Positions 1 through 16,508 of a stretch of 16,508 bases of DNA are shown here, piece after piece. The DNA lies in contig QNBH01000067.1 of NCBI GenBank assembly GCA_003645645.1, positions 1 to 16,508 of the forward strand. Direction: 5' to 3'. The position numbers and the translations under genes are program-made. The notes under the pieces were generated by a model. That model had not been told where the DNA came from and searched no databases. It saw only the letters and a list, made by a program, of their open reading frames with translations. Position 1 is the first letter of the stretch; each line of letters starts with the position of its first letter. Origin of the DNA: Spirochaetota bacterium. Its GTDB lineage: Bacteria > Spirochaetota > Spirochaetia > SPDA01 > B32-G16.

Positions 1-1491
1 ATTTTGTCGGTTATCTTCGGAGGTGGAGATACCGAGAGAGAGAAGAAACGTTTACTGAAAGAAACGGCAAAATGGCTTAAAAAAGACAGACATAAGTTTT
101 ACAAACCAAAAGGTGGACAGGTCCAGCCTGCTCTGGCTCGTTTTTTCTATGAAATATATAAAGTGGTAGCTTCGGCACAGGTAATGCTGGAACATGCAAG
201 TGAATCCGGTGCTCTGAAAGCCATCATTATAGAAAGCTTCCTCAACGAAGAGCAGAGGCAAATAAGAGATCAACTTACCGAAGAAGCAATCAAAGCGCGG
301 GCACAGCAGGTTGATATTAAACAACTTACTTCCGAGCTTAAAGAAAAAATGATAAAATTTTTTTCAGACTTTGACAGCCAGAAGGTAAAGCAGATAAATG
401 AAACTTACAATTTACTCTCCATATTTCTCCAGATTATTAACTTCGACTACTACTTTTTATTGAAAAAGTTTGACTCAAATATACCTGAGAGAAACTTCTC
501 CTATTCACCCAGGTTCGAATCGACAAACGGAGAGTATGTTACCGATGATCTTAAGGATTTTCTTACTCTTCTTCCCCTTGTGAGAGAGGATCTTCGGTGG
601 GAAAAGTTGTTTGATATACTTAAAATCTACAAGGGACAGGATGTTGTCAGCCGAGAGAACTGGGATAAGATGTTAAAAATGTTTAAAGAGGTTAAAAAAT
701 CGGGAGTACTCTCCCAGATTGTAAAGCATATCGACAGAGATCCCTTTTATAAAATTGTATATTATCCGCCCAAGGAGAGAATCGTAGAGGATTATCTGTC
801 CAGGCTAAAGACCGGAGTGGAGTTAAACATTCAAAAAATACTGCAGGAGAGGAGAGCAAACAAAATTGAGATGCTTATTAAGAAGATCTTCGGCTCCACT
901 GCCCTGTCGAGAATGAAGTATTATACCGACAGGATGAACGCTTCTTTTGCCAAGAAAAAATTGTCGGGATATACCTATGTAGCACCCATGAACTACTTAA
1001 AGGCTTTTATGCTCGATTATGTAAAGAAAGATGTAAAGGAGATTACCGATGTTTTGCTTATAAGGGGTGACTGGTCTACAACTTTGATGTCCCAGCAGCT
1101 TTCGGAGGCATTCCACTCTCTCATGCAACTTTCCGATAGAATCATCCAGTTTGATGATAAGCTTGCCGATGAAGGTCAGCTTGGCTCAAGGGTAAAGAAT
1201 TACATTCATAAACCCGAGCGAGATACCAACAGTACTGTTGTTCTAAAGAAACTCCTGAGCGAGATAAATGAGGAAGCGCTGAAGATAATTCAGGAAGCGG
1301 TGAGAAATTTTATCTCGCTGGGAAAGACCCTTAAGCTCTGCATAGATGATTTTTCTCGACAGCATCATGAACTCATACTTAACTGGAAAGAGCTGGATAT
1401 GAACATAGAAGGAAATATAAAAGAGCGAATGACGGAAATATACAAGCAAATCTATTACTTCATTCAGCTAATCCAGCATTTTAATAAATGA
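1..1491 (+). CDS. Hypothetical protein, 5'-partial. The reading frame is open to the window edge; the track's TTG at position 4 is probably internal. It is K/E-rich and predicted helical, with no transmembrane segment and no recognisable catalytic motif.
   Basis: A 1488-nt frame with no in-frame stop back to nt 1, ending TGA at 1489-1491. Composition is protein-like throughout. I recognise no family. Confidence 0.6.
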   Translation: MLSVIFGGGDTEREKKRLLKETAKWLKKDRHKFYKPKGGQVQPALARFFYEIYKVVASAQVMLEHASESGALKAIIIESFLNEEQRQIRDQLTEEAIKARAQQVDIKQLTSELKEKMIKFFSDFDSQKVKQINETYNLLSIFLQIINFDYYFLLKKFDSNIPERNFSYSPRFESTNGEYVTDDLKDFLTLLPLVREDLRWEKLFDILKIYKGQDVVSRENWDKMLKMFKEVKKSGVLSQIVKHIDRDPFYKIVYYPPKERIVEDYLSRLKTGVELNIQKILQERRANKIEMLIKKIFGSTALSRMKYYTDRMNASFAKKKLSGYTYVAPMNYLKAFMLDYVKKDVKEITDVLLIRGDWSTTLMSQQLSEAFHSLMQLSDRIIQFDDKLADEGQLGSRVKNYIHKPERDTNSTVVLKKLLSEINEEALKIIQEAVRNFISLGKTLKLCIDDFSRQHHELILNWKELDMNIEGNIKERMTEIYKQIYYFIQLIQHFNK

Positions 1492-1521
1492 AACGGAAAT
1501 GGGGTAGAGGCTCCCTAAAAT

Positions 1522-1550
1522 TTGACAAAACATTTAACTCAAATTTAAGT
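1522..1550 (+). promoter_or_regulatory. Promoter-like element TTGACA-17-TTAAGT on the plus strand, pointing into the convergent intergenic gap and antisense to the operon's 3' end.
   Basis: The -35 hexamer is an exact consensus, but the -10 is weak (3/6). No ORF lies downstream. Confidence 0.2.
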
Positions 1551-1758
1551 GTCTCGAAGATTGCACCGGATGGGTTTCCTCACCATAATTATTGATCGCA
1601 CTTGATACAGGAACTCTTCTAAGACAGGTACTACTGTTGCCGCCGGATTTGCGCCCACAGTATTCCCTCAAGCCCAGGTTGAGCACTTTTATGCTATTTT
1701 CGGCCGGTTTCGGCGTGGCTCCAAAAGGCTTTCCTATGAGGGTACAATAGCATATATA

Positions 1759-2973
1759 TCAGTATTTAAATCTAAACCCAAGAGAAAATGCAAGACCCCC
1801 GGGCCTCTCCAGGCTAAAAATATCATTTTCTTCTCCTGCTTGAAGGAGAATGAAAGTAAGGATATCGAATCCCTGGTACATGTTCCAGGAGTTTCCGAGA
1901 AGAAACATCGCGGAGAGATCCACCGGAGATACTAAAGAGCGCAGGCTCAAGTTTATAGACCTGCTTAAGCCCAGGGTAATCTCCGGATAGAGAAACAGTG
2001 CATAATTTGCACCCTCCGGAGGAGGATAAACTGCGGTAGAATCCATTATTACAACTTCGTTTTTAATCTCTTCCCAGGTTCCCCACGGTCTCAGAAGAGC
2101 TTCCAGACGAAAGCTTATCTGAGAATCAATACCCAACCTCTGAAGGTGAAAAAGACCGGCACTTATAAGTAGAGAGTCCTTTAAATCTTCTCCTTCGGGC
2201 GATTGAGAGGGAATAGAAGTAGAGGCAGAAATATTCCAGTCGGCAAGCAGATGACCCTGGAGAGCTGCGTATATATTGTGTGTTTTTTCCTCTCCCCTGT
2301 AAAGGTATCCGCCTTCGGTCTTAATGGTAAACAATTTTGTTACCGCTCTTCCTCCTGCCTGGGTGTGCTCAATCGGGGGCAGGGAGTAGGCGGTTTTATC
2401 ATCTGTAATTGCTGCCAGGGGATCTGGGGGAATGAAGACAGCCTCCGCAAACGAGAATCTACCCATCGGGACGTAAAGAGAGGCCAGCCAGGCGGTTTCA
2501 TCCCTTATCACCTGTTCTGTCAGTTCCGTATCGATGGAAGTGCTTCCGAAAAGGAGATCTCCCGCGTTAAAGCAAGAACCATCTCCCCAGGAAACGCGGG
2601 TTTTTCCCAGAGTCGCCCTGAAATGGGGGAAACGCACTTTGATAAAGGCTCTGGGAAGGGTTATTGGGAGGGGTTGATCCTGATTGGGCAGAATTATAGC
2701 CTTAAGGGCGAGTTCGGCTCTTACATTCCTGTTGTTTTCCGCTTTAAGGGAGGCTTCTCCGGTTCCTGTTACGGAGAGACTGTAATCTTTTTCCCCAACT
2801 CTTATAAGAGACGGGAGAAGCATTATGTCTACAGAGGTGGAAGTTTCAGTATAAGCAGAGAACAAAACCATAGTTGAAAGAGTCAAGATGAAAAGGAAGC
2901 TTCTCCCTCCATGGAATTTTACTGGACACGTGGATATGCTGCTCCCGGTCAATCCGGCCTTCCTCTTTACCAT
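1759..2973 (-). CDS. Putative outer-membrane beta-barrel protein of unknown family, the last gene of the ABC/LolA-like operon.
   Basis: ATG at 2973 is preceded by GAGGGAG with a 5-nt spacer. A hydrophobic signal-like segment (FLFILTLSTMVLFSA) follows an unusually long n-region. The C-terminus ...LAFSLGFRFKY has alternating hydrophobic residues and a terminal aromatic, the classic OMP beta-signal. The start overlaps the stop of the upstream gene by 7 nt. Confidence 0.6.
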   Translation of the reverse strand: MVKRKAGLTGSSISTCPVKFHGGRSFLFILTLSTMVLFSAYTETSTSVDIMLLPSLIRVGEKDYSLSVTGTGEASLKAENNRNVRAELALKAIILPNQDQPLPITLPRAFIKVRFPHFRATLGKTRVSWGDGSCFNAGDLLFGSTSIDTELTEQVIRDETAWLASLYVPMGRFSFAEAVFIPPDPLAAITDDKTAYSLPPIEHTQAGGRAVTKLFTIKTEGGYLYRGEEKTHNIYAALQGHLLADWNISASTSIPSQSPEGEDLKDSLLISAGLFHLQRLGIDSQISFRLEALLRPWGTWEEIKNEVVIMDSTAVYPPPEGANYALFLYPEITLGLSRSINLSLRSLVSPVDLSAMFLLGNSWNMYQGFDILTFILLQAGEENDIFSLERPGGLAFSLGFRFKY

Positions 2974-3701
2974 GTGAGCTCCCTCAAGGAAAACTTTTCT
3001 TCCGGTATGGGAATTCCTATTTCTATTTTCTGAATTATAAACTCGGTGGAGGAGTTTTTCTTCATCTTATCCTCCATAAGCAGCTCCACCGGAATTACCT
3101 TTCCGTTTTGGCGGGTAAACCTGGTAATGCGCATCTCTTTCAGCAATCTGCCGGAGAGGCTGAACTTATGCACCTTACGATATATAAAAAGCTCTTTATC
3201 TACCCAGAGTATTTCTCTGGGATAGGGTACGTTTCTGCTGACTGCTTCCAACTGTAATTTATAACAATCATGCCCGTCCACCTCTTCTGAACCTAGAAGG
3301 GTGACTTTGTAGGAATCGAGAAGATCCTTCTCCCCGGTCATATCCTCGTAGGAGAAATCGGACCCCAGGACCGATTGTCTTAAGGCCGCTCCCTGGAGCC
3401 GTATTACCTCCTCGGCGTCGGGAAAGTAAAGGTAGAGCTCATCTTCATTGCGGAGTATCTTCTGTCCCGCCTCATATTTGCTCGTAAACTCGATGAGGGC
3501 ATTATCTTCACCCCTGGACCAGGAGACAAAGGTTACAGTTTTCTTACCGAACCTGTCCTGAATTATCATTTTCCCTTCGATACGGGCGGTATCATGAACC
3601 TGGTTTTCGAGCATTCTTTCTAATATCTCTTCGGGGGTAATTCCCATTAGGACAGCGGCTGGGCTAAAAAAGATAAATATTGAAATGAAAAGCTTTTTCA
3701 T
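2967..3701 (-). CDS. LolA-like secreted or periplasmic protein (outer-membrane lipoprotein-sorting-protein-like fold family). I moved the start to ATG 3701 (244 aa) instead of the track's 3758.
   Basis: ATG at 3699-3701 is preceded by GGAGG with a 7-nt spacer. The protein then begins MKKLFISIFIFFSPAAVLMG, a typical signal peptide. The track's extra 19 N-terminal residues have no RBS. Size and operon linkage to FtsX permeases and an ABC ATPase fit this family. Confidence 0.65.
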   Translation of the reverse strand: MKKLFISIFIFFSPAAVLMGITPEEILERMLENQVHDTARIEGKMIIQDRFGKKTVTFVSWSRGEDNALIEFTSKYEAGQKILRNEDELYLYFPDAEEVIRLQGAALRQSVLGSDFSYEDMTGEKDLLDSYKVTLLGSEEVDGHDCYKLQLEAVSRNVPYPREILWVDKELFIYRKVHKFSLSGRLLKEMRITRFTRQNGKVIPVELLMEDKMKKNSSTEFIIQKIEIGIPIPEEKFSLRELTW

Positions 3702-3767
3702 TTTTATTCCTCCAAGAATTTGCTTTATTTTGTATGCAAGTGCTTTGAAATAGGACATGGTGGCTCC

Positions 3768-5003
3768 TCACCCCGTGTATCTCAAGGCTTCCACCGGCTG
3801 TATTTTTGCCGCTCTGGTTGAAGGTATGAGTGAAGCCAGAGAGGAGACTACCACGGCATAGAAGAATACAAATATGGTGGAAAAGAGGTTTAACCTGGGA
3901 TAGATAATATCGGATATCTCAATATCTATACCCTGCATCGCTGCTCCGAAATCAAGGCCGTAAGCGGAGAGGGGAAGGGTTATGCCTACTCCCACAATCA
4001 GCCCCGCAAAGGCTCCTACGATACTTAAAAATACAGCTTCATAGAAAAAAAGACGCACAATTTCTTTTCCTGTCATTCCCATGGCGGCGATGGTACCGAT
4101 CTCCCTCATCCGTTCGAATATAACCATCATGGTGGTATTGATCAGCACGGTGCTGGCAAGAAGAAAAAAGATGAGTGCTATAAACCCGTAAATTACCTGG
4201 GCCATGCTCATGAAACCGTATATGATGCTTATGTTTTTCCAGCTCTGGACTTCCAGCTCGGTGTTTCCGCTGGTTTTAAACTCCCGGTTAAGTTCTTCTG
4301 CAAAACTGGCAGCTTCTCGTGGATTATTAAGCTTAACAAGTATTTCGGTAACCGACTTATCCATGCGGAGCAGGTATTGGACTCTGTCCAGGGGGATCAT
4401 CAGGTGAGTTTTATTGTAACTTCCGATCGGGAAAGCCGCTATTCCGGCGATTTTAAAGGTCATGGCGTTTATGCTTTTTCGCATTGTTGTGGCAAGAAGG
4501 GTGATTCTATCATCCACGCCAATTCCAAGTTCTTCGGCAAGCTTAAATCCTATAATAACCTCGTTGTTGCCGTTTTCAGGAAGCCTCCCTCTTATAATTA
4601 CAGATTCCAGATCCATAAATGAGACTTCGGTCGTGAAGTTAAGCCCAACCGCCATTGCACGGTGAAGTTCTTCTTCTCTGTATATGGTGGTGGGGAAGTT
4701 TATTCTTGCAGAAAAAGCCTCTACCCTCTGATCGGAAGAAAGCTCCGGGAGGATCTTTTCATAATCTGTTATCCTCAGATGAAGAGGGTTTAAGTGTTCG
4801 TATTTATTGTACTGGGCTTCTCTGATTCTAACATGACCGCTAACGTATGAGCTTATGTTTTTCTCCATATCCTCTTTCATTCCGCTTATCAGGGAGAACA
4901 TAAAGACAATGGCCATGGAGGCAATCGCTGTTGCAGAGGCGGACAGGGTGCTTCTTCTTTTATTACGCCGAATGTTCCTTAAGGCTATACGGGCAAGTTT
5001 CAT
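3768..5003 (-). CDS. ABC transporter permease, FtsX family (LolC/LolE-like: TM1, a ~230-aa periplasmic loop, then 3 TM).
   Basis: The N-terminus MKLARIALRNIRRNKRRS is the FtsX/LolE family signature start. One N-terminal TM plus three C-terminal TM segments (FIALIFFLLASTVLINTTMMVIFER...). AGGAGG lies upstream. An 11-nt gap separates it from the preceding permease. Confidence 0.85.
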   Translation of the reverse strand: MKLARIALRNIRRNKRRSTLSASATAIASMAIVFMFSLISGMKEDMEKNISSYVSGHVRIREAQYNKYEHLNPLHLRITDYEKILPELSSDQRVEAFSARINFPTTIYREEELHRAMAVGLNFTTEVSFMDLESVIIRGRLPENGNNEVIIGFKLAEELGIGVDDRITLLATTMRKSINAMTFKIAGIAAFPIGSYNKTHLMIPLDRVQYLLRMDKSVTEILVKLNNPREAASFAEELNREFKTSGNTELEVQSWKNISIIYGFMSMAQVIYGFIALIFFLLASTVLINTTMMVIFERMREIGTIAAMGMTGKEIVRLFFYEAVFLSIVGAFAGLIVGVGITLPLSAYGLDFGAAMQGIDIEISDIIYPRLNLFSTIFVFFYAVVVSSLASLIPSTRAAKIQPVEALRYTG

Positions 5004-5014
5004 GATTTTCCCTC

Positions 5015-6274
5015 CTATTCGTTGCGGAGACAGTCTGTAATTTGCATTTTTAAGGCTCTACGGGTTGGAATGTAGGCTATGAGCATGGAGATGACGATAC
5101 CCACTATAAAGGCAGTTATTACAACCTCGGGATTCCATACGGTGTACATGACACCTGTCAATCGATATCCCACATTCATGTTTTTGAAAATCCAGGAGTA
5201 GTCTATGCCTAAAGTTGAAAACAGATAAACAATGAGAGAGCCAAATATTGTGCCTGCAACCGATCCGATAAACCCGATTCCACCTGCTTCAAGAATAAAG
5301 GCTATCCGTATCTGGCTGTCTTTCATGCCCAGCGCCCTCATCATGCCCAGCTCCCTCACCCGCTCATATATGGCCATTAGCATGGTATTGGATACCCCTA
5401 CCGCTGCAATAATAAAAACCAGTAAAAGCATTATGTTACTGCCAGCTCTCTTTTGCACTGCAATGGCAAGGTAATCCTGGGCGAGATCCTTCCATGTTTT
5501 AGCCACCAGATTGTTTATTCCCTTCTCCTCAAGCCTTTCCTCTATGTGCTGGGCGGTCTTTTCCACATCGGCCTGGAGGGGAAGACTCATATCCATTTCG
5601 GTAACACCCCCTTCCATCTGAAGATAGTTGTTCGCGACATCCATGGGAATAAATATGGTTCCGTTATTGATCATGGGATTTGGGCAGTTAATGATACCAG
5701 CAATCTCCACATCGATAGTCTGGAAAAAACCGTCTCTTGTTCGGGTTACGATGGTAAGGGGATAACCGACTTCGGCTCCTATATCTTCGGCAAACCATGA
5801 GCCTATCATTATTTCCATTTTTCCGGATTTAAGATATTTCCCGGATTCCAGAGTTTGCTTCATAGGGAAGACCCTGTCATCCCGTTCGGGGTCGATGGCT
5901 ATAAACTGGACAGGCACCCCGCCGTCCTGCTCGTAGGGATCTTTATAAAATATAACCTCCCCTCCGAATCTTATTCTTGGAACTGCAGGTATATTCATCT
6001 CTTCTACCATCTTGATGACGACTTCAGGATTTTCGACAACCCTGTCCAGGGGAAGTCTCTCCTGTTCCTCCCAGTATTGTGAATCCATTATTCTTATCGA
6101 GCTGGTCTCATACCAGATAAGGTTTCTCTCCGAGTCGAGTTCCGCTCCCAGAAGCCACGCATCGAAGAAGATGTAAATCCCGATTCCCACGGCAATGGCC
6201 GAAGCAGTGATAATGGTACGTTTTCTGTATCTGGAAAGATTCTTCCATGCAAGAGAAATAAGAAACCTCATCAA
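5015..6274 (-). CDS. ABC transporter permease, FtsX family (second LolC/LolE-like paralogue).
   Basis: [20 protein letters not shown] begins the protein. It has the same architecture as the neighbouring permease. Its start overlaps the ATPase stop (ATGA). Confidence 0.85.
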   Translation of the reverse strand: MMRFLISLAWKNLSRYRKRTIITASAIAVGIGIYIFFDAWLLGAELDSERNLIWYETSSIRIMDSQYWEEQERLPLDRVVENPEVVIKMVEEMNIPAVPRIRFGGEVIFYKDPYEQDGGVPVQFIAIDPERDDRVFPMKQTLESGKYLKSGKMEIMIGSWFAEDIGAEVGYPLTIVTRTRDGFFQTIDVEIAGIINCPNPMINNGTIFIPMDVANNYLQMEGGVTEMDMSLPLQADVEKTAQHIEERLEEKGINNLVAKTWKDLAQDYLAIAVQKRAGSNIMLLLVFIIAAVGVSNTMLMAIYERVRELGMMRALGMKDSQIRIAFILEAGGIGFIGSVAGTIFGSLIVYLFSTLGIDYSWIFKNMNVGYRLTGVMYTVWNPEVVITAFIVGIVISMLIAYIPTRRALKMQITDCLRNE

Positions 6275-6951
6275 TTTCTCCTTTCATCTTTTGTTATCTG
6301 TCCATCGTGAAGTTGAACCAGCCTGTGGGCGAACTCCATTACCATCTGATCGTGGGTGGAGAAAATAAAGGTGGTAGTGTGTTTTTTGTTCATCTCTTCC
6401 ATAAGTTCGAGTATGGCTCGTCCGGTGTCGGAGTCGAGATTGGCAGTAGGTTCATCTGCCAGCACTATGGCAGGCTTTTTTACAAGCGCTCTGGCTATGG
6501 CTACACGCTGCTGCTGGCCACCTGAAAGACGAGATGGCAGGCGGTCCTCCATTCCCTCGAGGCCGACCTCTTTTAGAAGACTCATTGTACGTTCTTCTAT
6601 CTCATTTTTACTTAAGTTTAAAAGGTGAAGTGCAAAAGCTACATTTTCTTTAGCAGTCAGTACCGGAATCAGATTGAATGTCTGAAAAACAAATCCAAGT
6701 TTACGTCTGCGGAACAGGGCAAGTTCGTTTTTATCGAGTTTATCCACATCCTCTTTATCTATTTTGATTACTCCGGAATCCGCCTTATCGATACAACCTA
6801 TCAGGTTTAAAAGGGTTGTCTTTCCCGATCCTGAGGGTCCGGCAATGGAGAGGAACTCTCCCTGATCCACGTCCAGGGAAACGCCCCTCAGGGCTTTAAC
6901 TATTGTCTCACCAGCCTGATAATTTTTCTTTACCTCACGAAGGGTTATCAT
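6271..6951 (-). CDS. ABC transporter ATP-binding protein, LolD/MacB-NBD-like (226 aa from ATG 6951).
   Basis: Walker [13 protein letters not shown] signature [15 protein letters not shown], Walker B IVLADEPT and an H-loop STHD are all present. The track's start at 6978 puts an AGGAGG inside the coding sequence 9 nt upstream of the internal ATG at 6951, so 6951 is the likelier start. It overlaps the SPFH gene's 3' end by 17 nt. Confidence 0.9.
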
Positions 6952-8068
6952 TATCTTTTTCCTCCTTGCTTTTCTCACCCAGCTCGACGATCGAGTCTTC
7001 GCCGGCCGAAGCCTGCATTTTTTGCAGTGCCACAGCCCCTATTACAGTACCCAGATTCATTGTATCCAGAGCAGATGAAGGCAGAAGAACCATGGAGCCT
7101 CTCTGTCTTATACCTTCATAGACCATGTTCATTGCCCTGAGATGAAGGGCTGTAGGATTATCTTTATAACTCTCAGATGCTTCTGCAAACTTTTTCGCAA
7201 TTTCTACCTCTGCAGTACCCAGAATTACCCTGGATTGTTTCTCCCTCTCCGCCTGAGCTCGTTTGCTCATTGCATCTTCTAAGTTCTGGGGAATGATGAT
7301 GTCTGTAAACTCCACGGACAGGATGGTTATCCCCCAGGGATTTGTCTTCGCATCGAGTATCTTCTGAATCTCCTGACAGAGGATATCCCTATCCGATAGG
7401 AGAACGGAGAGATCGTGTTTACCGATAGAATCCCTCAACGCCGTCTGAGCAGAGAGGATTACTGCCTCCACGAAGTTCTCCACCTCCAGAATTGCCCGTT
7501 TGGCATCCCAGATCATCCAGAAACATAGAGCATCTACATGAACGGGAACGGTATCCTTTGTGATAGTCTTCTCTGCACTGAAATCGGTAGCCCGTATTCG
7601 TGTATCTACAAAATCTGCTACCCGGTCGATAATCGGGATTAGAAAAAACAATCCGGGACCACATACGCTTTTAAACTTTCCTGCTCTTAAGATAACTACT
7701 TTGTCCCACTGGTAGATGAGTTGAAGTGCAGGTGATAGAAGGAGACCCGGCGTGATCAATGCAAAGAGAGGAGCAAAATACCCGCCGAGAAATGCGTACA
7801 TCACAATCCAGGCTAAAACAATCAACTGTATTACCACACTCCAGAGAGGAAGGAGAGTCAATATACCACCGGCTGCGATTGTCCCTATAGCGATTCCAGC
7901 CAGGTGCATGGGCATGATTTCTTCCCTGATGGCAATTTGCAGGATTATACCACCTGCCAGGAACAGACCGAGGATAAAGTAGGAGAAGACATTGTAGCAG
8001 AAGTCCTTCTCTATCTCTATCCCGGGAATGTTTCTTATTCTTTCAAATTTCCGTCCGAATATTTTCAT
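6935..8068 (-). CDS. SPFH / band-7 (stomatin-like) protein with an N-terminal ~130-aa polytopic membrane extension.
   Basis: The stomatin core motif reads VVILRAGKFKSVCGPGLFFLIPIIDRVADFVDTRIRATDF...VHVDALCFW. It is followed by a coiled-coil-like region (SKRAQAEREKQSRVILGTAEVEIAKK). Three to four hydrophobic helices precede the SPFH domain. GAGGAGG lies upstream. Confidence 0.85.
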   Translation of the reverse strand: MKIFGRKFERIRNIPGIEIEKDFCYNVFSYFILGLFLAGGIILQIAIREEIMPMHLAGIAIGTIAAGGILTLLPLWSVVIQLIVLAWIVMYAFLGGYFAPLFALITPGLLLSPALQLIYQWDKVVILRAGKFKSVCGPGLFFLIPIIDRVADFVDTRIRATDFSAEKTITKDTVPVHVDALCFWMIWDAKRAILEVENFVEAVILSAQTALRDSIGKHDLSVLLSDRDILCQEIQKILDAKTNPWGITILSVEFTDIIIPQNLEDAMSKRAQAEREKQSRVILGTAEVEIAKKFAEASESYKDNPTALHLRAMNMVYEGIRQRGSMVLLPSSALDTMNLGTVIGAVALQKMQASAGEDSIVELGEKSKEEKDNDNPS

Positions 8069-8126
8069 CCTTTACCAATCCTCCTCTTTTCTTTTCTGGT
8101 TGTACAATACTCCAGATAGTAATCCC

Positions 8127-8546
8127 CTATTCCGCCCAGGAATCCTCCGCCCTATTCAGCTCTTCGAGGTATTCGATAATCTCCTCGAGGGAAAAACCGT
8201 AGGAGCGGGCTGAAGTAATGAAGGAGCGGCTGATTTCAGAAAGTATCTTCTCCCTCTCCACATCGGAGATCTCCATCTTCTTATCGCTTATAAAAGTTCC
8301 GGTACCCTGCTGGGTGGTTACAATGCCGCGGATTTCCAGCTCGTTATAGGCTCTGGCCACTGTGTTGGGGTTTATCTTTAAATCCACTGCAAGACTCCTT
8401 ACAGTGGGCAGTTGATCGCCTCTTACGAATCTTCCGTCCGCAATGGCCATCTCTACCTGGTGAATTATCTGCTTGTAGAAAGGGACACCGCTCTTTGGAT
8501 CCAGGGTAAACTCGATTTGTTTCTCTTCCTTGGCCATTGTTTCCAT
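8127..8546 (-). CDS. GntR-family transcriptional regulator, YtrA-like subfamily (139 aa with a short C-terminal domain).
   Basis: A winged HTH reads FYKQIIHQVEMAIADGRFVRGDQLPTVRSLAVDLKINPNTVARAYNELEIRGIVTTQQGTGTFIS. The short ~60-aa C-terminus is typical of YtrA-type regulators, which usually control adjacent ABC operons. Confidence 0.85.
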   Translation of the reverse strand: METMAKEEKQIEFTLDPKSGVPFYKQIIHQVEMAIADGRFVRGDQLPTVRSLAVDLKINPNTVARAYNELEIRGIVTTQQGTGTFISDKKMEISDVEREKILSEISRSFITSARSYGFSLEEIIEYLEELNRAEDSWAE

Positions 8547-8550
8547 AATA

Positions 8551-8597
8551 ATTGTATTAAAGTATTAATACAATAAAAGTTTAGTACATTAATACAT
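8551..8597. promoter_or_regulatory. Candidate GntR operator pair. Site 1 is a perfect 24-bp palindrome ATTGTATTAA-AGTA-TTAATACAAT (8551-8574) in the 5'UTR. Site 2 is GTACATTAATACAT (8584-8597), inside the promoter spacer.
   Basis: Read directly from the sequence. The heptamer GTATTAA/TTAATAC occurs four times in 45 bp. The arrangement GT-N-AC within AT-rich arms matches the general GntR-family operator style. Confidence 0.45.
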
Positions 8598-8606
8598 TTC
8601 TGTCAA
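8578..8606 (-). promoter_or_regulatory. Sigma-70-like promoter for the gntR-led operon: TTGACA (8601-8606), a 17-nt spacer, then TAAACT (8578-8583).
   Basis: The -35 hexamer is an exact consensus. The spacing and a -10 matching 4/6 place the transcription start about 30 nt upstream of the gntR ATG. Confidence 0.4.
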
Positions 8607-8608
8607 GC

Positions 8609-9448
8609 TCAATTGGATAAAAAAATCTGCAAAAGCGTGGATGCACCCAGAATTATGGTTACAATGCCAATAATTAATCTAAGATGGCGAATGGGTATTA
8701 TTTTAACCGTGTATGCCGAAAGAGGCGCGGAGGCTACCGCTCCGACCACCAGGTAAGGGGCAAGGGAAAGATCGATTTCTCCGGCAATAAAATAGGCGGT
8801 TATCCCGATAAAACAGGTTATTCCCTCGGAAAAAGAGGTTATTCCTACTGTACTTCTCTCCTCCACCCCGGAGAGTAGTTGGCCTCCGGTTACCAGCGGA
8901 CCGTAACCTCCTCCGCTTATCCCCTTATTAAAAGAAGCGAGGATACCCAGGCTTACTATCTTTTTCCAGGAGAAAGGAAACTTACGATTAGAGGTAACCA
9001 GCACGAAAACTCCCAGGACAAAAATCAGCACTCCGATATACAGTTTTACATATAGCTTTGGCAAGTTCAGGGCCGCATAAACGGAGACAAGGGTTCCAAG
9101 GATGCTACAGGAAATTATAACCAGGGCGATTTTAAGGTGAATGGGAACTCCTGTTCTGACGCTTTCCCTGATACCGTGTTCTTTTACTCTATTAAAGATA
9201 AAACCGGGATTCAACGATCTGGGCATGAGAGATACATTACCCACACGATGGTGGATAGCGGCTGCCGTAATTCCGGTGATTAATTCGGAGAGCAGCACCG
9301 CTGGTACGATCTGAAGGGGGGCAAATCCGAAGAGAAGCATCAGAATGGGCGTTAGAGTGGTTCCGTAGCCCATCCCGACTGTGGAGTCGATATACTCGGC
9401 TATAAAAGCAATTATCATTAAAAGTAGTACCGTTTCCCATGAGACCAT
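8609..9448 (-). CDS. TauE/SafE (TSUP) family sulfite/anion exporter-type permease.
   Basis: The two-repeat signature is VGMGYGTTLTPILMLL and ISGGGYGPLVTGGQLL (G-x-G-x-x-x-x-P-x-L). About 8 hydrophobic helices over 279 aa. GGAGG lies 7 nt before the ATG. Confidence 0.75.
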   Translation of the reverse strand: MVSWETVLLLMIIAFIAEYIDSTVGMGYGTTLTPILMLLFGFAPLQIVPAVLLSELITGITAAAIHHRVGNVSLMPRSLNPGFIFNRVKEHGIRESVRTGVPIHLKIALVIISCSILGTLVSVYAALNLPKLYVKLYIGVLIFVLGVFVLVTSNRKFPFSWKKIVSLGILASFNKGISGGGYGPLVTGGQLLSGVEERSTVGITSFSEGITCFIGITAYFIAGEIDLSLAPYLVVGAVASAPLSAYTVKIIPIRHLRLIIGIVTIILGASTLLQIFLSN

Positions 9449-9576
9449 AGAATTACCTCCTATCTCTTGCCCATTGCCTGCGTATCACCAAAGAAATTAA
9501 TCAAAATAAAATCGATATATCATATATATTAAGTAGTACAAGCCACCTGCCAATTTTTATCTTTACTCTTTATACT

Positions 9577-9981
9577 CTATATGAGATCTGCAAAGGTTGT
9601 TCTTTCAAGCTTATCGGAGATATAGTCTCTGATTTCTTTTAGAAGACTGAGCAATTCAGGACTCCTTTCCACCGGGGTATGTTTGAAAAAGTACTTACTT
9701 ACAGATTCTACCGGAGCAAGTGCACCATCCATTAACCGGATTATTTCGGCTATCGATATATCTTCCGGTTTTTTCGCAAGTGTATACCCGCCTTCAGCCC
9801 CCTTGTAGCTGGTTACATATCCACCACGTTTTAAAATGAGAAGAATCTGCTCAAGATATTTTTTGGGAATATCCTTGTGCCGTGCAATCTCTGCTATTGT
9901 AAGCCGCGGATTCTTATGATAGTTTTCAGCAAGGTCGATAATTGCCAGACACGCGTATTCGCTTTTTGTTGATAGTCTCAT
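9577..9981 (-). CDS. Rrf2-family transcriptional regulator, of the CymR-like type that has no Fe-S cluster.
   Basis: MRLSTKSEYACLAIIDLA...LTIAEIA is the Rrf2 HTH signature. There is only one Cys (C11); the three C-terminal Cys ligands of IscR/NsrR are absent. Confidence 0.85.
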   Translation of the reverse strand: MRLSTKSEYACLAIIDLAENYHKNPRLTIAEIARHKDIPKKYLEQILLILKRGGYVTSYKGAEGGYTLAKKPEDISIAEIIRLMDGALAPVESVSKYFFKHTPVERSPELLSLLKEIRDYISDKLERTTFADLI

Positions 9982-10006
9982 GTTAATATCGACTTATCCT
10001 ATAGTT

Positions 10007-10034
10007 ATTATAGCTTAATTCGCAAATCTGTCAA
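10007..10034 (-). promoter_or_regulatory. Consensus sigma-70 promoter for rrf2: TTGACA (10029-10034), a 16-nt spacer, then TATAAT (10007-12).
   Basis: Both hexamers are perfect consensus. They lie ~25 nt upstream of the rrf2 ATG. The inverted repeat CTATA-N5-TATAG (9999-10013) overlaps the -10 and the transcription start. Confidence 0.45.
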
Positions 10035-10126
10035 GAAGTTTTCTTAAGGTAGTTTAAAAAGTTCCGGCTACCATCTATTTAAAATTTTTTAACCGGTTCG
10101 AAGGGTTATTTGCTACGAGAATCGAG

Positions 10127-10165
10127 CCACCAGCTTTAACGGTGGTTATTTACAATCTTTTTATT
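10127..10165 (+). terminator. Hairpin CCACC-AGCTTTAAC-GGTGG followed by the U-rich stretch TTATTTACAATCTTTTTATT. It is a weak intrinsic-terminator or attenuator-like element.
   Basis: Read directly from the sequence. The stem is only 5 bp and the T-tract is interrupted. The orientation is plus-strand only. Confidence 0.2.
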
Positions 10166-10391
10166 CAGGATTATGATTTAAGTAGTACGACGAAGATTGT
10201 ACCTTTAACCTGAGGCAAAGGCTTACAGGGGAGACCGTATATCAACCTGCTGTATTAAGTCGCAGAACTCTAAAGCTTGAGGCGGAGGGATCTCCCTAAA
10301 AAGCATTTATCTTCATTAAAAGGCACGATCTTTATGCTATTATTTAGCTATAAATGAGCATGTAAATATACTTAAACCCTGGGAATAAAAC

Positions 10392-12017
10392 ATGACAAAG
10401 GGAGGAACCCTTTTTTACAATGCAAGGTTTTACTCGATGAGGAAGGAGGGGGAGTTTTTCGATGCAATCCTGGTGGAAGATGGGAAAATCAAAGAGGTCT
10501 TAAAAACTTCGGGAAGTGACAACTCAGAGTCAGGCAATGAGTTTTCCCCGAGAGAGGGTGGAAGCTTTCCGGATTTAGTAATGGATAGCCCTGGCCGATT
10601 GCTGTCGAAAAAAGAGCTTTCACAAATCCATGCTAAAAGGGTGGATCTTGGCGGTAGCTTTGTTTTTCCAGGATTTATTGACACTCATACCCATTCTTTT
10701 ACTGGAGGATTGTACACACTGGGCATAGATCTTTCTGAGGCAAGGAGTCTTAAAGAGGTACTGGAGCTGCTTTCCGGTGCAGACCCGGTTGGCGGGAACA
10801 TTCTTGCCTGGAGGTTTGACGAGAGTAAGATAGCCGAAAAGCGCTTCCCAACCCGTGAAGAATTGGACCGCATCTATCCCCATACTCCTGTACTTGTAAG
10901 GAGAGTGGACGGCCACTCATGCGTTGTAAACACCCCGGCGCTTGAAAGTATTCCTATAGATAGAAAGGAGGTATCTGGTAACCGGGGGATACTCACCCAC
11001 AGACAAAATCATAAGGCTATAAGGTGGTTTCACGACAGCATAGACCCTGTTGGGATAATCTCTGCATACAGAGCTGCTGCACAGAAGGGTGTGGAGAGGG
11101 GTCTTACTACCATACACACAATGGTGGGCAATGGGCACGGCGACCCTCTTCACTACACCCTTCTAATTTCAAGAATCGAAGAGTTTCCTGTGGAGTTTAT
11201 TGTATATCCCCAGATTACGGATGTTAGAAAAGCCGTGGAGCTGGGAAGCTTAAGAGTGGGAGGTTGTGTTCTGGCAGACGGATCTTTAGGGTCTCATACC
11301 GCAGCGTTAACCGAACCCTATGCGGATCGACTCGATACAAGGGGAGAGCTTTACCATGCAGATTCTTTCTGGGAGAGTTTTTTCCGCAAAGCCCATGATG
11401 CCGGCCTGCAGTCGGCGGTTCATGCAATAGGCGATGCGGCTATTATCCAGGTTCTCGGTATTTTGCGGAGGCTTCAGCTTGAAAGGCCTGCAGATTTAAG
11501 GCATCAGATTATACACAATGAGCTTGTTCCTCACGATTGGATGCTCGATTGGATGGCAGAAGCAGAGATAAGTGCGGTTATGCAGCCTGCCTTTGATTTG
11601 CTCTGGGGCGGAGATGAGGGTTATTACAGCAAAGTTCTGGGAAGAGAGCGGGCTCTTAAGTGTAACAGGCTTGCCTCTCTGATAAAGAGGGGAGTACTGG
11701 TAACAGGTGGATCTGATTGGTATATAACACCCCTCGATCCACTTCTGGGAATAGAGGCGGCTGTGAAGATGCACAATCCCGATGAAAGATTAAGTCCCTA
11801 TCAGGCTGTGGAGCTTTATACCTGCAAAGCTTCTTCTTTAAGCTTTGATGAGAAGAGACTGGGGATGGTATTGCCCGAATACCAGGCAGATCTGGTTTGC
11901 CTGGAAGAGGACCCTCTGTATTCTGCAAAGATCGATTCTATAAAGGTTACAATGACTGTTAAAAAAGGTAATATAGTGTACAGGAATAGCACTGAAGGTA
12001 ATAGTACATTGAGATAA
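10392..12017 (+). CDS. Amidohydrolase-family metal-dependent hydrolase (Amidohydro_3 / YtcJ-like).
   Basis: An N-terminal ILVEDGKI motif is followed by the metal-binding HxH in FPGFIDTHTHSF. A C-terminal GGSDWYITPLDP and a ...DLVCLEEDP tail are typical of the family. Confidence 0.85.
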   Translation: MTKGGTLFYNARFYSMRKEGEFFDAILVEDGKIKEVLKTSGSDNSESGNEFSPREGGSFPDLVMDSPGRLLSKKELSQIHAKRVDLGGSFVFPGFIDTHTHSFTGGLYTLGIDLSEARSLKEVLELLSGADPVGGNILAWRFDESKIAEKRFPTREELDRIYPHTPVLVRRVDGHSCVVNTPALESIPIDRKEVSGNRGILTHRQNHKAIRWFHDSIDPVGIISAYRAAAQKGVERGLTTIHTMVGNGHGDPLHYTLLISRIEEFPVEFIVYPQITDVRKAVELGSLRVGGCVLADGSLGSHTAALTEPYADRLDTRGELYHADSFWESFFRKAHDAGLQSAVHAIGDAAIIQVLGILRRLQLERPADLRHQIIHNELVPHDWMLDWMAEAEISAVMQPAFDLLWGGDEGYYSKVLGRERALKCNRLASLIKRGVLVTGGSDWYITPLDPLLGIEAAVKMHNPDERLSPYQAVELYTCKASSLSFDEKRLGMVLPEYQADLVCLEEDPLYSAKIDSIKVTMTVKKGNIVYRNSTEGNSTLR

Positions 12018-12031
12018 CAGGGAGTTAATCG

Positions 12032-13033
12032 ATGAAAAAATATCTCTACGATATAAGTCCTTCTGCATGGGAACATCCTGCAGATAGAGCCGCATTGGCG
12101 GCTTTAAAACAGTTGAGCGGGATAGATGAGCTCATACGTCTTCTTGTCGGCAAAACCATGGAAAAATCTCTCCGTATGATAGCCTTAGCTTCTTCTGTTC
12201 GTGTATCGGGTTTGCAGTTTCCGGGTGTACGAAAAAAGGTAGAAGAGGCCTGTTATGTGCTGGACGTAAAGGAAGTACCGGAAGTATATATCTCTCAGAA
12301 TCCACTTATGAATGCAGGCTCTGTTGGAGTGGAGAAACCCTTTATCACCATTAACAGCGCTCTTATAGAGCAGCTCGCAGAAGAAGAGCTACAGGCCGTT
12401 ATCGGACACGAGCTGGGTCATATAGCAAGCGGGCATGTGCTTTATAAAACCCTTTTATGGTTACTAATGAACATTTCTACAAATCTGGTTCACATCCCCC
12501 TGGGTAATTTTGCCCTTGGTGCCATCATTGCTGCCCTTAGAGAGTGGGACAGGAAGAGCGAGCTCAGTGCCGATCGTGCGGGTTTGCTGGTACTTCAGGA
12601 TCCATCTCCTGCCTATACAGTACTGATGAAACTTGCAGGTGGATCCAGGATAGGGGAAATGGTTCTTGAGGACTTTTTTAACCAGGCCTATGAATATGAG
12701 AAGGGCGGTGATATACTGGATAGTGTACACAAGCTCTTAAACATGATAGGACAGAGACACCCCTTTCATGTGGTCCGCCTTAAAGAGCTTAAAGAATGGG
12801 TGGACTCAGGAAAGTATGAAAAAATACTATCCGGGGAATACCGCAAGAGAGGGGATAGAGAAGAGGATATACAGGAGGAGTTCCGACAAGCTGCCGATCA
12901 GTACCGGGAGGATTTTGATAAGTCCGGAGATCCTCTTGCATCTGCTTTGAGTAAAATCGGCAAACAGATTGACGCAGTTACCAGGGAGGCCGGAAAACAG
13001 GCAGAAGAGTTTTTTAAAGGTCTGTTCGGTTAG
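12032..13033 (+). CDS. M48-family Zn metallopeptidase (HtpX/Ste24-like), with a charged C-terminal tail.
   Basis: HEXXH reads VIGHELGHIASGH. The third-ligand region reads KSELSADRAG. There is a hydrophobic segment after the active site. GGGAG lies 7 nt upstream. It sits 14 nt after the amidohydrolase stop. Confidence 0.75.
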   Translation: MKKYLYDISPSAWEHPADRAALAALKQLSGIDELIRLLVGKTMEKSLRMIALASSVRVSGLQFPGVRKKVEEACYVLDVKEVPEVYISQNPLMNAGSVGVEKPFITINSALIEQLAEEELQAVIGHELGHIASGHVLYKTLLWLLMNISTNLVHIPLGNFALGAIIAALREWDRKSELSADRAGLLVLQDPSPAYTVLMKLAGGSRIGEMVLEDFFNQAYEYEKGGDILDSVHKLLNMIGQRHPFHVVRLKELKEWVDSGKYEKILSGEYRKRGDREEDIQEEFRQAADQYREDFDKSGDPLASALSKIGKQIDAVTREAGKQAEEFFKGLFG

Positions 13034-13941
13034 GACTTCAGTTGGTTAAGAAGCCTTTCGGCGGTTTTCCCTGCTTCGGATAAATTATCAATTTCTACGG
13101 TTTTAGTAAGCAAATCGATGGTTTTCTCTCTGTTGCCCAATCCCTGAAAGGCCATTGCCTCCATAAGATAAACGGTCTGCTTGAGTGAGGGATCTAATAT
13201 TCTACCTCTTTCTGTGGTAAGGAAATTATCGAACAGGGATATAGCCTTCTGATATGCAAATGTCTCCAGGTAGATGTTACCCTTTAAGAGGATCAGGTTA
13301 GAATAGTAGCTACTATCCTGTTTTACATCAATCTGGGACAGGTATCTCTCTGCAGAGATAATATCACCAAGAAGATAGCTTGAATATCCCAAATAGTAAA
13401 GCACTTCATCGACCTCATCTTCGTAAGCAAAATCGCAGGCTTCTTTAAACACCTCAAGTGCTTTCTCGAAATCGGATTCCGATAGCAGTTGTTTCCCCCT
13501 TTCAATCAACTCCGCCGCCTCACTTTCTACCCAGGAAAATGTTTCTTCATCTGCAAAGTCCCCTCTGACTCCGCCTACTGCTGAACGGGAGCCTACAGAA
13601 GACGATCCTCCCAGAGGCAGCAATTTATTGGCAATCAGGGACCCCACTCCTGATGTCGACCTTTCTGTAGATGATTTGATAAGATCCTGAATGGAGTAAG
13701 TACCTTCGGTTGTGAGGGTTAAATGAATGTTTGTGCCTGAAAGCTCAAGGAGTGATCCCGGCTCGAGCCTAATAGAGGAGTCCTCATCCACAATATCTCC
13801 TATGAATACTTCGACCCATCCATCTCTTGTGTGTACTTCTACAAACCCTTCTACGTAGTCGACGATGAGTTCTTCTCCTGATAGCAATAGAGGAGAGAGC
13901 ATGAGCAGGAAAACAGCCATACTGATAATCTTTTTATTCAT
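13030..13941 (-). CDS. Secreted TPR-repeat protein with an N-terminal FecR-like beta domain. I moved the start to ATG 13941 (303 aa); the track's start is GTG at 13971.
   Basis: ATG at 13939-13941 is preceded by AGAGAGG. The protein then begins MNKKIISMAVFLLMLSPLLLSGEE, a signal peptide. The stretch LIVDYVEGFVEVHTRDGWVEV...GDIVDEDSSIRLEPGSLLEL resembles FecR/DUF4974-type folds. The C-terminal half has TPR-like helices (YYLGYSSYLLGD..., YQKAISLFDNFL...). Confidence 0.6.
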   Translation of the reverse strand: MNKKIISMAVFLLMLSPLLLSGEELIVDYVEGFVEVHTRDGWVEVFIGDIVDEDSSIRLEPGSLLELSGTNIHLTLTTEGTYSIQDLIKSSTERSTSGVGSLIANKLLPLGGSSSVGSRSAVGGVRGDFADEETFSWVESEAAELIERGKQLLSESDFEKALEVFKEACDFAYEDEVDEVLYYLGYSSYLLGDIISAERYLSQIDVKQDSSYYSNLILLKGNIYLETFAYQKAISLFDNFLTTERGRILDPSLKQTVYLMEAMAFQGLGNREKTIDLLTKTVEIDNLSEAGKTAERLLNQLKS

Positions 13942-14040
13942 GGATTTTACACCTCTCTTTGAACATACCACTTGTTTAAACTATTTTCAATTACTTTGAG
14001 TTAGATAATCAGAGCCCACCTCCTGCCGGTTAACCCGTGC

Positions 14041-14553
14041 TCAGGCAGTCTGCTCCTCTCCTCTGGCTATGAGAACCTTACCCGTTCTCACCATTTCGAG
14101 CACTCCGTATTTGTTAAAAACCCGGTGTACGGCATCGAGCTTCTCTGTTTTACCTGTAACTTCCAGTGTGACAGTGCTGTCACCCAGATCTACAGGATCC
14201 GCTTTAAAGGCATGAGCTAATTGAAGCACTTCTGTCCTTTGCTCGGGAGTGCACTTAACCTTCAACAGTGCCAGCTCCCTCTGGATAATATCCTCACCGG
14301 TGTTATCTTTTGCATGAACCACGTCCACGAGCTTGTTAAGCTGTTTCAATATCTGATCCAGAGTCCTCTCATCACCTGAAGCCACGAGATTCATGTGGGA
14401 GAAATCAGGATCGTGAGCCTCAGAGACAACAAGACTATCTATATTGTATCCCCTTCGTGCAAAGACAAGGGCAATTCTTATGAGAACGCCCGGTTTATTG
14501 TTAACATAAAGACTTATAGTATGTTTTTTATATCCGTTTTGCCTGTTCTCCAT
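14041..14553 (-). CDS. ilvN: Acetolactate synthase small (regulatory) subunit.
   Basis: The ACT domain reads HTISLYVNNKPGVLIRIALVFARRGYNIDSLVV...KQLNKLVDVV...GKTEKLDA, a near-textbook IlvH/IlvN. The ATG sits 1 nt after the ilvB stop, with GAGGAG inside the ilvB 3' end. Confidence 0.9.
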   Translation of the reverse strand: MENRQNGYKKHTISLYVNNKPGVLIRIALVFARRGYNIDSLVVSEAHDPDFSHMNLVASGDERTLDQILKQLNKLVDVVHAKDNTGEDIIQRELALLKVKCTPEQRTEVLQLAHAFKADPVDLGDSTVTLEVTGKTEKLDAVHRVFNKYGVLEMVRTGKVLIARGEEQTA

Positions 14554-14554
14554 T

Positions 14555-16291
14555 TTAATTGCTCCTCACTGGTCTTTCTAATTTTTTCCCTGTTGGCACC
14601 GCCTTCCTTGGAGCCTCCAGTATCATATCCTTGAAAGTTGCTCCTGCAGGTATCATGGGAAATACATTCTCCTCTTTCTCTACCTCTACATCTATTAGGC
14701 AAGGTCCGTCCGAATACTCCAATGCGGAAGAAATTATCCTTCTTACATCGGCGCTTCTTTTAATACGAAGCCCCTTACATCCATAAGCCTCGGCGAGTTT
14801 TACAAAGTTGGGGTTCCCCTCAAGGTCTACACCGGAGAGACGGTTATCGTAGAAAAGGTTCTGCCACTGTCTCACCATGCCCAGATAGCGGTTGTTTATG
14901 AGAAGAATCTTTATGGGCAGCCTATTGATCACTGCAGTGGCAAGGTCACTCTGGGTCATCTGGAATCCACCATCTCCCACAATAGCCACTACGGTTCTAT
15001 CAGGTCTGGCAAGTTGTGCGCCGATGGCTGCAGGCATACCGAACCCCATGGTTCCTGCTCCCCCCGAGGATATCCAGTGGAAACGCTCGTTTATTCGACA
15101 GTACTGAGCCGCCCACATTTGATGTTGCCCCACATCTGTAACGTAGATCGCCTTGCCTTCTGTAAGTTTATAAATTTCGTCGATGGCATGTTGAGCTTTA
15201 AGTTTCCCTTCCTTTTTATATTTAATGGGAAACTGTTTTTTCCACCTTTCTACCTGTTTGATCCAATCCGATGTATCGCCCGGTCTTGCGACAGAGCTGA
15301 GGGCCTCGGTAACATGCCTTGCATCTCCTACAATAGCACAGTCAACCTGAATCACCTTGTTTATCTCCGACGGGTCAATATCAATATGAATCTTTACCGC
15401 ACCCGGACAGAAATCCTGCGGTTTCCCGGTGATACGGTCGTCCCATCTTGCTCCAATCGACATGATAAGATCGCATTCGGCCATTGCTTTGTTGGCATAG
15501 GCTGTGCCGTGCATTCCAGGCATACCCAAACTCAAGGGGTGATTTTCCGGAAAACAACCCTTGCCCAGAAGGGTGTTTGTTACGGGGATGCGCAGTTTTT
15601 CTGCAAGATATTTTACCGCCTTTCCTGCATCTGCAATGGCGGCTCCGTGTCCCACCAGCATGATGGGACGCTTTGCCCTTTCAAGGAGCTCTGCCGCCCT
15701 TTCTATTGCTTTGGTATCCCCCTCTGAAGGTATTATATAGCCCGGAAGATGAAACTCTTCGTGGTAAGTGGGATCTACCAGAGCACTGGAGACATCCTTT
15801 GGAACATCGATAAGTATGGGTCCCGGCCTGCCTGTTTCTGCAAGGAAGAAGGCTTCCCGCACTATTCTGCTTATATCCTGAGGGTTCTTTATCAGGTAAG
15901 AGTGTTTTACCAGAGGAAAGGAGATCCCCGAAACATCGGCCTCTTGAAATGTGTCCAAACCTAAATTTGAAGTTGTCTGCTGCCCCGTTATAACAATCAT
16001 TGGCACTGAATCCATGTGGGCGGTCATAATACCGGTTACGGTGTTTGTCGCCCCCGGGCCGGAGGTTACCATAACAACCCCGGGTTTCCCCGAAGCTCTG
16101 GCAAAACCGTCGGCCATGTGAGTTGCTCCCTGTTCGTGTCTGGCCAGAATACACTTTATGGGAGAAACGTGTAATGCATCGAAAATTGGAATGGCGGCTC
16201 CTCCGGGAACACCGAAAATATATTCCACACCGTGCTGATGGATAATATCTACTATTAGCTCAGCCCCTGTTCTTAATTTGTGGTTCATCAT
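14555..16291 (-). CDS. ilvB: Acetolactate synthase large (catalytic) subunit, a biosynthetic ThDP enzyme.
   Basis: An N-terminal ThDP-pyrimidine domain reads [35 protein letters not shown] and ThDP-binding motifs (GDGGFQM...N) are present. AGGAGG lies upstream. The tandem ATG-ATG makes the second ATG (16288) equally plausible as the start. Confidence 0.93.
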
Positions 16292-16316
16292 TCCTCCTAA
16301 GAAGTAGTTTCATGAT

Positions 16317-16344
16317 ATTTTAGTGTTTTTTCATAATTAGTCAA
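16317..16344 (-). promoter_or_regulatory. Putative ilvBN promoter: TTGACT (16339-16344), a 16-nt spacer, then TAAAAT (16317-16322).
   Basis: Read on the minus strand ~25 nt upstream of the ilvB ATG. The region beyond it to the window edge is ~80% AT. Confidence 0.3.
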
Positions 16345-16508
16345 CAGCATTAAAGAAATTTAATCAAAAAAATGGTGATTTTTTATTATATTTCAATATA
16401 TAATAATTGCCTGTGATAAAAATATTGTAAAATTATTTAAAAGAAGCCAATTTTAATTTATGAATGATTAATTTTTTAATTAGAAGGCGGAATGGTCAAA
16501 TACATAGC

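Follow-up and report, generated by a model that had tools for sequence, protein, structure and literature searches.

A conserved seven-gene operon in Spirochaetota

The window analysed here is a 16,508-nucleotide stretch of DNA from a Spirochaetota bacterium (contig QNBH01000067.1). Its minus strand carries a tightly packed cluster of seven genes between positions 1759 and 8546, which encode, in this order, a GntR regulator, an SPFH protein, an ABC ATPase, two FtsX permeases, a LolA_like protein and a barrel. The cluster and its upstream region contain the following features:

8578..8606, minus strand: sigma-70-like promoter, -35 TTGACA (8606-8601), 17-nt spacer, -10 TAAACT (8583-8578); 10/12 matches in a consensus scan
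8553..8572, no strand assigned: candidate palindromic operator TGTATTAATACTTTAATACA between the -10 and the gntR start, read from the sequence
8127..8546, minus strand: YtrA-type GntR repressor, 139 aa; winged HTH and a C-terminal tail of ~50 aa, no effector domain
6935..8068, minus strand: stomatin-type SPFH protein, 377 aa; 3-4 N-terminal hydrophobic segments (hydropathy scan)
6271..6951, minus strand: ABC ATPase of the LolD/DevA/MacB-NBD type; likely start ATG 6951, listed ORF start GTG 6978
5015..6274, minus strand: type-VII ABC permease 1, 419 aa; 4 TM helices in a TM scan, TM1 and TM2 being separated by a periplasmic domain of ~240 aa
3768..5003, minus strand: type-VII ABC permease 2, 411 aa; paralogue of permease 1, MacB_PCD and FtsX domains
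2967..3758, minus strand: LolA_like (PF17131, 'TP_0789-like') periplasmic protein; likely start ATG 3701 (244 aa)
1759..2973, minus strand: outer-membrane beta-barrel of an unnamed family, 404 aa; 18 strands (AlphaFold2)

The five-gene core from the ABC ATPase to the barrel is kept in all 58 loci with enough flanking DNA from other Spirochaetota genomes, and the complete seven-gene order recurs in 44 of 54 such loci. Since gene order is conserved to this degree, a point that the earlier note had left to a survey of related genomes, the arrangement is not a chance adjacency. The seven-gene set is a real, strongly conserved spirochaete operon, and the proposal of a single co-regulated unit, in which a type-VII ABC extractor of the inner membrane is combined with a periplasmic protein of the LolA superfamily and an outer-membrane beta-barrel, with a YtrA-type repressor at the head of the unit, was upheld. 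The LolA_like and barrel genes, which overlap by 7 nt, form an invariant, translationally coupled pair in 72/72 Spirochaetota loci and were not once found apart from the pump genes (58/58). The genes flanking the operon differ between loci, and the operon itself includes no linked genes for biosynthesis or catabolism. A search of 185,579 species genomes yielded only 102 candidate stretches for this type of operon.

A candidate operator and a YtrA-type repressor at the head of the operon

The TauE stop codon (8609) and the gntR ATG (8546) leave a gap of 62 nt in which the promoter sits, and TTGACA together with a -10 of the TAnAnT type recurs at the equivalent position in related loci. The candidate operator is enclosed by a perfect 10-bp inverted repeat (ATTGTATTAA/TTAATACAAT, across 8551-8574), and a second related site, TGTATTAATGTACTA, lies within the promoter spacer and the -10 (8582-8596). 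The operator consensus, TGTAyTA-N6-TArTACA, is conserved: when the strict pattern TGTA[CT][TC]A-N5-9-T[AG][GA]TACA was scanned for at most 160 nt upstream of gntR, it was present in 33 of 46 related loci, while elsewhere it occurred once in 1.32 Mb. It has a single match in the whole window. Most of the loci missing the strict pattern, mainly Sphaerochaeta, carry the variant TGTACTAATnnACCnGTACA. Judging from these sequences, the conserved palindromic operator overlaps promoter and leader, and the operon is probably autoregulated.

The GntR protein, with a median identity of 68% across loci, matches PF00392 (63.6 bits, residues 24-86), and its best NCBIfam models are the Rv1152 and PmtR families, both of them YtrA-type and both under cutoff. 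These matches bear out the earlier assignment of a YtrA-type repressor. The SPFH protein matches PF01145 (114.5 bits), its best PDB sequence matches being PH stomatin (3bk6, 6.5e-37), human stomatin and QmcA. The stomatin gene travels with gntR and not with the transporter, as both are present in 44 of 54 loci, neither in 10 and only one of them in none. Stomatin, co-inherited with the repressor, may be an auxiliary factor, arranging or sensing the membrane in which the pump sits, and not a core transport part. A detectable TetR gene adjoins the operon in 8 of the 10 loci without GntR and SPFH; TetR control is typical of inducible efflux systems.

The inner-membrane part resembles type-VII ABC transporters

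In the translated ABC ATPase, the Walker A, signature, Walker B-Glu and H-loop motifs are all intact, and the protein matches PF00005 with 122.3 bits; the DevA (226 bits), LolD (222), DarD (221) and FtsE (219) models each score under their own cutoff. Permease 1 likewise combines a MacB_PCD with an FtsX domain. Against the lolCE model TIGR02212 (cutoff 362), permease 1 scores 96.6 and permease 2 152.9 bits. For permease 1, LolF (1.2e-14), YtrF (6.6e-14) and LolE (6.6e-13) are the best PDB matches, with MacB at 1.5e-7; permease 2 has matches to LolF (5.5e-17), LolE (5.8e-15), LolC (1.9e-12) and MacB (1.5e-5). The inner-membrane part is hence predicted to be a type-VII (mechanotransmission) ABC transporter made of one LolD-like ATPase and a heterodimeric LolC/E/F-like permease pair with large periplasmic domains.

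The MacB_PCD domains, and the roughly equal scores of the ATPase for the DevA, MacB-NBD and DarD models, would also agree with a tripartite efflux pump of the MacB type whose adaptor and TolC-like duct are encoded at unlinked sites, and to which the LolA-like and barrel genes would be unrelated passengers. We consider this very improbable. The earlier note had itself raised a MacB/DevCA efflux clade as a competing assignment, but both permeases match Lol-type permeases far better than MacB, the operon contains no TolC-type partner, no MFP gene was found in or beside it at any locus examined, and the supposed passengers always accompany the pump genes.

The LolA_like protein and the outer-membrane barrel

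The LolA_like protein possesses a signal peptide without a lipobox cysteine and matches PF17131 (174.6 bits) and, weakly, MucB_RseB; its PDB relatives are 3buu (1.2e-18), 9tp6, 4z48 and 3bk5. Its homologues measure 244-255 aa and their alignment begins at M20 of the listed ORF. The 404-aa protein, suspected from its sequence to be a barrel, yields a confident AlphaFold2 model (pLDDT 88) of an 18-stranded outer-membrane barrel whose structural neighbours are outer-membrane barrels including Occ and AlgE, which confirms that suspicion. The family conserves the signature RAfiKVRFPxFRlTLGKTRvSWGxGxxFNAGD, a following loop of ~35 residues and a C-terminal aromatic residue. PF06980 (DUF1302) does not match the window barrel, and what ties the barrel to DUF1302 is limited to its fold, its synteny and a signature motif of 39 columns (hhalign probability 11-12%, E 0.0025-0.0028).

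Certain type-VII ABC systems, for example FtsEX, transport nothing. A non-transporting, FtsEX- or YtrBCDEF-like role in mechanotransmission or signalling would have ATP reshape periplasmic partners; the LolA-like protein would then sense lipids and, like RseB or GerS, regulate envelope remodelling, and the barrel would be a co-regulated porin. Besides the weak MucB_RseB match, such a role would suit the regulator type and YtrF as one of the best relatives of permease 1. The Bacillus subtilis operon ytrGABCDEF likewise has a short YtrA-type GntR repressor gene first, an ABC ATPase, an FtsX/MacB_PCD permease, with YtrF a close structural relative of permease 1, and a palindromic operator. It belongs, in contrast, to a monoderm, has no LolA-like protein, barrel or stomatin, and presumably serves to modify the cell wall instead of transporting a substrate. 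The YtrA operon of B. subtilis is reported to react to inhibitors of the lipid-II cycle and to change the cell wall (PMC12772383, PMC8060467). LolA-fold proteins can act as regulators, RseB being one and the LolA-like GerS (10.1101/2025.01.13.632879) another. We nevertheless regard a signalling role as unlikely, since it leaves unexplained the invariant coupled LolA_like-barrel pair, its use by MMPL pumps and an MMPL-LolA_like fusion (see below).

Relationship to Lol systems

The operon resembles LolCDE-LolA-LolB in that its ABC transporter is of type VII and has two different permeases paired in a heterodimer, in doing without an adaptor and in the proposed transfer of cargo to a soluble LolA-fold periplasmic protein. 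It could serve as a second dedicated Lol-type pathway, in which the ABC transporter extracts a subset of lipoproteins, the LolA-like protein chaperones them and the barrel inserts them or flips them to the surface, replacing LolB or acting in a Slam-like manner. Consistent with this, the nearest solved relatives of the permeases are LolF, LolE and LolC, their best NCBIfam model is lolCE, the periplasmic protein has the LolA-superfamily fold, spirochaetes carry many surface lipoproteins and are without LolB, and an equivalent proposal exists for Borrelia BBJ23-29 (PMC13078400). However, an orthologous Lol system is rejected because the lolCE, LolD and LolE/LolC equivalog models are all far under cutoff (for LolD 222 against 308 bits). 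The carrier belongs to PF17131 and not to LolA PF03548, and the acceptor is an integral 18-stranded barrel instead of the lipoprotein LolB. Moreover, a repressor-gated accessory operon of such rarity suits core sorting poorly, its cargo is probably not a lipoprotein, and homologous LolA_like-barrel pairs are run by MMPL/RND pumps in small-molecule contexts (PMC6394551). A dedicated lipoprotein pathway thus appears unlikely. The Lol-like module described in the earlier note holds as far as an ABC extractor, a LolA-superfamily protein and an outer-membrane barrel are concerned, but not in the sense of lipoprotein sorting.

The earlier note had also not recognised the exact combination as a described system. 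While the exact seven-gene set was not found in the literature searched, a LolA_like protein, a DUF1302-like barrel and an inner-membrane exporter make up a recurrent, partly studied class, and BBJ23-BBJ29 on lp38 of Borrelia burgdorferi is a published analogue (PMC13078400). The latter shares an ABC ATPase, an FtsX/MacB-like permease and a LolA-like protein directly followed by the ~340-aa BBJ29. It differs in its single (homodimeric) permease, two TPR proteins, the Omp85-like BBJ25 and the lack of GntR and stomatin. The window LolA_like protein has no significant similarity to the Borrelia LolA-like protein (BLASTP E 0.096), nor has the window barrel family to BBJ25; BBJ29, for which the AlphaFold2 model is poor (pLDDT 40.6), has only the position of the signature motif in common with the window barrel (hhalign E 0.13).

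A LolA_like-barrel module shared with exporters in other phyla

In Fusobacteriota, Bacteroidota and Proteobacteria, LolA_like genes together with DUF1302-like barrels of ~340-435 aa are found beside exporters of the MMPL/RND or ABC-FtsX type. Prevotella nigrescens has a TetR-MMPL-LolA_like-DUF1302 cluster, and Haliovirga abyssi has two, DUF1302-MMPL-LolA_like and TetR-MMPL-LolA_like-(ferredoxin)-barrel. In the Haliovirga TetR cluster, the barrel matches the window barrel family (31.4 bits; hhalign probability 74%, E 2.7e-5, 269 columns) and the LolA_like protein is 27% identical to that of the window (E 2e-14). Acinetobacter baumannii A1S_0116/0117 encode a single SRPBCC-MMPL-LolA_like fusion protein of 1216 aa and, after it, a DUF1302-like protein of 424 aa, both within an NRPS operon yielding secreted Ac-505 (PMC5376624). 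An E. coli IncK2/Z plasmid carries ABC-FtsX-LolA_like and a 399-aa protein whose C-terminus matches DUF1302-like barrels (hhalign probability 82%, E 1.1e-5). The contexts of related LolA_like-barrel modules are small-molecule ones, namely monoterpene tolerance (PMC6394551), an NRPS operon and an acyl-amino-acid/ketosynthase cluster.

Like the spirochaete operon, the MMPL clusters have a PF17131 carrier directly adjoining a 340-435-aa barrel, and TetR control as in the spirochaete sub-clade without GntR. Unlike it, they use an MMPL engine, fused in A. baumannii to the carrier and an SRPBCC lipid-binding domain, contain no stomatin and lie in some cases inside biosynthetic operons. Judging from sequences and comparative genomics, the system is modular: the LolA_like protein and the barrel form its conserved 'outer half', and the inner-membrane engine is interchangeable, MMPL/HAE3-RND in other phyla and ABC-FtsX here and on the E. 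coli plasmid. The operon appears to be an ATP-driven variant of a widespread exporter type.

AmeABCD of Castellaniella defragrans comprises a DUF1302 protein, the LolA-superfamily protein DUF1329, COG4447 and an HAE3 RND pump. Its deletion makes cells less tolerant of monoterpenes and lets them accumulate more Nile Red (PMC6394551), a genetic precedent for exporting, or tolerating, hydrophobic molecules. DUF1302 has been modelled as an 18-stranded barrel with Occ and AlgE as structural neighbours, predicted to bind its LolA-like DUF1329 partner with an ipTM of 0.84 (PMC13499233), and the DUF1302/DUF1329/BNR/HAE3-RND genes of Pseudomonas and Shewanella are cofit (10.1101/072470). Common to these clusters and the operon are an 18-stranded outer-membrane barrel with Occ and AlgE as neighbours, an adjacent LolA-superfamily protein, an inner-membrane exporter without MFP/TolC, and inducible expression, which is predicted in the case of the operon. 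AmeABCD differs from the operon in its proton-driven HAE3 RND engine instead of an ATP-driven type-VII ABC transporter, its COG4447/BNR protein, which the operon lacks, its DUF1329 carrier of ~450 aa compared to the short PF17131 form of 244 aa, the size of AmeA (605 aa; operon barrel ~370-400 aa and not recognised by PF06980) and its LuxR/AraC regulators in place of YtrA and stomatin.

With a probability of about 0.55, we read the locus as an operon that regulates itself and encodes an export machine spanning three compartments. It is best understood as an inducible system exporting a hydrophobic small molecule or a lipid, for which we infer both cargo and direction. Most likely, the machine carries a greasy molecule from the inner membrane as far as the outer membrane or across it, and small hydrophobic molecules or lipids (toxic lipophile, surfactant, membrane lipid) are more probable cargoes than lipoproteins. 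Upon ATP hydrolysis, the periplasmic domains of the permeases would lift a hydrophobic or amphiphilic substrate from the outer leaflet of the inner membrane into the hydrophobic cavity of the LolA-like protein, which would dock on, or remain bound to, the barrel, and the barrel would free the cargo into or across the outer membrane. Expression would be switched on when an envelope or lipophile signal causes the repressor to leave its operator.

The function of the DUF1302/DUF1329 class is disputed, with export of cell-wall components (10.1101/072470) set against esterase or uptake roles on fatty esters (10.1101/2020.07.04.188060). If the operon served uptake or handling of hydrophobic nutrients, a fatty ester, terpene or hydrocarbon would enter through the barrel and travel inward on the LolA-like protein, with the ABC transporter as receiver or quality-control pump. 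DUF1302/DUF1329 genes do occur in catabolic islands (10.1101/072470; 10.1101/2020.07.04.188060) and are required for growth of P. putida on Tween 20 and butyl stearate (10.1101/2020.07.04.188060). Such an inward route appears quite unlikely for the operon, which has no linked catabolic genes and varying flanking genes. To our knowledge, type-VII ABC transporters and HAE3/MMPL pumps are only outward-acting machines or non-transporters, and the AmeABCD data fit efflux.

Gene order and flanking DNA

The earlier note had described seven minus-strand open reading frames, and our analysis recovered all seven at exactly the same positions in the window, with every proposed domain assignment (GntR, Band_7, ABC_tran, MacB_PCD+FtsX in both permeases and LolA_like) above the Pfam cutoffs. 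The window is one whole contig of 16,508 bp from a Spirochaetes metagenome-assembled genome. The junctions between the genes are also as the note claimed, with overlaps of 17, 4 and 7 nt, the last between the PF17131 gene and the barrel gene, and gaps of 58, 11 and 9 nt.

Genes of the operon (window coordinates)
8127-8546, minus strand: GntR gene
6935-8068, minus strand: Band_7/SPFH gene
6271-6978, minus strand: ABC_tran gene, probable ATG at 6951
5015-6274, minus strand: MacB_PCD+FtsX permease 1 gene
3768-5003, minus strand: MacB_PCD+FtsX permease 2 gene
2967-3758, minus strand: LolA_like (PF17131) gene, probable ATG at 3701
1759-2973, minus strand: barrel gene, 404 aa, last open reading frame of the operon (NCBI DRP87_08025)

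Genes on either side were considered as further members and rejected. A DUF5312 gene (4-1491, plus strand; listed with 495 aa by the ORF tool) lies convergent to the barrel gene, and since it adjoins this gene in only 6 of 70 related loci we regard the adjacency as lineage synteny rather than as membership of the system. The TTG listed as its start, at position 4, is only three bases away from the end of the contig, and the true start may thus lie off the contig. The 267-nt non-coding gap between the two convergent genes (1492-1758) is devoid of an Rfam match, a tRNA or a clear intrinsic terminator; Rfam and tRNA scans of the whole window gave no match either, and a terminator scan 3′ of the barrel gene found no convincing intrinsic terminator. 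Upstream of the operon lie genes for a TauE/SafE-type sulfite exporter (8609-9448, minus strand) and an Rrf2 (CymR/IscR-like) regulator (9577-9981, minus strand), which were excluded because their adjacency to the operon is not conserved in other genomes and because the operon has its own promoter in between. The Rrf2 gene is preceded by a 12/12 consensus promoter, TTGACA-16-TATAAT (10007-10034, minus strand).

The last gene encodes a member of a new outer-membrane barrel family

The 404-aa product of the last gene has no sequence match in Pfam, NCBIfam or the PDB, the PDB searches with the single sequence and with a profile both being empty. It had been proposed to be a β-barrel, and the AlphaFold2 model calculated with the family alignment bears this out, as it contains 18 β-strands (pLDDT 88.2, pTM 0.82) and its Foldseek neighbours are porin-type barrels only, at TM-scores of up to 0.54, which argues against a soluble or otherwise non-barrel protein. 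Homologues are numerous: 126 are detectable at 90% clustering, and an exhaustive HMM search yields 484 clusters at 50% identity. The operon defines a barrel family for which Pfam has no model. The family alignment features a cleavable signal peptide, an aromatic C-terminal residue and a highly conserved signature, RAxxKVRFPxFRxTLGKTRxSWGxGxxFNAGD. The most conserved stretch of the protein is a long loop after strand 5 and not the strands themselves. The barrel (1759-2973) is also far less conserved than its partners, its best homologue being 48% identical compared to 71% for the LolA-like protein (2967-3758), as diversifying pressure on a surface-exposed protein would lead one to expect.

The barrel was further compared with DUF1302, a family whose published model is an 18-stranded barrel closest in structure to Occ and AlgE and which is predicted to bind a LolA-like DUF1329 partner with an ipTM of 0.84 (PMC13499233). 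Fold and strand number of the two barrels agree, and Occ and AlgE are structural neighbours of the window's barrel too. The DUF1302 model PF06980 itself does not match the barrel, and in profile comparison of the two families only the signature motif aligns, with hhalign E-values of 0.0025-0.0028 at a probability of only 11-12%; DUF1302 proteins nevertheless rank second and third of 164 ORFs against the barrel-family HMM. For the Wzi capsule-assembly barrel PF14052, the window's barrel scores below the Pfam cutoff of 30.1 bits, and sub-threshold Wzi matches at the motif region occur in 23 of 49 barrel-family members as well as in the two proteins annotated as DUF1302, one from Haliovirga and one from Prevotella. 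We judge a distant homology of the barrel family and DUF1302 to be likely, albeit not proven, and functional equivalence with DUF1302 to be better supported than membership of that family.

The inner-membrane transporter is Lol-like but not orthologous to LolCDE

Each of the two permeases has four transmembrane helices and a periplasmic domain of about 230-240 residues after TM1 (Pfam, TM scan). With MacB_PCD between TM1 and TM2, a C-terminal FtsX domain and a separate nucleotide-binding domain, the transporter has the make-up of a type-VII (MacB/FtsX-fold) ABC transporter, and the nucleotide-binding motifs of the ATPase, read from its translation, are intact. The closest solved relatives of the permeases are LolF, LolE, LolC and Bacillus subtilis YtrF (E-values of 1e-12 to 1e-17). 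The earlier description as a Lol-like module is only partly supported; the components are not Lol orthologues. The permeases reach 152.9 and 96.6 bits with the lolCE equivalog TIGR02212, whose cutoff is 362, and are likewise far under the cutoffs of the LolE and LolC models. The ATPase scores 222.4 bits with the LolD equivalog TIGR02211 (cutoff 307.75), and DevA, DarD and FtsE models score it equally well. Similarly, the carrier matches PF17131 LolA_like, with the LolA family PF03548 not among its matches, and the gene downstream of it encodes the 18-stranded barrel and not a LolB-fold lipoprotein. Some close homologues of the carrier show weak matches to DUF1329 (PF07044). The new Pfam name of PF17131 is 'TP_0789-like', and a literature search for TP0789 returned a single proteomics mention.

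A shared MacB_PCD architecture would also fit a MacB-type efflux pump, or one of the DevCA clade, that works with duct components encoded elsewhere. The match of the permeases to MacB is much weaker than that to the Lol-type permeases (E-values of 1e-5 to 1e-7; 25-28 bits with NF007826, cutoff 966), and no membrane-fusion (HlyD/MacA) or TolC-type gene is present in the operon or in any of the neighbourhoods read. Hence, we consider an efflux pump with unlinked partners very improbable.

Many spirochaete operons contain a third FtsX-type permease paralogue, which is most similar to permease 1 and is encoded either between the SPFH/ABC genes and the permease pair or directly 3′ of the barrel gene (loci L027, L030, L033, L043, L046, L049, L053, L054, L058, L060, L063, L070, L072, L075, L076, L081, L082 and L084). 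It could be an alternative permease subunit.

The operon is conserved in gene order across the Spirochaetota

A scan with the barrel alignment, using one genome per species, returned 102 candidate stretches, of which 80 loci were kept and their gene order read by tblastn with the window proteins. All 80 belong to the Spirochaetota (Spirochaetales, Sphaerochaeta, Marispirochaeta, Oceanispirochaeta, Salinispira and one Treponemataceae). A LolA-like gene immediately precedes the barrel gene in 72 of the 72 loci with enough DNA, and the ABC-FtsX-FtsX-LolA_like-barrel core is complete in 58 of 58. Of 54 loci, 44 have both the GntR and the SPFH gene in the same order and the other 10 have neither, and in no case does one occur without the other; in 8 of the 10 loci lacking the pair a TetR gene is detectable beside the operon. 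A chance adjacency of the seven genes can thus be dismissed. Median identities amount to 38% for the barrel, 49% for the LolA-like protein, 47-48% for the permeases, 69% for the ATPase, 59% for the SPFH protein and 68% for GntR. Cultured Sphaerochaeta isolates, such as Sphaerochaeta halotolerans 4-11 and Sphaerochaeta sp. PS and S2 at loci L078, L061 and L065, are among the strains carrying the full operon, which renders hypotheses about its function testable. Our literature search found no description of this spirochaete seven-gene operon.

Carrier and barrel recur with other exporters in other phyla

In several other phyla, PF17131 proteins adjoin barrels of about 340-435 aa and an inner-membrane exporter.

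LolA_like gene clusters outside the Spirochaetota
Prevotella nigrescens: TetR-ABC-ABC-MMPL-LolA_like-DUF1302
Haliovirga abyssi (Fusobacteriota), first cluster: DUF1302-MMPL-LolA_like
Haliovirga abyssi, second cluster: TetR-MMPL-LolA_like-ferredoxin-'hypothetical protein'
Acinetobacter baumannii (locus L090), 3848-7498: A1S_0116, 1216-aa SRPBCC-MMPL-LolA_like fusion, annotated 'RND transporter'
Acinetobacter baumannii (locus L090), 7495-8769: A1S_0117, 424 aa, 'related to porins', DUF1302-like
Escherichia coli IncK2/Z plasmid NZ_CP060058.1 (locus L087), 1-8726: ABC-FtsX-LolA_like-399-aa protein amid a ketosynthase/FeeM-like cluster

The hypothetical protein of the second Haliovirga cluster is the top match to the barrel family among the 164 ORFs (31.4 bits, E 7.5e-10) and aligns with it over 269 columns at an hhalign probability of 74% (E 2.7e-5), while the LolA_like protein of the same cluster is 27% identical to that of the window (E 2e-14). 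The 399-aa protein of the E. coli plasmid matches DUF1302-like barrels (hhalign probability 82%, E 1.1e-5). Also encoded in its cluster are a crotonase, a FeeM-like N-acyl amino acid synthase and a small TPR protein that weakly matches TPR_Slam; the cluster resembles a mobile pathway for a lipid natural product that comes with an ABC-driven LolA_like/barrel exporter of its own. In A. baumannii, A1S_0112-0119 form an NRPS operon yielding the secreted metabolite Ac-505 (PMC5376624). A1S_0116 represents a Rosetta-stone fusion that joins pump and carrier, its SRPBCC part being a lipid-binding domain. On plasmid pPP1 of Persicobacter psychrovividus (locus L005, 2057-7678), genes for TetR, a 378-aa secreted protein, ABC, FtsX, FtsX and LolA_like follow one another, and this LolA_like protein is, at 33-35% identity, the closest one from outside the spirochaetes that the plasmid collection yielded. 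The unannotated 378-aa protein encoded upstream of ABC-FtsX-FtsX-LolA_like is suggestive, but was set aside as evidence since its matches to barrel families are only weak and motif-level.

Judged from gene content, the carrier and the predicted barrel are an outer half that recurs as a module, while the inner-membrane engine is exchanged between phyla. Besides MMPL/RND pumps, a Lol-like type-VII ABC transporter powered by ATP can drive the same outer half, and the pairing of this half with either engine speaks for a shuttle or relay, unlike the mechanism of TolC-tunnel pumps.

Published data exist on the AmeABCD-like exporters. AmeABCD (DUF1302, DUF1329, COG4447 and HAE3-RND) is induced on monoterpenes, and its deletion lowers monoterpene tolerance and raises Nile Red accumulation (PMC6394551). 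Their four homologues show cofitness in Shewanella, Kangiella and Pseudomonas, and export of a cell-wall component was suggested as their role (10.1101/072470); P. putida requires these genes on Tween 20 and butyl stearate, in a study that left the function open (10.1101/2020.07.04.188060). The window operon shares with these exporters a LolA-superfamily partner beside the barrel. It differs in that ABC and two FtsX genes take the place of the HAE3-RND/MMPL pump, no MMPL gene being present, and in that it has no counterpart of the COG4447 BNR protein of the proteobacterial form. The E. coli plasmid provides a further ABC-driven example.

[quoted passage not shown] BBJ29 (B. burgdorferi lp38, locus L086, 22007-23008) follows directly after LolA-like BBJ28, in the position of the barrel gene. 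Its motif FNKLFFNLSFNDFIFKLGRQNYYLGNG resembles the barrel signature and lies at an equivalent distance from the N-terminus, and the strand pattern of its N-terminal half looks barrel-like. By position and motif, BBJ29 may be the cognate outer-membrane partner in this cluster, instead of or besides BBJ25. BBJ29 and the barrel are collinear without significance (E 0.6 for the single sequence, 0.13 profile-profile). BBJ29 has only 7 homologues, and its AF2 model is too poor to be used (pLDDT 40.6). BBJ25 has no similarity to the barrel family, and the match between BBJ28 and the LolA-like protein of the window is not significant. We therefore claim no homology between the Borrelia and window proteins. 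Both the BBJ cluster and the A. baumannii Ac-505 operon deserve a second look.

A putative export route for hydrophobic substrates

We regard the parts list, the predicted compartments, the barrel fold, the operator described below, the strict synteny and the modular exchange of engines as shown at the level of sequence, structure prediction and genome comparison. The operon is best filed as a form of the poorly understood LolA_like/DUF1302-like envelope exporters that is ATP-driven and equipped with a stomatin and a YtrA regulator; it is neither a Lol system nor a machine of a categorically new kind. In the mechanism we favour, the ABC complex would lift a hydrophobic substrate out of the inner membrane and pass it to the LolA-like protein, which would work with, or stay bound to, the barrel, and the barrel would release the substrate into or across the outer membrane. 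We put the probability of hydrophobic-substrate export with small lipophiles or lipids rather than lipoproteins as cargo at roughly 0.55, the choice of cargo following from the contexts of the related modules, namely terpene tolerance, an NRPS product, an acyl-amino-acid cluster and TetR control. The relationship of the permeases to LolC and LolE would also suit a dedicated lipoprotein route, which we consider unlikely as the same contexts favour small lipophiles or lipids. Less likely again is a module that performs no transport and serves mechanotransmission or signalling, and the uptake of hydrophobic nutrients, with the substrate travelling inwards, appears less probable than either.

LolA-like and DUF1302-like barrel exporters occur in many diderm phyla, including ESKAPE pathogens. 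To our knowledge, none of them has had its barrel structure solved, its cargo identified or its mechanism defined. This class is widespread and functionally dark, and the operon brings to its study a clean operator, hosts in culture and a new family of barrels.

A conserved operator and a repressor-stomatin pair

A promoter-like TTGACA-17-TAAACT lies at 8606-8578, inside the 62-nt gap upstream of gntR. Between its -10 hexamer and the gntR ATG we found a perfect palindrome, ATTGTATTAA-TACT-TTAATACAAT (8551-8574), and within the promoter spacer a second, related site (8582-8596). The strict operator consensus TTGTACTA-N5-6-TAGTACAA is present upstream of gntR in 33 of 46 loci, with a close variant in most of the remaining ones, mainly Sphaerochaeta, and occurs only once elsewhere in 1.32 Mb. 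The GntR protein has the features of the YtrA subfamily, with 139 aa, a winged HTH (PF00392) at residues 24-86 and a short tail of about 50 aa; it lacks an effector-binding domain, is encoded with an ABC operon and has the palindrome at its own promoter. Its best NCBIfam neighbours are Rv1152 and PmtR. The HTH and short-tail architecture, the Rv1152/PmtR-type best matches and the position of the operator support an autoregulated, repressor-gated operon, in which the protein would bind the palindrome. The sharply conserved operator is also an easy experimental handle on the inducing signal.

The SPFH protein possesses N-terminal hydrophobic segments, matches PF01145 with 114.5 bits and has PH stomatin (6.5e-37) and human stomatin (about 1e-35) as closest relatives, matches that identify it clearly as stomatin-type. 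Its gene goes with the repressor gene and not with the pump, a strict linkage that could reveal a function of a bacterial stomatin, and we therefore treat the scaffold role suggested in the earlier note as hypothetical. Our literature search for a GntR-SPFH-ABC operon or a GntR-stomatin-ABC linkage found no relevant description. The repressor, which has no ligand-binding domain, and the stomatin, present or absent together throughout the 54 loci, might form a sensor of membrane state, in which a lipophile perturbing the inner membrane would alter stomatin assembly, the repressor would be captured or released and the pump switched on. Linked to this is the idea that the ABC-LolA_like-barrel machinery supplies the outer leaflet of the spirochaete's outer membrane with a membrane lipid or glycolipid made by the cell itself. 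We offer the two jointly as a speculation that we consider unlikely. If true, the first would amount to PspA/PspF-like logic built from an SPFH protein, and the second would place a third type of lipid highway next to Lpt and Lol.

In one metagenome-assembled genome outside the 54 loci counted (locus L055, 1024-1906), a 5′-truncated gntR continues into an ABC gene with an abnormal N-terminus, no SPFH gene is present, and immediately upstream there is a VapBC-like toxin-antitoxin pair. The locus looks like an operon that has undergone a deletion, or else it reflects an error of assembly.
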